Shown piece after piece: positions 1-64,000 of a stretch of 64,000 nucleotides of DNA; the stretch's first letter is position 1; every line of letters starts with the position of its first letter. Both the position numbers and the translations under genes were made by a program. The stretch is taken from positions 608,001 to 672,000 of the forward strand of contig CAWHTE010000004.1 of the NCBI GenBank assembly GCA_963832165.1, in the 5' to 3' direction. The notes under the pieces are model-generated. The model had not been told where the DNA came from. It did not search any database and saw nothing but the letters and a program-made list of their open reading frames with translations. Source of the DNA: an uncultured delta proteobacterium. GTDB lineage: Bacteria; Myxococcota_A; UBA9160; SMWR01.

Positions 1-978
1 GAAGTCCTCGGCTGGGTCGCGCGCGAGCTGCCCGGGCTCGACCGCGCCGCGCCCGCGGCCTCGTGGTGGATCGCATCGCTCGCACTCGCGGCGGGCGGGC
101 TCGCCGCGCGCTCCACCTCGGTGCGCGTGGCGGTGGCCATCGCGCTGGCGGCGCTGCTCGCGGCGGCGCCGCCCGCGCCCGTTTCACCCGCGCCGCCGCG
201 GCTCGTCGTGCTCGACGTGGGGCAGGGCGACGCCGCCCTCGTGCAGGGCGTGCGCGCCGCTGTGCTCGTCGACGCGGGACCCGCACGCGACGACTACGAT
301 GCGGGCGCGCGGCGCGTGGTCCCGGCGCTGCGCGCGCTGGGCGTCGAGCGGCTCGATCTGCTCGTGGCCACCCACGCGGATCTCGATCACCGCGGCGGGC
401 TGCCCGCGGTGCTGCGCGCGATCGCGGTGGCCGAGCTGTGGCTGCCGTTCGGGGGGCTCGGCGATCCCGGCTTCGCCGACACGCTGGCCGCCGCGCGCGC
501 GGCGGGCACCCGCGTGCGCGAGGCGGGCCGCGGGAGCCCGCGGCGCCGGATCGGAGAGCTCAGCGTGGATCCGTTGTGGCCTCCGGTGAGCGGCAGTGGC
601 TCCCGGAATCAGCGATCGCTCGTGGTGCGGATCTCGACGGACGGGCTGCGCGTCCTGCTGCCCGGCGACCTCGACATGCGCGCCGAGGCCCAGCTGCTCG
701 CGCTCGAGCCCGGCGCGGAAGCGGACGTGCTCCTGCTCCCGCACCACGGCAGCCGCAGCTCGAGCTCTGCGGCGCTGCTCGACGCGGTTGCACCGCGGCT
801 CGCGATCGCGTCGGCGCCCTGCCGGAGCCGGTTCGGGATGCCCCATCCCGACGTGCGCGCGCGCCTCTCCGAGCGGGGAGTACCGCTCGCGTGGACCGGG
901 CGCGACGGCGCGCTCGTGGTCGCGCTGCGCGGATCGCCCGCGCCGCGCGGTACGGGCGACCCCGCGCGCTGCCCGTAG
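1..978 (+). CDS. comEC: ComEC/Rec2 family competence protein, C-terminal part (metallo-beta-lactamase-fold domain); 5' end outside the window
   Basis: Frame open from base 1; TM segment followed by LDVGQGDA, THADLDHRGG, LLPGD, PHHGS and FGMPHP motifs typical of the ComEC MBL domain. Confidence 0.88.
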   Translation, partial: EVLGWVARELPGLDRAAPAASWWIASLALAAGGLAARSTSVRVAVAIALAALLAAAPPAPVSPAPPRLVVLDVGQGDAALVQGVRAAVLVDAGPARDDYDAGARRVVPALRALGVERLDLLVATHADLDHRGGLPAVLRAIAVAELWLPFGGLGDPGFADTLAAARAAGTRVREAGRGSPRRRIGELSVDPLWPPVSGSGSRNQRSLVVRISTDGLRVLLPGDLDMRAEAQLLALEPGAEADVLLLPHHGSRSSSSAALLDAVAPRLAIASAPCRSRFGMPHPDVRARLSERGVPLAWTGRDGALVVALRGSPAPRGTGDPARCP

Positions 979-999
979 GCGCGTTGCTACCGTCGCGCG

Positions 1000-2668
1000 G
1001 TGCAATCTTCGCGCAGTGGGCGGCCCGGGTTCGCCGAATGGACTGCACTCGCCGTGATTGCCTCCGGAGCGCTCGCGCTGCGACTCTGGAACGTCTCCGA
1101 GCTCGCCGCGCACGATCCGTTCTTCACGCGTCCCTCGGTCGACGAGCGCATGTATCACGAGTGGGCGCAGCAGGTGGCCGCGGGCGACTGGCTCGGCGAT
1201 CGCGTGTTCCTGAACGGACCGCTCTATCCCTACCTGCTCGGCGCGCTCTATGCGGTCGCAGGTCCCTCGCTGTACGCGGCGCGCGCGGCGCATGCGCTGA
1301 TCGGCACTCTCACCTGCGTGCTCACGTGGTGGGTCGGACGCCGGCGCTTCTCTCCCGCGGTCGCCCTCGGCGCTGCCGCGCTCGTCGCGGTGAGTCAGAT
1401 GCTCGTCTTCTACGACAGCGTGCTGACCGTGGACGCGCTGTGCGTACCGCTTGCGTTGCTCGCGGCCGGCAGCGCGATCGCGGCCGAGGATCGGCCGGGT
1501 TGGGGACGCTGGCTCGCCGCGGGCGCGATCACGGGGCTCGGCGCGCTCGCGCGCCCGAACCTGGTGCTCGTGGGCGTCCTGTGCGCGCTGTGGGCGGCCG
1601 TCCGGCAGCGCGATCGCGCGGTGCTCGCGCGCGCGGGCTGGCTCGCCGCGTTCGCGCTCGGCGTGCTCGTGTGCGTGGCGCCCGTGACCTGGCGCAACTA
1701 CGCCGTGTCGGGCGATTTCGTGCCGATCACCTACTCGGGCGGCATGAATCTCTTCCTGGGCAACAACCCGGACGCGCGCGGCACGTTCGGCGTGCCGCGT
1801 CTGTTCCCGCGCTCGGCCGCCGACGATCCGTGGGAGCAGCGCGAGGCATTCGAGACCACGGCGGAAGAGGTGCTCGGCCGCGAGCTGCGTCCTTCGGAAG
1901 TGTCGCGCTTCTGGTCGGGCGAGGCGCTGCGCTTCGTGCAGGAGTATCCGCGCGAGTGGGCGCGCCTTCTCTGGCGCAAGATCGAGCTCGCGACCAACGC
2001 GTTCGAGCCGTGGAACATCCGCTCGTACGCGCTCACGCGCGAGTTCTCTGCGCCGCTGCGGCTGCCGCTCGTGGGCTTCGGAATGATCGCGCCGCTCGCG
2101 CTCGCGGGGCTCGCGCTCACCGCGGCGCGCTGGCGCGAGCTCGTTCCGCTCTACGCCGTGCTCGCGATGGTGCTCGTCACGCTGCTCGCGTTCTTCGTGC
2201 TCGCGCGCTACCGGATCCCCGCGGTCCCCGTGCTCTCGCTGTTCGCGGGCGCGGCGATCGCAGAGGGCGCCGCGCGGCTGCGCGCGCGCACGGCCCGCGC
2301 CGCGCGCGCCGTGGCGCTGGCCGCGCTGCTGGCCGCGCTCGCAGGGGTGTGGGTCCATCGCGGGGTGGTGCGCGACGACCTCTCGATCGCCTACTTCAAC
2401 CTGGGCAACCGCTACCGCGAGCTCGTCCGATTGGCCGCGCGCGATCGAGAGCTACCAGCGCACGATCGCGGGCCGACCCAGCTACGTGTCGGCGTTCAAC
2501 AACCTCGCGCTCGTCTACGAGGCGACCGGCGAGCATGATGAACAGGCGCGCCTGACCTGGGAGCGCGTGCGCGAGCTCGGGAACGCCCAGGGCATGCCGC
2601 ACTACGCCGAGCGCGCCGATCGCCACCTGCGAGCGCTCGCGGCATTCGGAACGGAGGCGCCGGAGTAG
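1000..2668 (+). CDS. GT-C fold (ArnT/PMT, GT39/GT83-like) membrane glycosyltransferase with C-terminal TPR; +1 frameshift near 2425-2431
   Basis: DE motif (SVDERMY), PLYPYLL, LARPN, GGMNLFLGNNP, ARYRIP and many TM helices; TPR NLGNRYREL continues in another frame as WPRAIESYQRTIAGRPSYVSAFNNLALVY to the stop at 2668. Confidence 0.75.
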
Positions 2669-2675
2669 GGCGGCT

Positions 2676-3521
2676 ATGCTTGGCGTCGTGGACGACGACA
2701 CGCTCGCCGAATCGGTCTCGCGCGTGCCGGTCGTGCGCTTCGCGCGCGGCCGTGCCGAAGCCCAGCGCGATGCCGTCGCGCGCGAGGAGCCGCTCGAGAT
2801 CCAGATCGGCGGCACGCCGCTCGCGGTGGTGATGCGCACCCCGGGTCACGATGCCGACCTCGCGCTGGGCTTCCTGTCGAGCGAGCGCGTGATCGACTCG
2901 ATCGAAGACGTGCTCTCGGTGCGCCATTGCCGCGAGGCGCGCAGCCCCGAAGCCGCGGACAACGTGGTGCGCGTCGCGCTCGCGGACGGCGTCGAGGTCG
3001 ATTGGGAGGCACTGCGGCGCAACCTCTACGCGAGCAGCAGCTGCGGCGTGTGCGGCAAGGCGACGATCGAGAACGTGCTCGCGTGCGCGCCGCCGCTCGA
3101 CGATCCGGCGAGCTTCGCCGCATCGCTGTTTGCGCCGCTGCCGGAGCGGCTCGCGGGCGCGCAGCCGGGCTTCGCACAGTCGGGCGGGCTTCACGCGGCG
3201 GCGCTGTTCGATCGCGATGGGACACTGCTCGTCGCGCGCGAGGACGTGGGCCGCCACAACGCCGTCGACAAGGTGCTCGGCTACTGCGTGCGCGAGAAGC
3301 GCTGGCCGCTCGCGGGGCACGTGCTGCTCGTGTCGGGGCGGATCTCGTTCGAGATCGTGCAGAAGGCGCTCGCCGCGCGCCTGCCGCTCGTGGCCGGGGT
3401 GTCCGCTCCGTCTTCGCTCGCGATCGAGCTCGCCACGCGCGCGCGGATCGGGGTAGTCGGCTTCCTGCGCGGCAGCACGTTCAACGTCTACGGCGACACA
3501 TCGCGCGTTCGCTCCGCGTGA
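2676..3521 (+). CDS. fdhD: Formate dehydrogenase accessory sulfurtransferase FdhD
   Basis: EEPLEI, MRTPGHD, SSCGVCGK, GGLHAAALF, REDVGRHNAVDK, SGRISFEIVQKA motifs. Confidence 0.95.
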   Translation: MLGVVDDDTLAESVSRVPVVRFARGRAEAQRDAVAREEPLEIQIGGTPLAVVMRTPGHDADLALGFLSSERVIDSIEDVLSVRHCREARSPEAADNVVRVALADGVEVDWEALRRNLYASSSCGVCGKATIENVLACAPPLDDPASFAASLFAPLPERLAGAQPGFAQSGGLHAAALFDRDGTLLVAREDVGRHNAVDKVLGYCVREKRWPLAGHVLLVSGRISFEIVQKALAARLPLVAGVSAPSSLAIELATRARIGVVGFLRGSTFNVYGDTSRVRSA

Positions 3522-5770
3522 GCGAAGACCCGGCCGACCGCGCGGCAGCGGGCGGCTTCGCCGCAATCGCCTCGTCGCTGCGCCGCACGATCGCGGGTCC
3601 CGGGCTGCGGCGTGGCGTCGAGCTGCTCGCGCAGGTGAACCAGACGCGCGGCTTCGATTGCCCGGGGTGCGCGTGGCCGGAACCGCACGCTCGCGCCGCG
3701 ACCGAGTTCTGCGAGAACGGCGCGAAGGCGATCGCGCACGAGGCCACGCGCGCGCGCTTGTCGGCGGAGTTCTTCGCGCGCTGGTCGATTCCCGCGCTGC
3801 TCGAGCAGAGCGACCACTGGCTCGAGCAACAGGGGCGCCTGGTCGAGCCGCTGCACCGCGCTGCGGGCTCGGATCACTACACGCCCGTGTCGTGGGACGA
3901 TGCGCTCGCGGGGATCACGAACGGACTGTCGGCGCTGCGCCATCCCGACGAAGCGGTCTTCTACACGTCGGGGCGCACGAGCAACGAGGCGGCATTCCTC
4001 TATCAGCTGTTCGCGCGCTGCTTCGGCACGAACAACCTGCCCGACTGCTCGAACATGTGTCACGAGTCGAGCGGGGTGGGCCTCACGCCCGTGATCGGTG
4101 TCAGCAAGGGCACGGTGGGTCTCGACGATTTCGCGGTCGCCGACGCCATCTTCGTGATCGGACAGAACCCGGGCTCGAACCACCCGCGCATGCTCACGGC
4201 CCTGCAGGCTGCGAAGCGGCGCGGCGCGCGAATCGTCGCGATCAACCCGCTGCGCGAGCGCGGCCTCGTGCGCTTCACGCACCCGCAGGAGGCGCTCGCG
4301 TGGCTCGGGCGCGGCACCGCCATTGCGGATCTCTACCTGCAGGTGCGCGTGGGCGGCGACGTCGCGCTGCTCCAGGGCATCGCGAAGGCCGTGCTCGAGG
4401 AGGAGGATCGCCGGCCCGGGCGCGTGCTCGATTGGGCGTTCCTGTCCGCGCGCACGTCGGGATTCGCCTCGTATCGCGCGGCGATCGCGCGGCGCGACTG
4501 GGCCACGCTCGCGGCGAAGAGCGGCATTTCGGTCGAGCAGATGCGCGAGGCGGCCGCCGAGTATGTGCGCGCGTCGCGCGTGATCGTCTGCTGGGCGATG
4601 GGGCTCACGCAGCACAAGCACGGCGTCGCGAACGTGCAGGAGATCGTCAACCTGCTGCTCCTGCGCGGCAACCTCGGCGTGCCGGGCGCGGGCCCGTGTC
4701 CCGTGCGCGGGCACTCGAACGTGCAGGGCGATCGCACGGTCGGGATCACCGAGAAGCCGAGTGCGGCGTTCCTCGACGCGCTCGCGCGCGAGTTCGATTT
4801 CGAACCGCCGCGCGCGCACGGCTTCGACACGGTCGGCGCGATCCGCGCGATGCGCGACGGCCGCGCGCGCGCGTTCATCGGCATGGGCGGAAACTTCGCG
4901 GTCGCGACGCCCGACAGTGCGATCGTCGCGGCCGCGCTCGAGCGCTGCGATCTCACGGTGCAGGTGTCGACGACGCTCAACCGCACGCATCTGCGCTGCG
5001 GGCGCGAAGCCTACGTGCTGCCGTGCCTGGGCCGCACCGAGCGCGACACCCAGCACGCGGGTGAACAGTTCGTCACGGTCGAGGATTCGATGAGCGTCGT
5101 GCACCGGTCCGAGGGGCGGCTGGAGCCCGCGTCGCCGGAGCTGCGCAGCGAGGTCTCGATCGCGGCCGACCTGGCGCGGGTCGTGCTAGGGCCTCGATCG
5201 CCGGTGCCGTGGGGGCTGTTCGCGTCGAACTACGACCGGATCCGCGACGCGATCGAGCGCGTGGTGCCGGGGTTCGAGGACTACAACCGCCGCGTGCGCG
5301 AGCCGGGCGGGTTCGTGCTGCCGAGCGGCGCGCGGCGCCGCCACTTCGACACGCGCGACGGGCGCGCCCATTTCACGGTCCACGAGCTGCCGAGCGACGA
5401 GATCGCCGCGGGGCGCTTCCGGCTCACCACGCTGCGCAGCCACGATCAGTTCAACACCACGATCTACGGGCACGACGACCGCTACCGCGGAATCCGCGGC
5501 GACCGGCGCGTGGTGCTGCTGCACCGCGACGACCTGGCCGCCGCGGGGCTCGCCGAGGGCCAGCGCGTCGACCTGACCAGCCACTTCGGCGGCGAGACGC
5601 GCTGTGTGCGCGGCTTCCGCACCGTCGCCTACGACGTGCCGCGCGGCTGTGCGGCCGCCTACTTCCCCGAGGCCAATCCGCTCGTCGCGCTCGACAGCGT
5701 TGCGGACGGCAGCCACACGCCGACCTTCAAGTCGATCGAGGTGTCGATCGCGCCGAGCGCTTCGACGTAG
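3518..5770 (+). CDS. FdhF/YdeP family molybdopterin oxidoreductase
   Basis: GFDCPGCAWP, EFCENGAKA, YTSGRTSNE, NNLPDCSNMCHE, PVRGHSNVQG, RSHDQFNTTIYG; GTG start overlaps the fdhD stop (GTGA). Confidence 0.92.
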   Translation: MSEDPADRAAAGGFAAIASSLRRTIAGPGLRRGVELLAQVNQTRGFDCPGCAWPEPHARAATEFCENGAKAIAHEATRARLSAEFFARWSIPALLEQSDHWLEQQGRLVEPLHRAAGSDHYTPVSWDDALAGITNGLSALRHPDEAVFYTSGRTSNEAAFLYQLFARCFGTNNLPDCSNMCHESSGVGLTPVIGVSKGTVGLDDFAVADAIFVIGQNPGSNHPRMLTALQAAKRRGARIVAINPLRERGLVRFTHPQEALAWLGRGTAIADLYLQVRVGGDVALLQGIAKAVLEEEDRRPGRVLDWAFLSARTSGFASYRAAIARRDWATLAAKSGISVEQMREAAAEYVRASRVIVCWAMGLTQHKHGVANVQEIVNLLLLRGNLGVPGAGPCPVRGHSNVQGDRTVGITEKPSAAFLDALAREFDFEPPRAHGFDTVGAIRAMRDGRARAFIGMGGNFAVATPDSAIVAAALERCDLTVQVSTTLNRTHLRCGREAYVLPCLGRTERDTQHAGEQFVTVEDSMSVVHRSEGRLEPASPELRSEVSIAADLARVVLGPRSPVPWGLFASNYDRIRDAIERVVPGFEDYNRRVREPGGFVLPSGARRRHFDTRDGRAHFTVHELPSDEIAAGRFRLTTLRSHDQFNTTIYGHDDRYRGIRGDRRVVLLHRDDLAAAGLAEGQRVDLTSHFGGETRCVRGFRTVAYDVPRGCAAAYFPEANPLVALDSVADGSHTPTFKSIEVSIAPSAST

Positions 5771-5783
5771 CGGGCTCGTACCG

Positions 5784-7301
5784 TTACGCGGCGCGGTCGA
5801 TCCTGGCCAGTGCCGGGATCACGTGGCCATCGGTCTCCGGCAGCGCGACCCCGTGCAGCGCGGCCAGCGTGGGCGCGAAGTCGAGAATCGAGACGGGACC
5901 CACGGGTCCGCGCGCGACGTGGGGACCCGCCGCGAAGAACACGCTGTCGGGGGTGTGATCGCCCGTGCGGTTGCCGCGGTGCGCATGCTCGAGCGTGCCG
6001 ATCTTCGGCGACCCGACGCGGTCGATCGGCGCCTCGCGGTTCCACATCACGAAGAAATCCGGCAGCTCGGTGAGCCGCTTGCCCGCACATACCTCGTCGA
6101 CGCGCAGCACGTCGACCACCACGGGACGCCCCGTGTCGAGGTTGCGCAGGTCGAGCAGGTCGGAGCGGAGCTGCGCGAAGAACGCGTCGAAGGCGGCGCC
6201 GGGCTCGACGTGCCCGTGCGGCTCGCGCCCGACCAGGTTGACGCGGATCGCGCCCGCGAGGTCGTTGTGCGGCAGCGCGAAGCAATGCCGCCGTTCGCGG
6301 TCCCCGCGCAGTGCCGACTCCTCGATGTTGCGGACCGTCTTGCGCCAGCGCCGGCGCAGCTCGCGCGGCATCCGGCTCTTGAGCGCGCGCTTGAGGCGCG
6401 TGATCGAATCCAGCCGCAGCGGCGCCCGGGCCCCCTCGAGCCGGCGCAGGATTTCGTCGAGGATGTGGTTTCCGCCGTAGTTCGGGCCCATGCCCGTGCC
6501 CGAGAAGACGATCACATCGGCGTCTTCGCCGGCTGCGGCGGCGATCCGCCCGATCGCCGCGTCGATCGCCGCGTAGACGTCGCGCACGGGGTCGCCCACG
6601 AGCGCGGCGGCCGCGGCGTCGTGCATCGGGTGCGCCGCGTCGCGCACGTGCCAGCACTGGTGGCCCACGCAGTGCGGCTCCGCGAACACGGTCATGAACA
6701 GGTCCCACGGCTCCTGCGCGAGGAAGTGCAGCGCAGACGCCTCCTTCTGGCGTACGCGCGCGATCAATTGGTCGCGGAGCACGGCGTGCTCGGATGCGCT
6801 GCGCCCGCCGGGCTGATCGCACCTGGGCACGGGATCGCTGCCGAACTGGCGCACGAGGTCGGCGCCGAGCTCGTCGGGCCAGGTAGAGAGTCGCGAATAA
6901 ACCGGACCGTGTACGAGCCAGTCGACGGCGTGGATGCCGTTGAGACGCGGAGAGAGGCTGGCCTTCGGTACGTCGAACACGGCGACACGGCGCCCCGCCC
7001 CGGAGAGCACATCCCAGATCGTTGCCGCAGAGAGGTGGTCCGCGTCGAAGTGCTGGGCCTGATAGTCGGGTCCCATCTGGCGGTAGAAGTAGCGGCCGTG
7101 CCGCGCGGGCGTGACGCCGGTCGAGAAGCTCGGCCAGAGCGCTCCGCTGCCGAATCCCGGCAGATACTCGGCAATGCCCCAGGCACCGCGCTCTCGCAGC
7201 GCCGCGAGGTTCGGGAACAGGGCATCGTCGCAGCCCCGGAGCAGCAGGTCTCCCGAAGCCGCGTCGAGACCGATCACGACCGTGCGGGTTCGCGTTCCCA
7301 T
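5784..7301 (-). CDS. Alkaline-phosphatase superfamily (type I phosphodiesterase/nucleotide pyrophosphatase) protein, last gene of the EPS operon
   Basis: VVIGLDAA, WPSFSTGVTPARHG, HCVGHQCW, IRVNLVGREP, TGDH, DFAPT; ATG at 7301 preceded by GAGGAG. Confidence 0.8.
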   Translation of the reverse strand: MGTRTRTVVIGLDAASGDLLLRGCDDALFPNLAALRERGAWGIAEYLPGFGSGALWPSFSTGVTPARHGRYFYRQMGPDYQAQHFDADHLSAATIWDVLSGAGRRVAVFDVPKASLSPRLNGIHAVDWLVHGPVYSRLSTWPDELGADLVRQFGSDPVPRCDQPGGRSASEHAVLRDQLIARVRQKEASALHFLAQEPWDLFMTVFAEPHCVGHQCWHVRDAAHPMHDAAAAALVGDPVRDVYAAIDAAIGRIAAAAGEDADVIVFSGTGMGPNYGGNHILDEILRRLEGARAPLRLDSITRLKRALKSRMPRELRRRWRKTVRNIEESALRGDRERRHCFALPHNDLAGAIRVNLVGREPHGHVEPGAAFDAFFAQLRSDLLDLRNLDTGRPVVVDVLRVDEVCAGKRLTELPDFFVMWNREAPIDRVGSPKIGTLEHAHRGNRTGDHTPDSVFFAAGPHVARGPVGPVSILDFAPTLAALHGVALPETDGHVIPALARIDRAA

Positions 7302-8467
7302 GCGATGTCGCTCCTCGGAGTGGAAGTCGTCTTCTGGACGGTATCGATCATACGCCGCGCCACCGCGCCCCAGGTATAGCGGTCGCGCGCGCGCGCCTGG
7401 CCCGCGTCGCCCATGCGGCGGCGCAGATCCGCGTCGCGGAGCAGCTGGCCGAGATGGTTCGCGAGGCTGTCGACGTCGTCGATCTCGGAGAGCAGGCCGT
7501 GCACACCGTGATCGATCAGATCCGGCACCGCGCCGACCCGCGTCGCCACGATCGGCAGCCCGAAATGGAGCGCCTCGACGAACGCGACGCCGAACGGCTC
7601 GCGCCGCGTCGGCAGGCAGAACACGTCGGCCTGCTCGTAGTGTTCGTGCACCTCTTCGATCGGGCGGCGCCCGAGCACGCGAACGCCCGGGAGGTCGAGC
7701 GAGGGCTTGCAGCCCACGATCGTGAGCGTTGCGCGCGGGTGGCGGCGGCGGACGCGCTGGAACGCGGCGACGAGATCGGGTCCGCCCTTGCGGACCCAGT
7801 CCACGCCCACGAACAGGATGTTCTGGCCCGCGTCCCGGTGCGCGACCGTCTGCTCGGGCACGCGCACGTTCGATCCGCCCCCGACGCACACCACGTGCGC
7901 GGGATCGAGGCCGTACTGATCGACGAGCGAGGCCGTGACGTGCGCGCTGCGCGAGAAGACCAGGGTCGCGGCGTGGTAGCTCTCGCGCTCGAGTGCGATC
8001 CAGCGCGGCGAGCGCAGCGCGCGCGGGTCGAAATGGGGATAGCCGAGATTGACGAGGTGCGTGTGATCGGTGAAGACGAAATGGGGGATGCCCGGCGCGC
8101 GCGCGTCGAACAGCGACTGGATCTGGATCGTCCAGTCGAAGCCCTGCGCCTGGGCCCACTCGCTCGCGCGGCGGCTCATCCAGCGGAACATGAACGTGGT
8201 CCCGAAGAACGCCTGCCACGGCCGCACGCGGCGGGTCGCGAGCTTCCATCCGTGCTCGGCTGCGACGAACGCCGCGTTCGTGAGCATCGCCCTGCGATCG
8301 CTGCGCGCGAGCGCTTCGAGATCGAGCACGCAGACCTCTGCGTTGGGCAGCGCGGCCCGGAGCTCGTCGACGAGCAGCCGGTTCGGGATCGGGTGCGGCC
8401 CGATCCGCGAGAAGCCGATCCGAAGCGGCTGCGGCGACGCGCCGCTCTGTGCACGCGCGAGACTCAT
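7274..8467 (-). CDS. Glycosyltransferase family 4
   Basis: FVGVDWVRKGG and EPFGVAFVEA (EX7E) motifs. Confidence 0.9.
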   Translation of the reverse strand: MSLARAQSGASPQPLRIGFSRIGPHPIPNRLLVDELRAALPNAEVCVLDLEALARSDRRAMLTNAAFVAAEHGWKLATRRVRPWQAFFGTTFMFRWMSRRASEWAQAQGFDWTIQIQSLFDARAPGIPHFVFTDHTHLVNLGYPHFDPRALRSPRWIALERESYHAATLVFSRSAHVTASLVDQYGLDPAHVVCVGGGSNVRVPEQTVAHRDAGQNILFVGVDWVRKGGPDLVAAFQRVRRRHPRATLTIVGCKPSLDLPGVRVLGRRPIEEVHEHYEQADVFCLPTRREPFGVAFVEALHFGLPIVATRVGAVPDLIDHGVHGLLSEIDDVDSLANHLGQLLRDADLRRRMGDAGQARARDRYTWGAVARRMIDTVQKTTSTPRSDIAWEREPARS

Positions 8468-9987
8468 CGCCGCCGAGCCTGCTCCACGATCCGGTCGTAC
8501 TCTTCCTTGAACACGCGCCGCGCCCGTTCGGCGGGAACGAGGTACCCCTCGCGCAGGTGCTCGGCGTCCCAGTGGGACGGCCAGGTCCAGCCGTAGTGGT
8601 CGGCGAGCGTGGCGGACAGCACCGCGATTGCGAACGCGAGCACGAGCACGACCGCGATGCCGGGAACCGGCGGCAGCGGCCAGATCGCCTCGGGCGTGAC
8701 GGAGGCCTTCTGGATCACGCTGATGCTCGCGAGCTTCTCGTTGTCCATCTCGTGGGACAGGCGCGCTTCCTGGAGCCGCTTCTCGTAGGTGGCGTATTGC
8801 GCTTCGCCCGCGTCGCGGTCGCGGCGCAGCTGGCGGTGTGCCGACGAGAGCGCGGGCATCTGGTCGCGCTCGGCCTCGGACTTGGCGAGATCGGCCACGA
8901 GCTCGGCGCGCCGCTGCTGGAGCAGGCCGATCTGGGAGTCGACCTCGCCCTTGCGCGCACCGATGAACTGCTTCACGACGGCGAGCCGGCGGTTCGTGTT
9001 CTCGCGCAGGTGTCCCTTGACCTTCGAGGCCTCGAGCTCGAGCGCGAGCCGATCGCGCTGCGCCTGGGCGAGCGCGCTGTTCTCGTTGACTGCCGACATC
9101 CGCACCTGGGTGATCTGGGAGTCGATGGCGTCGATCTGCTGGCGGATCTCGCCGAGGTGCTGCGTGAGTGCGGCCTGCGGCGACTCTTCGGCGAACACGG
9201 GATGCGCGATCTCGAACTCGCGCAGCTCGGCCTCGGCCTTGTCGAGTGTCTGACGGTAGTCGGCCACGCGATCCTCGAGGAAGCTCGCGACCTCGGGATC
9301 GCCGAACGCGCCGAGGTGGGCCTCGGTGAACTTCTCGATCAGTGAGGTCACGGTGGACTTCGCGATCGCGGCATCGGGATGGCGGAAGCTCACCTGCAGC
9401 ACGTCCGCTTCGGGCAACGCGAGCACGACCAGCCCCTCGCGCAGGCGCGCGACGGACATGGCATGGACGGAGGAAGCGACCTGCTCGGCTTCGGGCTCTT
9501 CGGCGGACTCGGTGAGCTGCTCGGCGAGATCCGGGTACAGGTTGGGCAGACCGACTGCCGCCACGGCGCCCTCGATCACGGGCTCGCTGCGCATGATCGC
9601 GAGCTCCGAGTTGATCACGGTCTGCTTGTCGCGCGATGTCACGGCGCGCTGATCGCCGACCTGCGGCGTGTAGATCAGCTCGCGGCCGAACTTCACGAGC
9701 AGGAGCGCGGTCGATTCGAACTGCGGCGTCTGGAGCACCACCATGAGCCCGAGCACGACCGCCGTTCCCGCGAACACCGCTGCAAACAGCCGGAACTGGC
9801 GCTGGATCAGCGCATAGATCTCGCGGAGCTGGGCCTCGAAGCGGTCGATCGAGCGCAGGTTCGATCGCCGCGGCATGTACGTCGGTTGAGGAGCTTCCGC
9901 GAGCCGGCGCAACGCGTCGGCGAGGCCCGGCGTCCGGACGGGCATCCGTTCCTGCTCGGGCCGCTGGTTGGGGTTGGGGGTCGACAT
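8464..9987 (-). CDS. Polysaccharide co-polymerase / chain-length determinant (Wzz/GumC-like, no kinase domain)
   Basis: N-terminal TM + TPQFESTALLLVK, INSELAIMRS, long coiled coil, Pro-rich motif + C-terminal TM. Confidence 0.85.
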   Translation of the reverse strand: MSTPNPNQRPEQERMPVRTPGLADALRRLAEAPQPTYMPRRSNLRSIDRFEAQLREIYALIQRQFRLFAAVFAGTAVVLGLMVVLQTPQFESTALLLVKFGRELIYTPQVGDQRAVTSRDKQTVINSELAIMRSEPVIEGAVAAVGLPNLYPDLAEQLTESAEEPEAEQVASSVHAMSVARLREGLVVLALPEADVLQVSFRHPDAAIAKSTVTSLIEKFTEAHLGAFGDPEVASFLEDRVADYRQTLDKAEAELREFEIAHPVFAEESPQAALTQHLGEIRQQIDAIDSQITQVRMSAVNENSALAQAQRDRLALELEASKVKGHLRENTNRRLAVVKQFIGARKGEVDSQIGLLQQRRAELVADLAKSEAERDQMPALSSAHRQLRRDRDAGEAQYATYEKRLQEARLSHEMDNEKLASISVIQKASVTPEAIWPLPPVPGIAVVLVLAFAIAVLSATLADHYGWTWPSHWDAEHLREGYLVPAERARRVFKEEYDRIVEQARRR

Positions 9988-10014
9988 GGGGTGCTCCTTC
10001 GGCCGGTGCGCGGC

Positions 10015-11172
10015 CTACTCTCCGATGGTCGCGAGCCGCGTGACCGGTCGCGCGCTCGGCGCGGCGGTCAGCTCGCGATAGAGGTGAAGTAGACGCTCCG
10101 CGACGACGGGGAGCGAGTAGTCGGAGGTGGCGCGCTCGCGCGCGCGGAGCCCGAATTGCTGCCGCAGCGCCGAGTCGGCGAGTACGGAGGCGAGCGCATC
10201 GGCGAGCGCGATCGGGTCGCCCGGCTCGACGAGCCGTCCGCTCCGCCCGTCTTCGATCATCTCGCCGGCCGCTCCGACGGACGTGGCCACGATCGCGAGC
10301 CCGGCCGCCATCGCCTCGAGCAGCGCATTCGAGAGCCCCTCGCTGCTCGACGGCTGCGCGAACGCGTCCGCTGCGCGGAGATACGGCGTGACGTCGGCGA
10401 CGTCGCCCGTGAAGCGCACGCCGGGCGGCGCTGCGCGGCGCAGCTCGGCCTCACAGGCGCCGCCGCCCAGGACGGCCAGCTCGGCCTCGGGATGCGCGAT
10501 CCGCACCCGCGTCCACGCCGCGAGCAGATCTTCGACGCGCTTCTCCGGCACGAGTCGTCCCGCGTAGACCACGAGCGGATGATGGCTGAAGCCGAGCCGC
10601 GCGCGCAGCTCCGCGCGCTCCTGCGCAGTGGCGGGTCGGAATTCCTGCGCATCGACGCCGTTGGGGATGAAGCAGCGCCGCTCCGGCGCCACGCGCAGCT
10701 CGTCGAGCTCCGCGTCGATCTCGCGGCTGATCGAGATGAAGCGATCGATGCCGCGCGCGAGCGCCGCCGCGCGGCGCGCGCCGAACGGCTTGCGCCGCAG
10801 CCGCACGGCATCTCCGAACAGCCCGCCGCGCAGCACCTTCACGACGGTCGGCACGCCGAGCACGCGTTTCGCGAACAGCGCCACGGTCGCGGGGGAGAAC
10901 AGGCTGTAGGCGTGCAGCACGTCGGGTCGCGAGCGCACGAGTCGCAGCGCGGCCTCGGCCGCGAAGCTCTGGCTGGCTCCGGCACCGGGTCGACCCAGGC
11001 GCCGCACCGGCACGTCCGCGATCCGCTCGCTCCGGGGCAGACCGGGCACCGCGCGCGTCCACACCTCGAGATCGACGCCGCCCGCGGCGAGCAGCGGCGC
11101 CACGCGCGCGAGCTGGTGCTGCGCGCCACCCGTGATCGGGTGGTAGTCGAGGATCGGCATTACTACGCGCAA
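10015..11172 (-). CDS. Glycosyltransferase family 4
   Basis: TTG start after GGAGGAG; GGAQHQ, IPNGVD, GRLVPEK, EGLSNALLEA. Confidence 0.9.
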   Translation of the reverse strand: MRVVMPILDYHPITGGAQHQLARVAPLLAAGGVDLEVWTRAVPGLPRSERIADVPVRRLGRPGAGASQSFAAEAALRLVRSRPDVLHAYSLFSPATVALFAKRVLGVPTVVKVLRGGLFGDAVRLRRKPFGARRAAALARGIDRFISISREIDAELDELRVAPERRCFIPNGVDAQEFRPATAQERAELRARLGFSHHPLVVYAGRLVPEKRVEDLLAAWTRVRIAHPEAELAVLGGGACEAELRRAAPPGVRFTGDVADVTPYLRAADAFAQPSSSEGLSNALLEAMAAGLAIVATSVGAAGEMIEDGRSGRLVEPGDPIALADALASVLADSALRQQFGLRARERATSDYSLPVVAERLLHLYRELTAAPSARPVTRLATIGE

Positions 11173-12311
11173 CGAGTCTCCTCCCGCGCGGGCAGGACCC
11201 GGTGAGCATGGCGCGTTCGGATCACCTCGGCATAGAGCGCCACGTGTCGTTTGGCCCATGCCTGTGCGCCGAAGTGCGCGCTCGCGCGCGCTCGGCCGCC
11301 TGCGCCGAGCTGCTGGCGCTGGGCGGGATCGGCGACGAGCTCTGCGATCGCGCTCGCGAGCGCCGCGGGATCGCGCGGGGGCACGAGCACGCCCGAGCTC
11401 GCGTCGAGCACGCGCGGCACATCCCCCACGTCGGTGGCGACCACGGGCAGCCCGGCGGCCATCGCCTCGAGCAGCGCGACGGGCATTCCCTCCCAGTGCG
11501 AAGAGTTCACATAGAGGTCGCTCGCCGCGAGCAGACGCGACACGTCCGTGCGCAGGCCGAGCAGGCGTGCGCGCGGTGCGAGGCCAAGGCTCTCGATCTC
11601 GCGCGCGACGCTGTCCACGAGGCGCCCGCGTCCCGCGATGCGCAGCTGGGGTGCGGGGCCCGGACCCACGGGGAGCTTTGCGAACGCGCGCACGAGGTCG
11701 CTGTACGCCTTCTGCGGCACGACCCGTCCGACCGCGAGCAGGAGCGGCGCACCTTCGGGAACGCCGAGCTCGCGGCGCACCTCGGCGCGCTCGTGCGGCG
11801 ACAGAAGCGCAGGCTCCCCGACCGCGTTCGGGATCACGTCGATCACGCGGCCGACCTCGCGCTCGTGGACGCCCGCGGTCTCCCAGCCCACGGCGATCAC
11901 GCGATCGGCGCGACGCAATATCCACCGCTCTGCGATCTGCAATGCGCGGCCCACGTTGGTGCTGCGCCGCGTATTGTGCAGCGTGACCACGAGCGGTGTG
12001 CGCGTGAGCTCACCCGCGAGGCCCGCGAGCACGGTCGAGCGCACGAGGTGCGCGTGCAGGAGGTCGAAGCGCTCGCCGCGGATGAAGCGCAGCAGCGCGT
12101 GGGCGCGTCGCGGATCGGCAAAGCTCCGGGCCGGGAAGGTCACTACGCGCACGCCGCGGTCGCGCAGCTCCGCCTCGGAATCGGGGAACTCGCGCAGCGT
12201 GATCACGGTGAGCTCGACCAGGCGCGGATCGAGAGCCTCCGCGAAGGTGTGCTGCAGGCGTTCGGCCCCGCCGGTCACGTGCACGCGGTCGATGATCTGC
12301 GCGATGCGCAT
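11163..12311 (-). CDS. Glycosyltransferase family 4
   Basis: MRIAQIID...GGAER, IPNAV, GRVVPQK, EGMPVALLEA. Confidence 0.9.
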   Translation of the reverse strand: MRIAQIIDRVHVTGGAERLQHTFAEALDPRLVELTVITLREFPDSEAELRDRGVRVVTFPARSFADPRRAHALLRFIRGERFDLLHAHLVRSTVLAGLAGELTRTPLVVTLHNTRRSTNVGRALQIAERWILRRADRVIAVGWETAGVHEREVGRVIDVIPNAVGEPALLSPHERAEVRRELGVPEGAPLLLAVGRVVPQKAYSDLVRAFAKLPVGPGPAPQLRIAGRGRLVDSVAREIESLGLAPRARLLGLRTDVSRLLAASDLYVNSSHWEGMPVALLEAMAAGLPVVATDVGDVPRVLDASSGVLVPPRDPAALASAIAELVADPAQRQQLGAGGRARASAHFGAQAWAKRHVALYAEVIRTRHAHRVLPAREETRCA

Positions 12312-12313
12312 GG

Positions 12314-13699
12314 TCACGCCTCGCTCGTGCGGCGGACCAGCACGCGCGCGAGCGGTGTCGAGTAGACAGTCGAGACGGGAGCCGACAGCCCGCGCAGCGC
12401 CATCGCGATGCCGACGAACAGCCAGAAGAAGCGCGGATAGGCGAGGTGCAGGAACGTCGATCCGATCAGGAAGCCGATGAACGCGATGCCGAGCGCGGTG
12501 GCGAGGTGGACGTGGTCGGTATCGCCCGCGATCGCGAAGGTCCGGCGCGTGTGCTGGATCCCGGTCAGCGCGAACGCGAGCATGCCGCCGAGCACGGCGA
12601 GACCCACGAGACCGTTCTCGGCCGCAATCTCGAGATATAGACTGTGCGCGGCGCGCTCCTCTCGGCGCCCGTCGAGTGCGATCACGCGCGCATACTGCGG
12701 GTAGTGGATCTCGTAGTTGCCGCTGCCCACGCCCAGCAGCGGATGGTCGCCGAACATCATGGCTGCGGAGCGCACCTCTGAAAGCCGGCCGCGAATCGCG
12801 GAGTCGTCCACGTGGTGGCCGCGCAATCCCTGCCAGACCTGATTGAAGGTGCCCATGCGCTGGACGTAGGTGTCGGGCAGGAACGCGATCCCGATCAGCG
12901 CGAGCGGCGCGCACGCGAGCGCGATCCGGGGCCAGCGCGGCACCGTGAGCAGCATGAGCAGCGCGAGTGCAGCCAGCGTCAAGAACCCCCCGCGCGAGTA
13001 GGTGAATCCCATCGCAGCGACGATCGGCACGAGGCTCGCGAAGGCCGCAGCGCGCGCGACCCGCGCGCGCGCGTGGAACACGCGGTCGGCGGCAAGCGGC
13101 ACGAGCGCCACAAGGATCAGCGCGAAGTAGTTCGGGGAGAGCGGTCCGGCGCTGCGCAGGCCCTCGGTCTCGTCGAGCAGGTTGCGCAGCTCGCCGCGCG
13201 CGAAGCCGCCGTAGGTCGAGCCGAAGTTGCCGGTGAGCGTCTGGTGCACGGTCAGGAGCGCGAGGAACGCACCCGCGGCGATCAGCGCCCACACGAGCGG
13301 CCCGAGCTGCTCGCGCCGGCGCAGGAACAGCGTCGCGATCAGCACGATGAACAGCGCATCGAAGTAGTCGAACAGCGACTCTGCGGCGCGTGTGGTGTCG
13401 GTCGCGTACAGGAACGAGGCGAAGATCACCGCTCCCCAGGCCACGAGCCACCAGAGCGCGCCCTTCCACACGTTGCCACCCGGCTCGCCCGAGAACGCCC
13501 AGCGCGCGAGCGCGAACGCCACCAGCGCGGGCGCCAGGAGCATGAAGAACGAGGGCAGGCCGTACTCCGTGCGCAGCGTGTCGGGCGCGTTCGTGTAGAT
13601 CACGGCGGCGAAGTAGGCCGGAATCCAGGCCGGGCGGAACGCGCACACGACCGCGCCTCCGGCAATGAACGCGAGCGCGAGCAGGGCTGCCGGGTGCAT
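12314..13699 (-). CDS. O-antigen ligase / Wzy polymerase family membrane protein
   Basis: About 12 TM helices; SPNYFA, TYSRGG, HPLLGVGSGNY, AHSLYLEIAAENGLVG. Confidence 0.88.
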   Translation of the reverse strand: MHPAALLALAFIAGGAVVCAFRPAWIPAYFAAVIYTNAPDTLRTEYGLPSFFMLLAPALVAFALARWAFSGEPGGNVWKGALWWLVAWGAVIFASFLYATDTTRAAESLFDYFDALFIVLIATLFLRRREQLGPLVWALIAAGAFLALLTVHQTLTGNFGSTYGGFARGELRNLLDETEGLRSAGPLSPNYFALILVALVPLAADRVFHARARVARAAAFASLVPIVAAMGFTYSRGGFLTLAALALLMLLTVPRWPRIALACAPLALIGIAFLPDTYVQRMGTFNQVWQGLRGHHVDDSAIRGRLSEVRSAAMMFGDHPLLGVGSGNYEIHYPQYARVIALDGRREERAAHSLYLEIAAENGLVGLAVLGGMLAFALTGIQHTRRTFAIAGDTDHVHLATALGIAFIGFLIGSTFLHLAYPRFFWLFVGIAMALRGLSAPVSTVYSTPLARVLVRRTSEA

Positions 13700-14878
13700 C
13701 AGCTCTCCTCGAGCGCGGGTGTGATCGCGGGCGCGCGCTCGGGAACCCACGAGCGATGGCGGCGCCCGCGCGCGACGTCGGCGAGCGCGAGCACGCCCGC
13801 CAGCAGCACGAGATCGAGATAGAGCGGCAGCGCGAGCGCGCGCGGAAGTCCGTGATCGCGCAGCCACCAGCCCGCGAGCGCGGCGCCGTGCGCGATCGCC
13901 TGGGCGATCGCCGCAGCCGCGTAGAGGGGATGGCTCGGTGCGAGCGCGACCGCGCACACGAAAGCCAGCGCGACAGGAATGCCCAGCGCGCGCCGCAACA
14001 CCTTGTGCGTGAAGAGCTGCAGCGCATAGAAGCCGTGGCGGCGCGGATCGAGCAGCGCGCGCCGCTCCCAGACGCTCGCGAGGCCGCGCGCCGCCACCCG
14101 CACCTTGCGCCGGAACTCCGCACGCGCCGAGCGCTGGACGGGTCCCGTCGCGATGGCATCCTCGGCGAACCACAGCCGCCGTCCCGCTGCGATCGCGCCC
14201 GTGGAGACGAAGAAGTCGTCGGTCACGCCGTCGGGAACGGGCTCGAACAGCTCGGCGCGGATCGCGTAGAGCTGGCCCGTGGCCGAGGTCATGCTGCCCG
14301 CGCGGCACTCGAGCCGCTTCCAGAGGCGGTCGAAGCTCCAGTAGGCGCGCTCGCCTTCGCCTCCGGTACCCGCATAGCGGAAGTCGCCGCCCACGGCGCC
14401 GATCGCGGGGTCGGAGAGCGGCGCGACGAGCCGCCGGATCGCGTCGGGCGCGAGGTGGCTGTCGGCATCGCTGAACACGAGGACGTCTCCAGTCGCTGCT
14501 GCGACCGCCTCGTTCAGCGCCGCGTTCTTGCCCAGGCGGGGCAGCGAGAGCAGCCTGCGCGAGGGACCGTCGGGAGCGGCGGCCCAGAGCTCGGCGACGC
14601 GTTCGTCGGTGCCGTCGTCGGATCCGTCGGAGGCGAAGATCACCTCGAGCCGATCGGCTGGATAGTCGATCGCCGCGGTATTGGCGAGCTTCGCATCGAC
14701 TTCGGCGCGCTCGTTGTACGCGACGATCAGATAGCTCACGCGCGGGCAGCGCACCCGTGGCGCGCGGCGCGCGCGCCGGGAACAGCGCGCGCAGCGCGAG
14801 CACGAGCGGCCAGCCCAGCGCCGTGTAGAGCACGAGCGCGACCGACGCCCAGAACAGCGCGGCGAGCACGGCGCTCAT
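13699..14878 (-). CDS. Glycosyltransferase family 2; +1 frameshift at 14744-14746
   Basis: N-terminal TM (MSAVLAALFW...) in one frame, then IVAYNE, DGSDDGT, GKNAALN, FSDAD, TDDF, RRKVR in the next; removing one G of GGG joins them. Confidence 0.85.
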
Positions 14879-16138
14879 CCCGACACCTCGCTCGCGGCCA
14901 GCCGCTCCACGCGTGCGCGCGAGGACACGCGCGCGAGCGCGCCCGCGAACAGCTCGCACAGCCGGTCTGCGCTGCGATCGATATCGAACTCGGCCTCGAC
15001 GCGGAGGCGCCCCTCGGCGCCGAGCCGGCGCCGCAGCGCGGGATCGCCCGCGAGACGCCAGAGCGCGTCGGCGAGTGCGTTCGCATCGCTCGGGTCGACG
15101 AGCAGTCCCGTGTGTTCGTGGACGACGAGCTCCGGGATCCCCGAGATCGCGGTCGCCACGACCGGCTTCCCGAGCGCCATCGCCTCCATGAGCGCGACCG
15201 GAATTCCGTCGCGGCGGCCCGCCGCGGTGACGACGCTCGGCAGGGCCACGGCGCTCGAGGCCGCGATCAGCGCGAGAGCGCGTGCGCGCGGCTGGGGCCC
15301 GTGCAGCACCACGCGGTCGGCGAGCCCGAGCGCGGCGATGCGATCCGCCAGCGCGCTGCGGTCGCGGCCATCGCCGACGAGATCGCAGCGCACGTCGACG
15401 CCGCGGCGCACGAGCTCCGCGCATGCGTCGAGCAGGCGTGCCTGGCCCTTCTTCTCTTCGAGCCGCGCGACGCACGCGATCCGGAACGGCCCGTCCGCGG
15501 GATCCCGCGGTCGGCCGGATCTGGGCGGTCGATACACCGCAGTGCACCACCTCGATGCGCGGCGCGTGTGCGCCGAGCCGGTCGAGCAGGAAGCGGCGGT
15601 TGTACTCCGAGATCGCGACGACGAAGGCGGCGCGGCGCGCCTTCTCGACGAGCATGGTCTGCTGCACGAACAGATCGTCGGCGTGCGTGGTGAAGCTGTA
15701 CGAGAGCCCGGTCAGGCGGTGGACGATCCAGGCGCCGAGCGCCGTGTGCGTGGCCCAGTGCGCGTGCACGTGTGCGGCACCGCGGCGCTGCATCTGCAGC
15801 GCGTAGCACGAGGCGAACACCGCCACCGCGATCGAGCGCACGAGCAGTCGGGTCGAGCGGCGGTGCTCCCAGAGCACACGCGCCCACACGCCGAGCAGCG
15901 CGCGCGGCGCGCGCGCGAGCCACACGAGCTGGGCGAGCCACAGCGCGGGAGACCACAGCGGCGCAACCGTGCAGCGCTGCGCCCATCGCTCCGCTTCGGG
16001 ATGGGAGACCGCTTCGCGCGCGCGCACGAGCGCGAACAGCTCCACTTCGACGCCGCGGCGCTCGAGCGCGAGCAGCTCGTCGAGGATGAAGCTCTCCGAG
16101 AGCTTGGGAAAGCGCGAGACGAAGTAGGCGACCCTCAC
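14875..16138 (-). CDS. Glycosyltransferase family 4 (WcaL-like); +1 frameshift near 15505-15515
   Basis: SRFPKLSESFI, HVHAHW, FTTHADD, VHCGV, then VARLEEKKG and DGIPVALMEA in the adjacent frame; GTG start overlaps the flippase stop. Confidence 0.85.
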
Positions 16139-17661
16139 GAGCGCGCCCCTTCGAAGCTGGGCTGGCGGCGGTCGAGCGCGTTGCGCAGCACCGCGAGCCC
16201 CGTGGCCACGAACTGCCTCGCGAGCACGCAGAGCGCCAGTGCGTAGACGAGCACGCCCGTCGCGATACCGGCGACGAGCTGGACCCAGCCGGGCTGCGCG
16301 GCGAGGCGCGCGTTCACCGCATACACCGCGACGGCCATCGCGCCGCACGCGAGCAGCACCGGCACGGTGCGGCCGAGCATGGCTCCGACCGGCAGGCCGA
16401 AGACCGAGCGCGCCATGCCGAGCTCGAGCGTCATCATGACGAGCGCGACGCCGGCCTGCGCCCAGCCGACCGCGGTCGCACTGCCGCCATGGACGGCCGC
16501 TGCCCAGAGAGCGGGAACCGCGAGCGCGAGTCGAATGAATCCGAGCCGCGTGAGCATGTCGGGGCGTCCCAGCGCCTTGTAGAGGTCGCCGATGTTGAAC
16601 GACACCGAGACGAACAGCGCATACAGGCAGATCGGCGGCACCACGGGCGCCACGTCGATCCACTTTTCCGAGAAGGCCGTGACGACGACGGGCTCCGCGA
16701 GCAGCGCGAGGCCGACGGCCATCGGCGCGGTGACGGCCAGCACGTAGTTCGTAGTGGTCGCGAACGCGACGTCGACCGAGGTTCGCTCCTCGCGAAGCTT
16801 CGAGTAGATCGGCATGAGCACCTGGCCGAGCACCGCGACCAGATTGCGGATCAACAGGTCCGGCAGGCGAAACGCGAGCGTGTAGGTGCCCAGCGCGGCC
16901 GCTCCGAGCACGCGCCCGACCACGAGATAGTCGAAGTTGCGCACCGCGGCGCCGAGCGTGTTCACGGCGACGAGGTGGCCGCCGAACGGGATCAGTCCGG
17001 CCGCTGCGGTGCGGTCGAAGATCAGGCGCGGGCGCCAGCGCAGCACGTACCAGTAGACGGGCACCGACGCGAGCGCGCCCCCGAGTGTTCCGCCCACGAG
17101 GGCCCAGGCGCCGAAGCCCGCGAACGCGAGCGCGATCGAAGCGATGCCCTTGAACAGCGATCGCGTGAGCTCGGGCAGGATGCTGTTCCGGAACGCGAGC
17201 CGCTTGCGCAGCATCGCGCCGTGCACGTTCGCGAGCGCCTCGATCGGGAAGATCAGGCCCATCGCGCGCGTGACGCCGACTGCACGCGCGTCGTCGAACA
17301 GGAATTCGGAAAGGGGAGCCAGCACCCAGACGATCGCGGTGCCCGCGAGCGCGGCCGCGAGCCCGAGCCAGAACCCCGTGCTGCGGTAGCGCTCGTCGTC
17401 GGCGTGATAGATCAGCGCGGGTCCGAGCCCGAGCGTGGGGACCGGCCCGAACAACGCCATGAGCGTGAGCGCGTACGCCGCGACGCCGAAGTCGTCGGGG
17501 TCGAGCAGGCGCGCGAGCACGATCGTCGACACGAGCACCATGCCCTTGCCGGCGAACTCGGAGGCGAAGCGCCAGCCCGCGCCGCGGATCGCAGCGGTCG
17601 CGATCCCGCTGCGCGGGTGCGCAACGGGCTCATCGCCCGCCGTGGGGTGCACGTTCAGCAC
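16135..17661 (-). CDS. wzx: Wzx-type polysaccharide flippase
   Basis: VLARLLDPDDFG, GFGAWALV, NFDYLVVGRVLG, LGTYTLAFR; multi-TM; start approximate. Confidence 0.88.
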   Translation of the reverse strand: MLNVHPTAGDEPVAHPRSGIATAAIRGAGWRFASEFAGKGMVLVSTIVLARLLDPDDFGVAAYALTLMALFGPVPTLGLGPALIYHADDERYRSTGFWLGLAAALAGTAIVWVLAPLSEFLFDDARAVGVTRAMGLIFPIEALANVHGAMLRKRLAFRNSILPELTRSLFKGIASIALAFAGFGAWALVGGTLGGALASVPVYWYVLRWRPRLIFDRTAAAGLIPFGGHLVAVNTLGAAVRNFDYLVVGRVLGAAALGTYTLAFRLPDLLIRNLVAVLGQVLMPIYSKLREERTSVDVAFATTTNYVLAVTAPMAVGLALLAEPVVVTAFSEKWIDVAPVVPPICLYALFVSVSFNIGDLYKALGRPDMLTRLGFIRLALAVPALWAAAVHGGSATAVGWAQAGVALVMMTLELGMARSVFGLPVGAMLGRTVPVLLACGAMAVAVYAVNARLAAQPGWVQLVAGIATGVLVYALALCVLARQFVATGLAVLRNALDRRQPSFEGARS

Positions 17662-18758
17662 CCCCCGCGCGATCGGAAAACCTCGCCCACCGTGAGGAAC
17701 AGAATCTTCAGGTCGAACCCGAGCGAACGGCGATCGATGTATTCCATGTCGAGGCGCAGCCGCTCGTCGAATTCGGTGTGGCCGCGGCCGACCACCTGCC
17801 AGAGGCCCGTGATGCCCGGGACGACGTCGAGGCGCGCCGTTTGCCAGACCGCGTAGGTCTCGGGTGCGAACGATGTCGGCCGCGGACCGACCCACGACAT
17901 CTCACCGCGCAGGACGTTGAGCACCTGCGGCAGCTCGTCGAGGCTCGACTTGCGCAGGAAGCGGCCGAGTCGCGTGATGCGGGGATCGTTCTCGATCTTG
18001 AAGTCGGGCCAGGTCAGCTGATTCAGGTGCGCGTAGGTCTGCTTCAGCTCCTCCGCGTTCGGGACCATCGTGCGGAACTTGAACATGGGGAAGCGCGCGC
18101 CCCCGCGTCCCGTGCGCTGCTGGAGGAAGAACACGGGCGCGCGCGGAGCGCTGAGCTTGATCAGGAGCGCGACCAGCGCGATCGCGGGCAGCCAGACCGG
18201 CGCCGTGAGCACGCTGAACAGGACATCGAAGGCGCGCTTGAGGGATGCGGCGCGGCGGTGCGTCGCGTGGTCGAGTCGGGTCACCCGGTCGGTGCGAATC
18301 CACGCGGACTCGGTCTTCTCGAGTGGGGGGCCGGGCTCCTGGTGCCCGCGCGCATCGACCACGGCGAGGTCGATCAGGTCGTCGAGCACGAGCGCGTCGA
18401 GCGGGAAGGTCGCGGCGCCGACCCGCACCGGGGCCGGTGCCACGGTCTTCCAGATCCGCTGGGAGAGCTCTTTCGCACCCTGGGCATTCGTGGAGGGGCA
18501 GAACACGGCGTAATGGCCGGCTCCATCGCCGTTTCCCCAGCGCAGCAGCAGGTCGGTGCGGCGCAACGTCGCCGCAACATCATGCTCTATCTGCCCAAAA
18601 TCCGGACTCTCTGGGGCGCTGTCCGTCGCGATCTCGAGCGCGACGACGCTGAACTCCTGCTCGGTTCGGCGGCTCAGCGCAAACAACATTTCTGCAAACT
18701 CGAGCTCGACGGAGCTCGTGGGGGCAGAAATCGGACGCACATGGGTCGGGTTCAACAC
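17655..18758 (-). CDS. Priming phosphoglycosyltransferase (bacterial sugar transferase) with an N-terminal degenerate GGDEF-like domain
   Basis: C-terminal [45 protein letters not shown]-terminal [11 protein letters not shown]...AVFCP...VGAATFP pattern of a GGDEF fold. Confidence 0.9.
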
Positions 18759-18919
18759 AGCAACTACCTATGAGGAGCAACGAATCCAGCCGGGGGGCTG
18801 GCCACAACCGATGCAACAGCCGTACCTAAGGAATCTTTACGAACCCCGATACCGCGTGTCCATCATATTCGGGTGTACTCGACCCCCCAGCTGGTGTCGG
18901 ACTCCCCACACAGAGTCCC

Positions 18920-18936
18920 CAGGCCGGGAAATTGCA
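18920..18936 (+). promoter_or_regulatory. Candidate sigma-54 (-24/-12) promoter for wza
   Basis: AGGCCGGGAAATTGCA: GG-N10-GC with TTGCA, in the AT-richer divergent intergenic region, ~110 bp upstream of the ATG. Confidence 0.4.
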
Positions 18937-19048
18937 AGGCTTTCGCCCCGGTAGGTGACGCTGGGCCGGCGGCGGGTTACACCCGTGAATCAGATCGTGC
19001 GAAGTTCCGAGGCCGGGCAGATGATTGCGGTCCCGAGGGAGTTACCGA

Positions 19049-19663
19049 ATGCACTTTCTACACTCCAAAATGACCTGGTTGCCGCTCGTCGCGGCGTTCG
19101 TCGGCCTCGCGCTGGCCTGCGCGAGCCGGCCGGTAGCTCCGCCGCCGCCCGATCCGGACCCGAACCAGCCGGCCGAGGCCTACGTGATCGGCGTGAGGGA
19201 TCTAATCCGGATCAGCGTGTGGCAGAACGAGGAGGCCACCGTCGACGTTCCCGTGCGCCCCGACGGCAAGGTGACGGTGCCGCTCGTCGGGGACGTCGTG
19301 GCGCGCGGCCAGACCCCGGAGCAGCTCAAGAACGCGATCACGAAGCAGCTCTCGAAGTCGATCGAGTCGCCCGACGTCACCGTGATCGTGCTGGAGATGA
19401 ACAGCCGCTTCGTCTCCGTGGTGGGACGCGTGATGACGACCTCGCGTGTGCCCGTCTCCGAGGATCTGCGCGTCGTCGAGGCGATCGCGCTCGCGGGCGG
19501 ATTCGACGAGTTCGCCGATCGCGGCGATATCCGCATCGTCCGCCGCCAACCCGACGGGAAGGAGGTGGAGTACCACTTCGACTACGACGCCTACATGGCC
19601 GGCCGCGCTCCGGGCTCGAACTTTCTGCTGCGCTCCGGCGATGTGATCTACGTCTCCGATTGA
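19049..19663 (+). CDS. wza: Polysaccharide export lipoprotein (Wza/OPX family)
   Basis: Lipobox LALAC; YVIGVRD, VRPDGKVTVPLVG, EAIALAGGF, LRSGDVIYV; RBS GAGGGAG. Confidence 0.9.
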   Translation: MHFLHSKMTWLPLVAAFVGLALACASRPVAPPPPDPDPNQPAEAYVIGVRDLIRISVWQNEEATVDVPVRPDGKVTVPLVGDVVARGQTPEQLKNAITKQLSKSIESPDVTVIVLEMNSRFVSVVGRVMTTSRVPVSEDLRVVEAIALAGGFDEFADRGDIRIVRRQPDGKEVEYHFDYDAYMAGRAPGSNFLLRSGDVIYVSD

Positions 19664-19682
19664 TCGATTCCCGGCAAACCGT

Positions 19683-19973
19683 TCATCCCGTACTAGTCGG
19701 GAAGACCACGGTCGTCTCGCGCACCTCGTAGCGCGCGAAGATGCCCTGGGTGACGTAGGGATCGCGCTCGGCGATCGCGCGCGCTTCGGCGAGGCTCTCG
19801 GCCTCGAACACCACCACGCTGCCGAGCGGAGCGCCGTCGTCGCCGAGCATCGGTCCCGCGTGCCGGATCCGGCCCGCACGCGCGAGACCCTCGAGGCCTG
19901 CGAGATGCGCGGGGCGGTGGACCTTGCGCAGCTCGCGGCCCTGCGGCCCGTCGTGTCCGATCAGGATGAACAA
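19683..19973 (-). CDS. YciI family protein
   Basis: RPAHL, AGP, GSVVV, DPY motifs; TTG start, or ATG at 19978 if one base is missing. Confidence 0.85.
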   Translation of the reverse strand: MFILIGHDGPQGRELRKVHRPAHLAGLEGLARAGRIRHAGPMLGDDGAPLGSVVVFEAESLAEARAIAERDPYVTQGIFARYEVRETTVVFPTSTG

Positions 19974-20034
19974 GGCATACGGTTTCTTTCGCGCGGCTCA
20001 ATTCGAGTCGCGCAGATCGGAAGCCACCGTTCGA

Positions 20035-20075
20035 CTTCGCTCGCCTTCGGCTCGCTGCGCGCGCCCTTCGGGCGC
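20035..20075. repeat. REP-like repeat, short copy (27-bp core plus CTTCGG hairpin)
   Basis: CTTCGCTCGCCTTCGGCTCGCTGCGCG matches 22324-22350 (reverse) at 26/27 and matches the core of the 100-bp element. Confidence 0.75.
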
Positions 20076-20087
20076 TTGCGACGGGCA

Positions 20088-21023
20088 CTATGCCACTTCG
20101 CGCGGATCGCAGCCCAGCGCGCACACCGAGCGCGGTGACGCGTCGGCGAGGCTCTCGGGCTCGACCTGGATCGTGGCGTGATCGATCCGGTGGCGTCCGC
20201 CGAGCAGTGTGTAGGCCTCGGTGAGCAGCGCCTCGGAGCGCTCGATGCGCGCCACCACGAGATGGCACGAGAGCGCGACCCGGCCGTGTCCGAGCGTCCA
20301 GACGTGGAGATCGTGCACGCTTCTCACGCCGCCGAGCGCACCGAGATCGCGGCGCACGCCGTCGACGTCGAGCCCGCGCGGCGCCGCCTCCATCAGCACG
20401 TCGACCGCCTCGCGGATCAGCTGCCACGCGGACGTGAGCACGAGCGCCGCGATCGCGATCGACGCGGCCGGGTCGGCCCACAGCCACCCGAAGCGCCAGA
20501 CGCAGAAGCCCGCGAACATGGCGCCGACGCTGCCGAGCGCGTCGCTGAGCACGTGCAGCCACGCGCCGCGCATGTTGAGGCTGCGCTCGTGCCCGTCGCC
20601 GAGGATCGCGAGCGCGGCGAGGTTCACGAGGAGTCCGCCCGTGGCGATCACGAGCACGCCCGCGCCCGCGACCGGTTGCGGCGCGGCGAAGCGTTCGAAC
20701 GCCTCGACCGCGACGAACAGCGCGACCGCCACGAGCGCGACGCCTTGTGCGAGCGCGGCGAGGATCTCCGCGCGCGAGCGCCCGTAGGTCCAGCGGTCGT
20801 CTGCGGGGCGCGACGCGACCCACGCCGCGAACAGCGCGAGCGAGAGCGCGGCGACGTCGGAGCCCATGTGGCCCGCGTCGGCCAGCAGCGCGAGCGAGCC
20901 CGTCCACCACGCGCCCACGAGCTCGGCCACCAGATAGGTCGCGGCGAGGCCCAGCGCCGCCGCGAGCCGCGGGCGTGCGCCCAGCGCGCGATGTGCGCCG
21001 TGATCGTGGTCGTGACCCGGCAT
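20088..21023 (-). CDS. Cation diffusion facilitator (ZitB/CzcD-like) metal efflux transporter
   Basis: His-rich N-terminus, SLALLADAGHMGSD, LNMRGAWLHVLSD, VHDLHVW, HATIQVE. Confidence 0.93.
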   Translation of the reverse strand: MPGHDHDHGAHRALGARPRLAAALGLAATYLVAELVGAWWTGSLALLADAGHMGSDVAALSLALFAAWVASRPADDRWTYGRSRAEILAALAQGVALVAVALFVAVEAFERFAAPQPVAGAGVLVIATGGLLVNLAALAILGDGHERSLNMRGAWLHVLSDALGSVGAMFAGFCVWRFGWLWADPAASIAIAALVLTSAWQLIREAVDVLMEAAPRGLDVDGVRRDLGALGGVRSVHDLHVWTLGHGRVALSCHLVVARIERSEALLTEAYTLLGGRHRIDHATIQVEPESLADASPRSVCALGCDPREVA

Positions 21024-21080
21024 GCGGGCCAAGATATCCCGTAAGATCAACGACGCGAACGAGCAAGGAGCGGAGATCCC

Positions 21081-22301
21081 ATGGCCATCGACTTCAGCTT
21101 TCCCCCCGACCTCGAGGCGCTGCGCCTCAAGGTGCGCGAGTTCATGGACACAGTGGTGCGGCCCACCGAGGACGCGATGGACGAGAGCAACCGCGACCAG
21201 CTCGTCGCGGGGATCATCAAGATGCGCAAGGCCGCCCACGAGTGGGGCCTCTGGCTGCCGCACATGCCCACCGAGTACGGCGGCATGGGGCTCGGTCACG
21301 TGGCGATGGCCGCGGTGTCGGCCGAGGCCGCCAAGGCGCGCTTCGGGCCGTTCGCGCTCAACGCGCAGGCGCCCGACGAGGGCAACATGCACACGCTGCT
21401 GCACTGGGGCACCGAAGAGCAGAAGGAGATCTACCTGCGCCCGCTCTGCGAGGGGCGCACGCGCTCGTGCTTCGCGATGACGGAGCCCGAAGTAGCGGGC
21501 TCGGACCCGACGCTGATCCAGACCCGCGCCGTGCAGGACGGCGACGAGTGGGTGGTCGACGGCCACAAGTGGTTCATCTCGGGCGCGCGCGGTGCGAAGT
21601 TCGCGATCCTGATTGCGAAGACCGAGGACGCCCCCGAGATCCCGCAGGCCGGCAACAGCGCGTTCCTGGTCGATCTGCCGGCGCCTGGCTGGGAGATCGT
21701 GCGCGACGTCGAGACGATGTCGGGCGGTCACAACCACTGCGAGATCCGGATCACGGGGCTGCGCGTGCCGAACGACCGCATGCTCGGCGGGCGCGGGCAG
21801 GGCCACCTGCTCGGGCAGGCGCGGCTCGGGCCCGCGCGGCTCGCGCACTGCATGCGCTGGATCGGGCAGGCCGAGACCGCACTCGACCTGATGGTCGACC
21901 GCGCGACGAAGCGCTTCGCGCACGGATCGCTGCTCTCGGAGAAGCAGGGGATCCAGTGGATGATCGCGGACTCGGCGATGGACCTGTACCAGTCGAAGCT
22001 CATGGTGCTGCACTCGGCGTACCTGATCGACAAGGGCGCGGACTTCCGCAGCGAGGTGTCGATGACCAAGCACTTCGTCGCAAACGCGCTGGGCCGCATC
22101 ATCGACCGCGCGATCCAGGTCCACGGCGCGCTCGGCTATTCCACGGACACACCGCTCGCGCAGATGGCCACGCAGGCGCGCTGGGCGCGCTTCGCCGACG
22201 GCGCAGACGAGGTGCATCAGTGGCGCATCGCGCAGCGCACGATCGACGCCTATCAGCGCGACGGAAGCACGCGCGCAGCGACCGGAGATCTGCCGCTCTG
22301 A
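21081..22301 (+). CDS. Acyl-CoA dehydrogenase
   Basis: APDEGNM, CFAMTEP..AGSD, GHKWFISG, AIQVHGALG, DGADEVH. Confidence 0.95.
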   Translation: MAIDFSFPPDLEALRLKVREFMDTVVRPTEDAMDESNRDQLVAGIIKMRKAAHEWGLWLPHMPTEYGGMGLGHVAMAAVSAEAAKARFGPFALNAQAPDEGNMHTLLHWGTEEQKEIYLRPLCEGRTRSCFAMTEPEVAGSDPTLIQTRAVQDGDEWVVDGHKWFISGARGAKFAILIAKTEDAPEIPQAGNSAFLVDLPAPGWEIVRDVETMSGGHNHCEIRITGLRVPNDRMLGGRGQGHLLGQARLGPARLAHCMRWIGQAETALDLMVDRATKRFAHGSLLSEKQGIQWMIADSAMDLYQSKLMVLHSAYLIDKGADFRSEVSMTKHFVANALGRIIDRAIQVHGALGYSTDTPLAQMATQARWARFADGADEVHQWRIAQRTIDAYQRDGSTRAATGDLPL

Positions 22302-22323
22302 CGCGCGCGATCGCCGCAAGTTT

Positions 22324-22350
22324 CGCGCAGCGAGCCAAAGGCGAGCGAAG
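22324..22350. repeat. REP-like repeat, short copy (27-bp core)
   Basis: CGCGCAGCGAGCCAAAGGCGAGCGAAG, same family as 20035-20061 and the 100-bp element. Confidence 0.75.
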
Positions 22351-22354
22351 ACCA

Positions 22355-23260
22355 TTGGGATGGGCTTGCGCGGCGCTCGCGCTGTACGCAGCGGGCTGCG
22401 CGAAGCCGGGCTGGGACGCCGAGCAGTGGGCCAGCACGCGACCCGAGCTCATGGGGCGCGCGGTCGGCCAGCTCGAGGACGTGACGCCCTACGTGCTCGC
22501 GTCCGAGGGCGAGCTCGTGTTCTTCGTGTGCCACTGGCCGCTGAACGAGCCGCTGCGCGTGTCACTGCCGCCCGACGCGAATCAACACGAGCGCGAGATC
22601 CTCGACAAGGCGCTGCGCGCGTGGGAGGCCGTGGTTCCGGGCCTGCGATTCGACGTCGTCGAGGGCACCGCGCAGATCCGGCTGCGCTTCCGCGAGTCCG
22701 GACCCGAGAGCGCGCGCACTGCGGCCGATTGCGAGGTGACTCCGCCGTTCACGGGCGATGCGCTGCGCGCACGGCTCGTCTCGGCACAGATCGATCTGCG
22801 GCGCGCCGAGCGCGATCCGTGGGGCAGGGTGGTCGAGCTCCAGGTGAGTCAGCTGCTCGGGAGCGTCACGCACGAGATCGGACACGCGCTCGGGCTCCAG
22901 GGGCACGCGCGCAGCGGCAAGACCGTGATGGTGCGCGAGACCTACTCGATCGCGAAGATCGGCGAGAAGCTGAACGACGAGAAGAAGCCCAAGCCGCTCC
23001 AGGAGCCCGCGATGCAGGCGCTCTACTCGCTGCCGTCGGGCACGGTGATCGAGCGGCGCCGGCTCGCCGCAGGCGCGACCGCTTCCGTCGACGCGATCGC
23101 GCAGCGCGCGCGAGCGCAGGGCGCCACGCGCGTGCAGGTGCGCGTGGGCGATCGAGCCGGCGCGGTGCGCTGGGGTCCCGGAGACCTCGTGTACTACTTG
23201 AGGGAGCCCGCGGAGATCCTCGCAGGGGATCTCGCTTTCGAGGATGCGCTGACGCCGTAG
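22355..23260 (+). CDS. Matrixin-like zinc metalloprotease, probable lipoprotein
   Basis: HEIGHALGLQGH plus downstream Met (VMV); lipobox-like YAAGC; start uncertain (TTG 22355 or CTG 22298). Confidence 0.7.
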   Translation: MGWACAALALYAAGCAKPGWDAEQWASTRPELMGRAVGQLEDVTPYVLASEGELVFFVCHWPLNEPLRVSLPPDANQHEREILDKALRAWEAVVPGLRFDVVEGTAQIRLRFRESGPESARTAADCEVTPPFTGDALRARLVSAQIDLRRAERDPWGRVVELQVSQLLGSVTHEIGHALGLQGHARSGKTVMVRETYSIAKIGEKLNDEKKPKPLQEPAMQALYSLPSGTVIERRRLAAGATASVDAIAQRARAQGATRVQVRVGDRAGAVRWGPGDLVYYLREPAEILAGDLAFEDALTP

Positions 23261-23288
23261 TCCGCGCGGCCACGCCCGCGGCGCGGGG

Positions 23289-24713
23289 TCACTCCTCGCC
23301 GAGCGCCTTCTTGACCATCGAGAGCTGGTGCGCGACCTCGATGTTGCTCGGCTCGAGCGCGGCCGCGCGCTCGAGGTGCTCGCGTGCGCGCACGGGATCC
23401 GAGGGCGGCGCCTTGAACAGCGCCCAGCCCAGCGCGCCCTGATAGGTGCCTTCCTCGGGCCAGAGCTCGACCGCGGAGCGCAGGAACTCGAGCGCGCCGC
23501 GGAAGTTGCCCTGGCGCGCGAGGATCTCGCCCTTGCGGTAGTTCGTCTCGGCCGCGGCCAGCCGCTCGGCGTCGAGATCCGTCTCGTCGGAGTCGAGCGA
23601 GGCGTCGTAGCTGCGTCGGCGCTTGGGATCCGCGAGCACCGCGTGGGCCTTGCCGATCGCCGCGAACACGCGGCCGGCCTTCTCGCGCGTCTCGCGCTCG
23701 AGGCCTGCGCGCGCGAGAGCGTCGGGGTGGTAGCGCTTGGCGGCGTCGAGGTAGGCGCGCTTGACTGCGGTCGGAGCGGCGTCGCGCTCGATCTCGAGCA
23801 GCGCGTAGTAGTCGAGCTCGTCGAGGCGCACGTACTTCTGGCTGACCTCGAGCGCGAGCACCTCGTTCATGCCCGCGGAGGCCGGGCTTGCGGCCGCGCC
23901 GTCGCGCGCGCGCGCGGCCGCCGCGCCCGAAGACGCGATCTCGGTGAGCACGATCTCGACCTCGAGGTAGTCGTCCTCGTCGTCGGGCTTCTCGCGTTCG
24001 GGCGCGCAGTAGTCGACCGCGCGCGCTGCGTCGATCAGCCAGGCCGCCGCGAGCGCGCGCGGCGTGCGCGCGGTCTGGAGCGCGTTCCAGAGCGTGCGCG
24101 TGCCGTCGAGCGCCTCGATCAGCGCGATCACCGAGTCGTCCGAGCGCAGCCGCTCCTGGATCTGCGGCAGGCGCCGGTTGCGCGCGGCCGCCTCGTTCAT
24201 GTGCGGGGCGAGGTCGGCGAGCACGCGATCCGCGCTCCAATGCGTCTCGATGCCTTCCTGGATCAGCGCGATCAGGTCGGCGCGGAACGGCAGAGCGCCG
24301 TCGGGCGGGGTCGCTTCCCGCTCGAGGTCGTAGCTGCCGCGCGGCCAACCGAAGCACTCGAGCAGCCGCCCGCGCACCTGCTCCTTGAGCGCCAGGAACA
24401 GGCTCTTCGGCTCGAGCAGGCCCAGCTCGAGCAGCGCGACGCCTTCCTTGACGTGGCGCTCGGAGACGTAGGTCGACACGCGGTGGTAGTCGTCGCGCGA
24501 GAGGCGCCCCGCATCGAGCAGCGAGAGGCCCAGAGTCTCACTTGCGAGACTCGACTCGGCGGAGATCGGCGCGCCGCGCTGGAAGCGGAACGACTTTTCG
24601 ATGCGGTCGCGCCGCAGGCGCAGACAGCCATCGAAGCGGGCCGCGGAGAGCTCGAGCAGGAGCCGGGGCAGGGGTGTCCGATCGAGCTCTCCCGTGTCGG
24701 GGATCGCCACCAT
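23289..24713 (-). CDS. DUF4388-like + DnaJ domain + TPR protein
   Basis: GELDRTPLPRLL...GCLRL N-terminal module; J-domain DYYALL...AKRYHPD...VLADPKRRRSYD; C-terminal TPRs. Confidence 0.82.
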   Translation of the reverse strand: MVAIPDTGELDRTPLPRLLLELSAARFDGCLRLRRDRIEKSFRFQRGAPISAESSLASETLGLSLLDAGRLSRDDYHRVSTYVSERHVKEGVALLELGLLEPKSLFLALKEQVRGRLLECFGWPRGSYDLEREATPPDGALPFRADLIALIQEGIETHWSADRVLADLAPHMNEAAARNRRLPQIQERLRSDDSVIALIEALDGTRTLWNALQTARTPRALAAAWLIDAARAVDYCAPEREKPDDEDDYLEVEIVLTEIASSGAAAARARDGAAASPASAGMNEVLALEVSQKYVRLDELDYYALLEIERDAAPTAVKRAYLDAAKRYHPDALARAGLERETREKAGRVFAAIGKAHAVLADPKRRRSYDASLDSDETDLDAERLAAAETNYRKGEILARQGNFRGALEFLRSAVELWPEEGTYQGALGWALFKAPPSDPVRAREHLERAAALEPSNIEVAHQLSMVKKALGEE

Positions 24714-24748
24714 GCTTCGATTTCGGGCATCCCGCGCGGGGACTTGAT

Positions 24749-24850
24749 GCAAGGAGGCCGACAGAGTCGGCCGACGCGCAGCGAGGCGAAGCCGAGCGAA
24801 GGCCGGAAGCCCGAGCGCGAGCGATCAGCGAGCGCGAAGGCCCGGCAAGG
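24749..24850 (+). repeat. ~100-bp structured repeat element, intergenic copy
   Basis: Near-identical to 45883-45983 and 29693-29791 (reverse); bounded by direct GCAAGG; internal GGCCGAC-N3-GTCGGCC and GGC-GAA-GCC hairpins. Confidence 0.9.
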
Positions 24851-24868
24851 GGCGAGCGGATCGAGCGC

Positions 24869-25901
24869 CTACACCGACCGGCGCTGCGAGCGCGCGATCT
24901 GGAACGCGAGCGCGACGGCGGCCTCGAGACCCTTCTCGACGAGCAGCGGCGGGTGGTCGAGGTCTGCGAGCACGGGCTCGGAGAGCGGGGACGGATCGAC
25001 GAAGATCACCTCGGCGCCCCAGCCCTCCGCGGTCTGCACCAGCTGCTCGAGCGCGAGCGCCCCGAACGCCTCGTCGATGATCGCGCCGCCGAGATCCACG
25101 ACGATCACCGAGACCGCCGAGGCGGCCGAGTCGCGCGAGAGCAGCTCGAGCGCCGAGAGGGTCTCGTTCGGGCCCGCATACGGGCAGCACCATCACGGGA
25201 CCCCAGATGTGCACCGCCGCGGCGTCGCGGTCCATGGCCGCCGCGCTCGCGATCTCCTCGGGCAGTGCGCGCTCCGACCCGCGCGTGAAGCGGCTGCGCA
25301 CGAGCGCGCGCAGCTCCGTGAACGGGAGTGCAGCGAGGCTGAGCACTGCGCGCGGATCGCCCTGGGTCGACCACTCGGAGGCCTCGCACGCGACGAACCG
25401 GCAGTCGTGCTCCCCGTTCGCGTTGCAGCTCGTCTCCACCGCGATCAGATCGGCGTCGAATGCGCCCGAGAGCCAGCCCGACGTGTAGCCCGCGCTCAGA
25501 TAGCAGACCGAATCCCGTCCGCCGCCGAGCGCGGTCAGGTGCGCGGACGCCTCGTGGTGGTCGGGCCAGTTTCCCTCGAGACGGATCGCGCCGGAGGCGC
25601 CGAGCGGCTCGAGCGAGCGGCAGGGCATCCGGAGCGGCAGCGAGAGCGAGACCGTGACATCCGAGCGCGCGTCGGCAGTGGCCGCGAGCGCGCGCGTGAC
25701 GTCCTGAAGCCCGTGCAGGAAGCCCATCTGGAGCAGCGTCGCGGCGGTCTGGTCCGGATCGAGCTCCTTGGCGAGCTCACCGTGCAGCGCCGTGAGGAAC
25801 GTCGGATCGAGCACGATGCGAGAATCGCGCGCGAGCACGGCGTCGGCGTCGAAGCCGATCTCTCGGGCCACCGCTTGCGCGGCGTCGTCAGGGGGGCACA
25901 T
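24869..25901 (-). CDS. V4R-domain sensor with C-terminal STAS-like (RsbR-like) domain; +1 frameshift at 25182-25184
   Basis: V4R CYLSAGYTSGWLS...VETSC...HDCRF; after removing one G the frame reads IWGPVMVLPYAGPNE...VIVVDLGG..D...GAEVIFV. Confidence 0.72.
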
Positions 25902-25932
25902 CAGCGGGGGTGGTCCTTGGGCAGCTGCCGGA

Positions 25933-27063
25933 TCAGTCCTGGATGAACGAGTAGATGTCGAACTTCTGGCCCTTCTTGATGAACGACTCGCCCTCGCGCT
26001 CGAGCAGGCGCAAGAACGGCTCGGTCACCTTGGGATCGAACTGGGTACCGGTGTACTTGTGGATCTCCGAGACGACCGCCTCGAGCGTGAGCGCCTTGCG
26101 GTAGGGCCGGTCGCTCGTCATCGCCTCGACCGTATCGGCCACGAGGATGATCCGGGAGGGCAGCGGGATCTCGTCGCCGCGCAGGCGATCGGGGTAGCCG
26201 CGATCTGAGCCGTCGTACCACTCGTGGTGGTGGCGCACGCACGGCGCCACGTCGCGCAGGAACTCGACGGGCTCGAGGATCTTGAAGCCGATCTCGGGGT
26301 GCTGCTTGATCTCGAGGTACTCCTCGGGCGTGAGCCGCTCGGGCTTCGTGATCACGAAGTCGCGCACGCCGATCTTGCCGACGTCGTGGAGCAGCCCCGC
26401 GATGTAGACGCGCTCGATCACGTCCTTCGGGAAGTTCATCTCTCGCGCGATCTTCGACGCGTACACGCCCACGCGCTCGGAGTGACCGCGCGTGTAGGCG
26501 TCCTTCGCATCGACTGCCTCGGAGAGCGCGCGGATCGTCTGCACGTACGCGGTTCGCAGCTGCTGGTGCTTTTCGGCGAGCTGCTTGGTGCGATCGCGCA
26601 CCTTGCCCTCGAGATTGCGGTTCATGTCCTGGAGCTTGAAGTTCTGCTCGCGCGTAACCTGGTTCAGGCGCTTGATCTCGGCCTTGAGGTCGGCGTGGTC
26701 GAAGGCCTGGCGCAGCGTCGCGCGCAGCTCGTCGTCGTTCCAGGGCTTCGTGATCAGGCGGTAGATCTCGCCGCGGTTGATCGCGTCGACCGCCACCTTC
26801 ATCTCGGTGTAGCCCGTGAGCATCATGCGCACGATGTCGGGCTGGCGCTCGCGCACGTGCGCGAGGAAGTCGACGCCCGACATCTCGGGCATGCGCTGGT
26901 CGGTCACCACTACCTGGGTGGGGTGCTTCTCGAGCAGCTCGAGCGCTTCCGCGGCGCGGCTCGCGCACAAGACGTTCATGTCCTCGGAGCGCAGCAGGCG
27001 CTGCAGCGCCTTGAGGATGTTGACCTCGTCATCGACGAAGAGAACGGTGTGTTCGTGTCTCAT
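25933..27063 (-). CDS. Response regulator with HD-GYP cyclic-dinucleotide phosphodiesterase domain (RpfG-like)
   Basis: REC FVDDE...TDQRMP...ITKPW; GHSERV, LHDVGKIG, HHHEWYDGSDRGYP, DRPYR. Confidence 0.93.
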   Translation of the reverse strand: MRHEHTVLFVDDEVNILKALQRLLRSEDMNVLCASRAAEALELLEKHPTQVVVTDQRMPEMSGVDFLAHVRERQPDIVRMMLTGYTEMKVAVDAINRGEIYRLITKPWNDDELRATLRQAFDHADLKAEIKRLNQVTREQNFKLQDMNRNLEGKVRDRTKQLAEKHQQLRTAYVQTIRALSEAVDAKDAYTRGHSERVGVYASKIAREMNFPKDVIERVYIAGLLHDVGKIGVRDFVITKPERLTPEEYLEIKQHPEIGFKILEPVEFLRDVAPCVRHHHEWYDGSDRGYPDRLRGDEIPLPSRIILVADTVEAMTSDRPYRKALTLEAVVSEIHKYTGTQFDPKVTEPFLRLLEREGESFIKKGQKFDIYSFIQD

Positions 27064-27111
27064 GGACGCTCCGGTCCGAGGGCAGGCGGGTAGCCGCCCG
27101 TCTCTCTTCCT

Positions 27112-27128
27112 ATCAAGTGTCGTGCCAA
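27112..27128 (-). promoter_or_regulatory. Candidate sigma-54 promoter for the HD-GYP operon
   Basis: Minus strand TTGGCACG-ACAC-TTGAT: consensus -24 box, variant -12 (GA), ~50 bp upstream of the ATG. Confidence 0.5.
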
Positions 27129-27310
27129 GTGCACTGAATCGCGGGTAACCCGCATCGGCGCGCGGTGTTAGGCCGATATCCGCGCATTGCCGAGGTGGGG
27201 CAGAATTCCCGAATTTGGGACGGGAACGGGACGGGCGTCCCGATCCCGGGACGGGTGCGCAAGGGGTCCGGTATCTTCGGCGCTGCGCGAAACTTGCCCA
27301 TGGAGTCCCG

Positions 27311-28501
27311 ATGACGATTCAGCCGGTCCGTCCGGAGCTGTCGCTGCTCGACGGGCGCTTCTACGCCGACGATCCCCACGCGAACTTCCTGTGGATGCGC
27401 GAGCACGAGCCCGTCTACTGGGACGAGCAGGCGAAGGTCTGGGGCATCACCCGCCACGACGACCTGCAGCAGGTGTCGAAGGACTCGGAGACCTTCTGCA
27501 ACCGCTTCGGCATGCGCCCCGATGCACCGGCGGTTCCGTCGATGATCAACTTCGACGGCGACGTCCACAAGCGGCGCCGCAACCTGGTCAACCGCGGCTT
27601 CACGCCGCGTCGGGTCGCCGAGCACGAGGTGAAGATCCGGTCGATCTGCGCCGCGCTGATCGAGGGTGCGAAGGCGAAGGGGCGCGTCGACTTCGTCGCC
27701 GAGGTCGCCGCACCGCTGCCGATGATCGTGATCGGCGACATGCTCGGCGTGCTGCCCGAGGATCGCGACCGGCTGCTGCGCTGGTCGGACGACCTGATCT
27801 CGGGTCTGTCGCTCTCGGCTCCGCCCGAGAAGATCGCCGCGACAGCGCATGCCGCGATGGAGTACGCCGCCTACTGCGTGGGCGTGATCGCCGACCGGCG
27901 CAGCCGCGCGCCCGCCGAGGACCTGATGAGTCTTCTCGTGCACGGCGAGATCAATGGCGACCGGCTCGACGACGAGGCGCTGGTCCAGGAGTCGCTCCTG
28001 ATCCTGGTCGGTGGTGACGAGACGACGCGCCACGTGATCACCGGCGGGATGTACCAGCTGCTCGTCCACCCGGATCAGCGGCGCAAGCTCGCCGCGAATC
28101 CGGCGGCGATCCCGACCGCGGTCGAGGAGATGCTGCGCTGGGTCACGCCGATCCAGAACATGTCGCGCACCGTCACGCGCGAAATCACTCTGCGCGGCCG
28201 CCAGATGCGCGAGGGCGACAAGGTGATGCTGCTCTACCCGTCGGGCAATCGCGATGCGCTCGTGTTCGACGAGCCGTTCCGCTTCGACGTCGAGCGCGAC
28301 CCGAACCCGCATCTCGCGTTCGGCGGCTACGGCGCGCACTTCTGCCTCGGCTCGGCGCTCGCGCGTCTCGAGCTGCGCGTGATGTTCGAGGAGATCCTGT
28401 CGCGCGTCCAAGACATCGAGCTCGTCGACGACGGGCGGCCGCCGTACCGCAATTCGAACTTCATCACCGGCATCGAGTCGCTGCCGGTCGAGGTCCGCTG
28501 A
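27311..28501 (+). CDS. Cytochrome P450 (resembles CYP125/CYP142 steroid/lipid oxidases)
   Basis: I-helix GGDETT, EEMLRW (ExxR), heme motif FGGYGAHFCLG. Confidence 0.93.
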   Translation: MTIQPVRPELSLLDGRFYADDPHANFLWMREHEPVYWDEQAKVWGITRHDDLQQVSKDSETFCNRFGMRPDAPAVPSMINFDGDVHKRRRNLVNRGFTPRRVAEHEVKIRSICAALIEGAKAKGRVDFVAEVAAPLPMIVIGDMLGVLPEDRDRLLRWSDDLISGLSLSAPPEKIAATAHAAMEYAAYCVGVIADRRSRAPAEDLMSLLVHGEINGDRLDDEALVQESLLILVGGDETTRHVITGGMYQLLVHPDQRRKLAANPAAIPTAVEEMLRWVTPIQNMSRTVTREITLRGRQMREGDKVMLLYPSGNRDALVFDEPFRFDVERDPNPHLAFGGYGAHFCLGSALARLELRVMFEEILSRVQDIELVDDGRPPYRNSNFITGIESLPVEVR

Positions 28502-28507
28502 TCGGTC

Positions 28508-28825
28508 TCAGAGCTTCGGGTGGTGTCCGAGCGGGTCCTTGAACGTGAAGCGCAGCGGCCCGCCGACCAGCGGGCCGAGCGGCTTCGCGATCTCGGTGGG
28601 CCGCGTGAGCGCCACGATCGGCGCCACGGGCACGAGGTAGACGGCGAGGCCCACGACCGACGTGAGCAGCCCGATCGGGCGCATCACGAGGACGTCGAAC
28701 ACGACCGGCACGCTCGACGACTCCCCGGCACCCGACAGGCGGTCGGCGCGCGCGGGCGCAGCGAGCGTGAGAGCGAGACCGGCGATCGCGAACGCAGAGG
28801 CGAAGTGACGGATCCGATTCAGCAT
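28508..28825 (-). CDS. Small exported/membrane hypothetical protein
   Basis: Signal peptide (…APARA), then DVLVMRPIG hydrophobic segment and FKDPLG tail. Confidence 0.65.
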   Translation of the reverse strand: MLNRIRHFASAFAIAGLALTLAAPARADRLSGAGESSSVPVVFDVLVMRPIGLLTSVVGLAVYLVPVAPIVALTRPTEIAKPLGPLVGGPLRFTFKDPLGHHPKL

Positions 28826-28886
28826 CGGCGGAAACCCTCCGGAAGTTCCTCGACTTATCGGGCGGGCGGACCGGAGGGTTGAGGTG

Positions 28887-29795
28887 CTACTTGGGCCACT
28901 CCGGCCAGTCGCGCGACACGGAAAGTTTCCAGTCTGGCGCGCGCCGCTCGAGGTAGGCCACCACGCCCTCGACCGCGTCCGCGCGCGCCATGAGGTGGTG
29001 GTGCAGGGCGGTCTCCTTGCGCTCGATCGCGACCGGATCGAGCAGGGAGCTCTCCCAGAGCAGCCGCTTCGTGACCGCGACCGAGAGCGGGGCGGTGTTC
29101 GCCGCGATGTCCTTCGCGATCGCGAGCGCGGTCGGCAGCACCTCGGCCGCGGGCACGACGCGCGAGGCGAGGCCGAGCCGCTCCGCCTCGAGCGCGTCGA
29201 TCTTGCGGCCCGTGAGCAGGAGGTCGGCGGCGCGGCTGTGTCCGACGATCCGCGGCAGCGTGAAGTGCGCGTACGCGTCGGGCATCACGCCGCGGCGCAC
29301 CTGGACCACGCCGTACTTTCCCTCGCGTGCGAGGATACGCAGGTCGCACTGCAGCGCGATCGTGAAGCCGAGACCGATCGCGTGGCCGTTCACCGCGGCG
29401 ATCACGGGCTTGCGGATCGCGAACGCGGGCGGATCGAACGCGGCCGCCGAGAAATCGGCCGGCTCCTGCGCCGCGAACGTCGCGGCGCCCGGCGCGAGAT
29501 CGGCACCGGTGCAGAACGCATCGCCGGCACCCGTGATCACGACCGCGCGGATCGCGTCGTCGCCGTCGCAGCGGCGGTAGGCGGCGCCGAGCGCCAGGCC
29601 CATCGCACCGCTGAACGCGTTGCGCTGCTCGGGCCGGTTCAGCGTGACGAGCGCGACGCCCCCCTCGACCTCGAAGCGCAGGTCCTCCCCGTTTGCCGGG
29701 CCTTCGCGCTCGCTGCTCGCTCGCGCTCGGGCTCCGGCCTTCGCTCGGCTTCGCCTCGCTGCGCGTCGGCCGCCTTCGTCGGCCTCCTTGCTCAT
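28887..29795 (-). CDS. Enoyl-CoA hydratase/isomerase with a repeat-derived N-terminal extension
   Basis: TLNRPEQRNA, FCTGADL, KPVIAAVNGHAIG; ATG overlaps the upstream stop (ATGA). Confidence 0.9.
   Translation of the reverse strand: MSKEADEGGRRAARRSRAKAGARARASSEREGPANGEDLRFEVEGGVALVTLNRPEQRNAFSGAMGLALGAAYRRCDGDDAIRAVVITGAGDAFCTGADLAPGAATFAAQEPADFSAAAFDPPAFAIRKPVIAAVNGHAIGLGFTIALQCDLRILAREGKYGVVQVRRGVMPDAYAHFTLPRIVGHSRAADLLLTGRKIDALEAERLGLASRVVPAAEVLPTALAIAKDIAANTAPLSVAVTKRLLWESSLLDPVAIERKETALHHHLMARADAVEGVVAYLERRAPDWKLSVSRDWPEWPK
29693..29791 (-). repeat. ~100-bp structured repeat element, in-frame copy inside the enoyl-CoA hydratase 5' end
   Basis: Reverse complement near-identical to 45883-45983; encodes SKEADEGGRRAARRSRAKAGARARASSEREGPA. 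Confidence 0.9.
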
Positions 29796-30181
29796 GCCGC
29801 GGGCTCGAGCTCCACGATCGCGCGTGCGCCGATCCGGCCGGTGAGGCGCGAGAAGAAGTCGACCACCGTCATCTGCCAGCCGTACTTCGCCTGCAGCGCT
29901 TCGTAGGCCGCGCGCACGATCTTGGCGTCCTCGACCACGCGCCCGCGCGCCTCGATCCAGTCGCCGCGCAGCGCCCCGCGCACGTTGCACGCGGCGACGC
30001 GCGCGCGCGGTCCGTTGCGCAGCCGCTTCACCTTGCCCGCGTCGCCCTCGCTGAACAGGTAGAGGTGATCGCCCCGGCGCGCGAACCAGACGGGTGTCTG
30101 CACCGCGCGGCCGTCGCGCCGGAAGGTCGCGAGACTGACGTAGCTCTCCTGGTCGAGGTCGGAGAATTTCTCGTGTTTCAT
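29792..30181 (-). CDS. PPOX class (probably F420-dependent) oxidoreductase
   Basis: YVSLATFRRDG...TPVWF...GKVKRLRN...ACNVRG...KYG. Confidence 0.85.
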   Translation of the reverse strand: MKHEKFSDLDQESYVSLATFRRDGRAVQTPVWFARRGDHLYLFSEGDAGKVKRLRNGPRARVAACNVRGALRGDWIEARGRVVEDAKIVRAAYEALQAKYGWQMTVVDFFSRLTGRIGARAIVELEPAA

Positions 30182-30309
30182 GAAGATTCCTGTAGGAACG
30201 TTACCTGCCCCGAGTTCGCGTTCACCTACGAGAGTTACAACGTAGTTGAACCCCTACAAGCTCAGGAGTATCTTGCTCCGCGGGGGCAGGCGTGCGACAG
30301 ACAACTCGT

Positions 30310-30840
30310 ATGCGGCGTTCGGCGCACCTGGCGTGGCTGCTGTGTCTTCCGTGGATCATCGGGGGCACTTCCGATCCGGGCGTGCTGCTCGAAGTCGATC
30401 GCGAGAGCTTCGAGGTGCGCGCGCGCGACCTCGCCTCGGGACACACGGGTCCCAGCCTGCGCGTCGTGCTCGGCTCGCCCGCGCATCCGACGCCGAGCGG
30501 CAACTTCCCGCTGCACGTGGTGGTGCGCAATCCGGGCTGGAGCCCGGGTGAAACCGCGCGCTCGTTCGGGGCCCATCCCGTGGAGCCGTCGAGCGACGGT
30601 CCGCTCGGCGCGGGCAAGATCCCGTTCGCGGAGCGCGGCGAGATCTCGCTGCACGGCGGCGCCAACCCGCTCCTGCTCGGCAAGCCGGTCTCGCTCGGCT
30701 GCGCGCGCGCCACCGATGAAGACCTGCTCCGCCTGCTCGACTGGCTCGAGCAGCGGCGCGCCCTGCAGCGCCCCGAGCCGATGGCCGGCGGCGAACTGCG
30801 CCAGTACTTCCGCCGCCCCGCTCGCGTCACCGTCCGCTAG
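30310..30840 (+). CDS. L,D-transpeptidase (YkuD family)
   Basis: PTPSG, NPGW, GPLG, LHG...SLGC catalytic motif. Confidence 0.82.
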   Translation: MRRSAHLAWLLCLPWIIGGTSDPGVLLEVDRESFEVRARDLASGHTGPSLRVVLGSPAHPTPSGNFPLHVVVRNPGWSPGETARSFGAHPVEPSSDGPLGAGKIPFAERGEISLHGGANPLLLGKPVSLGCARATDEDLLRLLDWLEQRRALQRPEPMAGGELRQYFRRPARVTVR

Positions 30841-30948
30841 CGCGCTGCCCAGGCGCGCACGGCGCAGTCCACGGGAAGCGGGTGCCCGGTCCGCCCAGCG
30901 TTCGCGGGTGCCGTTTAACACGTTTGGTGGGTTGCTCACCACACATGG

Positions 30949-31647
30949 GTGATGAGACGACTAGCCCCTATCTCGGGGCTGCGATGGGTGATCGCAGCCA
31001 GCGGCCTCCTCGGCGCACTCGCCGCCTCTCCGTCGCCCGCGCGCGCGCTGGCTACGGTGTTCTGGGACGCGAGTCTCGGTGTGTCGCAGGCGACGGCGAC
31101 TAACGCGAACACCGCCGGCGTTCCGGTCCGTTCGCCCGTTGGCTCCCAGCCCGTGGCGGCGCCCGACATCACCCGCGCGATCGACCTCTCGACGCTCGCG
31201 GTCGGATCGACTGCAAATGTTACGTCGAACTGGACCCTATCGAACAACACGGGAACGACGCTCCAGGACCTCTACCTCGTGTTCCTGAAGCCCCTCCCGA
31301 ACACGATCTTCCTGGACGGCAATCCCCAGCCGGTCACCTACGACCCGGCCGACGTCGGAGCCACGATCGGGAGCAATTGGGTGATCTTCCAGCTTGAATT
31401 GAACTCGATTCCCGTGTACTACCCCGCCGTCTCGGTGGGTACTCTGGCGAACGGCGCGAACGCTGTATTCCCGCTCCACTACGTGCTCGACAATCCCCAG
31501 GTGTTCACCGAATCCTTCAACTACCAACTGGGGTTGCCGAAGTGGGATCTGACATTTGTATCCGTTCCGGTGCCGGAACCAGCATCGGGTGTGCTCGTGC
31601 TCGCAGGCCTGGTGGGAATCGCGCGCTCGCGACGCAAGCGCTCGTAG
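30949..31647 (+). CDS. PEP-CTERM sorting-domain surface protein
   Basis: Signal peptide; Thr/Asn/Ser-rich body; VPEP + TM + RSRRKRS tail. Confidence 0.85.
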   Translation: MMRRLAPISGLRWVIAASGLLGALAASPSPARALATVFWDASLGVSQATATNANTAGVPVRSPVGSQPVAAPDITRAIDLSTLAVGSTANVTSNWTLSNNTGTTLQDLYLVFLKPLPNTIFLDGNPQPVTYDPADVGATIGSNWVIFQLELNSIPVYYPAVSVGTLANGANAVFPLHYVLDNPQVFTESFNYQLGLPKWDLTFVSVPVPEPASGVLVLAGLVGIARSRRKRS

Positions 31648-33278
31648 ACCCCCGAGCGCGGCTCGTCGTCGCGGCCCTGGCCGTGGTGCTCGCCGCGCTA
31701 CCGGCGCTCGCTGCCGATGAGGCCGCGGTGCTGCGACAGAGCGCCGAGCAGCTCGCGGCGGCCGACCGCTGCGAGGAGGCGCTCCCGCGTGCCCGCAAGG
31801 CGCGCGAGCTCGACGCGCGCGACGCGCGCGCCGCGCTCGTCGAGGGGCGCTGCCTGCTGCGGCTCCGCAACTACCGCGAGTCGTTGGCGCCGCTCACCAC
31901 TGCACGAGAGCTCGATCCGAAGCTCGAGGGCGTCTCGGCCGATCTCGCGCAGGCCCACTACCACCTCGAGGAGCTCGACGCGGCGAGCGCAGAGCTCGAT
32001 CGCGCAGAGCGCGAAAACCCGAACGACGCGCGCACGCAGCTGTACCGCGGCCTCGTGCTGTCGCATCAGGCCAAGCAGCGCGAGGCCGCACAAGCGTTCT
32101 CCCGCGCGGCCGGACTCGACCCCGAGCTCGCCAGCGTCGCGGGGCTGTACGCGGGGCGCAGCTGGGCCAGCGCACAGGAGCGCAAGCAGGCCCGCGAGTC
32201 GCTCGAGCGCGCGCACGCGGCCAATCCGGATTCGGAGTGGGGGCGCGCCGCGGCGAAGGAGCTCGAAGCGCTCGAGGCGCCCTATCGCCGCCACGCGTGG
32301 GCCCGGTTGAAGGCCGGGGTGGAGCACGACTCGAACGTGACGCTCCAGAACGACACCCTGCGGTACAACGTATTTCAGGTCCAGTCCGGGGAGGTTCCCG
32401 AGATCAGCCCGGACGAGCGCGAGGACACGGTCGCGGTGTTCGAAGCCGAGGGCGGCCTCGAGTTCCTGCGCGACGAAAAGCAGTCCGCGGGCGCCGGAAT
32501 CGGCTACTTCGGCAACGCGCACGACAACGTGCACGAGCTCGACCTGCAGTATCCGTGGGCCTCGCTCTGGTACGACCGGCTCGTGGGCGCGGACACCTGG
32601 CTCCGGCTGCAGCCGTACGTCGGCTACGCGTGGCTCGAGACCGACCCGTTCGTGTTCCTGGGCGGCGGAACGCTGTCGGCGAGGCGCTCCTTCAACGATC
32701 GCTTCTCGGGTTACGTGTACTCGCGTCTGACCGCGAACGAATTCCTGTACAACCTGCACCCCGATGCCGTGGTCGCCGCGTCCGGACCGGCGGGTCCGTT
32801 CATCGCCGATCGCTTCCTGCGCTTCCGCGACCGCGACGGCATCGAGTCCGAGACCGGTGTCGAGGGCACCTTCGCAGTCGTGCCGGCCAGCACGTCGCTG
32901 CGCGCGGGAACGGCCTACCAGCGCTACTGGGCCGAGGGCCGCGACTGGACCCGCCATGGCAGCAGGAGCTGGGTGGGGCTCACCCAGGCGCTCCCCTGGC
33001 GCTTCGTCCTCGATGTGGATGGCAGCTACACCTGGCACCCCTACGACCACCGCTCCAGCTACGACGAAGACCTGTTCCGGTACGTGGTGGGGCAGGGGCC
33101 CGAGCGCGAGGACCACATCTGGGACGCGCAAGTCGAGCTCCGATACCCGCTAACCGACTGGCTTCAGGTTTCGGCGCGCGGTCAGTACACGGACAGCGAG
33201 TCCAATGTGGCTGTATTCGATTACGACCGCTGGGTGGCGGGAGGTTACCTAACCGTGACATGGGGCCACACATATTGA
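31644..33278 (+). CDS. TPR + outer-membrane beta-barrel protein (DUF560/Slam-like)
   Basis: Signal peptide, ~5 TPRs, GVEHDSNV barrel start, YTDSESNVAVFDYDRW, aromatic C-terminus; start codon unclear. Confidence 0.7.
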   Translation, partial: VDPRARLVVAALAVVLAALPALAADEAAVLRQSAEQLAAADRCEEALPRARKARELDARDARAALVEGRCLLRLRNYRESLAPLTTARELDPKLEGVSADLAQAHYHLEELDAASAELDRAERENPNDARTQLYRGLVLSHQAKQREAAQAFSRAAGLDPELASVAGLYAGRSWASAQERKQARESLERAHAANPDSEWGRAAAKELEALEAPYRRHAWARLKAGVEHDSNVTLQNDTLRYNVFQVQSGEVPEISPDEREDTVAVFEAEGGLEFLRDEKQSAGAGIGYFGNAHDNVHELDLQYPWASLWYDRLVGADTWLRLQPYVGYAWLETDPFVFLGGGTLSARRSFNDRFSGYVYSRLTANEFLYNLHPDAVVAASGPAGPFIADRFLRFRDRDGIESETGVEGTFAVVPASTSLRAGTAYQRYWAEGRDWTRHGSRSWVGLTQALPWRFVLDVDGSYTWHPYDHRSSYDEDLFRYVVGQGPEREDHIWDAQVELRYPLTDWLQVSARGQYTDSESNVAVFDYDRWVAGGYLTVTWGHTY

Positions 33279-33295
33279 AACGGAGATCCCCCCCA

Positions 33296-34651
33296 ATGTT
33301 GAAGCGGAATCCCTTCTCGATGTTTGTCGTTGTCGGTTCGCTGGCGATTGCCAGCACCGCATTCGCCGCCGACGAGCTAGGTCGTGTGAGCGAGATGACG
33401 GGCGACGTCACCGCACAGCAGCCCGGCGCAGAGCCGCGCTCGCTGGCGTGTGGCGATCCCGTGTTTCCGGGCGACACGCTGCGGACGGGCCAGGGCTCGC
33501 ACGTGGGCGTGCAGCTCGGCGACGTCGCCACCCACCTCGACGCGAACAGCCAGGTGGTGCTCGGCCGCACCGCGCAGAACACGCCCTCGGCGCGCCTCAT
33601 GGCGGGCAAGGTGCGGATGATCGATCCGCGCGAGGAAGGCGAGCCCGCGCAGCTCGCGGTGCTCGACGCGGATGCGAAGGTCCAGGGCAACGACGCCGAG
33701 GGCTACATCTTCTCGGAGAAGATCGGTCCCTACGCGATGCTGTGCGAGTGGGACGATCCGCTCGCCGTGAGCCGCGGCTCTGACTCGAAGACCGCGAAGC
33801 CCGGCGAGTGCGTGATCGCGAAGCCGAAGGAGCCGCTCTACACCGCGAAGGCCCACGAGGCCCGCATCCCTGCGCTCGCGCAGGAGTGTGCGAGCCCGCG
33901 CAACATCGCGTCGCTGAACGACCCGATGCACCACCTCTCACCGGAAGACGTGGCGGCCGTGGGCCCGATGCTGGCCGCGTTCCAGCCGCCGGACCCCGCG
34001 CAGACGCCCGACTACGTCTGCGACACGACGGACGAGGGGGTCTGCTCGCCCGAGCGCCAGCTCGTGGCGGTCGAGCCCGATCCCGTGATCGAGGACCCGT
34101 GCGCGTTCGGCTTCTGCCCGGGCAACGAGCCGCCTGCGAACGAGCCGCCTGCGAACGAGCCGCCCGCGAACGAGCCGCCTGCGAACGAGCCGCCCGCGAA
34201 CGAGCCGCCTGCGAACGAGCCGCCCGCGAACGAGCCGCCCGCGAACGAGCCGCCCGCGAACGAGCCGCCCGTGACGGCTGGTGGACCGCCGCCGTTCTCG
34301 GACGAGTTCCCCGGGAACTCCGGCACGACGCCCCCGCCCTTCGACAACGAGATCCCCGGGAACTCGGGGACGACGCCGCCCAACACGAACGACTTTCCCG
34401 GAAATGGGCAGCAGACGCCCCCGGTCAACCAGCCGCCCGTGATCGAGCCGCCCGTCACGACCGCCGGTGGACCGCCGCCCTTCTCGAACATCTTCCCGGG
34501 GAATTCGACGCCGCCCGCGCCCTTCACGGACGTGCCGCCGGCGCCGCCCGTCGCGGATGTCCCGCCCTTCACGAACGTGTTCCCCGCGCAGAGTGCGCCC
34601 TTCGCGGATGGGTTCCCCGCGGTGGCGCCGAACCACAACCCCGGCGTCTAA
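33296..34651 (+). CDS. Secreted FecR-like domain protein with Cys-containing linker and Pro-rich repeat tail
   Basis: Signal peptide; GRVSEMTGDV...GDPVFPGDTLRTGQGS...LDANSQV FecR N-terminal pattern; RBS GGAG. Confidence 0.7.
   Translation: MLKRNPFSMFVVVGSLAIASTAFAADELGRVSEMTGDVTAQQPGAEPRSLACGDPVFPGDTLRTGQGSHVGVQLGDVATHLDANSQVVLGRTAQNTPSARLMAGKVRMIDPREEGEPAQLAVLDADAKVQGNDAEGYIFSEKIGPYAMLCEWDDPLAVSRGSDSKTAKPGECVIAKPKEPLYTAKAHEARIPALAQECASPRNIASLNDPMHHLSPEDVAAVGPMLAAFQPPDPAQTPDYVCDTTDEGVCSPERQLVAVEPDPVIEDPCAFGFCPGNEPPANEPPANEPPANEPPANEPPANEPPANEPPANEPPANEPPANEPPVTAGGPPPFSDEFPGNSGTTPPPFDNEIPGNSGTTPPNTNDFPGNGQQTPPVNQPPVIEPPVTTAGGPPPFSNIFPGNSTPPAPFTDVPPAPPVADVPPFTNVFPAQSAPFADGFPAVAPNHNPGV
34124..34273 (+). 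repeat. 15-bp coding tandem repeat, 10 units (NEPPA x9 + NEPPV)
   Basis: AACGAGCCGCC(T/C)GCG repeated head to tail. Confidence 0.97.
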
Positions 34652-34714
34652 AGAGCAGCGCCGAGGACGTGAACACAGAAGCCCGGCTGAGCTAGCGTGG
34701 TGGTGGAGGTTCCG

Positions 34715-35239
34715 ATGGGCTTCCACCACCTCGCTCTCGCCACCCGGGACATCAAGGCAACCCACGAGTTCTACACCGCGGCGATGGGCTTCGAGCTCGT
34801 CAAGGTCGTGGTGGGACCCGCGGGCAAACGCGGCTTCGCCAAGCACCTGTTCTACGACACGGGCAACGGCGAGCTGATCGCGTTCTGGGATCTGCACGAT
34901 CCCGACCTCGCACCGGACTGGTCGCCCGCGATCGCCGAGGGGCTCGGGCTCCCGCTCTGGACGAACCACATCGCGTTCGCAGCCACCGACCGCGCCGACA
35001 TCGACCGGTGCCGCGACCGCTGGCTCGCGCACGGCGTCGACGTGATGGAGAGCGACCACCACTGGTGCCTGTCGATCTACGCCACGGACCCGAACGGGAT
35101 CCTCGTCGAGTTCTGCACCACGACCGATCCCGGCTTCCACGATCGCGCGGAGGCCGAGCGCCTGCTCGCCGAGCCCACGCCGCCGCAGGACCCGCGCCCG
35201 ATCACGCGCGTCTTCCGCGCGGTGGACTACAAGCGCTAG
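34715..35239 (+). CDS. VOC/glyoxalase family protein
   Basis: FHHLAL, HLFYD, NHIAF, SIYATDPNGILVEF; RBS GGAGG. Confidence 0.88.
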   Translation: MGFHHLALATRDIKATHEFYTAAMGFELVKVVVGPAGKRGFAKHLFYDTGNGELIAFWDLHDPDLAPDWSPAIAEGLGLPLWTNHIAFAATDRADIDRCRDRWLAHGVDVMESDHHWCLSIYATDPNGILVEFCTTTDPGFHDRAEAERLLAEPTPPQDPRPITRVFRAVDYKR

Positions 35240-36192
35240 CGACCCGGGCCCGGGAACAGCGCGTCGATCTGTCCGAGGATCTCCTCAGGCAGGCGCAGTC
35301 CCGACGCCTTCACGTTGTCCTCGAGCTGTGAGACGCGCGTGATCCCCGTGATCACGCTCGCGACGTTGGGCTCGGCCAGGCACCACGCGAGCGCGAGCTG
35401 CGCCATCGAGATGCCGAGCTCGCGCGCGAGCGGCGCGAGCCGGTCGGTGCTCGCGAGCATCTCGGGCTCGAGGAAAGCGTCCATGAACACGTTGCGGACC
35501 TTGTCTGCCGCGCGCGTGCCCGCGGGTCGCCGGCCGCCGCTGTACTTGCCCGTGAGCGCGCCCTGCGCGAGCGGGCTGAACACGATCTGCGAGAGTCCCT
35601 CGCGCCGCGAGACGGGCATCACCTCCGCCTCGATCCCGCGCCGCAGCACATTGTACTGCGGCTGATTCGAGATCGGCCGCACCGCGCGCAGCGCCTCGGC
35701 GGTGCGGCAGGCGTCGAGGATCTGCGCGCCGCGCCACTCCGAGACGCCCCAGTAGAGCACCTTGCCCTGGCGCACGAGGTCGTCGAACGCGCGCACCGTC
35801 TCCTCGACGGGCGTGTTCGGGTCGTAGCGATGGCACTGCAACAGGTCGATGTAGTCGGTCCCGAGCCGGCGCAGAGATCCCTCTGCGCTCTCGATGATGT
35901 GCTTGCGCGAGAGCCCGCGGTCGTTCGGGCGCTCGGACATCGGGAAGAAGCACTTCGTGGCGATCACCACGTAGCGGCGCGGGATCCCCTGCAGCGCAGC
36001 GCCGAGCGCCTCCTCTCCCTCGCCGTTCGAGTACACGTCCGCGGTGTCGAAGAGATTCACGCCGAGATCGAACGCGCGGTGCACGATCTCGCGCGTGCCG
36101 GCGCGGTCGACGCTCGATCCGAGCGTGAGCCACGAGCCCACCGACACCTCGCTCACGACGAGCCCGCTGCGCCCGAGATTCCGGTATTCCAT
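35236..36192 (-). CDS. Aldo/keto reductase
   Basis: LGRSGL, FDTADVY, IATK, SLRRLGTDYIDLLQCH, SPLAQGALTGKY. Confidence 0.93.
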   Translation of the reverse strand: MEYRNLGRSGLVVSEVSVGSWLTLGSSVDRAGTREIVHRAFDLGVNLFDTADVYSNGEGEEALGAALQGIPRRYVVIATKCFFPMSERPNDRGLSRKHIIESAEGSLRRLGTDYIDLLQCHRYDPNTPVEETVRAFDDLVRQGKVLYWGVSEWRGAQILDACRTAEALRAVRPISNQPQYNVLRRGIEAEVMPVSRREGLSQIVFSPLAQGALTGKYSGGRRPAGTRAADKVRNVFMDAFLEPEMLASTDRLAPLARELGISMAQLALAWCLAEPNVASVITGITRVSQLEDNVKASGLRLPEEILGQIDALFPGPGR

Positions 36193-36217
36193 GGGCGTCC
36201 ATTCTACACTGGGCGCT

Positions 36218-36814
36218 GTGACCGACGGCTTCGATCTCCAATCCGCTACGGACCGCGCGTGGGTCGAGCGCGCACTCGCGGGGCTCGACGAGCTGCTCGT
36301 CGATCACGCGCACTGCGAGAAGAAGGCCGCGGGCACCGCGCTCAACCTGATCTTCCGCTATCCGCGCCACGCGCAGCTGCTCGAGCCGCTCTCGCGGCTC
36401 GCGCGCGAGGAGCTCGTGCATTTCGAGCAGGTGCTCGCGCTGCTGCGCGGCCGCGGCGTCGCGTTCGCGTCCCAGAAGCCCGCGTCCTACGCGGGCCGGC
36501 TGCGCGCGGCCACGCGTGCGCACGACCCGGAGCGGCTCGTCGATCTGCTGCTGTGCAGCGCGCTGATCGAGGCGCGCAGCTGCGAGCGCTTCGCGCTGCT
36601 CGCGTCCGCGGTGGCCGAGCCCGCGCTGCGCGACTTCTACGCGGGCCTGCACGCGGCCGAGGCGCGCCACCACCGCGTCTACGTCGAGCTCGCGGAATCG
36701 CTCGCGGCGCCCGATGCGGTGTGCGCGCGCTACCGCGAGCTCGCCGCACACGAAGCCGCGATCCTCGAGCAGACTCCGCTGTGCTCGCGCATGCACGCGG
36801 GCGCGCTCGCTTGA
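36218..36814 (+). CDS. miaE: tRNA-(ms2io6A37) hydroxylase MiaE
   Basis: DHAHCEKKAA, EELVHFEQV, ALIEARSCERF, EARH di-iron motifs. Confidence 0.9.
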   Translation: MTDGFDLQSATDRAWVERALAGLDELLVDHAHCEKKAAGTALNLIFRYPRHAQLLEPLSRLAREELVHFEQVLALLRGRGVAFASQKPASYAGRLRAATRAHDPERLVDLLLCSALIEARSCERFALLASAVAEPALRDFYAGLHAAEARHHRVYVELAESLAAPDAVCARYRELAAHEAAILEQTPLCSRMHAGALA

Positions 36815-36866
36815 CGCGCCGAGCGCGCGCGGTCAATCTGCGAAACCTCGACAGGAGGGCAGGCAC

Positions 36867-37604
36867 ATGGCGATCCAGACCGAGCGCGTGAAGATTCCGC
36901 TCGACGGTGGCAAGACGATGGGCGGCTACCTCGCGCGGCCCGCGGGTGGCGACAAGCGACCCGGCGTGATCGTGTGGATGGAGATCTTCGGCATCAACTC
37001 GCACATCCGCGACGTGGTCGAGCGCGTGGCGGCCGAGGGCTACGTGGCGCTCGCGCCCGATTTCTTCCACCGCACCGGGCCCGACGTCGAGTACGGCTAC
37101 GACGATGCGGGCATGGCGGGCGGCATGAAGCTGCTCGGACAGCTCGACGCCGACGAGATGATCTCCGACGCGCGCGCGGCGCTCGCGTATCTGCGCGGCC
37201 GGCCCGACGCCACGGGCAAGGTCGGTGTGATGGGCTTCTGCATCGGCGGCCACATGACCTATCTCACCGCGTGCGAGACTGACGTGGCCGCCGCGGCGAG
37301 CTTCTACGGCGGCGGCATCGCCGCACCGCAGGGCATGGGCGGCAAGCCGAGTACGATCGGACGCAGCGGGCAGATCCGCGGGAAGATGCTCGCCTTGTTC
37401 GGCGAGAAGGACGCCTTGATCCCGCCCGCACAGGTCGAAGCGATCCGCGCCGCGCTCGCGAAGGCGGGATCGAAGCACGAGGTGGTCGTGTACCCGGGCG
37501 CGGACCACGGCTTCTTCTGCGACCAGCGCGCCACCTATCAGAAGGAGGCGGCGGAGGACGCGTGGAAGCGCGTGAAGACGCTGTTCCGCGAGCAGCTGGC
37601 CTGA
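36867..37604 (+). CDS. Dienelactone hydrolase family protein
   Basis: EIFG, GFCIGG, GEKD, YPGADHGF; RBS AGGAGG. Confidence 0.92.
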   Translation: MAIQTERVKIPLDGGKTMGGYLARPAGGDKRPGVIVWMEIFGINSHIRDVVERVAAEGYVALAPDFFHRTGPDVEYGYDDAGMAGGMKLLGQLDADEMISDARAALAYLRGRPDATGKVGVMGFCIGGHMTYLTACETDVAAAASFYGGGIAAPQGMGGKPSTIGRSGQIRGKMLALFGEKDALIPPAQVEAIRAALAKAGSKHEVVVYPGADHGFFCDQRATYQKEAAEDAWKRVKTLFREQLA

Positions 37605-37611
37605 TCTCCGT

Positions 37612-39147
37612 TCACTGCGATTCGACGCGCAGCGCACACAGCTGCGCGTCGGGCTGTCCCACGATCACGAGCACGTCGGGCGTGCGGTAGTCGACGCCGG
37701 GCGCGCCAGGCCTCACGCGCACGATGCCCGGCGCGCGCAGCTCTCCCACGGCGTTGCTGGGCGCGAACGGGCGCTCCTGCGATGCGATCTGGAATCGGTC
37801 GGGCGGGACCGGCACGGGCGGCGCGCCGGACAGGTCGATGCGCACGCGCGTGAACGTGCCGTCACAGAAGTCGGTCGCGAACAGCTCCGTGCCGGCCGCG
37901 TTCACGGCCACCTGGGTGAATCCCTCGCACTGCGCGGCGGGCGGTCCGTCGGAACGATCGGGCAGCACGAGCGGCTCGTCCGCGGTGAAGATGCCCGCGT
38001 GGGGCGTGTTCGCGCTCTGCCCGAGGATCGCCGGCGGACCCGCGGAATAGAGACTCGGGTCGTCGAGCGCTCGCAGGTCGACGCCGTAGATCTGGCGATG
38101 CGACGAGGCGCCGACCCACGCGAGCCGGCCGCCCGGGTCGATGGCGGGCGCGTCGAACGAGGGGCCCGCGAACCCGAGCGGGATCACCGCGGCGATCCGC
38201 GGCACGCTCGGATCGATCACCTCGATCGCGCCCGGACCGCGCACGTTGCCCGCGCCGGTTCCGCTCCCGATCGCGCCGGTCGTCGTCACGAGCACGAGCT
38301 CGCGCCCGCCCGGAGTCACGGTGCGCTGCACGCCGGTCGGATTGAAGTGCTCGGTGAACAGCACGGGCGTCGCGGCATCGGGTCGCACGCGCAGCACGCC
38401 GCCCGTCTCGATCCACTCGTAGACGAGCACGGTGCCCGGATGGAAACGCGTGCCGCTCACGAGATTCGACGTGGCGACGAACAGCCGTCCGCCAGCGACG
38501 GCCTTTCCGGCCGTGAGCGTGGTGAGATAGGACGGCTGCGTCGGATCGCACGTGGGGCTCGGCGCGGTCGGCTGCCCGGTCGAATCGATCGGCTCGACCG
38601 GTCGGATGCACGCGAGTGTCGAGATGCCCGTGCGCAGATGCGTCTGGCCGGGTGGCGGCAGCAGTGGGTACGCACCTGGCGCGGTGCTCGCGGGCGTCTC
38701 GACGAGCACGTTGCGCGGCGCCGCGGCGCTCGGGTCGTAGACGAGCAGCTGTTCGTAGTTGCTCGTGGAGACGAGGGCGAGGTCGTCGCGCAAGGCGGTG
38801 ATTTCGCCCATCACGGGCGTGAGAGGGAAGCCCACGATCGGCGCGATCGCGGAGGCGTCGTCGCGTCCGTCGCCGTCGCTGTCGGTGCCGATGTTGTCGA
38901 ACGCGAGCGGCGTCGGGCGCTCGGCCTCGAGGTCGAACGAAGCGACTCCGGGAGGGCTCGTCTGCACGAGCGCGGCGCGGTGCGAGGCCTGCGACAGCAG
39001 CGCGAGGCCGGACGGGAAGGTGCCCGCGAGGGGCGTGCAGTTGAACGCGATGGGCTCGCGCTCCACGACGAGTCCCTTGCCCGAGTCGCCGCCGCCCTCG
39101 CACGCGGCGGCGCAAAGCGCGAAGAGCGCGAGCGCGCGCGTCCTCAC
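37612..39147 (-). CDS. Uncharacterised lipoprotein, probable beta-propeller (YncE/BtuG-like position in the operon)
   Basis: Lipobox CAAAC + GGG linker; repeated short beta-strand blades (RLFVATSN, IEVID, LAWVG, ELFATD); coupled to the TonB receptor (GTGA). Confidence 0.6.
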   Translation of the reverse strand: MRTRALALFALCAAACEGGGDSGKGLVVEREPIAFNCTPLAGTFPSGLALLSQASHRAALVQTSPPGVASFDLEAERPTPLAFDNIGTDSDGDGRDDASAIAPIVGFPLTPVMGEITALRDDLALVSTSNYEQLLVYDPSAAAPRNVLVETPASTAPGAYPLLPPPGQTHLRTGISTLACIRPVEPIDSTGQPTAPSPTCDPTQPSYLTTLTAGKAVAGGRLFVATSNLVSGTRFHPGTVLVYEWIETGGVLRVRPDAATPVLFTEHFNPTGVQRTVTPGGRELVLVTTTGAIGSGTGAGNVRGPGAIEVIDPSVPRIAAVIPLGFAGPSFDAPAIDPGGRLAWVGASSHRQIYGVDLRALDDPSLYSAGPPAILGQSANTPHAGIFTADEPLVLPDRSDGPPAAQCEGFTQVAVNAAGTELFATDFCDGTFTRVRIDLSGAPPVPVPPDRFQIASQERPFAPSNAVGELRAPGIVRVRPGAPGVDYRTPDVLVIVGQPDAQLCALRVESQ

Positions 39148-41105
39148 CAGCGCACCTCGACACCCGCGCTGGCGTGGCGCCCGGGCTGCGGAAACGCGGT
39201 CACGTCGCGCACCGCTTCGTCGCCGATGTTGTTCAGGCGCGCGCTGAGCCAGAGCTCCGACACGACGGTGCGCAGGCCGAAGCCGGGCCACTCGACGAGG
39301 TTCAACGCGACCGCGGCATTCCAGACCGTGCGCTCGGGCAGGTGCCGGCTCCCGCCCTCGTCGACGAGGATCTCGCCCACGCGCGAGAGCTCGCCCACGA
39401 GCTTCCACACCGGGTCGGGGCCGAGCTGCAGCCGCACGTCGGTCTCGTACTCGGGCTGACCCGGCAGCCGGCGGCGGTTCGCATCGCGGCGTGAGTCGAG
39501 GAACGTCTGCTGGGCTGCGACCGAGACGAAGCGCGTGAGACGCAGCGACGCCGCGAGCTCGACGCCCTCGGAGGTGGCGTCGCCCAGGTTCTCGGGCCGG
39601 ATCGTGCTCGGGCCGATCTGCAGCCACGCGATCGATTCCTCGATCTCGCGCCGGAACACCGTGGCGCCGAGCCGGAGGTCCGAGAACCACCACGCCTGCG
39701 CGAGCTCGAGCTCGAGCCCGACGTCGTAGTTCAAGGCGTCCTCGGGCTCGAGGTCGGGATTCCCCGCAATGAAGCCCTCGTCGGGGTGGAACAGCTCGTC
39801 GAACGTGGGCACGCGATAGGCGCGCCCGACCTGCGCGCGCACCCGCAGCCAGCGCCAGGGCTCGATCACGAGCCCCGCGCTCGGCAGCCACTCGGTGCCG
39901 AAGCCGTCGGCCCAGTCGAGCCGCGCGCCCACCGAGAGCGACAATCGCTCGTCGAGCACGCGCAGCGTCGGCTCGAGCGCGGCACCGCCGTTCGCGCGCT
40001 CGCGCGCGCTGCGGTCGTTCGCGTGCAGCCAATCCTGTGCGCCGTCGAGCTGCACGCGCGCCGCGAGCATCTGATCGAACGGCCGGAAGCGCCAGGTGTC
40101 GATCGCGCGCGCTCCGAGCGTCTGGAGCCGCGCATTCACGTCGATCGGGTCCTCGAGTACCGCGACCGGATCCGAGAAGTGCGTGCGCTCGTAGCGGTGA
40201 TAGGCAGCCAGCTCGACCTCGTCGCCGAGCGCACGTTTGGGTGCGCCCAACCAGCGCAGCTGCGCGAGGTTCGAGAAGTCGCGGCTGTGCGCGTCGGTGC
40301 GCTGACCTGCGGTGGGTCCGTTTCCGCCGTCGAAGCCGGGCTCACCGCCGTCCGAGTAGACCGCGTAGTCCGAGAAGCGCAGCGTGCCCGGGCCGAGCGC
40401 TCCGCCGAGCCCGAACGTGCCGCCGTGCTGCACGCGGTCGTTGTTGATGCGCGTGGCCTCCTCGGGCTCGAAGCCCGCGGCGACGCCATCGCCGAGCTCG
40501 GTGCGCTGGACGAAGTCGAAGTCGCCCTCGGTCGAGAAGCCGCAGTAGCCGAGGCTCGCGTCGAGCGGGCCGACCCGATCGGCGTGCAGCGCGGAGCCCT
40601 CGAAGGTGTCGAACGCGCCTCCGGAGAACGAGGCCCGTGTTTCCGGCTCGGCGCCCGCCGCGCGCGACACGAGGTTCACCACGCCGCCGATCGCGCCGCT
40701 GCCTTGCTGCGCAGTGCCCGCGCCGCGCGTGATCTCGACGCGCTCGAGCAGCGGCAGGCACGCGCGCGTGAGGTCGAGGCCGCCCGTGAGTGCGCTGTTC
40801 GCGCGCACGCCGTCGATCGCCACGACCACCTGCGAGGGTGTCGAGCCGCGGATCGAGACCTCGGAGCGGTCGCCGGCTCCACCGAAGCGGCGCACGAACA
40901 CGCCCTCGGTCTCCGAGAGCAGGTCGGCGAGGCTCTTCTGCTCGGCCGTGTAGTCGTCCGAGAACAGCACGTCCGTGCTCGCCGCCGGAATCGGGTCGAG
41001 CTCACCCGTGCGCACGCCGCGCACGACGATCTCTTCGGGCGCGGGCTCTTCGGCCGATGCGGCGCCCGCGAGCACGAGCGCGGCGATCAGCGCCGCGGTG
41101 CGCAC
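39144..41105 (-). CDS. btuB: TonB-dependent receptor, probable cobalamin transporter
   Basis: TonB box EEIVVRG, plug SIRGS...IDGV...VEITRG...GAIGGVVN, YRVPTFDEL, NPDLEPE, C-terminal W; lies in a cobalamin-riboswitch operon. Confidence 0.8.
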   Translation of the reverse strand: MRTAALIAALVLAGAASAEEPAPEEIVVRGVRTGELDPIPAASTDVLFSDDYTAEQKSLADLLSETEGVFVRRFGGAGDRSEVSIRGSTPSQVVVAIDGVRANSALTGGLDLTRACLPLLERVEITRGAGTAQQGSGAIGGVVNLVSRAAGAEPETRASFSGGAFDTFEGSALHADRVGPLDASLGYCGFSTEGDFDFVQRTELGDGVAAGFEPEEATRINNDRVQHGGTFGLGGALGPGTLRFSDYAVYSDGGEPGFDGGNGPTAGQRTDAHSRDFSNLAQLRWLGAPKRALGDEVELAAYHRYERTHFSDPVAVLEDPIDVNARLQTLGARAIDTWRFRPFDQMLAARVQLDGAQDWLHANDRSARERANGGAALEPTLRVLDERLSLSVGARLDWADGFGTEWLPSAGLVIEPWRWLRVRAQVGRAYRVPTFDELFHPDEGFIAGNPDLEPEDALNYDVGLELELAQAWWFSDLRLGATVFRREIEESIAWLQIGPSTIRPENLGDATSEGVELAASLRLTRFVSVAAQQTFLDSRRDANRRRLPGQPEYETDVRLQLGPDPVWKLVGELSRVGEILVDEGGSRHLPERTVWNAAVALNLVEWPGFGLRTVVSELWLSARLNNIGDEAVRDVTAFPQPGRHASAGVEVRW

Positions 41106-41896
41106 TGCCGCCGGCGCCGCGCGCCGATCAGCGCGAGCGCGCCCGCCGCGAGCGCCCATGCGGGCAGGGGCTCGGGCAGGTGGAGCACGCCAACCGCATC
41201 GACATCGAAGCCGCCGCTCGCAAACGCGGTGGGGTAGGGGTCGTAGACGGCGCGATTCGCCGCGTCGAGCGTCGAGCCGTCGCCGATCACGTCGACGAGC
41301 CGCACGTGGGTGACGAGATCGAGGTCGAGCAGGCCCGTGCCGACGAGTGGGTCCGAGGCGAGATCGGCGAGGTCGAACCCGGTGCCCTGATCGAGCGGAT
41401 GCTTGCCCGCGAGGTTGTGATAGTCGCTCGGATCGATCACGCCGCCGCCCTCGACCGGATCGGGCTGCAGGCAGGTCGCGGCGAAGCGCGCGAAGTCGAC
41501 CCCGTTGCTCGATACCTCGACGAACGCGAACTCGCCGTAGAAGCCGCCCGGTGCGAAGAAGCCGTTCTCGTACACTGCGAAGTCGTCCCCGGGCCCGTCG
41601 CTGATCCCGTCGGCGAAGCGCAGCGTGAGGCGTCCGCCGTCGCCGAGCGAGAACACGTCGAAGATGTCGTTGGTCGCGGGGCCGAGGGCCCAGCTCGACT
41701 CGCCATGGCTCGCGTTCCCGCTGCCGGGGTTGGCGATGTCGAGCGGGCCGCGCACGGCCTCGACCACCGCGGTGGCCCACGCCGCCATGAGCCCGGGCGC
41801 GTAACCCGACTCGGTGTAGGGACCCGCGCGCGCGCGCGCGGTCCCGAACAGCGCGAGACCGGCGGCCAGTGCGAGCGCGCAGCGCGCTCGCCTCAC
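41087..41896 (-). CDS. PEP-CTERM-anchored cell-surface protein (BtuH-like/cell-surface family)
   Basis: Signal peptide; SLGDGG, DGPGDDFAVYENGF, AFVEVSSNG, GFDL, GFDVDAV; LPEP + TM + RRRR. Confidence 0.7.
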   Translation of the reverse strand: MRRARCALALAAGLALFGTARARAGPYTESGYAPGLMAAWATAVVEAVRGPLDIANPGSGNASHGESSWALGPATNDIFDVFSLGDGGRLTLRFADGISDGPGDDFAVYENGFFAPGGFYGEFAFVEVSSNGVDFARFAATCLQPDPVEGGGVIDPSDYHNLAGKHPLDQGTGFDLADLASDPLVGTGLLDLDLVTHVRLVDVIGDGSTLDAANRAVYDPYPTAFASGGFDVDAVGVLHLPEPLPAWALAAGALALIGARRRRQCAPRR

Positions 41897-42717
41897 GCGC
41901 GGCGCCGCGCGAGCAGGACCAGACCGAACCCCAGCAGCGCGGCGCTGCCGGGCTCGGGCACGAACAGGAGGTTGTCGAGTGCGAAGTAGGAAGGGGTGTT
42001 CAGGTAGCCGAAGCTCTGATCGCTCGAGTCGAGCGCGAACTCGAGCGCGGCGACCGTGCCGAGGCTCTGGAGATTGACGAACGCCCAGTTCGTGAGGATG
42101 TAGTCGAACTCGTCGTCCTCGAAGCGGTAGTCGGCGAGCACGAAGTCGATGTTGCCCGTCACCGCGTCGTCTGCGTCGCGCCCCGTGATCTCGAGGATCA
42201 GGTAGTCGGGATCGCTGCCGCTCGCGCCGCCGAACTTCTTCGCGAAGGCGTCGCCGTCGCGCATCGAGAGTGCGGCGTAGGTGGTATTGGTGAACGCCGC
42301 ACCGATCAGCTCGACGGGCTGGTCGAACGTGATGCGCGAGACGGGTCCCTGTGCGCCGACCTGGCCCCCCGTATAGGCCACGCCGTAGGTGGCGCTGCCG
42401 GAGGAGCCCGAGCCTGCGATCGCGCTGTACTGATTTCCGAAGCCCGGCGTCGTGGTGTCGGTGGTCTGCGAGTAGGCCCAGCCCTGCCAGAAGCAGCTGC
42501 CGCCAAACGTCGTGGTGTCGTTGTTGAACGTCGCGCCCTGGCTCGCGAAGTCCGTGCTCGGGCCCGGTGCGCTGCAGCCGTTGTAGTAGTAGTCGCCCGA
42601 GATCGGCAGGTTCGTGCCGAGGTCTTCGAAGTCGAGCGTGATGGCCGTGCCGGGCGCGGCCAGCGTCAGGGCGGTGAGCAGCGCGAGACCACTGCAGCGT
42701 GCGAGCGATCGGTGCAT
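41893..42717 (-). CDS. DUF4465 (BtuJ-like) protein with PEP-CTERM tail
   Basis: WQGWAYS, NQYSA, TNTTYA, GDAFAKKF, LADYR, W..VNLQSLG, SSD, NTPSYFALDNL; VPEP + TM + RRR. Confidence 0.85.
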   Translation of the reverse strand: MHRSLARCSGLALLTALTLAAPGTAITLDFEDLGTNLPISGDYYYNGCSAPGPSTDFASQGATFNNDTTTFGGSCFWQGWAYSQTTDTTTPGFGNQYSAIAGSGSSGSATYGVAYTGGQVGAQGPVSRITFDQPVELIGAAFTNTTYAALSMRDGDAFAKKFGGASGSDPDYLILEITGRDADDAVTGNIDFVLADYRFEDDEFDYILTNWAFVNLQSLGTVAALEFALDSSDQSFGYLNTPSYFALDNLLFVPEPGSAALLGFGLVLLARRRA

Positions 42718-42867
42718 GGCGGACTTCTCCGGGCGCCGCGTCCGGGCGCCGTGTGGGGTGACACACGGCTCGCGCCCCGCACAGCGGGGTTCCGAAGCGA
42801 GAAGCGAGCGCCGGGGTCCAAGTCCGGGCCTCTTCCTGGTCCTCGAAGAAGAGCGAGCCGTGGTTTG

Positions 42868-43075
42868 AGGGCCGGTCTTCTGGCTCCCGGATCTACCGAC
42901 CGCCGTGCCTTCCCAGCCCCATCGGGCCAGTGGCGTCCTACGGCGTTCGTACCCGGTTACAGCGACGGGCTCGCGCCGGATTCTCACCGGCTTCCCGCAG
43001 GTCGCTGCGCGCCTCGGTGGCATCGCATCGACCCGCCCACCGCCGTCACCGACGGTGGGTCACCCTCGATTCATA
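42868..43075 (-). ncRNA. Cobalamin (B12) riboswitch
   Basis: Minus strand GGGAAGCCGGTGAGAATCCGGC...GCCC...CTGTAA...GCCACTG...GGGAAGGC...GAGCCAGAAGACCGGCC (B12 box); 5' end approximate. Confidence 0.93.
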
Positions 43076-43086
43076 TTGTGCGATCC

Positions 43087-43116
43087 GTTCTAGCCGCAGC
43101 GGACGGAGCGTGTCAA
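43087..43116 (-). promoter_or_regulatory. Sigma-70-type promoter for the riboswitch/B12 operon
   Basis: Minus strand TTGACA-N18-TAGAAC immediately upstream of the riboswitch. Confidence 0.6.
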
Positions 43117-43325
43117 TTGCGTTTGGTTGCGGTTGCCCGGGCCGGGCGGATGTTTGCCGCTCCGGCCCGGGCTTCGGCGGTGAGCCGGAGCCGCGCGGCG
43201 CTCGGGCTCGTGCACGACGGGCCAATCACACCGCCCGGCTTGCCTGCGCCCGTACCTGCGCGACGAATTCAAGCGCCCGGCCTAGCGCATGGGGAGGTTC
43301 ACGCTTCCAGGGGACGAGTTCGAGT

Positions 43326-43517
43326 GCCGGGGTGGTTGGCTTGCTGCGGCGAAGTAAAGCGGAGCCGGCCACGGGCCGTCGCACGGCTCGTGGCAACTTG
43401 GGTTGGACCGGCAACCTGAAAGCCTGAAGCAATCGCTGGCTTCGGATCATTCGGGCGAGAGAGAACGTCACCCCCAGGCCGGCGAGCCATGAGCCGCAGC
43501 AAGCCAACCACCCCGGC
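43326..43517. other. Unassigned element closed by a perfect 25-bp inverted repeat (structured ncRNA, MITE or invertible segment)
   Basis: GCCGGGGTGGTTGGCTTGCTGCGGC at 43326-43350 and its exact reverse complement at 43493-43517; internal hairpins. Confidence 0.6.
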
Positions 43518-43561
43518 CGCACTCATCGATCATTCGCCGACAACCAACCGCCCTGGCCACA

Positions 43562-44680
43562 CTATCCGACTCGATTCAACTCTTTTCGCAACGCAAACAA
43601 CAGTGCTTCGACGTTGATCAAGCGCGCGTTCTCGCCCATGAGTCCGACCCGCCAGACCTTGCCTCCGAGCGGGCCGAGGCCGCCGCCCACCTCGATGCCG
43701 TAGCGGTCGAGCAGCGTGCGGCGCAGATCCGCTTCGCCGCGCGCCGTGACCCACTCGGGCAGCCGCAGCGTCGTGAGCATCGGCAGGCGGTAGGGCGCCT
43801 CGACGAGGGGCGTGAAGCCGAGCACGCGGGTGCCTTCGATCAGCTGCTCGGCGGCCGAACGATGGCGCGCAGCGCGCACCTCCATTCCCTCTTCCTCGAC
43901 GAGTCGCAACCCCTCCGCGAGGCCCAGGATCGCCGACACGGGCGCCGTGTGGTGGTAGACGCGCGCGCCGCCGAAGTAGTTGGCGAGCAGGCTCACGTCG
44001 AGGAACCAGCTCTGCACGGGCGTCTTGCGCGCGCGCACGTGCTCGACCGCGCGCGCGGAGAAAGTCGCCGGAGACAGGCCGGGCGGGCACGACAGACACT
44101 TCTGTGTGCCGGAGTAGGCCGCGTCGATGCCCCATGCGTCGAGCGCGAGCGGCAGGCCACCGAGCGAAGTGACGCAGTCGAGCACCACGAACGCGCCCGC
44201 GTTGCGAGCCGCGCGCGCGATCCCCTCGACGGGCTGGCACACGCCCGTGGAAGTCTCCGCGTGCACGAAGCTCACGACGCGCGGGCGCACGCGCGCGATC
44301 GCGTCAGCCATCGCGTCGTCCGAGAGCGGCGTGCCCGGCTCGGTCTCGACGCAGGTCACACGTGCGCCCGCGCGCCGCGCCACCTCCGCCATGCGCCCGC
44401 CGAACACGCCGGCGACGCCCACGACCACGTCGTCGCCGGGCTCGAGCAGGTTGACGAGACACGCCTCCATGCCGGCGCTTCCGGTCGCCGAGAGCGGCAG
44501 CGTCAGCTCGTTCTCTGTGCCGAAGAGTCGCCGCAGCGCGGCTTGCACGCGGTCGAGCAGCGCCAGGAACGCGGGGTCCAGGTGGCCGACGAGTGGCTGT
44601 GACATCGCGCGCAGCACGCGCGGGTGGACGTTCGATGGCCCGGGCCCGAGCAGCAGCCGCCTCGGCAGGATTCTCGGCAT
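43562..44680 (-). CDS. Alanine-glyoxylate aminotransferase family (class V PLP enzyme)
   Basis: LGPGPS, VHAETSTG, DCVTSLGG, SGTQKCLSCPPG, YHHTAP, WRVGLMG. Confidence 0.93.
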   Translation of the reverse strand: MPRILPRRLLLGPGPSNVHPRVLRAMSQPLVGHLDPAFLALLDRVQAALRRLFGTENELTLPLSATGSAGMEACLVNLLEPGDDVVVGVAGVFGGRMAEVARRAGARVTCVETEPGTPLSDDAMADAIARVRPRVVSFVHAETSTGVCQPVEGIARAARNAGAFVVLDCVTSLGGLPLALDAWGIDAAYSGTQKCLSCPPGLSPATFSARAVEHVRARKTPVQSWFLDVSLLANYFGGARVYHHTAPVSAILGLAEGLRLVEEEGMEVRAARHRSAAEQLIEGTRVLGFTPLVEAPYRLPMLTTLRLPEWVTARGEADLRRTLLDRYGIEVGGGLGPLGGKVWRVGLMGENARLINVEALLFALRKELNRVG

Positions 44681-44730
44681 CTTCGAATTCTACCCAGCTC
44701 GCCCTGGCGCGGCGTGTCATCCTTGCGCGA

Positions 44731-45882
44731 ATGACGAGTGCCGTGCGCGACCGCGAAGCCTACGAACAGGAAGAGCGCGAGCGGCTCGCGCCGTGGGCTG
44801 TGATGAGCGCTGCGTCTCGCGGTCGCGTGTACGCGGAGGCCGAACACCGGCACCGCACCGCGTTCCAGCGCGATCGCGACCGGGTCGTGCACTCGCGCGC
44901 GTTCCGGCGCCTCGAGTACAAGACCCAGGTGTTCGTGTATCACGAAGGCGATCACCTGCGAAATCGCCTCACCCACACGATCGAGGCGAGCCAGATCGCG
45001 CGCACGATCGCGAGGGTGCTGCGCCTGAACGAGGAGCTCGCCGAGGCCGTCGTCCTCGCGCACGACCTCGGCCACACGCCTTTTGGCCACGCGGGCGAGC
45101 GCGTGCTCGCGGATCTCATGGAGGAGCACGGCGGCTTCGATCACAACCGCCAGAGCCTGCGGATCGTCGACTGGCTCGAAGATCGCTATGCGGCGTTTCG
45201 CGGCCTGAACCTCTGCTACGAGACGCGCGAGGGGATCCTCAAGCACGGCTGCCACTGGGAGCATCCGGTGCCGGTGCCGGCTACCGCGAAGCAGCCGTGC
45301 CTCGAGGCCCAGGTGGCCGACCGCGCCGACGAGATCGCCTACACCAACCACGATCTCGACGATGGGCTGCGCTCGGAGCTGCTCGAGCTCGCCGCGCTCG
45401 ACGGCGTGCCGCTGTGGCGCGAGGTGTACGGCGAGGTGGGCGCGCGCAATCGGGGCGCGAGCTCCGCGGTGCTGCGCGCGCAGACGATCGTGGCGCTGAT
45501 CGACCGGCTCTCCACCGACCTCGTGCTCGCGACGGCCGAGCGGCTCGAGCGCGCGTCGCCGCGCGACGTGGACGCGGTGCGCGCGAGCGAGCCGCGCTTC
45601 GTGGGCTTCCATGACGAGCTAGGCGCGGCGTTCCTCGAGCTCAAGGCCTACCTGCGCGAGGCGCTCTACTACCATCCGCACGTGCTCGCGAAGAACGCCC
45701 AGGCCGAGCCCGTGATCGGCGACCTGTTCACGGCCTACGCGAGCGGGAAGCGCGCCGTGCCCGAGCAGATCCGCGAGCGCGTGGCGATCGACGGCGAGAT
45801 GCGCGCGATCGCCGATTACGTCGCGGGCATGACCGACCGCTTTGCGCTCGCCGAGCACGCGCAGCTGCGGAGCGAGTCATGA
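44731..45882 (+). CDS. dgt: Deoxyguanosinetriphosphate triphosphohydrolase (dGTPase)
   Basis: FQRDRDR, FRRLEYKTQV, RLTHT, HDLGHTPFGHAGE, DEIAY..HDLDD, DYVAGMTD. Confidence 0.93.
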   Translation: MTSAVRDREAYEQEERERLAPWAVMSAASRGRVYAEAEHRHRTAFQRDRDRVVHSRAFRRLEYKTQVFVYHEGDHLRNRLTHTIEASQIARTIARVLRLNEELAEAVVLAHDLGHTPFGHAGERVLADLMEEHGGFDHNRQSLRIVDWLEDRYAAFRGLNLCYETREGILKHGCHWEHPVPVPATAKQPCLEAQVADRADEIAYTNHDLDDGLRSELLELAALDGVPLWREVYGEVGARNRGASSAVLRAQTIVALIDRLSTDLVLATAERLERASPRDVDAVRASEPRFVGFHDELGAAFLELKAYLREALYYHPHVLAKNAQAEPVIGDLFTAYASGKRAVPEQIRERVAIDGEMRAIADYVAGMTDRFALAEHAQLRSES

Positions 45883-46298
45883 GCAAGGAGGCCGACGAAG
45901 TCGGCCGACGCGCAGCGAGGCGAAGCCGAGCGAAGGCCGGAACCCGAGCGCGAGCGAGCAGCGAGCGCGAAGGCCCGGCAAGGCAGGAGATCCTGGTCGT
46001 GCTCGTCACGGCTCCCGATGCGGAGACCGCGGCGCGCATCGGCCGCGCGCTCGTGGAGGAGCGCCTGATCGCGTGCGCGAACCTGGTTCCGGGGATCCGC
46101 TCGATCTACCGCTGGGAAGGCCAGATCGCGGACGAGGCCGAGGTCCTGCTCGTGCTCAAGACCCGCGCGAGCCAGTGCGCGGCGGTGGCGGCTCGGGTGA
46201 AGGCCCTCCATCCTTACGCGCTTCCCGAGGTGGTCGCCCTCCCGGTCGTGGATGGCAGTCAGGCCTATCTCGACTGGGTCGCGGCGGAGTCTCGATGA
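45879..46298 (+). CDS. cutA: Divalent-cation tolerance protein CutA with a repeat-derived N-terminal extension
   Basis: LVEERLIACAN, SIYRWEG, LKT, HPYALPEV, YLDWV; ATG overlaps the dGTPase stop. Confidence 0.92.
   Translation: MSKEADEVGRRAARRSRAKAGTRARASSEREGPARQEILVVLVTAPDAETAARIGRALVEERLIACANLVPGIRSIYRWEGQIADEAEVLLVLKTRASQCAAVAARVKALHPYALPEVVALPVVDGSQAYLDWVAAESR
45883..45983 (+). repeat. ~100-bp structured repeat element, in-frame copy inside the cutA 5' end
   Basis: Encodes SKEADEVGRRAARRSRAKAGTRARASSEREGPAR; near-identical to the two other copies. Confidence 0.9.
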
Positions 46299-47491
46299 GC
46301 TCATTCCATGTCGGGCTGCCCGAGGCGCTGGAGCGCGCCGCGACTGCGCTGCCGCAGGCCGCGGACGTGATCCGGCCCGCCAACGGCGACCCGGGCCAGC
46401 TCGCGCGCGATCTCTCCGCGGCCGATGCGGCCGCCGTGCTCAGCTGGCTGCTCGAGCACGAGCCCGCTGCGGGGGAGGAGCTCGCGCTCACCTGGGGCGA
46501 GGATCCCGCCACGGCAAGCCCCGTGCTGGGCCTCGCGCCGGACGCGCTGCCCAAGCCCGCACGCAAGGCGCTGCGGCGCGTGCTGCACCGGCTGCGATCG
46601 AGCGGCGTCGCGGTTCCGGAGGTCGCGCCCGCGGCCACGACCGCCACGCTCGCACCGCTCGACGAGGCGATCGACGAGGCCCGCGTGACCGCGTTCGACC
46701 CGCACGGCGTGCGCATCGCCTATCTCGCCAACGACCGCGCGGGTGGCGGCGTGCGGCTGTTCGAGCTCGCGCTCGACGACGCGCGCGGCGTGCTCGAGTT
46801 CGAAGTGTTCGAGGCGGGGCGCTCGCGCGCGCGCCGCTTCCTGCGCGATGCGGGCCAGCGCCAGGCCTGGCCCGCGGTGCCCGCGCCTTCGGCGTCGGTG
46901 CGCGCGCTGATCGCGCGCGCGGTCGCGCACCAGGCCAGCGACCGCTCTGCGCCGCGCCAGTTCTCCGAGTGGCGCACGCGCTTGTGCGAGGCGCCGCCCG
47001 GCACGCAGACGCCCGGTGAGATCGCGCGCGCGGAGCTCGGCGCGGGAGAGCTCGAGCGCGAGACCGTCGTCGGCTGGGTACGCGACGGCGTGCTCGGCCC
47101 GTGGCCGCCGCCGATCGAGCGCGTGCAGGGATTGATCGAGCGGCTCGACGAGCTCGCGAAAGGCGTGGTGATCGTCTCGGAGGCGGCGCGCCGCGAGCAG
47201 GTCGACCGCGCGGTCGAGGACGCACTCGACGCGATCTATGCGCCCGAACAGCGCAGCCGGATCGCGGATCTGTTCGAGGAGACCGCCTACGTTTGGTGGC
47301 GGAGCGGTCGCGAGACCGAGGCGCGTCAGGCGCTCGCGGCCGCGGGCGACTTCCGCACGCGCGAGCCGCGCGAGAATCCGGTTGCGCGCGCAATGATCGA
47401 ACGGCTGCTGGCGCCCGCGCTCTTGCGCGCGCGCTCAGACAGCCGCGAGCCGGCGGCAAACACCGCGTCCGCGCTCGAGGAGAGAGGCTGA
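46295..47491 (+). CDS. Hypothetical protein (helical N-terminus, alpha/beta middle)
   Basis: 398-aa ORF with normal composition, coupled to cutA (ATGA) and to the next gene (TGATG). Confidence 0.7.
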   Translation: MSSFHVGLPEALERAATALPQAADVIRPANGDPGQLARDLSAADAAAVLSWLLEHEPAAGEELALTWGEDPATASPVLGLAPDALPKPARKALRRVLHRLRSSGVAVPEVAPAATTATLAPLDEAIDEARVTAFDPHGVRIAYLANDRAGGGVRLFELALDDARGVLEFEVFEAGRSRARRFLRDAGQRQAWPAVPAPSASVRALIARAVAHQASDRSAPRQFSEWRTRLCEAPPGTQTPGEIARAELGAGELERETVVGWVRDGVLGPWPPPIERVQGLIERLDELAKGVVIVSEAARREQVDRAVEDALDAIYAPEQRSRIADLFEETAYVWWRSGRETEARQALAAAGDFRTREPRENPVARAMIERLLAPALLRARSDSREPAANTASALEERG

Positions 47492-50325
47492 TGAGACGCC
47501 GATTCGGGCGTGGACGACGCAATGATTCCCAGGGTGAGGCGCGCGGGGCGTCGATCGACGCAGCCGCGGTGATCGCCCAGATCCTCGAGGCGCGCGCGAT
47601 CGACGCCGAACGGCTCGAGCCCGTGCAGCTCGAGGGCGTGCCCGCGAACTTCGCGGCGCTCGGTGCAGGAGAGAACGGCGCGGGCCGGCCCGTCGCGGTC
47701 GGATTCAGTCCCGAGCGCGGCGCCGACGCGGCGCTCGCCGTGCTCGTGCTCGCGGCTCAGCGCCGCAGCGCGGGTCAGCCCGACGCGAACTTGTTCGCGA
47801 TCGCGCCCGACTGGAGCGGCGCGGATCGCCGCCGCCTCGCGCTGCTCTCGCCGCGCGTGCCGCTCGCCGCGATCGCAGCGAGCGCGCTCGCAGGCGGCGC
47901 CGTGCGCGTGGCCCCGGAGCCGCGTGAGCCCGCGGTCTGCGAGCCGTCGCTGCTCGCGGGGCGGCTTGCGCGCAGCCCGGAGCGCGATGCGTTCACGCGC
48001 GCGCTCGCGGGGCTCGAGGGGCTCGCCGCGAAGCACGGCGGAGTCGTTCGCGGCGGCAGCGATCGCGCCGAGATCGTGCTGCTCGCGCGGCGCACGGCCG
48101 CGCTGGTCGCGGAGCCGGGTGCCGTGCGGCTCGAGGTGTACGAGCCCGACCGCGCCACGCTGCCGCTCACCTCGGCCGAGACCCTCGCCACCGCTCTGGA
48201 TCGACTCGAGGGTTTGCTCCGCAAGCTCCTGAACGACCGCAAGATTCGCACCGCCGAGGCCGGTCTGCGCGCAGCCCTGCAGCCGGTCCTCGAGCGCGCC
48301 GCCGACCTCATCGCGAGCGCGCGCTGGCCCGTGAGCGGCACCGATGGCGAGGTGATCGAGGCGGTGGGCCTCGACGCGTCGGGTCGCGTGGTGGTGGTCG
48401 CCGCGCGCGAGAAGCTCGATCTGCCCGGCTTCGCCCAGATCCTCGATGCGGTGCCCGCCGCGATCGGTGTCGCGCGCGACCTCGCGCGCCGCGAGGGGCG
48501 TCCGCCCGCACCCGGTGCGCCGCGACTCGCGCTCGCCGCGGTCGACTTCGACCGCGCCGTGCTCGATGCGTGCGCGGCGCTGGGCCTCGACCTCTCGCTA
48601 TTCGACGCGAGCACGCGGCGCAGCGGCGACTGGGGGCTCGAGGCGCGCCCGCGGCCCGAGCTCGGAGAGGCGACCGCGACTCCGTACGCCGCGCGCCCGC
48701 TCTCGCCGTACACGGCTCCGGTTGCGCCGCCGGCCCGCGAGACCGCACCCGAGCCGGCCCCGTCGTTCGCGCCGCCGAGCTCGTTCTCGGACGAGCCGAT
48801 CACGACCTCCGCGGCGCCCGCGCCGCGAGAAGAGCGCAGCACCGGCACGCGCCCCGAGCCGCGTTTCGAAGAGATGTCGCTGTTCGATCTCGACGAGGAG
48901 ACGCCCGTCGCCGAGGGCGCCGGCTCCGAGGGCGGAGAAGGCGGCGAGGGTGGCCGACGGCGGCGGCGCGGTCGCCGGCGCGGGCGGCGCGGCCGCGGAG
49001 GCGAGGCTCGCGGCGATGGTCGCAGCGACCGCGGCGATCGACCGCGCGGCGACGACGGCGGCGACCGCGACGAGCCGGATCGCTCGGGTTCGGCTCCATC
49101 GGAGCGAGCGCCGCAAGCGCTCGCGAGCGAGCCGCCCGCAGAGAGCGACGACGACGATCCGCTGCTCGAGGCCGACGACGACGTCGCGCTCGTGCCCATG
49201 GTCGAGGACGTGCCCGAGGTCGAAGAGCCCGAGCCGCCTGCCTATGACGACGAGGAAGAGGGCGACGAGGGCGATCCCGACGCGGATCGGGCGCGCCGCG
49301 CCGCGGATCAGCGCCGCAGCGCGCGGGTCGAGAAGCCGTTCGAGGTGCCCGCGCCGCGCCGGCGCGCGGCGTTCCTCGCCCATGCCGACCCGATCTCGGT
49401 GCTCTCGGCGATCGTGCTCGCGCGCGATGTGCGGCTCGTCGAGAGCTTCTGGGTCTATCCGCAGGCCGATCTCATGACGTTCTTCCGCAGCGTTGCGACC
49501 GACCTGCGCGACGAGACGCCGATGTTCCTGGTCGGCTTCGCCGCGTCGCCGCCCGCGCGCGACACGCTTCAGGCCGCGGCGCTGTACCGCGGCCGGCTGG
49601 ATTGGTTCGACCACCACGACTGGCCGCCCGAAGACCTCGTGGCGCTGCGCGAGACACTCGGCGCCGAGCACGTGCACGTGCAGCCGGGCGCCGAGAGCTC
49701 GCTCGCGGCCGTGATCGCGCAGCGCACGCGGCGCAGCCGCTTCTCCGACAAGCTCGTGGAGCTGATCACGGGGCGCTTCTCGCAGCACGACTACGAGCGC
49801 TGGGGTCGCTACTGGTGGCAGCGCGCGAGAGACATCGCCGGACGCGCGGGCGATCGCCGGGCCGAGGTCGAGCCGCTGCTCGCGGGGCGGCCGTCCGACC
49901 TCGCGCGCGAGGTGGCGCGCTCGCCCGAGCCGCCGCTTCCGGCCGAGCTCTCGTACGTCTCGAGCCGCGATTTCCGGCTGATCCACTTCGGCGGCCTCGT
50001 GATGGTCGTGCTCGAGGTGACCCCGGACCTCGACCTGCACCTGTGCGCGCGCATCGCGCGCGAGCGCTACCAGGCGCACCTCTCGCTCGCCATGAGTCCG
50101 GAGCGCGAGCTGGTCGTCCTCGGCGGCGACGAGACGCGCTTCAAGCGCGGCCTCGACCTCGGCGGAGTGACCGCTCACCTCGCCTCCAAGCACCGCTGGA
50201 TCGAGGCGCTCCCCGACGACGATCACGTCGCGCGGATGCGCGTGCACGGGCTCCACCGGGAGCCCGGTCGGCTCGACGAGCTGATCAGCGAGATCGCGAT
50301 GGGGCGCTCGATCGTCGAAGGGTAG
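47491..50325 (+). CDS. 944-aa hypothetical protein: nuclease-like N-terminal region, Arg/acidic disordered linker, degenerate DHH-like C-terminal domain
   Basis: IEAVGLDASGRVVVV; RRRRRGRRRGRRGRG; acidic tracts; HADPISVLSA and WFDHH. Confidence 0.7.
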   Translation: MRRRFGRGRRNDSQGEARGASIDAAAVIAQILEARAIDAERLEPVQLEGVPANFAALGAGENGAGRPVAVGFSPERGADAALAVLVLAAQRRSAGQPDANLFAIAPDWSGADRRRLALLSPRVPLAAIAASALAGGAVRVAPEPREPAVCEPSLLAGRLARSPERDAFTRALAGLEGLAAKHGGVVRGGSDRAEIVLLARRTAALVAEPGAVRLEVYEPDRATLPLTSAETLATALDRLEGLLRKLLNDRKIRTAEAGLRAALQPVLERAADLIASARWPVSGTDGEVIEAVGLDASGRVVVVAAREKLDLPGFAQILDAVPAAIGVARDLARREGRPPAPGAPRLALAAVDFDRAVLDACAALGLDLSLFDASTRRSGDWGLEARPRPELGEATATPYAARPLSPYTAPVAPPARETAPEPAPSFAPPSSFSDEPITTSAAPAPREERSTGTRPEPRFEEMSLFDLDEETPVAEGAGSEGGEGGEGGRRRRRGRRRGRRGRGGEARGDGRSDRGDRPRGDDGGDRDEPDRSGSAPSERAPQALASEPPAESDDDDPLLEADDDVALVPMVEDVPEVEEPEPPAYDDEEEGDEGDPDADRARRAADQRRSARVEKPFEVPAPRRRAAFLAHADPISVLSAIVLARDVRLVESFWVYPQADLMTFFRSVATDLRDETPMFLVGFAASPPARDTLQAAALYRGRLDWFDHHDWPPEDLVALRETLGAEHVHVQPGAESSLAAVIAQRTRRSRFSDKLVELITGRFSQHDYERWGRYWWQRARDIAGRAGDRRAEVEPLLAGRPSDLAREVARSPEPPLPAELSYVSSRDFRLIHFGGLVMVVLEVTPDLDLHLCARIARERYQAHLSLAMSPERELVVLGGDETRFKRGLDLGGVTAHLASKHRWIEALPDDDHVARMRVHGLHREPGRLDELISEIAMGRSIVEG

Positions 50326-50327
50326 TC

Positions 50328-51098
50328 GTGTCGTCCGCAAACCTCGTGGAGATCTTCTCGTCGTTTCAGGGCGAGGGACCCCACGTGGGCTGCTCGACGC
50401 TGTTCGTGCGCTTCGGTGCGTGCGATCTGCGCTGTCGCTGGTGCGATTCGCCGCACACGTGGAAGGCGGGACCGCGCTGCCGGATCGAGGATCCCGCGCT
50501 CGGCGAGCGCGAGCTCGAGAACCCCGTGCCGCTCGCGGAGATCACCGCGGCTGCCGAGGCCCTGCACGTGAAGCGCCACCGCTTCGTGAGCCTGACCGGT
50601 GGAGAGCCGCTGCTGCAGCCCGAGGCCGTGCACGCGACCGCGAGCGTCCTGCGCGAGCGCGGGCCGCGCATCCTGCTCGAGACGCACGGTCTCGCGACGG
50701 CCGCGCTCGTGCGCGTGATCGACGCAATCGACGTGATCTCGATGGACTGGAAGCTCGCGAGCGAGGTGGAGCGCGCCGACGCACCGCGCGGTGCACCGCG
50801 CGAGGAGTTCCACGCACAGCACGCGGAGTTCTTGCGCATCGCGCTGCGCTCGGCCGAGACCTACGTGAAGGTGGTGGTCACGCCCTCGACCCGCGACGAC
50901 GAGCTCGACGCGCTCGCGGGTCACGTCGCCGCGGTGGATCGCGAGGTTCCGCTCGTGATCCAGCCCGTCACGCCGCGCGGCTCCGTGAAGGAGAGCCCGA
51001 CGCCCGCCCGATTGCTCGCGTGGCAGGCGCGTCTCGAGCGCGAGTTGCGCGACGTGCGCGTGATCCCGCAGACCCATCCCGGGCTCGGCGTGCGCTGA
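50328..51098 (+). CDS. queE: 7-carboxy-7-deazaguanine synthase QueE (radical SAM)
   Basis: EIFSSFQGEG, FVRFGACDLRCRWCD, LTGGEPLLQ, LET, IPQTH. Confidence 0.9.
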   Translation: MSSANLVEIFSSFQGEGPHVGCSTLFVRFGACDLRCRWCDSPHTWKAGPRCRIEDPALGERELENPVPLAEITAAAEALHVKRHRFVSLTGGEPLLQPEAVHATASVLRERGPRILLETHGLATAALVRVIDAIDVISMDWKLASEVERADAPRGAPREEFHAQHAEFLRIALRSAETYVKVVVTPSTRDDELDALAGHVAAVDREVPLVIQPVTPRGSVKESPTPARLLAWQARLERELRDVRVIPQTHPGLGVR

Positions 51099-51151
51099 CG
51101 TGCTCCCCGCCGGGATCAAGCGGACGCGCGTCCCGAGCCGAATAGACAGGG

Positions 51152-51685
51152 ATGGCCGAGCAATCGGGGCCGGGCAACAGCGCCTGGGTGACGAACCGCA
51201 AGAAGCGGCGGATCCCGTGCACGCTCTGGGTGGGCGAGCGCGAGCACAGCGCGCTGATCCTCGACGTGTCGCCGAGCGGGCTGTTCGTCCAGACCCACGC
51301 GAAGACGCAGCGCAGCGAGCGGCTGCACCTGTTCTTCTCGCAGGGCTCGGACATGCTCGAGCTGATCGTCGAAGTCGTGCGCACCAAGAGCGTTCCGCAG
51401 AATCTGCTCGCGGCGACCAAGGGCGGCATCGGCGTGCGGATCGTCTCCGCGCCCGAGGAGTACTACGAGATGCTCACCGCGCTCGGCATCAACGAGCGCA
51501 GCAAGCCCACTTTCGAGCTCGAGCCGGCGCCCGGGCTGCGCTTCCGCGTGCACGTGGCTCAGATCGGCGGACCGCGCTCGCGGCGCGTCGAGCTCTCGGC
51601 GCCCGACGCAGAAGCGGCCGGCGCAGGCGCGCTCAAAGAGATGGGCGAGGGCTGGAAGGTGCTCCGCGTCGACGCGGTCTCGTAG
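51152..51685 (+). CDS. PilZ domain protein
   Basis: RKKRR (RxxxR) and DVSPSG (DxSxxG) c-di-GMP motifs. Confidence 0.78.
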   Translation: MAEQSGPGNSAWVTNRKKRRIPCTLWVGEREHSALILDVSPSGLFVQTHAKTQRSERLHLFFSQGSDMLELIVEVVRTKSVPQNLLAATKGGIGVRIVSAPEEYYEMLTALGINERSKPTFELEPAPGLRFRVHVAQIGGPRSRRVELSAPDAEAAGAGALKEMGEGWKVLRVDAVS

Positions 51686-51686
51686 G

Positions 51687-51740
51687 GCGGGAGAAGCGAG
51701 CGGAGCGAGCGGATCCCGCCGCGCGCCGAAGGCGCGCCGC
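51687..51740. repeat. REP-like hairpin cluster between convergent genes
   Basis: GCGGGA...TCCCGC and GCGCGCC-GAA-GGCGCGC stems; GCGAGCG motifs resembling the repeat family. Confidence 0.45.
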
Positions 51741-51753
51741 TAGTCCGATTCCG

Positions 51754-53829
51754 CTATTCGCTCAACGCGCGCTCGAAGCGCGACAGCGCCCCCGCGCCGT
51801 CCGCGGCGCGCGTGCCGAAACGCTCGCAGAGATAGGCCTCGGTGAGCTCGGTGAACGCGGCACTCGCGCCCGCAGGCAGATCGACTGCCACCTCGCGCGC
51901 GAACGAGCGCGCGGTGACGCCAACCGATCGCACGTGTCCGCGCCGCGCGAGCAGGCGCAGCGCGCGCGCATAGCTCGGGTGTGCGGCGTTCGCGCGACCG
52001 CGCGTGCGGCGCCGCAGGTGTACGACCACGGTCACGAGCGCGGCGCCCACGCCCAGGCCGATCACCCAGTCGCGGCGCTCCAACGCTGCGCGCCACGCGA
52101 AGGCGGCGGCCGGGCGCGGTGCGGACGTCTCCGACTTGCGTCCATGCCACGCCAGCCACGCGCGCTTGAGCACGTCGATCTGGTCGGAGCGGTCGAAGCC
52201 CACGACGCGCTGGAACCACCAGAGCTCGACCGCGCTCGCGAGGTCCGCCATCCGCTCGCCGAACGAGAGCGGCGACTCGGCGCGCGAGCGCAGATCGGCC
52301 GGCGTGGGGTCGTAGCGCACCCAGCCCGCGCGCTCGTAGTGGATCTCGACCCACGCGTGGGCGTCGCGCTGCGCGACCACGACGAATCCGCCGATCTCGT
52401 TGGTGCGCCCGCCCGCGAAGCCGTTCACGAGCCGCGCGGGCAGACCGACCTCGCGCGCGAGCACCACCATCGCCGAGGCGAAGTACTCGCAGTGCCCCGC
52501 GAGCTCACCGAGCAGGAAGCGCTCGAGCGGCGAGCTGCCGTCGCTGGGCGGCTCGGGCGGCGTGTCGGTGTAGCGCCCGTTCGCGACGAGCCAGCGCTCG
52601 ATCGAGCGCGCGCGCTCCGCGTCGCCGCGCGTTTCCGCCGTGATGCGCGCTGCGAGCGCCGCCACCGCGGGCGAGAGCGGGGCGCGCGCGAGCACGCGGC
52701 TGCCGTTGCGGCGCGGCGCCACGGCGCGGTCGCCCGCGAGCGCGTCGTCGTCGGGCACGGCGCGCAGCGAGCGCACCGTGTAGCGCACGCGCTCCTCGGC
52801 CTGGGTCGCCGCGTAGAGGCCGCCCGAGGTGTCGCGCTCGAGCCGGCGGATCGTGCCCTGCACGCCGCGCGGATCGCCGACCCGGAGCAGCACGCCGCCC
52901 TCGATCGGCTCGCGCACGATCCGCTGCACGAGGTCGTAGCGGTCGGGCTCGAGACCGAGACCGACGCCCCCCTCGGCGCTGCCGGGCACGAGCTCGCGAT
53001 CGGGCGGCGTGATCGACCACGCCTTTCCGTCGAAGGTGTCGAAGGCGAGGCCCCTCCAATACGCGGCACTCGCACCGGGAGGCTTGCCCTCGAGCGTCTC
53101 CACGCGCATCACCATGCTCGGGTCGCTGCGGATCCGCCCGAGCGCGCCGAGCTCCACGCGCTCCGAGAAGCCCGAGGCCGCGAGCGCGCCGCCGAGCAGC
53201 GGGCCCCGCACCACGTTCGCCTGGATTCGCGGCAGCGCCACGAACAGGAACATCGCCACGAGCACCGCGAGCGCCGATGCGACCAGCGTCGTGCGCGCGA
53301 GCCCGGGCGTGAACGCGCGCGAGAGCTCGCGCGCCTGACCGGCCTCGAGCGCCTCGCTGCGCAGCGTGTGCACGAGCAGCGTCCAGACCGTCGCGAACAC
53401 GAACGCCACGAGCAGCGGCGTGAAGAACACGCTGTCGGTCAGGTTCGCGGCGAGCACGACCTGGAACAGCGCCAGCGCCACGAGCAGGAACTCCGTGCGG
53501 CGCGGCCGCGCGTCGAGCAGCTGCAGACCCTGGGTGGTCGCGGCGAAGTTCGCGAGCGCGACGGTCGAGGGCTCGCCGCCGAGCGCCACCCAGGTGGTGC
53601 CCGCCGTGATCGCGAGCATGAGCCCGTTCAAGATCCAAGCGTTGGTCTGCCATGCGAACGGGCTCGTGCGCCGCCACAGCGAGACGACGAGCGCGATCGC
53701 CGCCGCGGCGAGCGCCCACGGCGCGAGCTGCCCGGTGATGCCGAGCGTGGCGGTCGCGACCGAGACGAGCAGCCACGCCGAGGTCGGGCGCGGCTCCTGC
53801 ACCGGGACGCGGAAGGCGCGCCGGCTCAC
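51754..53829 (-). CDS. TgpA-like membrane transglutaminase (DUF3488 + transglutaminase + DUF4129)
   Basis: N-terminal TMs, YWRG..FD, GHCEYFASAM, RLVNGF, DAHAWVE, GWVRYDPTP. Confidence 0.9.
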   Translation of the reverse strand: MSRRAFRVPVQEPRPTSAWLLVSVATATLGITGQLAPWALAAAAIALVVSLWRRTSPFAWQTNAWILNGLMLAITAGTTWVALGGEPSTVALANFAATTQGLQLLDARPRRTEFLLVALALFQVVLAANLTDSVFFTPLLVAFVFATVWTLLVHTLRSEALEAGQARELSRAFTPGLARTTLVASALAVLVAMFLFVALPRIQANVVRGPLLGGALAASGFSERVELGALGRIRSDPSMVMRVETLEGKPPGASAAYWRGLAFDTFDGKAWSITPPDRELVPGSAEGGVGLGLEPDRYDLVQRIVREPIEGGVLLRVGDPRGVQGTIRRLERDTSGGLYAATQAEERVRYTVRSLRAVPDDDALAGDRAVAPRRNGSRVLARAPLSPAVAALAARITAETRGDAERARSIERWLVANGRYTDTPPEPPSDGSSPLERFLLGELAGHCEYFASAMVVLAREVGLPARLVNGFAGGRTNEIGGFVVVAQRDAHAWVEIHYERAGWVRYDPTPADLRSRAESPLSFGERMADLASAVELWWFQRVVGFDRSDQIDVLKRAWLAWHGRKSETSAPRPAAAFAWRAALERRDWVIGLGVGAALVTVVVHLRRRTRGRANAAHPSYARALRLLARRGHVRSVGVTARSFAREVAVDLPAGASAAFTELTEAYLCERFGTRAADGAGALSRFERALSE

Positions 53830-54821
53830 GCGGCTCTCCCCGCGTCGGGCTCGGGCGCCACGCGCGCGAGGAAGCCGAGCAGGCGGGCGCGCTGCTGCGG
53901 TCCGGCGCCGGGCGCGAGGCGGTCGCGGTCGGTGCGCAGGCCCACGCGCAGGCCGCGCTCGAGCAGCGCTGCTGCGTCGGAGGCCGATCCGCGCACGTCG
54001 CGCTCGAAGCCGTCGTCGGCGGGGCGGCCCGCCGTGCGCAGGCGCAGCTCCACCTCGCCCTGGTGCTCGCTCTCGAGATCGCGCACCCAGAGGGCGCGCG
54101 CGCGCAGCGTGGGGCGCCACGCGATGCGTCGGGTCGGGTCGCCGCGCTGGTACTCGCGCACGCCACCGACCTCGGTGCCGCGCCCGCGCGCTCCCGCGAC
54201 GCCGTCGCCCGACTCGCGCGCGGTGCCGAAGTCGGGCGGAATCGACACGGGATCGACCGCGGGATAGACGAGGGCGTGCTCGCGCACCTCGAACGTGCGC
54301 GACTTCGAGAACAGGCCGAACGGGAAGCGCGTGGAGACCACGAAGCCCGCGAACGCGAGCTGGCCGCGCCGCTCGGGGCGCAGCCGGTAGCTGCGCGTCT
54401 CGGCGGCGCCCGGCGTCACGCGCAGCGCAAAGCACCGCCCGGCCGCGCGCTCGCGCCCCGCGTCGTCGATCCAGCGATCCTCGACGACGAGCGCGTAGGC
54501 GACCACGCGGCGCTGGAGGTTGTGGATCTCGACGCCGACCCACGCGTCGCGGTCGGCATAGAGCTCGCGCGGCACGCGGCGGCGCAACGCGATGCCGCGC
54601 AGCGCGGACTCGGAGAGCACGCCCGACAGCACCAGGAACGCGAGCATCAGCGAGAGCACGAGGTAGAGCAGGTTGTTGCCCGTGTTCAGCGCCGCGAACC
54701 CGACGCCGAACGTGAGCGCGAAGAAGCTCCAGCCCGCGCGCGTGGGCCGCAGCTGGCGCGGCGGACGCAGCCAGCGCAGCGCGCCCGAGAAGTGAGCGCG
54801 CGGAAAGCGCCGGCGCTGCAC
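53826..54821 (-). CDS. DUF58 domain protein
   Basis: AALNTGNNLLYL, FPFGLF, VYP, REYQRGD..RRIAW. Confidence 0.88.
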   Translation of the reverse strand: MQRRRFPRAHFSGALRWLRPPRQLRPTRAGWSFFALTFGVGFAALNTGNNLLYLVLSLMLAFLVLSGVLSESALRGIALRRRVPRELYADRDAWVGVEIHNLQRRVVAYALVVEDRWIDDAGRERAAGRCFALRVTPGAAETRSYRLRPERRGQLAFAGFVVSTRFPFGLFSKSRTFEVREHALVYPAVDPVSIPPDFGTARESGDGVAGARGRGTEVGGVREYQRGDPTRRIAWRPTLRARALWVRDLESEHQGEVELRLRTAGRPADDGFERDVRGSASDAAALLERGLRVGLRTDRDRLAPGAGPQQRARLLGFLARVAPEPDAGRAA

Positions 54822-54826
54822 CGCGA

Positions 54827-55828
54827 TCAGAGCGGAACGCTGGTCCGGTCCAGGATCTCGCGCAGCAGGCACGCGCTCTCCTCCGCGCCGGCTCGATATC
54901 CCGCGCGAACGTCGAGGGCGATCCGGTGGGCGAGCACGTCGATCGCGAGCTCCTGAACGTCCTCGGGAATGCAGTAGTCGCGGCCGTCGAGCAGCGCGCG
55001 CGCCTGCGAGGCGCGGCGCAGCGCGATCGCGCCGCGCGGCGAGACGCCGACCGCGATCGCCTCGTGGTCGCGCGTGGCCGCGACGATCTCGAGCACGTAG
55101 GAGACGAGCGCGTCGTCGAACTTGATGCTCTCCGCGACGCGCTGCAGCGCGAGCACGTCGCTCGCGGCGATCACGGGCGAAAGGCGCGGCAGCGAGCTGG
55201 CCGCGGGGTCGTCGCGCAACACGGCCGCCTCGTCGGCGGGCTCGGGATAGCCGATTCCGCGGCGGACCATGAAGCGATCGAGCTGCGACTCGGGCAGCGG
55301 GTGCGTGCCGTGGTGATCGAGCGGATTCTGCGTGGCCACCACGAAGAACGGCTCGGGCAGGGGATGTGTCACGCCATCGACCGTCACCGCGCGCTCGGCC
55401 ATCGCCTCGAGCAGCGCCGACTGCACCTTCGGGCTCGCGCGGTTGATCTCGTCCGCGAGCACCACGTGGGCGAACAGCGGACCGGGCTGGAAGCGGAACG
55501 CGCCGGTCGGGAGTCCGGCGTGGGTCTCGGGCAGGGAGCTGCCGATCAGGTCGCCCGGCAGGAGGTCGCTCGTGAACTGGATGCGCCGGAACGAAGCGTC
55601 GATGCAGCGCGCGAGCGCTTGGGCCAGCGTGGTCTTGCCGACTCCGGGCACGTCCTCGAGCAGGAGATGGCCGCCCGCGATCAGCGTCTCCACCGACCGC
55701 CGCACCACCTCGGGCTTGCCGCGCAGCGCCTGTCCCACGGCATCGCAGAGCCGCTGTACCTGCGCGCACGCCGCTTCGAGCGAGAGCGGTCGCGCGACGC
55801 CGCCTTCCTGCGCGGATTGCGTGGCCAC
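54827..55828 (-). CDS. MoxR family AAA+ ATPase
   Basis: EDVPGVGKT, RIQFTSDLLPGD, DEINRASPKVQSALLEAM, ATQNP, LPESQLDRF. Confidence 0.95.
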   Translation of the reverse strand: MATQSAQEGGVARPLSLEAACAQVQRLCDAVGQALRGKPEVVRRSVETLIAGGHLLLEDVPGVGKTTLAQALARCIDASFRRIQFTSDLLPGDLIGSSLPETHAGLPTGAFRFQPGPLFAHVVLADEINRASPKVQSALLEAMAERAVTVDGVTHPLPEPFFVVATQNPLDHHGTHPLPESQLDRFMVRRGIGYPEPADEAAVLRDDPAASSLPRLSPVIAASDVLALQRVAESIKFDDALVSYVLEIVAATRDHEAIAVGVSPRGAIALRRASQARALLDGRDYCIPEDVQELAIDVLAHRIALDVRAGYRAGAEESACLLREILDRTSVPL

Positions 55829-55863
55829 GGCTCCGTTTCGGCCGGATCGAGCCGGAGCTGGAG

Positions 55864-56907
55864 CTACCGCGAGGGGTCCCCGATCAGGGCGGTACGCGGG
55901 TCGTCGGACTCCGCGGCGAGCTGCACGCGGGCCAGGAACGCGCGCAGGTCGCCGCCCAGGGAGGCGAGCAGCGCCACGAGCTGGGCGGTATCGGCGTGGT
56001 ACGTGCCCGAGATCGCGAGGCAGGCGTCGCCGAGCGGGAGATCGGCGGCAATCGCGGCCATGTCGCGCCCGGAAAGCTCGAGGACCGCGATGCGCGCGCG
56101 CGCCTCGGCCTCGAGCGCGGCGCGGCGCTCCGCGCGCGCGGGACCCGGGGGATCGGAGGCGTAGAGCCCTTCGACCGCGCGGCGCAGCGAGAGGATCTCC
56201 GCGCGCAGACGCCGCAGCTGGTCGACCGTGCGGCGCTCGCGATCCGCCGCCGCCGCCCCGTCGCGCTCGGCGTAGAAGCGCACGCGCGCCTCCTGCCCGT
56301 AGAACGCCGCGACGCCCTCGTTGAACTCGGGATCGCCCGGCACGAACACTGTCGCGTGCAGGAGCTCGTGGAACAGCGTCTCCACGAGCGTGCCCTCGTC
56401 CTGGCGCAGCATCGGACCCGTGAGCGGGTCGTCGAACCAGCCGAGCGTCGAGTACGCGCGCACCGGCTGCTCGCACACGTCGAGATCCTGGCTGCGCAGG
56501 CGCTCGGCCTCGGCCGCTGCGCTCTCGGCGTCGAAGTAGCCGCGGTAGGGCACGCTGCCCACGATCGGGAACCAGCTCGTCACGGGCTCCACCTCGCCCG
56601 GGCGCGCGGCCACGACGGTCGTCACGATGAAGTCGCCCGGCCACGGCGCGTACTCGGTGTAGTGGTCTCCGACCTCGAGCCCGAGCCCCTGCGCGAACGC
56701 TCGCACCTCGGCGACGCGCTCGAACTGCGCGCGCAGCTCCGGCGGCGTGCCGGGATCGCGGAGGAGCCGCTCGACGGGCTCGCGCGCGCAGAGCAGGCGC
56801 ATCTGACCGCGCGCGAGGTGGCCCAGGTAGCATCCGCTCGTGGCGAGCGAGAGCGACAGCAGCGCGGCGAGCGCGAAGCGCGGGGACGACGAGCGCTTCG
56901 CCTGCAT
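55864..56907 (-). CDS. Putative zinc aminopeptidase lipoprotein (DUF2265-like)
   Basis: Lipobox TSGC, FPIVGSVPYRGYF, AYSTLGWFDDP, HELLH...FNE. Confidence 0.85.
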   Translation of the reverse strand: MQAKRSSSPRFALAALLSLSLATSGCYLGHLARGQMRLLCAREPVERLLRDPGTPPELRAQFERVAEVRAFAQGLGLEVGDHYTEYAPWPGDFIVTTVVAARPGEVEPVTSWFPIVGSVPYRGYFDAESAAAEAERLRSQDLDVCEQPVRAYSTLGWFDDPLTGPMLRQDEGTLVETLFHELLHATVFVPGDPEFNEGVAAFYGQEARVRFYAERDGAAAADRERRTVDQLRRLRAEILSLRRAVEGLYASDPPGPARAERRAALEAEARARIAVLELSGRDMAAIAADLPLGDACLAISGTYHADTAQLVALLASLGGDLRAFLARVQLAAESDDPRTALIGDPSR

Positions 56908-57772
56908 CACCGCGCGCGCGGTCGACGTCGCAGCCGCCGAGCACGCGCTCGCCGAGGCGCTCGCGGCGGGTGCAATCGGAGCGGAGCAGCGCGAGGCGGG
57001 GGAGGTCACGCTGCTCGTCTACGCGCCGGCGTCCGAGTCGGGCGCGGTCGCGTGCGCGCTCGCGCGCGTGCTCGGGCCCGAGACCGTCTCGGCACCCGAG
57101 GCGGTCGAGGCGGTCGACTGGTCGGAAGCCTGGAAGGCGGGCCTGCGGCCGATCGAGGTCTCCGAGCGGCTGCGCATCCGCACCTCGTTCGAGTCGAGCC
57201 CTGCGCGCGCGGGCCAGCGCGATCTCGTGATCGATCCGGGCCAGGCGTTCGGCACGGGCGGCCACGAGTCGACGCAGCTCGCGCTCGCGTGGATCGACGC
57301 GCTGCGCGGCGAGCTCGGCGCGCCGCCGGGCATCCTCGACGTCGGCACGGGCAGCGGGGTGCTCGCGCTCGCCGCGCTGGCGCTAGGCGCTCCGCGCGCG
57401 CTCGCCTTCGACGTGGATCCGCTCGCGACCGCGGCAGCGCGCGACAACGCGCGCGCGAACGGGCTCGCAGCAGGGCTCGAGCTGTTCACGGGCCCGCTCG
57501 ACGCGCTCGCGCGCGGCGCGCGCTTCGCGGGTATCGCGGCGAACCTGCTCAGCCGCGAGCTCGACCCGCTCTTCGAAGCGCTCGCGTCGCATCTGCAGCC
57601 CGGGGGTTGGATCGTGATCTCGGGCCTGCTCGAGACCGAGCGCGAGCGCTGGTGCGAGCGCGCCGAGCGCGCCCGGCTCGCGGTCGCGGGCGAGCGCCGT
57701 GAGATCGACGCGAGCGGCACCGGGTGGATCGGGCTGCTCATGCGGCACTCGCCTCCTCGAGCAGGCGTCTGA
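56840..57772 (+). CDS. prmA: Ribosomal protein L11 methyltransferase PrmA
   Basis: DWSEAWK, IDPGQAFGTGGHEST, LDVGTGSGVL, DVDP, ISGLL; start approximate. Confidence 0.88.
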   Translation: MASESDSSAASAKRGDDERFACITARAVDVAAAEHALAEALAAGAIGAEQREAGEVTLLVYAPASESGAVACALARVLGPETVSAPEAVEAVDWSEAWKAGLRPIEVSERLRIRTSFESSPARAGQRDLVIDPGQAFGTGGHESTQLALAWIDALRGELGAPPGILDVGTGSGVLALAALALGAPRALAFDVDPLATAAARDNARANGLAAGLELFTGPLDALARGARFAGIAANLLSRELDPLFEALASHLQPGGWIVISGLLETERERWCERAERARLAVAGERREIDASGTGWIGLLMRHSPPRAGV

Positions 57773-58623
57773 GCGTCTCGCGCCAGGGCACGCGCGGCTC
57801 CCAGCCGGTCGTGCTGCGCAGCCAGGTCGCATCGCCGACCGACGCATCGGTGGGGCGCACGCGCTCGGGATCCACCTCGATCTCGCACTTCACTCCCGCG
57901 AGCTCGAGTCAGCGCCTCGAGCAGATCGGCGATCCGGCATGGGATCCCGCTCGCCACGTTGTAGGCCGCTGCAGGCACGGCGCGCTCGAGCAGGCGCTGA
58001 TAGGCGTCGACCACGTCTTCGACGTCGAGGAAGTCCCGCACCGACTCGAGATTGCCGACCACGAGTCGCGGCGCGCTGCGGCCTGCTGCGATCGCGGCGA
58101 TCTGGCGCGCGAAGGCGGGGGCCACGAAATGGGGCGCCTGGCCCGGGCCGGTGTGATTGAACGGGCGCACGCGCACGAGGTCGAGGCCGCGCTCCGCATA
58201 ATGGGCACCGAGCAGGTCCGCGCATGCCTTCGTGCGCGCGTAGGGCGAGCGCGGCGCGAGCGGATCGCTCTCGCGAAACGGCGCAGCGCCCACGCCGCTG
58301 TTCCCGTACACCTCTGCCGAGGTCACGAGCAGCACGCGTGCGGCGGGTGCCTCGCAGAGTGCCGCCTCCAGTACCGAGCGGGTGCCGAAGTAGTTCACGC
58401 GCGCGGCGATCTCGGGCTCGCGCAGCGACTGCGCGGGCGAGCTCATCGCGGCGAGGTGCACGATCGCGTCGACGCGCGCGGAGGCGAGACTGCGCGCGAT
58501 GCGCGGCGCGTCGGTGATCCCGATCTCGCGATCGACGCCGATCACCGTGTGTCCGGCGTCGACCAGGCGCGCGACGAGCCGGCGTCCCACGAAGCCGGCC
58601 GCGCCGGTGATCCAGATGCGCAC
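57738..58623 (-). CDS. NAD-dependent sugar epimerase/reductase (Gmd/Rmd-like); +1 frameshift at ~57909
   Basis: ITGAAGFVG, HLAA, SAEVYG, SPYARTK, RPFNHTGP, RDFLDV; C-terminus EVDPERVRP...TGWEP in the adjacent frame. Confidence 0.85.
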
Positions 58624-58713
58624 AGTGCGAGCCTGCCAGAGCGCGCGCCGGGTCGCCATCGTGCGAGCGCGGCCCGGTCGGGCTGATATGCTGGCCGCCT
58701 CCGCGGAGGTCCG

Positions 58714-59493
58714 ATGTCCCGACTCACCCGACTCTCGCGCTCGATCGCGGGCCGCACGGCTCTCGTGACCGGCGCCGCGAGCGGCATGGGGCGCGCCACG
58801 GCGCATCTGTTCGCGGACGAGGGCGCGCGCGTGGCCGCGGCGGATCGCGATGCGGTGGGCGTGGCGCGCGTGGTCGACGAGATCAAGAGCGCGGGCGGCA
58901 CCGCTGCGGCGTTTCCGGTCGACGTGGCCGATCCCGCACAGCTCGTCGCGCTCGCGCGCGATGTGCGCGAGCAGCTCGGTCCCATCGACATCCTCGTCAA
59001 CAACGCCGGGATCTCGTTCGTCTCGCCGATCGATTCGGCGGATTACGCCGAGCACTGGGAGCGCACGATCGCGGTGAACCTGCGCGCGTACGCCCTGCTG
59101 ATCCGCGCGTGTCTCGACCAGCTGCTGCGCAACGGCGAGGGCCGGATCGTCAACATCGCCTCGACCGAAGGGCTCGGCGCAACCGCATTCATCAGCCCGT
59201 ACACCGCGAGCAAGCACGGCGTGGTCGGCCTCACGCGCTCGCTCGCGGTCGAGCTCGCCGCGAAGGGCGTTACCGTGAACTGCATCTGCCCGGGCCCGAT
59301 CCACACGGGCATGACCGCGAGCATCCCCGACGAGTCGAAGCAGAAGTTCGCGCGGCGTCGCGTACCCGCGCGGCGCTATGGCGACCCCGAAGAGGTGGCG
59401 CAGATGACGCTCTCGCTCGTGCTGCCCGCAGCGTCGTACGTGAACGGCGCGATCATACCGGTCGACGGCGGTCTGATCGTGCAAAATACCTGA
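58714..59493 (+). CDS. Short-chain dehydrogenase/reductase
   Basis: TGAASGMG, NNAG, YTASK, ICPG. Confidence 0.93.
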   Translation: MSRLTRLSRSIAGRTALVTGAASGMGRATAHLFADEGARVAAADRDAVGVARVVDEIKSAGGTAAAFPVDVADPAQLVALARDVREQLGPIDILVNNAGISFVSPIDSADYAEHWERTIAVNLRAYALLIRACLDQLLRNGEGRIVNIASTEGLGATAFISPYTASKHGVVGLTRSLAVELAAKGVTVNCICPGPIHTGMTASIPDESKQKFARRRVPARRYGDPEEVAQMTLSLVLPAASYVNGAIIPVDGGLIVQNT

Positions 59494-59507
59494 TCGGCGG
59501 AGACCCG

Positions 59508-60314
59508 ATGCCCGATCTGATCTTCGAGAAACGCGCGGGGATCGCCTATCTCACGTTCAATCGCCCCGAGCGCCGGAACGCGATCAGCCCGCAGATGATG
59601 CTCCAGCTCGCGGACGCGTGGCTCGAGTTCCGCGACGACCCGGCGCTGCGCGTGGCGATCCTGACCGGCACCGGCGACCAGGCGTTCTGCGTCGGCGGCG
59701 ACCTCCAGCTCCTGATGCCGCTGTTCACGGGCGCGCGACCGCCCGCGGACGAATGGGATGCACGTCTCATGTCGAACCTCGATCGCGTCCCGATCGCGCT
59801 GTTGAAGCCCTTCGAGCTCTACAAGCCGATCATCGCGGCCGTGAACGGCTATGCGCTCGCCGGGGGCTGCGAGATCCTCTCGGCCACGGATATCAGGATC
59901 GCCTCGCGCACCGCGAGCTTCGGGCTGTCGGAGGCGCAGCGGGGACTCGTGCCCGGCGGTGGCTCGATGGTGCGGCTCGCGCGCCAGGTCCCGCACTGCA
60001 AGGCGATGGAGATCCTGCTGCTCGGCGAGCGCATGCCCGCCGAGGAGGCGTACCGGATCGGTCTCGTGAACGAAGTGGTCGAGCCGGAGCGCGTGATGCC
60101 GCGCGCGGAGGAGCTCGCGGCGCGGCTCGCGCGCAACGGGCCGCTCGCGCTGCGCAAGATCAAGGAGGCGGTGCTGCGCACGAGCGGTGAGCCACTCGCG
60201 CGCGCCTACGAGATCGAGAACGAGTGCTCTGCGGTCGTGATGGCCTCGAAGGACGCGCGCGAGGGTCCGCGCGCGTTCATGGAGAAGCGCGAGCCCGTCT
60301 TCACGGGCGAGTGA
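59508..60314 (+). CDS. Enoyl-CoA hydratase/isomerase
   Basis: NRPERRNA, FCVGGDL, KPIIAAVNGYALAGGCE, DAREGPRAF. Confidence 0.93.
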   Translation: MPDLIFEKRAGIAYLTFNRPERRNAISPQMMLQLADAWLEFRDDPALRVAILTGTGDQAFCVGGDLQLLMPLFTGARPPADEWDARLMSNLDRVPIALLKPFELYKPIIAAVNGYALAGGCEILSATDIRIASRTASFGLSEAQRGLVPGGGSMVRLARQVPHCKAMEILLLGERMPAEEAYRIGLVNEVVEPERVMPRAEELAARLARNGPLALRKIKEAVLRTSGEPLARAYEIENECSAVVMASKDAREGPRAFMEKREPVFTGE

Positions 60315-60318
60315 GGGA

Positions 60319-61194
60319 TCAGCGCCGGAGACGCGCCGTTGCGCGCGTCTCCTCGTCCTCATGGGCGGATCGCGCCGTCGCGCCGCGCAGGAGCAGCGAC
60401 TGCTGGGCGAAGCCGAGCGCGCCCTCCACGTCCGCGAGGCTCGCGCGCCCGAGGCCCGCGCCGTCGGGGCCGTAGCACACCTCGGCGTCGAGCCCGATCC
60501 ACTCGCCGACGGGTGCGCGGTGCAGCTGGAGCGAGGTATCGACGTTGATCGCCACGAACGGCTCCTGATCGAAGCGCGCGCCGCGCTGCACGTCGCGCAC
60601 GATCGGCAGGCTGTACACCATGTCGGAGAGCGTCGCGGCCGATACGAACGGACTCGTGCGCTCACCCGCGACGAGCGGCACGCGCAGGCGCAGCCACGCG
60701 GCCGGGCGCACGAAGCCGTCGACCGGGCGCAGCTCGATCGCGTTCACGAAGTCGGACGGATCTTCCCCGGCCGAGGGCGCACCGAGCCAGCGCACGGCGG
60801 GCGAAGCGTCCTCGAGCGCGCCGGTCGCGCACGGCTGGCGGTCGGGCGGAGCCGACACGTCCTCGACGCGCAGGCGCAGCGCCGTCGCGCGCGCCGCGAC
60901 GCCGTCACCCGCGTGGAGCTCGGCCTCGAGCCACTCCGCGGACTTGCCCTCGCGCACGGTTCGCACGCGCAGCGTGACAGGTGCGAACGGCGCCGCGCGC
61001 CAGAGGTCGCACGTGAAGCGCACGATCTGCATCGGCTTCGCCGCGGGATGCTGCTCGATCGCGCGCGCGAGCAGGCCCTGCACGGGCCCGCCGTGCTGCG
61101 AGTCGACGTGCCACGGCCCGCGTGCGAGCCGCGTCGGGACCAGACACTCGCCATCCTGCTGATAGAGCGCACCGGAGATGACTGCTTCGCCCAC
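60319..61194 (-). CDS. Thioesterase family protein (double hot-dog fold)
   Basis: GPW...QHGGP, REGK, INVDTSLQLHR.PVGEW. Confidence 0.82.
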   Translation of the reverse strand: MGEAVISGALYQQDGECLVPTRLARGPWHVDSQHGGPVQGLLARAIEQHPAAKPMQIVRFTCDLWRAAPFAPVTLRVRTVREGKSAEWLEAELHAGDGVAARATALRLRVEDVSAPPDRQPCATGALEDASPAVRWLGAPSAGEDPSDFVNAIELRPVDGFVRPAAWLRLRVPLVAGERTSPFVSAATLSDMVYSLPIVRDVQRGARFDQEPFVAINVDTSLQLHRAPVGEWIGLDAEVCYGPDGAGLGRASLADVEGALGFAQQSLLLRGATARSAHEDEETRATARLRR

Positions 61195-61247
61195 GGATGT
61201 CCTCGCATCGGGGAAGCTAGTTGCTTGTGCGTCGCTCGGCTACGCTC

Positions 61248-61703
61248 TCACTCGAACAGGAACCGGCTGACGGTCTCGGCGACGCAGGCGGGTTTCGCAT
61301 GACCCTCGATCTCGATCGTCATGCGCACCACGACGTCTACGCCGCCTTGCACGGTGTGGACGGCCACGAGATCGCCGAGCGCGCGTACGCGCGAGCCGGC
61401 CGGCACCGGCGCCGGGAATCGCACCTTGTGGCAGCCCGTGTTGATCGCGACGGCGTTCTTCACCGCGATCAGCTGCGGCAGCAGCGCGTTGACGAGCGAT
61501 AGCGTGAGGTAGCCGTGCGCGATCGTGCTCGCGAACGGACCTGCCTGCGCGCGCGCGACGTCGACGTGGATCCACTGGTGGTCGTCGGTCGCGTCGGCGA
61601 AGTGATCAATGCGCTGCTGATCGACGTGCAGCCAGTCGCTCACGCCGAGGCTCTTGCCGACGGCCTCCGCGAGCTGCTGCGCGCTGTGGAATTGCTGGGG
61701 CAT
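61248..61703 (-). CDS. MaoC family dehydratase
   Basis: FADATDDHQWIHVD, TIAHGYLTLS, KPACVAE. Confidence 0.9.
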   Translation of the reverse strand: MPQQFHSAQQLAEAVGKSLGVSDWLHVDQQRIDHFADATDDHQWIHVDVARAQAGPFASTIAHGYLTLSLVNALLPQLIAVKNAVAINTGCHKVRFPAPVPAGSRVRALGDLVAVHTVQGGVDVVVRMTIEIEGHAKPACVAETVSRFLFE

Positions 61704-61804
61704 GCGATCTCCGCGGCGGAGAGTAGGGGGCCGCGCGTTCGCTTGCAGGGCCGGCTTCGATCGGACACGATCGGACCCCTCCCGACCGCTGACGAGGTAC
61801 ATCG

Positions 61805-63043
61805 ATGTCGTCCCCCCGCCCCCCGCTCGCCGGCCTGCGCGTGATCGAGAGCTCGCTGCTCGGCCCCGGCATGATCACCACCTATTTCTCCGATCTCGGT
61901 GCGCAGGTGATCAAGGTGGAGTCGCCCGAGGGCGACTACATCCGCGAGATGACCTGGCCGATCGTGCAGGGCGTCTCGCTCCTGCACCTGCACGTGCACC
62001 GCGGCAAGCAGTCGATCGCGCTCGACCTGCGCAAGCCCGAAGGTGCGGCGGTGTACCGCGATCTCGTGAAGACCGCGGACGTGGTGGTCGAGGCGATGCG
62101 CCCGGGCTCGCTCGCGCGGCGCGGCCTCGGCTACGACGAGCTGCGCGCGATCAACCCGAAGATCGTGTTCTGCAACATCTCGGGCTACGGGATGACCGGC
62201 CCCTACCAGAACCTGCCCGCGCACGGGATCGCGTTCGACACCTGGGGTGGGATCGTGAGCGCCGCGGTGGACGACGAGGGCTTCTCGTACATCCCCGAAC
62301 ACGCGTCGGTGGGCATGTACGCGGGTCCGATGTTCGGTGCGCTCGGGATCCTCGCCGCGGTGATCCGCGCGCGCGAGACGGGTCAGGGCTCGATGCTCGA
62401 GATCGCGCAGTCGGACGCCGCTGCGTACATGGACTGGTACCGGATCGAGAGCCACCGCGCGTACGAGCGGCCGGCGTCCGAGGTGACGGGCAACAAGTCC
62501 GACAACTACGAGCGCCGCGAGCCCGGTACCGCGGGCATGCGATCGGGCGTGCGCTACCAGATGTACGAAGCGAGCGACGGCCACGTGCTGTTCATGGCGT
62601 CCGAGCAGGCGTTCTGGAAGAACTTCTGCGCGTGCGTGGGACGGCTCGACCTGTTCGAGAAGTGGCCGGGCTCGAAATACGCCGACCACGCGCGCGGCAA
62701 CCGCGCGCTCCAGGCGGAGCTGCGCGAGATCTTTCGCACGAAGAGCTGCGAGGAGTGGATCCGCCTCGCCGACGAGCAGAACTTTCCGATCGCGCCCTGC
62801 AACACGCCGAAGACGATCGTCGCCGATCCTCAGTTCCAGGACCGCTTCCCCTGGTATTCGCACGAGAAGCACGGCGCCGACATGCTTCCGTTCCCGGTGA
62901 AGTTCATCGGTGAGGAGATGCCCGAGCCCGCCATGGCGCCGACCGTGGGCGAACAGACCGAGGCGGTCTGCCGCAGTGTGCTCGGCTACGACGCCGAGCA
63001 GATCTCGGCGCTGCGCAAGGCAGGCGTTTTCGGGAAGTCGTAG
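61805..63043 (+). CDS. CaiB/BaiF family (class III) CoA-transferase
   Basis: LAGLRV, DLGAQVIKVESP.GD, RGKQS, ADVVVE..RPG, SGYGMTGP, PTVGEQT. Confidence 0.9.
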   Translation: MSSPRPPLAGLRVIESSLLGPGMITTYFSDLGAQVIKVESPEGDYIREMTWPIVQGVSLLHLHVHRGKQSIALDLRKPEGAAVYRDLVKTADVVVEAMRPGSLARRGLGYDELRAINPKIVFCNISGYGMTGPYQNLPAHGIAFDTWGGIVSAAVDDEGFSYIPEHASVGMYAGPMFGALGILAAVIRARETGQGSMLEIAQSDAAAYMDWYRIESHRAYERPASEVTGNKSDNYERREPGTAGMRSGVRYQMYEASDGHVLFMASEQAFWKNFCACVGRLDLFEKWPGSKYADHARGNRALQAELREIFRTKSCEEWIRLADEQNFPIAPCNTPKTIVADPQFQDRFPWYSHEKHGADMLPFPVKFIGEEMPEPAMAPTVGEQTEAVCRSVLGYDAEQISALRKAGVFGKS

Positions 63044-63090
63044 CGGAGAATCCCTTCAAGCGATTGCGCGCGACGGCCGAAAGCGCGCGC

Positions 63091-63786
63091 ATGCGCAACG
63101 CTGCGATCGCCCACCGCGCGGACCGGATCCTCTCGCGACTGTTCCCGACCCGCTTCCGCGCCGGCGTGCGCGAAGGGCGCCACGGCCGCGTGGGCGCACC
63201 GGACCTGTGGCGGATGCAGCGCGCGTTCCAGATCGACTTCCTGCAGCGCATGGGCCTCGCCAAGCAGCACCGGCTGCTCGACGTGGGCTGCGGCACGCTG
63301 CGCGGCGGCCTGCCGCTGATTACCTATCTCTCCGCTGGGAATTACACGGGCATCGACGTGCGCGCGGAGATCATCGAGGAGGCGCGCCGCGAGCTCGAGG
63401 AGGCCCGGCTCGAGGAGCGCTATCCGCGCATCACCCATGTCGACTCGCTCGCAGGGCTCGACCTGCGCGCCGAGTACGACTTCCTCTGGGCATTCGGGGT
63501 GCTCATGCACCTCGAAGACCCGGATCTCGAGACCGCGTTCGCGTTCGCCGCGCGCCACCTCGGCGAGCGCGGCGTCTTCTACGCGAACGTCCACCTCGGC
63601 GACGGGCGGCTCGGCACGTGGGCCGGCTTCCCCGTGGTGGCGCGGCCGCTCGACTGGTACCGCTCGCGCGCGCACGAGGCGGGGCTCGCACTCGAGTCGC
63701 TCGGACGCCTGTGTGAGCTCGGCCACGTATCGGGCGACCGCAACTGCGACTCCCAGTTCATGCTGCGACTCCGCGGGCCGAAGTAG
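63091..63786 (+). CDS. Class I SAM-dependent methyltransferase
   Basis: LLDVGCGTLRGG, YTGID, YDFLWAFGVLMH. Confidence 0.85.
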   Translation: MRNAAIAHRADRILSRLFPTRFRAGVREGRHGRVGAPDLWRMQRAFQIDFLQRMGLAKQHRLLDVGCGTLRGGLPLITYLSAGNYTGIDVRAEIIEEARRELEEARLEERYPRITHVDSLAGLDLRAEYDFLWAFGVLMHLEDPDLETAFAFAARHLGERGVFYANVHLGDGRLGTWAGFPVVARPLDWYRSRAHEAGLALESLGRLCELGHVSGDRNCDSQFMLRLRGPK

Positions 63787-64000
63787 CCGCGCCGAACGCG
63801 CCTTCGCGCGCGAGCGCGGCGAACGCGGCCGCGTCGATCGAGAGCACGCTCTCGAGCACCTCGCGCGTATGCTGGCCGAGCGCGCCGACCGCGGGTACCG
63901 CGCTGCAGTCGACGTCGCTGAAGCGGAACGGCGGGTTCAGCACCGCGAACTCGCCGCGCGTGTCCGAGATCGGCGCAAACGACCCGCGCTGCGTCAGGTG
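63758..64000 (-). CDS. C-terminus of a CaiB/BaiF family CoA-transferase (partial)
   Basis: Frame open to the window end: HLTQRG...NPPFRFS...LGQHTREVL. Confidence 0.75.
   Translation of the reverse strand, partial: HLTQRGSFAPISDTRGEFAVLNPPFRFSDVDCSAVPAVGALGQHTREVLESVLSIDAAAFAALAREGAFGAATSARGVAA

Follow-up and report, generated by a model that had tools for sequence, protein, structure and literature searches.

The window analysed here, a 64,000-nucleotide stretch of DNA, contains an operon of four overlapping genes (P1 to P4) preceded by a cobalamin riboswitch. All parts of the operon lie on the minus strand, a detail missing from the initial annotation. The features are as follows:

43087..43116, minus strand: promoter-like hexamers TTGACA-N18-TAGAAC, read directly in the sequence; consensus likeness only
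42873..42997, minus strand: cobalamin riboswitch aptamer of 125 nt (RF00174), covariance-model match
41893..42717, minus strand: P1, 274 aa, signal peptide, DUF4465 domain (BtuJ-type B12-binding jellyroll) and PEP-CTERM tail
41087..41896, minus strand: P2, 269 aa, signal peptide, BtuH-like domain (remote homology) and LPEP-TM-RRRR tail
39144..41159, minus strand: P3, 671 aa, TonB-dependent receptor, BtuB-like; alternative GTG start at 41105
37612..39147, minus strand: P4, 511 aa, lipoprotein, seven-bladed beta-propeller of an unnamed family

The sequence GTGA forms the overlap at both the P1/P2 and the P3/P4 junctions. P2 and P3 overlap by 73 nt, or by 19 nt if translation of P3 begins at the alternative start. 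As previously stated, the operon contains no BtuCDF genes, and the flanking genes are also unrelated to it (upstream: a class-V aminotransferase; downstream: a dienelactone hydrolase, MiaE and an aldo-keto reductase).

The hexamers proposed as a promoter are present, with TTGACA at 43116-43111 and TAGAAC at 43092-43087 separated by an 18-base spacer. A sigma-70 consensus scan of positions 37300-43400 called no site because TAGAAC lacks a T at position 6. Therefore, this part of the earlier claim stands as consensus likeness only. The riboswitch was confirmed by the RF00174 covariance model, which matches 42997..42873 with 97 bits (E = 6e-23, gathering score 31.5) and covers model positions 45-169 of 189, corresponding to the core. 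This match is the only one to RF00174 in the whole genome. Compared with shuffled sequence, the leader shows no better folding (z = -0.57), and a search of the minus strand gave no terminator-like site.

P1 is by sequence clearly a member of the BtuJ/DUF4465 family of B12-binding proteins. The domain matches PF14717 with E = 5e-49 and 167.4 bits (cut-off 25), and the best relatives in the PDB are solved B12 complexes, namely those of D5EK51 from Coraliomargarita (9hmu, E = 4e-25), BtuJ1 (9fct, E = 1.5e-18) and BtuJ2. The available sections of PMC13398666 name an HI-loop motif of DUF4465, NTPAY (NTPxY). This motif reads NTPSY in P1 and is present as NTPxY in 116 of the 120 P1 homologues listed. 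As far as the accessible parts of the literature report, B12 binding by this family has been demonstrated across phyla (2026 paper), with experimental binding in eight members. The C-terminus of P1 consists of VPEP, a hydrophobic stretch and RRRA, and scores above the cut-offs of both PF07589 (PEP-CTERM, 21.0 bits, cut-off 20.7) and TIGR02595 (18.1 bits, cut-off 16). Hence both assignments made for this protein by the initial annotation, DUF4465 and PEP-CTERM, are upheld. Unlike BtuJ1 and BtuJ2, P1 lacks a lipobox cysteine where its signal peptide ends (..LAAPGTA/ITLD).

P2 had been described as a second surface-type protein with an LPEP-TM-RRRR tail, and this tail can indeed be read in its sequence. 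LPEP, the hydrophobic stretch and RRRR are kept in all 32 aligned members, some of the 1386 homologues found are named PEP-CTERM proteins by NCBI, and the tail gives no match to PF07589 or TIGR02595 above threshold. No Pfam family matches P2. With the P2 family profile (A4) as query against 177,635 PDB sequences, we obtained residues 388-497 of 8blw_B with E = 6.7e-5, followed by the next match at 0.41. These residues are the BtuH-like (H) domain of Bacteroides BtuG1. Two sub-profiles also matched 8blw_B and no other PDB chain (E = 0.036 and 0.15), and BtuH2 (7BIZ), for which the available sections of PMC13616437 list metal-site and corrin-contact residues, was matched by no P2 profile. The structural model of P2 is poor (pLDDT 62.6). 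All Foldseek matches of this model lie above E = 0.001, with CBM32-like sandwiches first and 8blw_B in sixth place (E = 0.042). The P2 domain is likely a remote homologue of BtuH. The BtuH likeness suggested earlier is supported by this match, the only significant one of the family profile in the PDB; the quality of the model does not allow the fold to be confirmed. Loci that are more distant encode the P2-type domain as part of a lipoprotein that has an Ig-like spacer, which is the layout of surface BtuH2. Apparent fusions of P2-type and DUF4465 domains in relatives were rejected, since the translated halves each keep their own signal-like helix and PEP-CTERM tail.

P3 comprises a Plug domain and a TonB-dependent barrel, as expected for the receptor that the initial annotation had proposed. 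Among NCBIfam models it matches TonB-B12 (TIGR01779) best, with 132 bits, under the cut-off of 599.7, and the BtuB equivalog NF007926 scores 105 bits against a cut-off of 836. These two BtuB models are among the best-scoring receptor models for P3, though below their cut-offs, and are followed closely by models of siderophore and heme receptors. Of the solved structures, E. coli BtuB is the best relative (E = 2.4e-20, 75.7 bits), matched mainly in the plug domain.

The fourth gene was correctly anticipated to encode a propeller-like lipoprotein of about 510 residues. P4 carries a lipobox cysteine at residue 16. Among 38 aligned members, 35 share this residue and all share five other cysteines. 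The confident, all-beta model (pLDDT 90.5) and its structural matches describe a seven-bladed beta-propeller. On the strength of this model, P4 can be placed confidently in the fold class of BtuG. It is not a member of BtuG's Pfam family, PF16819 (DUF5074), which has no match in P4 or anywhere in the genome; when 301 genomes of the phylum were scanned, 3 exceeded the cut-off, with partial matches. Pfam and NCBIfam contain no family, catalytic or otherwise, that matches P4, and the P4 profile gave chance-level matches only in the PDB. Fold searches with Foldseek and VIA returned generic propellers, with no BtuG chain among the 48 and 50 matches listed. Lactonase-type propellers are among the closest language-model clusters; this lead is weak, with recognition below the usual level. 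The likeness of P4 to BtuG holds for fold class, lipoprotein nature and gene position; it does not extend to PF16819, and by its structural matches P4 is no closer to BtuG than to propellers of other kinds. None of 31 distant P4 relatives scanned contains a propeller Pfam family. Some of these relatives carry thrombospondin-type or dockerin tails.

The unit of riboswitch, receptor and P4 is strictly conserved within the lineage. P4 directly follows P3 in 40 of 40 related loci (39 by script; the 40th is N-masked but adjacent by coordinates), and RF00174 occurs at the same position ahead of the operon in all 18 loci tested, which were chosen from the 40 for their full 7 kb of upstream sequence. 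A gene for the P2-type domain is present in 34 of the 40 loci, and the other six are cut by contig ends. DUF4465 occurs in 18 of 40, and P4 is retained even where DUF4465 is missing.

The exosortase gene, which had been left to be located, was found in several copies: six matches to PF09721 in the genome exceed the cut-off, and the copy on contig C5 is XrtA-like (TIGR02602, 140 bits against 105.55). A simple pattern search detected about 87 PEP-CTERM-like tails. The genome also encodes six matches above cut-off to the B12-binding domain PF02310, and a Peripla_BP_2 gene beside a FecCD permease on contig C7 constitutes a BtuF/BtuC-type pair. CobS and CobD/CbiB gave no match in the genome, which is 89.4% complete. 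From this gene content, the organism appears to need B12, with no late biosynthesis genes seen. As the genome is incomplete, the absence of cob genes is not proof of auxotrophy.

We consider it probable that this operon mediates Bacteroides-style capture at, and import across, the outer membrane of B12 and related cobamides in an uncultured member of the Myxococcota, with binders sorted by exosortase. In the proposed sequence of events, low cellular B12 would cause the riboswitch to permit expression of the operon. P1 (BtuJ-like) and P2 (BtuH-like) would be exported by Sec and cut at the PEP motif by exosortase. Their predicted destination is the cell surface or the exopolysaccharide layer, and tight binding of scarce cobamides would take place there. 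The propeller P4 may form a lid on the receptor P3, as BtuG does on BtuB, so that it could accept cobamide delivered by the free binders or present in the medium and hand it to P3. P3 would then import the cobamide with TonB energy, and the BtuF/BtuC-type ABC system encoded on contig C7 could complete uptake. This reading retains the Bacteroides-like set of parts that the initial annotation had recognized as a corrinoid-scavenging module; its description of the module as "rewired" implies an evolutionary direction for which the present data provide no support.

A more elaborate version, which we put forward tentatively and hold to be rather less likely than its contrary, is that PEP-cut P1 and P2 are fixed in the exopolysaccharide layer as a cobamide-hoarding vitamin trap, and that the receptor is capped by a new, independently recruited family of propeller lipoproteins. 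We know of no established final location of exosortase cargo in Gram-negative cells. If the two binders do act in this way, they would be the first PEP-CTERM cargo with a defined small-molecule ligand, and would provide a coloured, easily assayed reporter of where exosortase cargo is delivered.

An unlikely alternative is that P1 and P2 are not surface traps at all but stay attached to the inner membrane through the PEP-CTERM helix, or are released into the periplasm, and pass cobamide from the receptor to the ABC importer in a BtuF-like or storage role. By itself, the C-terminal helix with its arginine cluster is an anchor in the inner membrane that leaves the domain on the periplasmic side, and, as far as is generally known, there is no established route for exosortase cargo across the outer membrane. 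The operon contains no BtuF, and the available sections of PMC13398666 describe non-lipoprotein DUF4465 members with periplasmic targeting signals. However, a BtuF/BtuC-type pair is encoded elsewhere in the genome, which also keeps several exosortases and many PEP-CTERM proteins. The characterized relatives BtuJ1, BtuJ2 and BtuH are surface-exposed according to the accessible parts of the literature, and the Ig-spacer lipoproteins of distant loci present the P2-type domain in the manner of surface BtuH2.

We judge it similarly improbable that P4 is not a B12-binding lid and instead performs another task in the pathway, for example as a docking or release site for the PEP-CTERM binders on the outer membrane or as an enzyme that acts on the corrinoid. 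No sequence links P4 to BtuG, seven-bladed propellers are multifunctional, the structural matches of P4 do not discriminate, and the lactonase-type neighbours are a weak lead in this direction. No catalytic family of Pfam or NCBIfam matches P4, on the other hand, and its invariable position right after a riboswitch-controlled receptor is that of btuG after btuB. P4 is also retained in loci that have no DUF4465. Finally, it seems very improbable that P3 imports a different cargo, such as cobalt chelates, cobinamide only or another tetrapyrrole, with the riboswitch merely tying import to B12 status. B12 riboswitches do control cobalt transport genes in other bacteria, and the scores of P3 fall short of the BtuB equivalog cut-offs with siderophore and heme models close behind. 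But the best receptor matches are BtuB, no CobS or CobD that would use precursors was matched in the genome, and the accessory proteins are in, or resemble, families that bind complete cobalamin.

Several known systems help to place this operon. E. coli BtuB is the best solved relative of P3, though a distant one. The E. coli btuB gene is under the control of a cobalamin riboswitch, as is P3 here. In E. coli, BtuB does its work unaided by accessory proteins at the surface. The closest solved relative of P1, D5EK51 of Coraliomargarita akajimensis (9hmu, PMC13398666), has the jellyroll domain and loop motifs in common with P1, and its solved chain ends with VPE, aligned to the start of the VPEP in P1. 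The text of PMC13398666 describes DUF4465 proteins as lipoproteins or periplasmic proteins and contains the words PEP-CTERM and exosortase zero times.

With PEP-CTERM/exosortase sorting in general (TIGR02595, PF07589, PF09721), the operon shares the C-terminal PEP motif, hydrophobic helix and basic cluster, in a genome with several exosortases and many cargo proteins. It differs from described PEP-CTERM cargo in that two cargo proteins have a predicted ligand; our literature search found no such description and no link between B12 and PEP-CTERM or exosortase. The operon offers a testable function for two PEP-CTERM proteins and for a lipoprotein family that has no name, and a tightly bound pink ligand would make the tracking of exosortase cargo practical.

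The closest parallel is found in the Btu loci of Bacteroides thetaiotaomicron, which, according to the available sections of PMC10404256, PMC8941943 and PMC13616437, are riboswitch-controlled and consist of a BtuB-BtuG core with BtuH and BtuJ as accessory binders. In common with these loci, a single operon here combines a cobalamin riboswitch, a DUF4465 binder, a protein with a BtuH-type domain, and a TonB-dependent receptor whose gene is followed by that of a lipoprotein with a seven-bladed propeller. In contrast, this operon belongs to another phylum, with relatives labelled as Myxococcota or Deltaproteobacteria MAGs, and has no BtuFCD. P1 and P2 carry Sec signal peptides and PEP-CTERM tails, whereas the Bacteroides binders have lipoprotein anchors, and the propeller P4 falls outside the Pfam family of BtuG. 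The accessible portion of PMC13616437 reports BtuH homologues only from gut Bacteroidota and three Firmicutes; the putative remote BtuH family that includes P2, with >1000 members elsewhere, would widen this class beyond those organisms. Gut Bacteroides are, to our knowledge, the only bacteria for which lipoprotein-assisted capture of B12 has been elucidated, and here the same parts occur in an uncultured, Myxococcota-labelled lineage with a different anchoring chemistry.

Most likely, this operon, which is carried entirely by the minus strand, is a Bacteroides-type cobamide capture and import system. Its elements are listed here, with P1 to P4 denoting the four genes and their proteins.

Elements of the operon (window positions)
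42997..42873, minus strand: cobalamin riboswitch RF00174 (Rfam; 97 bits, gathering score 31.5, E 6e-23)
Minus strand, 90 nt ahead of the aptamer: hexamers TTGACA-N18-TAGAAC, read in the sequence
42717..41893, minus strand: P1, DUF4465 protein with PEP-CTERM tail, 274 aa
41896..41087, minus strand: P2, second, putative PEP-CTERM protein, 269 aa
41159..39144, minus strand: P3, TonB-dependent receptor, 671 aa; alternative GTG start at 41105
39147..37612, minus strand: P4, lipoprotein, 511 aa

The aptamer score bears out the B12 riboswitch named in the initial annotation, and this is the sole RF00174 match in the genome (5.5 Mb, 89.4% complete). The promoter hexamers named there are present but rejected by a consensus scan, and are therefore only putative. 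P1/P2 and P3/P4 each share a GTGA overlap, and P2 and P3 overlap by 73 nt (19 nt from the alternative GTG). Since the neighbors on both sides are unrelated housekeeping genes (class-V aminotransferase, HD phosphohydrolase, and CutA on one flank; dienelactone hydrolase, MiaE, and aldo-keto reductase on the other), the operon is a discrete unit; as had been claimed, it contains no BtuFCD.

P1 matches Pfam DUF4465 (E 5e-49) and its tail passes both PEP-CTERM models (Pfam, NCBIfam), in agreement with the initial call. Its nearest solved relatives in a PDB search are B12 complexes: D5EK51 from Coraliomargarita (9hmu, E 4e-25), BtuJ1 (9fct, E 1.5e-18), and BtuJ2 (9i2l, E 2.4e-6). According to the consulted portion of PMC13398666, eight divergent DUF4465 proteins bind B12, the conserved loop is NTPAY, and TonB-dependent receptors and PF16819 propellers are frequent neighbors. 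The P1 loop reads NTPSY, and NTPxY occurs in 116 of 120 P1 homologues among those listed. A PEP-helix-basic tail ends 108 of these 120 by a simple pattern; most of the other 12 have a tail whose motif or basic cluster varies, and the remainder have truncated or unrelated ends. Some database records already bear both Pfam labels.

P2 has no family in a Pfam scan. Its 1386 homologues, mainly from metagenomes, include some named PEP-CTERM proteins by NCBI; signal peptide, domain, and PEP-helix-Arg tail are kept in 32/32 aligned members, and 111 of 120 homologues among those listed pass the tail pattern. Against the PDB, the family profile matched only 8blw_B (residues 395–477, E 0.036). In more distant loci a homologous domain (hhalign probability 99.2%, E 5.7e-20) sits on a lipoprotein after an Ig-like segment, and its profile again matched only 8blw_B (E 0.15). 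The merged profile matched residues 388–497 of this chain with E 6.7e-5 (next match 0.41). The chain is BtuG1, whose C-terminal ~250 residues form a BtuH-like B12-binding domain (PMC10404256, consulted sections). Because the profiles repeatedly match this region, P2 is, at the level of sequence, remotely homologous to the BtuH domain. The proposed BtuH likeness thus stands on sequence homology, but Foldseek of the P2 model (pLDDT 62.6) did not confirm the fold, with no match at E ≤0.001 and 8blw_B ranked sixth (E 0.042). Published BtuH homologues, in the literature portions consulted, come from gut Bacteroidota and three Firmicutes; as a lead only, a language-model search pointed to PEP-CTERM clusters resembling P2 in Pseudomonadota, Planctomycetota, and Verrucomicrobiota.

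At L036:9187-11262, L040:9053-10531, L045:10103-11317, and six more distant P4-relative loci, the P2 domain occurs not in its PEP-CTERM form but on a lipoprotein whose N-terminal segment is Ig-like, a layout shared with Bacteroides BtuH2. Most of these forms terminate in an acidic ..DANGNGxPDAVE tail.

P3 comprises plug and barrel domains. As the initial annotation supposed, B12 receptors rank first, both among NCBIfam models (132 bits, against 107–111 for siderophore and heme receptors) and among solved relatives (E. coli BtuB chains, E 2.4e-20), but the B12 receptor model falls far under its equivalog cut-off.

We sampled 40 loci with P4 relatives from species-representative genomes, all uncultured MAGs labeled mostly Myxococcota or Deltaproteobacteria. 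In 39 by script, and in the N-masked 40th by coordinates, the receptor gene sits immediately ahead of P4. A P2-type gene occurs in 34/40 (22 PEP-CTERM forms upstream, 12 lipoprotein forms downstream); the six others each have <3.1 kb of upstream sequence. DUF4465 is found in 18/40, with variable gene order, and RF00174 precedes the operon in 18/18 loci tested. L023 has two cobalamin riboswitches (9392-9555, minus strand, and 3852-3976, plus strand), one before the P2-receptor-P4 operon and the other ahead of a DUF4465/PEP-CTERM gene that stands apart in divergent orientation.

In six loci, the P2-type and DUF4465 genes share a reading frame uninterrupted by a stop codon: L017:3233-4936, L018:3131-4891, L022:3059-4834, L039:3259-4932, L016:3025-4902, and L028:3238-5007. 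Only these were translated, picked because both matches shared one frame. The predicted product is a single two-module polypeptide, each module with its own hydrophobic leader and PEP-helix-Arg tail. Its topology is self-consistent: the first tail and second leader would form a helical hairpin. It might be cut into two proteins.

In the Bacteroides-type reading, P1 (BtuJ-type) and P2 (BtuH-type) would be two free high-affinity cobamide binders, P4 would cap the BtuB-like receptor P3, and B12 would repress the operon. Every step beyond gene identity is inferred, namely that P2 and P4 bind cobamides, that P3 and P4 form a complex, and where P1 and P2 end up. One main rival gives P4 a role other than receptor lid. 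In our searches P4 fell into no Pfam or NCBIfam family, nor did it have a sequence relative in the PDB; PF16819, the BtuG family, has no match in the genome and exceeds the cut-off in only 3/301 genomes of the phylum. Of the suggested BtuG likeness, the modeled propeller and the lipoprotein character were retained, but not PF16819 membership or a specific match, as structural comparison of the model did not single out BtuG among propellers. P4's own family is small, with 262 representatives at E ≤0.001 among 1.84 billion proteins, and lineage-restricted (31/301 sampled genomes of the phylum, chiefly the window's own order). Of 38 aligned members, 35 keep the lipobox Cys and all keep another five cysteines, which fits expectation for an exported protein.

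The other main rival has the PEP-CTERM binders P1 and P2 act in the periplasm. PMC13398666 describes DUF4465 proteins as lipoproteins or periplasmic proteins, with 0 occurrences of PEP-CTERM or exosortase in the paper. The genome does encode the exosortase expected initially: six family matches exceed the cut-off, two being adjacent halves of one gene, with one XrtA-like and three long XrtD/XrtW-like types. By a simple pattern the genome has 87 PEP-CTERM-like tails, those of P1 and P2 among them.

Further features were noted alongside. The four to five exosortase paralogues and at least two tail flavors (VPEPxT..LGLxGLA..RRR and LPEPG...LL..RRRR) suggest several PEP-CTERM cargo classes. One exosortase gene on contig C3 (G000:C3:208608-209364; L002, L005) matches the family model as two neighboring segments that differ in frame (model positions 2–138 and 139–251), a frameshift or assembly error. 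Window positions 38850-38880 encode P4 residues 89–97, an invariant DSDGDGxDD loop (D89, D91, D93, and D97 in 38/38 members) that looks like a candidate calcium-binding motif. The genome (89.4% complete) has six B12-binding-domain matches and none to CobS or CobD/CbiB; on contig C7 a periplasmic binding protein adjoins a FecCD permease.

That DUF4465 proteins bind B12 across phyla has been published, as has the Bacteroides relay; our literature search, judged by title and abstract, found no paper connecting PEP-CTERM or exosortase with B12. Unlike in the Bacteroides system, the proposed binders here carry exosortase tails and the propeller family is unrelated in sequence.
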